A stretch of 10,364 nucleotides of DNA, taken from Abditibacteriaceae bacterium. GTDB taxonomy: Bacteria > Armatimonadota > Abditibacteriia > Abditibacteriales > Abditibacteriaceae. A program made the translations under genes and the position numbers. Shown here one piece after another: positions 1 to 10,364 of this stretch. Each line of letters opens with the position of its first letter. The first letter of the stretch is position 1. The stretch covers positions 1 to 10,364 of the forward strand of contig JANMKN010000172.1 of assembly GCA_031372065.1 (NCBI GenBank), read 5' to 3'. The notes below the pieces were generated by a model that was given only the letters and a program-made list of their open reading frames with translations, was not told where the DNA came from and did not search any database.

Positions 1-1485
1 CAAAAACGGAAACTCTTCGTCGCGCTCCCAGTTGGCGTATTCTTTGGCTACAAGGCGCGCCATCGGGCCGTAATCTTTAAGCCATTGCGGATCGAGAAAC
101 CCCAAAAGCGCCGCCGAGGTGGTGAAATAACCGTAGTGAAATTGATGATCGTTATATGCTTCGCTGCCGTAACTGGTATTGAAACCAACGAGGGCTTTCC
201 ACTTGTCGTAGCGCGCAAAATAATGCGCTTTTTCGCCCGGCGTGTAAGAGAACCAATCGGTCAGCGCGGTTTTTAAGAGGGCGCGCAATTTATCAAGCGA
301 AGGGTCGCCTGTCGCTTGCGCGGCCATCATATATTGGCCCAGTTGCAACAAACTTTTGCCGCCCCAATATGTGTCGCCGCCGTATTTCTCTCTGGTCGCA
401 TAACGCGCTAAATAATCGTTCATGCGTGCCGCGTCGAAGTCATGGGGCAAGCCCGTTTTTTGCGGCGCGGGCAAAAACGGCGGCACGCCGTTGAACCCAT
501 AAATGATGCGAAAATCGGTGCCAATCGCGCATTTCATGTCGCCGCGCGGCGTGCGATAGCCGATGTTTTCAAATTTCAAATTATGAATCGTATCGCGCCA
601 GTGATGCGGCAAGAATCCTTGAATCGAATTTTTCTCGGTGCCTTTGAGCGCTTCGGTTGTTAGGTGCCAGCCGGTTGTCACTTGGGCTTTTTCGGGCTGA
701 TAAAGCCAGTTCATCTTGCTATCGCGCGGAATGGCGTAAGCATATTTGCCAAAGGCAGACAAACTTGCTTTATTCGGCAGCGGGCACAGCACCAAATACG
801 ATTTTCCGGCGGCGAATTGGATTTTTACTTTGTCGCCTTCGAGGACGAAAAGCGTGTTATCCGGCGTGTAAATTCCATAGTTTCGTCCGGCGTATTCGAT
901 GCCGATTTGATCGCCGGAATACGGAAATTTAATTGCGGCGTTTTGCGCGTCGAAAAATTTTGCATCAATGGCGCTTTGAATGAGCGGCGCGAGGTTTTTG
1001 CATTCGAGCCATACATACGGAATGCCGCGCCCGATGGTCACGTCCCAGTATTTGTCGGCATTTTCCGCTTGGCGAAAAGTGAGAGTCCAATCGCCCCAAG
1101 TTTTGGCGCGCGCATCCTGCGGCTTAAAATCAGCGCCCGAAATCTTCAAAGGGCCATCGCTAATCGGGTCGCGTCCTTCGTCGTTCCATTTCACGGGATA
1201 AGCGAATTCTATCCCGTTTTCATTGGCTTTAATTTGATGCGGAAACGCCCATAATTGACCGGCGAATTTATCCACCAGCAAATTCGTCCACCAACCGTTA
1301 GTTGGCAGGGCGCGCTTATCGTCCAGCGTGTAAAGCGGGCGTTCAAAAACCGCTTTTACTTCTTTGCTTGGGTCGGGCGGCTGCGAGGCATATGAGCCTT
1401 TGCCGACAGGAACTACAACAACTTCTTGAGATTGAACGCAAGCGGCGCAAAGTAGCAAAAGGGCAATTGGGAATTTCAAATTCAT
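1..1485 (-). CDS. Secreted glycoside hydrolase family 81 (endo-beta-1,3-glucanase); 3' end truncated by the window edge (495 codons visible)
   Basis: Manual translation gives an uninterrupted minus-strand frame from ATG 1485 to base 1. It starts MNLKFPIALLLLCAACVQSQEVVVVPVGKGSYASQPP (signal peptide) and contains GH81-typical motifs LPTNGWWTNLL, VTIGRGIPYVW, YAYAIPRD, QGFLPHHWR, YRTPRGDMK, DTYWGGK, YNDHQFHYGYF (124-156) and YANWERDEEFPFL. The ATG overlaps the TGA of the upstream gene (ATGA, 1482-1485). Confidence 0.93.
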   Translation of the reverse strand, partial: MNLKFPIALLLLCAACVQSQEVVVVPVGKGSYASQPPDPSKEVKAVFERPLYTLDDKRALPTNGWWTNLLVDKFAGQLWAFPHQIKANENGIEFAYPVKWNDEGRDPISDGPLKISGADFKPQDARAKTWGDWTLTFRQAENADKYWDVTIGRGIPYVWLECKNLAPLIQSAIDAKFFDAQNAAIKFPYSGDQIGIEYAGRNYGIYTPDNTLFVLEGDKVKIQFAAGKSYLVLCPLPNKASLSAFGKYAYAIPRDSKMNWLYQPEKAQVTTGWHLTTEALKGTEKNSIQGFLPHHWRDTIHNLKFENIGYRTPRGDMKCAIGTDFRIIYGFNGVPPFLPAPQKTGLPHDFDAARMNDYLARYATREKYGGDTYWGGKSLLQLGQYMMAAQATGDPSLDKLRALLKTALTDWFSYTPGEKAHYFARYDKWKALVGFNTSYGSEAYNDHQFHYGYFTTSAALLGFLDPQWLKDYGPMARLVAKEYANWERDEEFPFL

Positions 1486-2588
1486 GGCGTGCTTAGTTTT
1501 CCATCAATCGCCCACAGTCCAAAAGTGCCGTTGATTTTGGCACTTGTTAAGGCCGTGACGGTGTTCTCATTTTTGGCAAACAGCGAATTCCACTGGCCTT
1601 TTTCGTTTTTCGGAAGTTCAAAAGGCACCGAACGCATAGCGAAGTTTTTCGCGTTTTGGTCGCCGATGTAAACAATCATTTGCGGCGCACCGGGGCGCGC
1701 TTCATCGCTTTGACAGGACAGCAATGTCGCGCCGTTTTTCAAACGAATCAAATAAGGCGCACCCGCGTAAATTTTATCAGGCCAATTAGCAACAGCGCTT
1801 AAGCGACGCGGGCTTTGGGCATCAGCGGGCGGGCTATTCCAATCGAAATTTGGCGACGCATAAATAATGGCGGGCTTGAAATTTCCGTCTGGCGAAATCC
1901 CATTATCTTCGATGGCAACGGCCACCCTGCCATCGGGAAAAACCAGCGGCACGGGCATTCCATCGCGGTGATGAGCGCGAAAACTAAAAGCGTGCGGCGC
2001 CTGCCAATTGTTGCCGTTATCGCGCGAAATCATCAGCGAAATTTGCTGCTCATCCGATTTGGTAAACGGGCCTTCATCGGCGAAAAAGAGCAAGATTTCG
2101 CCCGTTGTTAATTGCCGCGCGCACGGTTCCCAGCAACCGGTTTCAAAAGTTGTTCCGGCTTCATAAAGCGGCGGAGTATTTTGCCACGTCAAACCATTAT
2201 CCAGGCTGCGCGCCATACTGATAACAAAAGCATGATTGCCGTTTTGATATTCTTTGCGAGGGCGCACATTGTAAAACAATAGAACGTCGCCGTTTTGCAA
2301 TTGCAAAAGTTCAGGATTGGCCGCGCTGCTAAAATCGCGGCGCGCCACCAAAACCGGCGCTTGCCAGCTTCGCCCTTCATCGTCACTGCGTCTCACAAAA
2401 CTCGCGCCGCGTTTTTCGTAGCAGCATAATAACCCGCCGTCTTTCAAACCAACGATGCGTCCGTAACCACCACCCGCTTCGATGAGAGTCAATGTTGACT
2501 TGTCCCACACGATTTCGGGTGTTTTCGCTGTTGCCCGCGCGCAAACCGCGCCCAGCAGGAACAGGGCGAGAGAGAGTTTAGAGTTCAT
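1482..2588 (-). CDS. Secreted BNR/Asp-box beta-propeller glycoside hydrolase (clan GH-E; GH93-like, often auto-annotated 'sialidase family protein'), 368 aa
   Basis: The track ORF is 1482..2633, but ATG 2588 gives a clean signal peptide (MNSKLSLALFLLGAVCARATA). Asp-boxes: SDDEGRSW, SLDNGLTW, SRDNGNNW. GH93-type motifs: CWEPC, FFADE, RDGMPVP, VAIED. No sialidase RIP motif seen. Confidence 0.8.
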   Translation of the reverse strand: MNSKLSLALFLLGAVCARATAKTPEIVWDKSTLTLIEAGGGYGRIVGLKDGGLLCCYEKRGASFVRRSDDEGRSWQAPVLVARRDFSSAANPELLQLQNGDVLLFYNVRPRKEYQNGNHAFVISMARSLDNGLTWQNTPPLYEAGTTFETGCWEPCARQLTTGEILLFFADEGPFTKSDEQQISLMISRDNGNNWQAPHAFSFRAHHRDGMPVPLVFPDGRVAVAIEDNGISPDGNFKPAIIYASPNFDWNSPPADAQSPRRLSAVANWPDKIYAGAPYLIRLKNGATLLSCQSDEARPGAPQMIVYIGDQNAKNFAMRSVPFELPKNEKGQWNSLFAKNENTVTALTSAKINGTFGLWAIDGKLSTP

Positions 2589-2613
2589 AGATATTAGCGA
2601 AATTGGCGCGCGG

Positions 2614-2656
2614 AATGACAGCCGCCGGAGCAAACGGCAAATACAGGGCTGTCATT
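2614..2656. repeat. Perfect 10-bp inverted repeat with nested inner stem (intergenic)
   Basis: AATGACAGCC (2614-2623) pairs with GGCTGTCATT (2647-2656). The 23-nt spacer contains GCCG-gagcaaa-CGGC (2624-2638). Confidence 0.7.
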
Positions 2657-2686
2657 TTAACTTTTGAAGTTCGCTTACTCTGTTTT

Positions 2687-4903
2687 TCAATCGTTCGGCT
2701 TGTAAACGCCGATGATTTCTTTAGGGAACGAGGTGGATTTCCAACTCAGTTTGATACTGGCTGCGGTAGCAGGGCCTTGCACATATTCGATGATTAAATC
2801 GTGCGGGCCTTTTTTGAGGAAGTAACCTTTGCTGGCTGGCGTGCTTTTTTGCACCCACCAGATGTCAATGATCTTTTTGTCGTCGAGATAAAGGCGCCCG
2901 GCGTCGTCAAGTTCATCGAAATAAAATTCGTAAGTATCATCTTTGGGCACGAAGATGCGGCCTACAGCTTTCATGCTCCAAAATGTGTGGCGCATTCCTG
3001 TGGCGGGCGGGTCGGTGCCCCAATTGAAATTGAGGATTGGCGAAGTCTTTTTCGCGACGGATTTTGTAAAAGTCGGCCAGTCAATCGCATGACCGGGATT
3101 GAAAGTCGCGTCCGGCAAATCGGGATGGTCCGCAGTGTCTTGAAAGAACTCAATTTGAAAACCCGGCGCCCAAATGCCGCGCCCGATGGAATTTTCGCCT
3201 TCGATTTCACGTTGCGCGCCGGGACGCACACGATAAGGTCGCCCTTTGATGCCGCTGCCATTGCCAGCGTCGCCGTCACCATTGCCGCCACCACCTGCCG
3301 GGCCATCACCGTTACCGCCACCGATGCCTTTTCCATTTTCACCCGAACCCTTGCCGCTACCCGTTCCAGGGCCTTTGCCAAAGCCGCCCGCACCACGGCC
3401 CGGCCCGAAGCCACCTCCGGCACCACGCCCGCCGGAGCCGCGTCCGGCGCCATTACCTTTGCCGTCGCCAGGGCCTTCGCCGCCGCGCATCGCTAAAAGT
3501 GGGCCTTTGCCCGGCCCGTCGGGGCCACCACCTGTGCCGCCACCGCCGTTGCTGCTGACGCCGCGCGAGCCGTTGGGGTCGCCAAATGGGTCTCCTGCAA
3601 CGCGGCCTCTGCCGCGTCCGTTGCCGCCACCGAAACCACCTTTTCCGGCGCCATAACCACTACCGTTTCCACCACCGAAGCCGCCGCCCGAACCACCGCC
3701 GCCGCCCGCGACTTCGCCACCGTTGCCGCTACCGCGCGGTCCGCCAACGCCCGCGCCCATGCCGCCACCGATGCCGGGGCCAACTTTGGTATTCAACGCG
3801 CCACGGTCTGCGCCTGCCAAGCGTGTTCCGATGCCTTTGCCGCTAATATTGCCCGCGCCACCGCCGCGCCCGCCGCCTTGACCGCCCGCCAAACCGGGCG
3901 AAAGGCCCGGCGCGTTGACGGCGACAGCCGTATCAGATTTACGATTCAAAATCGGAAAGAAGGCATCGTCGCCCCCGCCGCCCCCGCGTTTTGCCAAACG
4001 ACGCGGCAAATTGGCGCCGCCGCCAGCATTGTTGCCCGCTAATTCAGGATTAACGCCATTGAGCGAACCTTTGTCGGGATTTGGGCTAAAATTGCCGCTT
4101 GAACCGCCGCCGGGACGCCCCAAACCGCGCAGATTGCTGGCAAGTTTGCCGGACGCCAAATCGTTGCGATTGGCATCGGGACGGCCATTGTTCAAGCCTT
4201 GCGGCAAGGGCGTTTCGGGCTTATTGTTTTGGCCGCCGGTTTCGGACTTGTTGAACGGGTCATCGTTCGGGCTGGAGCCGCGCGATTTCACTTTGCGCGT
4301 GTTCGGATCGTTTTTGCCTTCGCCCGGCTTCAAATTGCCGGATAGCGCGCCTGCTTCCTCATCAAATTTGGGTTTGGCGGGCGCTTTCGGCGCGCCATCG
4401 CCCGTTTTGTTGAGCGCCACGCGGCCCAGCGTTTTTTTTGGCTTGGTTTCCGGCTTTTGCGGCGCTTTTGTTGGTTGCGCTGTGGGAATCGGCTTGAGTT
4501 TTTTGCCTTCGTTGGCTTCGGGTGTCGGCATCGCTGTCGGCTGTGGCTTGACGGCGACGGCCTTTTTCGTCGGAACTGGTTTCGGTTTTTCTTTTTCCGG
4601 CGTCGGCATGGCTGTTGGTTCTGCCGTCGGCATTGGTGTCGGTTCGGTAGTGGCAGCAGGTGTTGGCTGCGCTGACGGTTCAGGGGTTGGCTTCTCGGAT
4701 GGCTTTGCTTTCGGTTTTTCCTGCTGCAATTCCACGATCATCAACTTTTCAGCGGGCGGCTGCGGCGCTTCCGATAGGAAATACAGCAGCGTCAGCATAG
4801 CTGTGTGCGCCACGATGGAGACGCCCGTAGCCCGCGCCCATAAGGGGCGACGCTTTTTGGACGGCGTTTCAGAATTTGGTGAAGAAGCGGAATTTTGCGT
4901 CAT
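2687..4903 (-). CDS. TonB/TolA-like energy transducer with a C-terminal PA14 domain (738 aa)
   Basis: Single N-terminal TM helix after KKRRP with S29-H33-L40-S44 (SIVAHTAMLTLLYFLS), matching the 4/7/4 spacing of the TonB/TolA SHLS motif. Pro/Lys/Glu/Thr-rich segment (about aa 46-155), Gly-rich segment (about aa 255-555), then aa ~581-738 with PA14 hallmarks: GFQIEFF, LNFNWGTDPP, FWSMKAVGRIFVPKDDTYEF, LDDAGRLYLDDKKIIDIW, LKKGPHDLIIEYVQ, IKLSW. Lies directly downstream of exbB-exbD. Confidence 0.85.
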   Translation of the reverse strand: MTQNSASSPNSETPSKKRRPLWARATGVSIVAHTAMLTLLYFLSEAPQPPAEKLMIVELQQEKPKAKPSEKPTPEPSAQPTPAATTEPTPMPTAEPTAMPTPEKEKPKPVPTKKAVAVKPQPTAMPTPEANEGKKLKPIPTAQPTKAPQKPETKPKKTLGRVALNKTGDGAPKAPAKPKFDEEAGALSGNLKPGEGKNDPNTRKVKSRGSSPNDDPFNKSETGGQNNKPETPLPQGLNNGRPDANRNDLASGKLASNLRGLGRPGGGSSGNFSPNPDKGSLNGVNPELAGNNAGGGANLPRRLAKRGGGGGDDAFFPILNRKSDTAVAVNAPGLSPGLAGGQGGGRGGGAGNISGKGIGTRLAGADRGALNTKVGPGIGGGMGAGVGGPRGSGNGGEVAGGGGGSGGGFGGGNGSGYGAGKGGFGGGNGRGRGRVAGDPFGDPNGSRGVSSNGGGGTGGGPDGPGKGPLLAMRGGEGPGDGKGNGAGRGSGGRGAGGGFGPGRGAGGFGKGPGTGSGKGSGENGKGIGGGNGDGPAGGGGNGDGDAGNGSGIKGRPYRVRPGAQREIEGENSIGRGIWAPGFQIEFFQDTADHPDLPDATFNPGHAIDWPTFTKSVAKKTSPILNFNWGTDPPATGMRHTFWSMKAVGRIFVPKDDTYEFYFDELDDAGRLYLDDKKIIDIWWVQKSTPASKGYFLKKGPHDLIIEYVQGPATAASIKLSWKSTSFPKEIIGVYKPND

Positions 4904-4924
4904 GACAACAGATTAATGGGCAAC

Positions 4925-5362
4925 TTAATTTTCTGGCAGGCGCGTGCCGAGCGCGACTTTGGGCAGACCGGCTTGTTTCGCCATGTCCATCACTTGCACA
5001 ACGCGTTTGTATTCAATGTTGGCGTCGCCTTTGATAATCACCGGCGTCGCGTTGTTTTTGGCCGCGTAACGAATCATCGCCGCTTGCACTTTGGGAATCG
5101 TGCTCTCCTGCGTGTTCAAGAAAATCTTGTTGTCGCGTGTGAGAGCAATCGTCAGTTCGTCCGCTTTGTCGGACGCAGTTTCGGTGGATTTAGCAGTTGG
5201 CAGTTCCATCTTCAAGCCGGATTCTTTGACGAACGCCGTGGTCGCCATGAAGATGATGAGCAACACCAACACAATGTCCACTAAAGGAATAATATTGATT
5301 TCGGCCATTGGCGCGCGGGCGCGACGACCTCTGCTGCCGTGTGGTTGAATGTGCATTCCCAT
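4925..5362 (-). CDS. exbD: Biopolymer transport protein ExbD/TolR
   Basis: Has the signature AEINIIPLVDIVLVLLIIFM with the essential TM Asp, plus VIIKGDANIEYKRVVQVMDMAKQAGLPKVAL. Follows exbB by 10 nt. Confidence 0.95.
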   Translation of the reverse strand: MGMHIQPHGSRGRRARAPMAEINIIPLVDIVLVLLIIFMATTAFVKESGLKMELPTAKSTETASDKADELTIALTRDNKIFLNTQESTIPKVQAAMIRYAAKNNATPVIIKGDANIEYKRVVQVMDMAKQAGLPKVALGTRLPEN

Positions 5363-5372
5363 GATAAATCTC

Positions 5373-6026
5373 TCAGGCTTCGTTTTCTTCGACGCCAGCC
5401 TTCATGGCGGGCAAACGCGCCGCGAGTTTCAGGGCATGGTTTTCAACGTGCAGGCTTAAATCGTTGACGCGCCCGCTGAAGTAGTTGAACGCCATAACAG
5501 CGGGAATCGCCACGCCGAGGCCCACGCCAGTGGCGAACAAGGCTTCCGAAATGGGCTTGGCAACCGCCGAAGCGCCGGTTTGATTGGTGCGCGCGATTTC
5601 CGCGAAGGCGTTCAAAATGCCCAACACTGTGCCGAATAAACCAACATAAGGCGCCGTGGACGCAATTGTGCCCAAAATCGGCAGATTGCGGCCCAGTTCG
5701 GCGCATTGGATTTCGATTTCTTGCGTGATCGCTTCGTGAACCAAATCGGGATGGCTGTCACGCAATTCCAAACCAGCTTGCAACGCCGTGGCGGAAGGCG
5801 CCTGTGAAGCGGCTACCGTTGCGCGCAAGGCTTGATCTTGATTTTTCAAAATCATGTCGCGCAAGACGCCGAAATCGCTGTCTTCCACGCGCCGAACGCG
5901 CTTAAGCGTCATAGCCCGCTCGAACATAATGCCGACCGAGACAATCGAAAATATCACCAGGGTAAGAAAGGCCAGCGGCACTAAAAATTTTGTGGTGCCG
6001 ATAGCCGAGGCAATCATTTGCTCCAT
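5373..6026 (-). CDS. exbB: MotA/TolQ/ExbB proton channel protein
   Basis: Three TM segments; signatures LGTIASTAPYVGLFGTVLGILNAF and ISEALFATGVGLGVAIPAVMAFNYF, with the conserved Thr residues present. Confidence 0.95.
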   Translation of the reverse strand: MEQMIASAIGTTKFLVPLAFLTLVIFSIVSVGIMFERAMTLKRVRRVEDSDFGVLRDMILKNQDQALRATVAASQAPSATALQAGLELRDSHPDLVHEAITQEIEIQCAELGRNLPILGTIASTAPYVGLFGTVLGILNAFAEIARTNQTGASAVAKPISEALFATGVGLGVAIPAVMAFNYFSGRVNDLSLHVENHALKLAARLPAMKAGVEENEA

Positions 6027-6037
6027 AACATCAACTT

Positions 6038-6043
6038 CTCCTC
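6038..6043 (-). promoter_or_regulatory. Shine-Dalgarno-like GAGGAG upstream of exbB
   Basis: CTCCTC on + at 6038-6043. It is 11 nt from the exbB ATG (6026) and 6 nt from an out-of-frame ATG (6031). Confidence 0.6.
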
Positions 6044-6110
6044 AACAAATTGTCGTTGCGACTTTGACAGAATTGCCAGTTGCTTGTTGCTTGATTGACG
6101 AGGCTTCACA

Positions 6111-6857
6111 TTAATTCACAAAAGCGCGGCTCACTGTTTTCAAGACCAGTGTTGGGTCGCAACCATAAAGGCCTGAACCATAAGCCGGATTGGCTTCGAC
6201 AACGGCCCAACCTCGTTCGGCAATGATGCCCACATCTAACACGCACACAGACAAAGAATTTTGAGATAGCACAAGTCGCGCGAAATCTTGTGCGTTTTGG
6301 TTTTCCTCGTCGCTCATCGGCCACCAACCATCTTCACTTTCCGCTGTTTGGGCGCCGCGCCAATAAGGAGACAACGTTTGCACTTCGCCGTCGCAAACGA
6401 AGCAACGAAATTCAACTTCCCATTGCACCGGCTCGGAAATTAAAACGGGCGTATCGTCCGGTAGCCAATCTAAAGTGGGCAATGCAGCGCCGTTTGCGTA
6501 AATCTGCGCCGCGAAAGTTTTTTCGCTCGCAGGTTTAATAAATGCTGGTTTTTCGATCCGCCCTGCCTCGTCTAATGTGGCGAATTGCACTTCGCGTTTG
6601 CGCAGTTCAACGGGCAAGCGCGCTAAAAAACCCAAGGGCGGTTCGATAGGGTGTAAACGCAGCGCCTCGGCAACAAAAGACACAAAAAGTGGTTCGCCAT
6701 AAAGCGCAATGCCGTCGGACAAATCGCGCTGGAGCAATTCCTCTGGCACGCGCCAATTGGTCATGCGAAGGATGTCCCAATTAGCCGAGAGAGCCGCACG
6801 CCACAGGGCATTGGAATCGTCTGTGTAGCGCGGCGGCAACACCAAAAGCGGCGCCAA
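6111..6857 (-). CDS. ATP-grasp domain protein, R2K clade (DUF4343 / R2K_3-like), 248 aa
   Basis: TTG start 1 nt after the TPR gene stop. ATP-grasp motifs FIKPASEKTF, EFRCFV, VLDVG and VVEANPAYGSGLYGCDP (ExN). The N-terminus LVLPPRYTDDSNALWRAA resembles this family. No signal peptide. Confidence 0.8.
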   Translation of the reverse strand: MAPLLVLPPRYTDDSNALWRAALSANWDILRMTNWRVPEELLQRDLSDGIALYGEPLFVSFVAEALRLHPIEPPLGFLARLPVELRKREVQFATLDEAGRIEKPAFIKPASEKTFAAQIYANGAALPTLDWLPDDTPVLISEPVQWEVEFRCFVCDGEVQTLSPYWRGAQTAESEDGWWPMSDEENQNAQDFARLVLSQNSLSVCVLDVGIIAERGWAVVEANPAYGSGLYGCDPTLVLKTVSRAFVN

Positions 6858-6858
6858 A

Positions 6859-9675
6859 TTATTCCAACTCTTTCATTTTGGCTTGCGCTTTGGCCGTTAA
6901 ATCTGTTGCTGGTTGGCGCGCGGCGAGTTTTTTATAAAGCACTAAAGCATCGCCTTTGGCGCCGCTGTTTTCCAGAGATTGCGCGGCTAACCATTGCGCT
7001 TGCGAAAACCATGCGGTTTTTTCGTCCAATGTGGCCAAGGCTAAAAGCGGTGCGGCTTCGGCGTATTTCTTTTGATTGAAAAGCGCCTCACCCAAACGAA
7101 ATTGCAGTTCGGCTTTGATGGCGCCTTCGGCTTTGGGCAGGGCCGACTGATAAACTGCGGCGGCTTTGATCGGGTCAGAAACGCTTTGGCCCCAGCCCAA
7201 ACGCGCGGCGGGCAAATAGGTTTTTAGTTCCGTCGGCACGGCTGTGTTATTGCCTTCGACATTGGTGACAAAGGCTTCATAACGCGCCGCTGCTTCGCTT
7301 AATTTTCCGGCGCGGCGATAACTATCGGCGGCCCAATAAGGTGCTTCCGGCGCGAAGGCGGTTTTGACTTTGGCTTCGCCGGATTTGTCGAAAGCTGTCG
7401 CGGCCTCGGCCCATTTTTCGGCGTTGTAAAGCACTGTTCCCAGTTGATAATTGGCGCGCGGCGTGAGATCGCTTTGCGGGTCTTTTTCGGCAGCGCGACG
7501 ATAAAAACCGGCGGCTTCGTCCCATTTTTTAGCGGCCAAAGCCACTTCGCCTTGTTGATAAAGCGCATCAGCGGCGCGCTTGCTATTCGGAAAATCGCGT
7601 TCCAAACGCGCCCAGCGCGCGGCTTCATCGGCGCTTTTCTGCTCGCGGAGCAGCCACGCGCTTTCATACAACGCGTCGGCGGCGAAATCGCCTTTCGGGT
7701 CGGCGGCGATAGCGGCATCATAAGCGGCTAAAGCACCGTTGTTTTTAATTTTGCCCAGCGCGTAACCTTGATGAAACAGCGATTCCGATTTAGTTTTTGG
7801 TTCTGTTGAAGCCGTCGCAAATTTGGCCCATTTTTCCGCTGCGCTTTGCCAATTTTCCTGCTTTTCGAGCGCAAAAGCGCCGCCTTGCAAGGCTTGCGCG
7901 GCGATGGCTTTGTCTTTGGCACTTTCCACAACGGCGAACGAAGTCGCAGCTTCTTTGTTTTTGCCGCCGTAGTATTGCACGCGCGCTAAAGTCAATTGCG
8001 CGTTGTCTTTGAGGTCGCCTGTGAGCAATGTGGCGGCATCGCGCGCGGCGCTTTCGGCATCGGCCCATTTTTCGGCGTCTTCCAAAGCCCACGCGAGGCC
8101 GAGTTTGGCTTCACCGGCCAATTTTCCTTTGGGAAAGGCCGCGATTTGCTTGCGAAAAGCCTCTGCCGCGCCCGCGTCTTTGGCGCTGAATTTCGCCCGC
8201 GCCACGAGATTTAACGCGCCTTCTTGCGTGTCGGTGTCAGGTTTGGCGTCCGCGACGCTTTGCGCGAGTTGCGCGGCTTTGGCCCACTCTTCTTTATCGA
8301 AAGCAGCCTGCGCCATTTGCAATTTCGCGCCGCCGATGAGGTTGCCGGGCAAGTCTTTGATGACGTTTTCGATGGCGCTGCCCGAAGTGCCCGCCAAATA
8401 TGCGATGCCGTTTTTGGCATCGGCGGCTTGCTCGGATTTTTCGTATTTTGTCAGGACGATTTTATAGGCTTCAGCGGCCTTGACGGGGTTTTTGGCTTGC
8501 GTCCACGCGTCGCCCATGCGCAGCGCCGCTTTGGGCGCCAAATCGCTCGTCGGAAAATTGTCCACCACTTTGGCATAATTGGCCGCAGCGTCGGCGAATT
8601 TGTTTTGCGCGAACTGCGAAGCGGCGGTGAAATACAGCGCGTTGGCGCCTAAAGTGGCTTCTTTGTTAGACAAAATCGGCGCATAGGCGGCCACGGCAGC
8701 CTCATAATTTTTGGCGTTGTATTGACTGTTGCCCAATCGCAGTTGAATGGTGGCGCGGCGTTTGTCATCGGCTTTGAGCGCGTTCAAAACTTGCGTGTAA
8801 CCTTGCGCGGCGTCGGCCCAGTTTTTCTGCGTGAAATCTACGCCCGCTTGTCCCAGCAATAAATCAGCTTTGTAGTTGCTTGTTTTCGTGTCGGCAAGAG
8901 CGGCTTTGTAGGCGGCTTTCGCTTCGTCGGGCTTTCCGGCGGCGGCTAAGGCATCGGCCAAGCGCACGCGCGCTTCGGGCGCGGCATCGGCTTTTGCATA
9001 TTTGGTGACGACGGTTTGAAACGCAGTCACGGCCTCGGCAGGTTTGTTGTCATCCATCGCCATCACGCCGATTTCCATCACGGCATCGGCAGCAGGCGGG
9101 TCGCTTTCGGCGTAATTGTCGCGGATGCGCTCGAAAACAGCTTTGGCGCCTTTGAAATCTTTTTGCATTTGGCGCCCTTTGCCAATGTAATAATTGGCCC
9201 ACGCCGCTTTGTCCGTGGCGTCCTGCCCCGCGCCGGGATTTTTCAAAAAATCAACCAATGGCGCGATGGATTTATCGGGCTTGTCGAGGAAAAAATAGGC
9301 TTCGCCGAGTTCAAAACGCGCCGCGTTGACGATTTTCGGCTCGGCATCGCCGTATTTTTGCAGCGCCGTTTCGTAGGCCGCCGCAGCGGAGGCATAATCT
9401 GGCCCTTTGTTGTCTTTGTCGGTGCGATAAATCGCCGCCGCGTATTGATAGGCGGCGATTTTGGCCTGCGGATGTGTCGGATTGGCCTCCACGAATTTCT
9501 TCAAACTTTGCGCCGCGAGGCTATAAAGTTTGCCCGCGTAAAGTTCGCTGGCGTATTTGTATTGTTCGTCCGGCGTGTCCGCCAAAACGGGCGCGGCGCA
9601 CGCCCCGCAAATCAAAAGCAACGCGCCGATTTTCACTTTCGTGGCACAGCGCAAAATGTTCTTTTCCTGTCGCAT
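6859..9675 (-). CDS. Large secreted tetratricopeptide-repeat protein (CpoB/BamD-type repeats), 938 aa
   Basis: Signal peptide ending ..GACAAPVLA|DTP. The rest is tandem ~37-aa helical repeats with recurring '[FY]Px[SG]xxAxxAxxxLG' turns, e.g. DNFPTSDLAPKAALRMG, AAFPKGKLAGEAKLGLA, RDFPNSKRAADALYQQG, KDPQSDLTPRANYQLG. SD AGAGGT lies 9 nt upstream. Confidence 0.92.
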   Translation of the reverse strand: MRQEKNILRCATKVKIGALLLICGACAAPVLADTPDEQYKYASELYAGKLYSLAAQSLKKFVEANPTHPQAKIAAYQYAAAIYRTDKDNKGPDYASAAAAYETALQKYGDAEPKIVNAARFELGEAYFFLDKPDKSIAPLVDFLKNPGAGQDATDKAAWANYYIGKGRQMQKDFKGAKAVFERIRDNYAESDPPAADAVMEIGVMAMDDNKPAEAVTAFQTVVTKYAKADAAPEARVRLADALAAAGKPDEAKAAYKAALADTKTSNYKADLLLGQAGVDFTQKNWADAAQGYTQVLNALKADDKRRATIQLRLGNSQYNAKNYEAAVAAYAPILSNKEATLGANALYFTAASQFAQNKFADAAANYAKVVDNFPTSDLAPKAALRMGDAWTQAKNPVKAAEAYKIVLTKYEKSEQAADAKNGIAYLAGTSGSAIENVIKDLPGNLIGGAKLQMAQAAFDKEEWAKAAQLAQSVADAKPDTDTQEGALNLVARAKFSAKDAGAAEAFRKQIAAFPKGKLAGEAKLGLAWALEDAEKWADAESAARDAATLLTGDLKDNAQLTLARVQYYGGKNKEAATSFAVVESAKDKAIAAQALQGGAFALEKQENWQSAAEKWAKFATASTEPKTKSESLFHQGYALGKIKNNGALAAYDAAIAADPKGDFAADALYESAWLLREQKSADEAARWARLERDFPNSKRAADALYQQGEVALAAKKWDEAAGFYRRAAEKDPQSDLTPRANYQLGTVLYNAEKWAEAATAFDKSGEAKVKTAFAPEAPYWAADSYRRAGKLSEAAARYEAFVTNVEGNNTAVPTELKTYLPAARLGWGQSVSDPIKAAAVYQSALPKAEGAIKAELQFRLGEALFNQKKYAEAAPLLALATLDEKTAWFSQAQWLAAQSLENSGAKGDALVLYKKLAARQPATDLTAKAQAKMKELE

Positions 9676-9684
9676 GAAACGTCA

Positions 9685-9690
9685 ACCTCT
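9685..9690 (-). promoter_or_regulatory. Shine-Dalgarno-like AGAGGT for the TPR gene
   Basis: ACCTCT on + at 9685-9690, 9 nt upstream of ATG 9675. Confidence 0.55.
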
Positions 9691-9731
9691 CTTGTTGAAT
9701 CAGGCGCTTTAGACCGGACGAAACAAAGCGA

Positions 9732-9752
9732 TGTTGCAAAAAACCAGCAACA
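9732..9752. promoter_or_regulatory. Candidate operator palindrome TGTTGC-N9-GCAACA upstream of the TPR/exbBD cluster
   Basis: TGTTGC (9732-9737), spacer aaaaaacca, GCAACA (9747-9752); about 60-80 nt upstream of the TPR start codon. Confidence 0.3.
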
Positions 9753-9814
9753 GGTCGTTGGTGGCAGGAATTAATTCACCGCAAAGACGCGGCGGGACGA
9801 AGAAAAACAAGGTC

Positions 9815-9867
9815 GCCAAAAAGCGCAAAAGACACAAAGAAATTAAATCTTCGTGTCTTTTCGCGGC
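9815..9867 (-). terminator. Hairpin just downstream of the hypothetical gene; probable intrinsic terminator and/or repeat-element remnant
   Basis: AAAAGACACAAAGA (9827-9840), loop AATTAAA, TCTTCGTGTCTTTT (9848-9861): 13 of 14 positions pair, and the mismatch is a G-U pair in the minus-strand RNA. A U-run (gcgcUUUUU) follows on the minus strand. The stem begins 14 nt after the stop at 9876. Confidence 0.55.
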
Positions 9868-9875
9868 TATGCAAT

Positions 9876-10364
9876 TTAAGGCGATGGCGTGGTCGGCGTG
9901 TGATGTCGCGTGGCGCGTTCGACATGGCTGGCGCTTGTCCACGCCGCTAAAACCGTGGGTTGGGTGTGATATTTGTTGCGAATAATGGCGTCCAGCTTAT
10001 GCACGGCCAGAACACCCGCTAAAAGGGCGTCGTCCAGACCTTTGGTGCCCGCGACCTGCGAATCGAGCGAGCTACCCTGCGTGCCTTCGGCGGCCTCGAA
10101 AACGGCCAAATCGTGCGTTAAATCGGCCAGAAAGTCGGCGCGGATTTCGTAGGCGATGAACTCGGCTTCCAGCGGCGTGGCGTCTCTCAAAAAGGCGCGA
10201 GCCGTCGTTTTCAGCGTCTCATCGCCATGATTGCGCGGACGGCGGAATTTGGCTTCGATGCCGGGTATTTCGTCGGCCATTGAATGCGCCGTGCGGGCGA
10301 TGGCATCAATATCCTCGTGCAAGTCCAAATACGCCTGCGCTTTGGACGAAGTGCCGCTATGCTG
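9876..10364 (-). CDS. Hypothetical alpha-helical protein, 5' end beyond the window
   Basis: The frame stays open past the track's TTG (10328) to the window edge: QHSGTSSKAQAYLDLHEDIDAIARTA... It is Ala/Asp/Leu-rich and helical-looking, ending LDAIIRNKYHTQPTVLAAWTSASHVER plus a short Pro/Thr tail. Confidence 0.75.
   Translation of the reverse strand, partial: QHSGTSSKAQAYLDLHEDIDAIARTAHSMADEIPGIEAKFRRPRNHGDETLKTTARAFLRDATPLEAEFIAYEIRADFLADLTHDLAVFEAAEGTQGSSLDSQVAGTKGLDDALLAGVLAVHKLDAIIRNKYHTQPTVLAAWTSASHVERATRHHTPTTPSP

Follow-up and report, generated by a model that had tools for sequence, protein, structure and literature searches.

Force transducers with and without a TonB head

The transducers of Ton and Tol motors act, as far as the available parts of PMC12905483 and PMC10907165 describe them, on a protein strand. 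A class of motor-linked arms with a different head, the vWA domain, was described in 2025 by Williams-Jones et al. (PMC12204202), and in the available part of that paper its function is unknown and the class untested. The locus reported here lies in a window of 10,364 nucleotides (the whole stretch of DNA that was analysed) from an Abditibacteriaceae bacterium, and its arm is a PA14-tipped variant of these vWA force transducers, which makes it less isolated than the first-pass annotation supposed when it knew of no characterised system with this architecture. As in the part of the published class available to me, the genes run in the order TPR, tolQ-like, tolR-like, arm, and the arm combines a transmembrane helix with an SHLS-type His, a motor box, a Pro-rich or disordered linker and a non-TonB globular head. 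Unlike that class, the head is PA14, which places the arm outside the vWA family in its strict sense, the linker is about five times longer, and there is one exbD instead of a pair. Armatimonadota are missing from the list given for the vWA family, and PA14 is absent from the text and searched supplement, both as far as the paper was available; no paper on a PA14 form of a motor-linked arm was found. However, vWA arms occur on the window's motor lineage and in its genome.

With TonB-ExbB-ExbD, in the same partial sources, the locus shares the motor families, an SxxxH helix, a D-box-like strand and a Pro-rich segment, but the arm lacks a TonB_C domain and no TonB-dependent transporter gene adjoins it. 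As in Tol-Pal (TolQRA, TolB, Pal, CpoB), both motor subunits score nearer TolQ/TolR than ExbB/ExbD and the TPR protein exceeds the TIGR02795 cut-off (170 bits, cut-off 90); however, TolA domain III is lacking, the window's genome (94% complete) contains no TolB or Pal above cut-off, and the TPR protein consists of 938 aa of repeats. The tip shares its fold, the DcisD pair, the CBL2 Gln and the Tyr with MpPA14 (PMC8092209, seen in part) and with the PA14 modules RsgI3 and RsgI4 of cellulolytic clostridia (6QE7, 6QDI; PMC6852018, likewise), which are membrane-tethered like the arm; it differs in being a single domain with another CBL2 sequence, without an anti-sigma domain and linked to a motor. 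According to the available parts of PMC3858216 and PMC3169522, the Agl-Glt and Agl-Nfs machines of Myxococcus also join a TolQR-like motor to TPR proteins and swappable partners, and Agl-Nfs moves spore-coat carbohydrate. In those machines the polymer travels on protein complexes driven by the motor, and FHA and TonB domains are found in GltG; in the present locus it is the transducer that has a lectin fold, and no gene for an outer-membrane partner is linked to it.

The cassette and its neighbours

The genes follow each other on the minus strand in this order:

6859..9675, minus strand: TPR protein, 938 aa, all TPR (Pfam TPR families), first gene of the conserved cassette
6111..6857, minus strand: R2K-clade ATP-grasp gene (PF18299, E 4e-34), between the TPR gene and exbB
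5373..6026, minus strand: exbB, ExbB/TolQ-family motor subunit, 217 aa (PF01618, E 8e-33)
4925..5362, minus strand: exbD, ExbD/TolR-family motor subunit, 145 aa (PF02472, E 5e-32)
2687..4903, minus strand: arm, 738-aa open reading frame, predicted force transducer with transmembrane helix, box, Pro-rich and Gly-rich linker and PA14 tip

The order exbB, exbD and transducer-like protein, as first annotated, is borne out by Pfam and the reading frame coordinates; the conserved TPR gene upstream of exbB had been omitted. The arm is not an assembly chimera, since one contig of a possible source sequencing run spans the whole reading frame with zero differences, and homologues exist at full length. 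A promoter and terminator scan returned nothing in excess of shuffled controls, a search of sequencing runs listed no RNA runs containing the locus, and the one marginal match in viral contigs (17 residues) was disregarded.

Homologues of the arm do lie beside exbBD: the cassette of TPR gene, exbB, exbD and arm is present in 17 of the 20 loci fetched, which fall into four families, the window's own among them. In 15 of these 17 orthologous loci the TPR gene is found upstream, and the remaining two are cut by contig ends. The signal-peptide-like N-terminus of the TPR protein makes a periplasmic location likely. Its identity as CpoB was rejected; the TIGR02795 cut-off was passed through the repeats. 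The R2K gene was likewise rejected as a part of the system; occurring in the window and in one of 60 other loci only, it is a passenger.

Both subunits retain the residues of an ExbBD/TolQR proton motor. S27, T133, T166 and P175 of ExbB, which include the pore Thr pair and the TM3 Pro, align with S28, T145, T178 and P187 of TolQ, and the transmembrane Asp of ExbD, D29, is invariant (27/27). The NCBIfam scores of ExbB (133 bits for tolQ, 93 for exbB) are both below cut-off. Its TM1 Trp is replaced by V31, which I do not regard as a defect, as this Trp is also absent from all 16 TonB_C-linked ExbBs of the class.

The window's genome encodes four TonB-dependent transporters and an orphan TonB, whose TonB_C domain (on C368) is the only one in the genome, and these need a motor. 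The arm could then be a membrane-tethered lectin in the operon of a motor that only the orphan TonB uses. This is very unlikely, as an invariant His and the box are common to the arm and the orphan TonB, the position of the arm after exbD is fixed, and the cassette also occurs in two genomes (G170, 89% complete, and G221, 84% complete) in which its exbD is the sole one and searches for TonB_C and for TonB-dependent transporters gave no match.

BNR and GH81 genes lie downstream in the window, an alpha-galactosidase gene follows a second type of PA14-arm locus, and an NlpC/P60 gene follows the cassette in L108 and L110. As clues to a ligand the BNR and GH81 genes were rejected, being found at this place in the window alone among 61 loci. 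When 47 loci were clustered, neither a transporter, a glycosidase nor a pore gene was conserved beside the cassette. These observations bear on the possibility of glycan import, in which the tip would take hold of a nutrient polysaccharide as it enters the periplasm by way of a pore in the outer membrane, to be reeled in by the motor without a TonB box. The carbohydrate-related genes at the two locus types fit such a role, as do a long linker suited to a long stroke, the binding of pectin and xylan by the nearest solved relatives of the tip, and the large proteins with lectin-like domains on which its nearest relatives in these genomes are found. I nevertheless consider import unlikely, with the BNR and GH81 genes restricted to the window, no conserved pore gene, and vWA heads that substitute for PA14 on the same motor lineage.

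Anchor, linker and tip of the arm

Within the arm, the following features were distinguished:

4772..4819, minus strand: S29-x3-H33-x6-L40-x3-S44, within a single predicted helix (aa 21-43); His33 codon at 4805-4807
4727..4750, minus strand: D-box-like hydrophobic strand (aa 52-59) directly after the transmembrane helix, predicted ExbD contact, conserved in the alignment
4349..4717, minus strand: Pro/Lys/Thr-rich segment (aa 63-185), 24% Pro
3239..4033, minus strand: Gly-rich segment (aa 291-555; Gly content 45%) in which short motifs are conserved and no structure is predicted with confidence
2690..3181, minus strand: PA14 domain (aa 575-738; PF07691; model pLDDT 93; Foldseek)
2903..2908, minus strand: D666-D667, aligned with the DcisD pair of the RsgI3 PA14, invariant (16/16)
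2777..2785, minus strand: Y707 and Q709, supporting Tyr and third calcium ligand (CBL2 Gln), invariant (16/16)

The S-x3-H-x6-L-x3-S anchor is present as annotated, but the exact four-residue motif does not hold as the key signal. In the alignment of 18 PA14 arms the His occurs in all, as does S or T at position -4, while the full SHLS occurs in two; L40 and S44 vary, and with the vWA arms added the His is found in 28 of 28. By way of a chance check, two of 4653 six-frame reading frames of at least 200 aa in the genome had the exact SHLS within a hydrophobic stretch near the N-terminus, the second being a related vWA-tipped arm. The strand at aa 52-59 agrees in position with the D-box of PMC10907165 (in the part available), and it was assigned from position and pattern alone, the pattern matching the published box inexactly. 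A profile built solely from the N-termini of PA14 and vWA arms has as its top three in the window's genome the arm itself, an orphan vWA arm (E 4e-8) and the sole TonB_C protein (E 3e-4), both orphans thus carrying the same anchor. At the level of sequence, this supports homology between the anchors of the arm and of the TonB_C-bearing protein. Against the PDB the profile reaches TolA at no better than E 0.13, a value shared by unrelated light-harvesting helices.

A TonB-like Pro-rich spacer was annotated as well, and for some 120 residues this is what follows; then come about 370 residues, 265 of which are 45% Gly. In a model of the full-length arm (16-row alignment), pLDDT is below 50 over aa 217-572 and the Gly-rich region has no structure, which speaks neither for nor against a polyglycine bundle, and an Atlas search with aa 270-575 gave no usable match. 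The span from His to tip measures about 450-630 aa in PA14 arms (nine rows measured reliably), against about 100 aa in the vWA arms of the available part of PMC12204202. The corresponding span in TolA and TonB is 100-300 aa. With a disordered Gly-rich linker, TolA delivered force that sufficed for colicin uptake, not for outer-membrane stabilisation (PMC10666116), and a single PA14-sugar bond is weak (MpPA14, Kd about 150 uM; PMC8092209, seen in part). Together, the long flexible linker and the weak lectin bond argue against a strong force, and the long Gly-rich linker in particular poses a genuine problem for it.

The arm might therefore dock and bear little force, with glycan binding positioning the motor or gating proton flow, like the PA14 of RsgI. 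The linker and the weak bond would suit such a tether or sensor, the best structural matches of the tip are RsgI PA14 sensors, and the same motor probably serves the orphan TonB and the orphan vWA arm too. However, the arm retains the box proposed to transmit force, and its cytoplasmic N-terminal tail of about 20 aa is without a signalling domain, so that this explanation seems improbable.

The C-terminal PA14 domain, first placed at about aa 581-738 (approximately 2700-3163), was found by Pfam at aa 610-725 (E 4.6e-16; 59 bits, cut-off 24), and the AlphaFold2 model of aa 572-738 (pLDDT 93) agrees, with the PA14 lectins 6qe7 (E 4e-9) and 6qdi (E 1e-8) as best Foldseek matches to its beta-sandwich. 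As anticipated, Pfam detects no TonB_C (PF03544) on the arm, and the NCBIfam TolA model reaches 12 bits (cut-off 59). The tandem Asp-Asp at 2903-2908 is indeed D666-D667; in a sequence alignment with RsgI3, a solved pectin-binding PA14, D666, D667, Q709 and Y707 match the site residues, and this supports a full predicted Ca2+/sugar site on the tip. The Asp-Asp pair is no special mark of tips, being retained in 26 of 31 non-tip PA14s. A representative search was swamped by multi-PA14 proteins (20822 matches at E 0.001), and the distribution described here is not based on it.

Trees show that the same motor lineage bears PA14 or vWA tips across the phylum, repeatedly swapped; the true TonB loci of the class lie on other ExbB branches. 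The tip PA14s do not form a single clade (p-AU 0.0003 against one clade), and by these sequences PA14 joined the arm tip more than once. PA14 as the ancestral head was suggested by a first tree, and a wider tree fixes no order. The MIDAS pattern is kept in 22 of 23 vWA heads, heads thought to bind protein partners, and this exchange could mean that the PA14 tip, too, grips a protein, whether via an acidic residue bridged by calcium or with some other surface, and that the motor pulls this protein. Proteins are what TonB, TolA and GltG act on, and the gene for a TPR partner is conserved. Yet none of the three calcium ligands of sugar-binding PA14s varies, nor does their supporting Tyr, and shared sugar chemistry fits the recruitment of different PA14 subfamilies better than a single protein interface; a protein target is accordingly rather doubtful.

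A motor that may pull on glycan

The reading I prefer, with a probability of roughly 0.35, is that the locus encodes an ExbB/ExbD motor with a PA14-tipped arm tugging on a glycan, likely of the cell's own envelope. That the motor engages the arm is highly probable; for a motor that pulls glycan directly the odds are about even. By analogy with Ton and Tol, the transmembrane helix would very probably dock on TM1 of ExbB via Ser29 and His33, and the ExbD dimer would catch the strand at aa 52-59. In the periplasm, D666, D667 and Q709 would, with good probability, coordinate Ca2+ and bind the diol of a terminal sugar. Given docking and sugar binding, proton flow would probably reel the arm in and move or tension the bound glycan. 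The weakest step, favoured on balance, concerns the target: the arm would act on a glycan or glycoprotein of the envelope and serve there much as Tol does, while the TPR protein of the periplasm would be a scaffold or would splint the long linker. The cell's own envelope is favoured since the cassette has neither a transporter nor a glycosidase gene as a conserved neighbour; the Tol-like subunit scores, the absence of Pal and TolB above cut-off from the window's genome, the two genomes with a sole exbD and the NlpC/P60 genes also count for an envelope role.

The preferred reading draws on the recurrence of the cassette, the invariant His and box, the kept motor residues, the invariant calcium site, the top three of the N-terminal profile, and the repeated recruitment of PA14 in alternation with MIDAS-keeping vWA heads. 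Against it count the long span modelled as disordered, the TolA precedent and the weak sugar bond, the unconserved L40 and S44, the ExbB without TM1 Trp, the Asp-Asp pair common in other PA14s and the E value to TolA in the PDB; the glycan is not named by any evidence.

A lectin tip would, if true, widen the Ton/Tol motors to carbohydrate targets, and it could reveal by what means the envelope is energised in those diderm Armatimonadota that have no recognisable Tol-Pal. Somewhat short of even odds is the broader proposal that a Ton/Tol-type motor forces carbohydrate directly through its own calcium lectin, and that in Armatimonadota a single motor, fitted with interchangeable tips (PA14 for glycan, vWA, TonB_C), serves for pulling in the periplasm generally and stands in for Tol-Pal. 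The PA14 form makes the transducer class of 2025 tractable, since the binding chemistry of PA14 is known and changing two residues gives a null mutant. The literature on motility and envelope of the window's bacterial family yielded nothing usable. An arm homologue, P0015, is named from strain IAD-21, which the available part of PMC7154957 lists as an isolate, so that a cultured host may exist.

The PA14-tipped arm and its cassette

The window is one entire contig of a 6.1-Mb genome (G000, 94% complete), and the named close relatives of its PA14 protein are from Abditibacteriaceae or Abditibacteriota. One contig from the possible source sequencing run spans the whole 738-aa reading frame. The genes of the minus strand are:

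9876-10364 (-), ORF of about 150 aa without a match in Pfam or NCBIfam; a similar-looking ORF at 1257-1949 of contig C311 (G000) is also upstream of an exbB
minus strand, TPR protein of 938 aa
6111-6857 (-), R2K-clade ATP-grasp gene, interrupting the cassette only here and in locus L033
minus strand, exbB and exbD
2687-4903 (-), 738-aa ORF, the arm
1-2633 (-), BNR-repeat protein and GH81 glucanase-like gene, the latter running off the contig; elsewhere unlinked to the cassette

The first-pass annotation had proposed a TonB-like transducer ending in PA14 instead of TonB_C, and Pfam indeed matches PA14 and no TonB_C in this protein; the tandem Asp-Asp is found as D666-D667 at 2903-2908 (-). AlphaFold2 predicts a single helix (aa 21-43) and a terminal beta-sandwich, with most of aa 52-572 without confident structure. 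Modelled in isolation (pLDDT 93), the PA14 domain resembles in structure the PA14 modules of RsgI, yeast adhesins and MpPA14, and phmmer aligns it with the RsgI3 PA14 (6QE7, E 6e-22). The RsgI study (PMC6852018) describes Ca held by D86, D87 and Q130, a cis-peptide tied to a Tyr two residues ahead of the CBL2 Asn/Gln, and no pectin binding by a module without the Asp pair. Because the counterparts of the RsgI3 site in the arm tip, D666, D667, Q709 and Y707, are invariant in 16/16 orthologues, the tip is predicted to bind sugar, quite probably via calcium. The Asp pair also occurs in 26 of 31 PA14 domains outside arm tips, and therefore signals an intact site, nothing beyond.

Of the 301 genomes of the phylum Armatimonadota, 150 contain a match to the PA14 domain. 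In 17 of 20 loci, fetched by score and ORF length, exbB-exbD lies directly upstream, as expected from the first reading; one of the 17 has a split frame in the arm, and the remaining three loci encode other PA14 proteins. The TPR gene is seen in 15 of these 17, the other two being interrupted by contig ends. The PA14-tipped arm is real and conserved.

Alternative heads on a common motor lineage

Forty further exbD loci of the class comprise 10 with vWA arms, 16 with TonB_C (one weak), eight of a two-exbD type (PA14 tip visible in five, three cut off), one DUF4159 arm, one unassigned arm, three cut off and one lone exbD. Another 40, chosen among exbD matches in other classes, comprise four PA14 arms (two beside a vWA arm), 11 with vWA only, 12 with TonB_C, nine cut off or unassigned and four DUF4159-like, the last called with my own one-sequence profile. 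When 47 PA14/vWA-type loci are clustered, the only genes that they share are TPR, exbB, exbD and the one for the arm.

In ExbB trees, the wider of which has 65 rows after removal of 28 redundant or unassigned loci, motors with PA14 and vWA arms form one group (36 rows, support 83) that contains zero TonB_C loci, and in the family-level tree the vWA loci are a branch nested within the PA14 loci. A single clade is rejected both for the vWA-locus ExbBs (13/32 rows, p-AU 2e-10, the group being defined after the tree was seen) and for the tip PA14 domains (21/52 rows, p-AU 0.0003); midpoint rooting leaves the order of head changes unfixed. The MIDAS pattern consists of DxSxS and a later Asp. As it is present in 22/23 vWA heads, both heads would be metal-bridged gripping domains.

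A class of arms of no known function, with a TM His, a motor box, a linker and a vWA head and encoded after TPR, tolQ-like and tolR-like genes, was proposed from comparative genomics and modelling in Williams-Jones et al. 2025 (PMC12204202), the main text and one supplementary file of which do not mention PA14. No description of a PA14-tipped, motor-linked arm was found in the literature searched, which included few subscription papers. PA14 is a new head, of predicted function, on an already proposed transducer class, and so far as searched it is not in print.

Several variants were also seen. A second motor locus type (L143:1-6896 (+) and L144:105-776 (-), G000 contigs C4 and C311; eight further loci in the family) has exbB, two exbD and a 1510-aa arm with an SxxxN helix and PA14 tip, followed by ankyrin and alpha-galactosidase-like genes. 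In L108 and L110 two arms, one with PA14 and one with vWA, come after TPR-exbB-exbD, together with an NlpC/P60 protein. DUF4159-like heads occur in L066, L121, L137, L138 and L141, on other ExbB branches, and the 1038-aa arm of L065 has a head without Pfam match but with a PA14-like Asp-Asp pattern. Additional vWA genes or large neighbours adjoin the cassette in L109, L111, L112 and L115, all of one family, and a 668-aa protein family of no known type recurs in L103, L112 and L115.

Anchor, box and predicted motor contacts

An exact SHLS anchor had been claimed, and it is present in the window's arm (S29-H33-L40-S44 at 4772-4819 (-)), but only 2/18 orthologues share it in full. His33 is kept in 18/18, and the position four residues ahead is S or T in 18/18 (S in 14). 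The TM helix and a Pro-rich turn are followed by a hydrophobic strand (aa 52-59) at the position where TonB carries the D-box bound by ExbD (PMC10907165); the patterns are alike, though not identical. In solved complexes (PMC12905483) the transducer Ser and His touch Ser and Trp of ExbB/TolQ TM1 and the TM3 Pro. The arm-linked motors retain the ExbB TM1 Ser (18/18), the Pro, both pore Thr and the ExbD Asp; the TM1 Trp is missing, as it is in 16/16 TonB_C-linked ExbBs of the class.

The best internal control for the anchor is a profile made from the N-termini of 28 arms, with no TonB sequence included: its top three matches in the window's genome are the window arm, an orphan vWA arm with exact SHLS and the sole TonB_C protein. 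In the PDB the profile matches TolA no better than at E 0.13. The arm is very probably a motor-coupled transducer.

The orphan vWA arm (L142:1763-3415 (+), contig C324; 551 aa) has the same box and a Pro/Gly linker, and its 3.7-kb contig carries no motor genes. The orphan TonB (L145:5153-6415 (+), contig C368) has the anchor and box common to the arm, and is divergent from a 1177-aa protein resembling a PA14-bearing protein of contig C175. Most TonB_C proteins of the class (L078-L090) have SxxxN instead of SxxxH in the membrane helix.

Possible targets of the proposed pull

If the motor couples to the arm and the tip holds sugar through calcium, force would reach a glycan, and I put the probability of this function overall at about 0.5. 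Two mechanical objections concern a strong pull: the arm span is about 450-630 aa and mostly Gly-rich, and TolA with a disordered Gly linker gives only weak output (PMC10666116), and a monovalent PA14 lectin bond is of the order of ~150 uM (PMC8092209). An arm serving as tether or sensor is a less likely alternative, as is a tip acting on a protein target. Short conserved motifs are retained in the linker, and, as a guess, the TPR protein would splint it. Agl-Nfs, in which a motor of this kind moves carbohydrate by way of carrier proteins, is the closest precedent.

As to what the glycan would belong to, nutrient import is unlikely, since no substrate-specific gene accompanies the cassette. 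For the same reason, and because the motor subunits score closer to TolQ/TolR and the search found no Tol-Pal partners, an envelope target is tentatively favoured. The window's genome contains two exbB, three exbD, one TonB_C, four TonB-dependent transporters, three Omp85 and three SLH matches, and no Pal or TolB over the cut-off at 94% completeness; a PA14-tipped arm follows exbD at both of its exbD sites. The sole exbD lies in a PA14 cassette in genomes G170 (89% complete) and G221 (84%), and in a vWA cassette in G059 (92%) and G134 (87%). As neither TonB_C nor a TonB-dependent transporter was found in these four genomes, the data suggest, within the limits of incomplete genomes, that the cassette has a job separate from TonB-dependent uptake.

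The only OmpA-family domain of the window's genome ends a 618-aa protein (L146:2881-4734 (+), contig C404) with an N-terminal hydrophobic stretch, which is not a Pal-like lipoprotein. Large proteins, several with signal-peptide-like starts (L147:671-3955 (-), contig C175; L092; L095-L101), combine DUF6250 or 3-keto-disaccharide-hydrolase-like domains with PA14 domains, one or two per protein, that belong to the subfamily of the arm tip.
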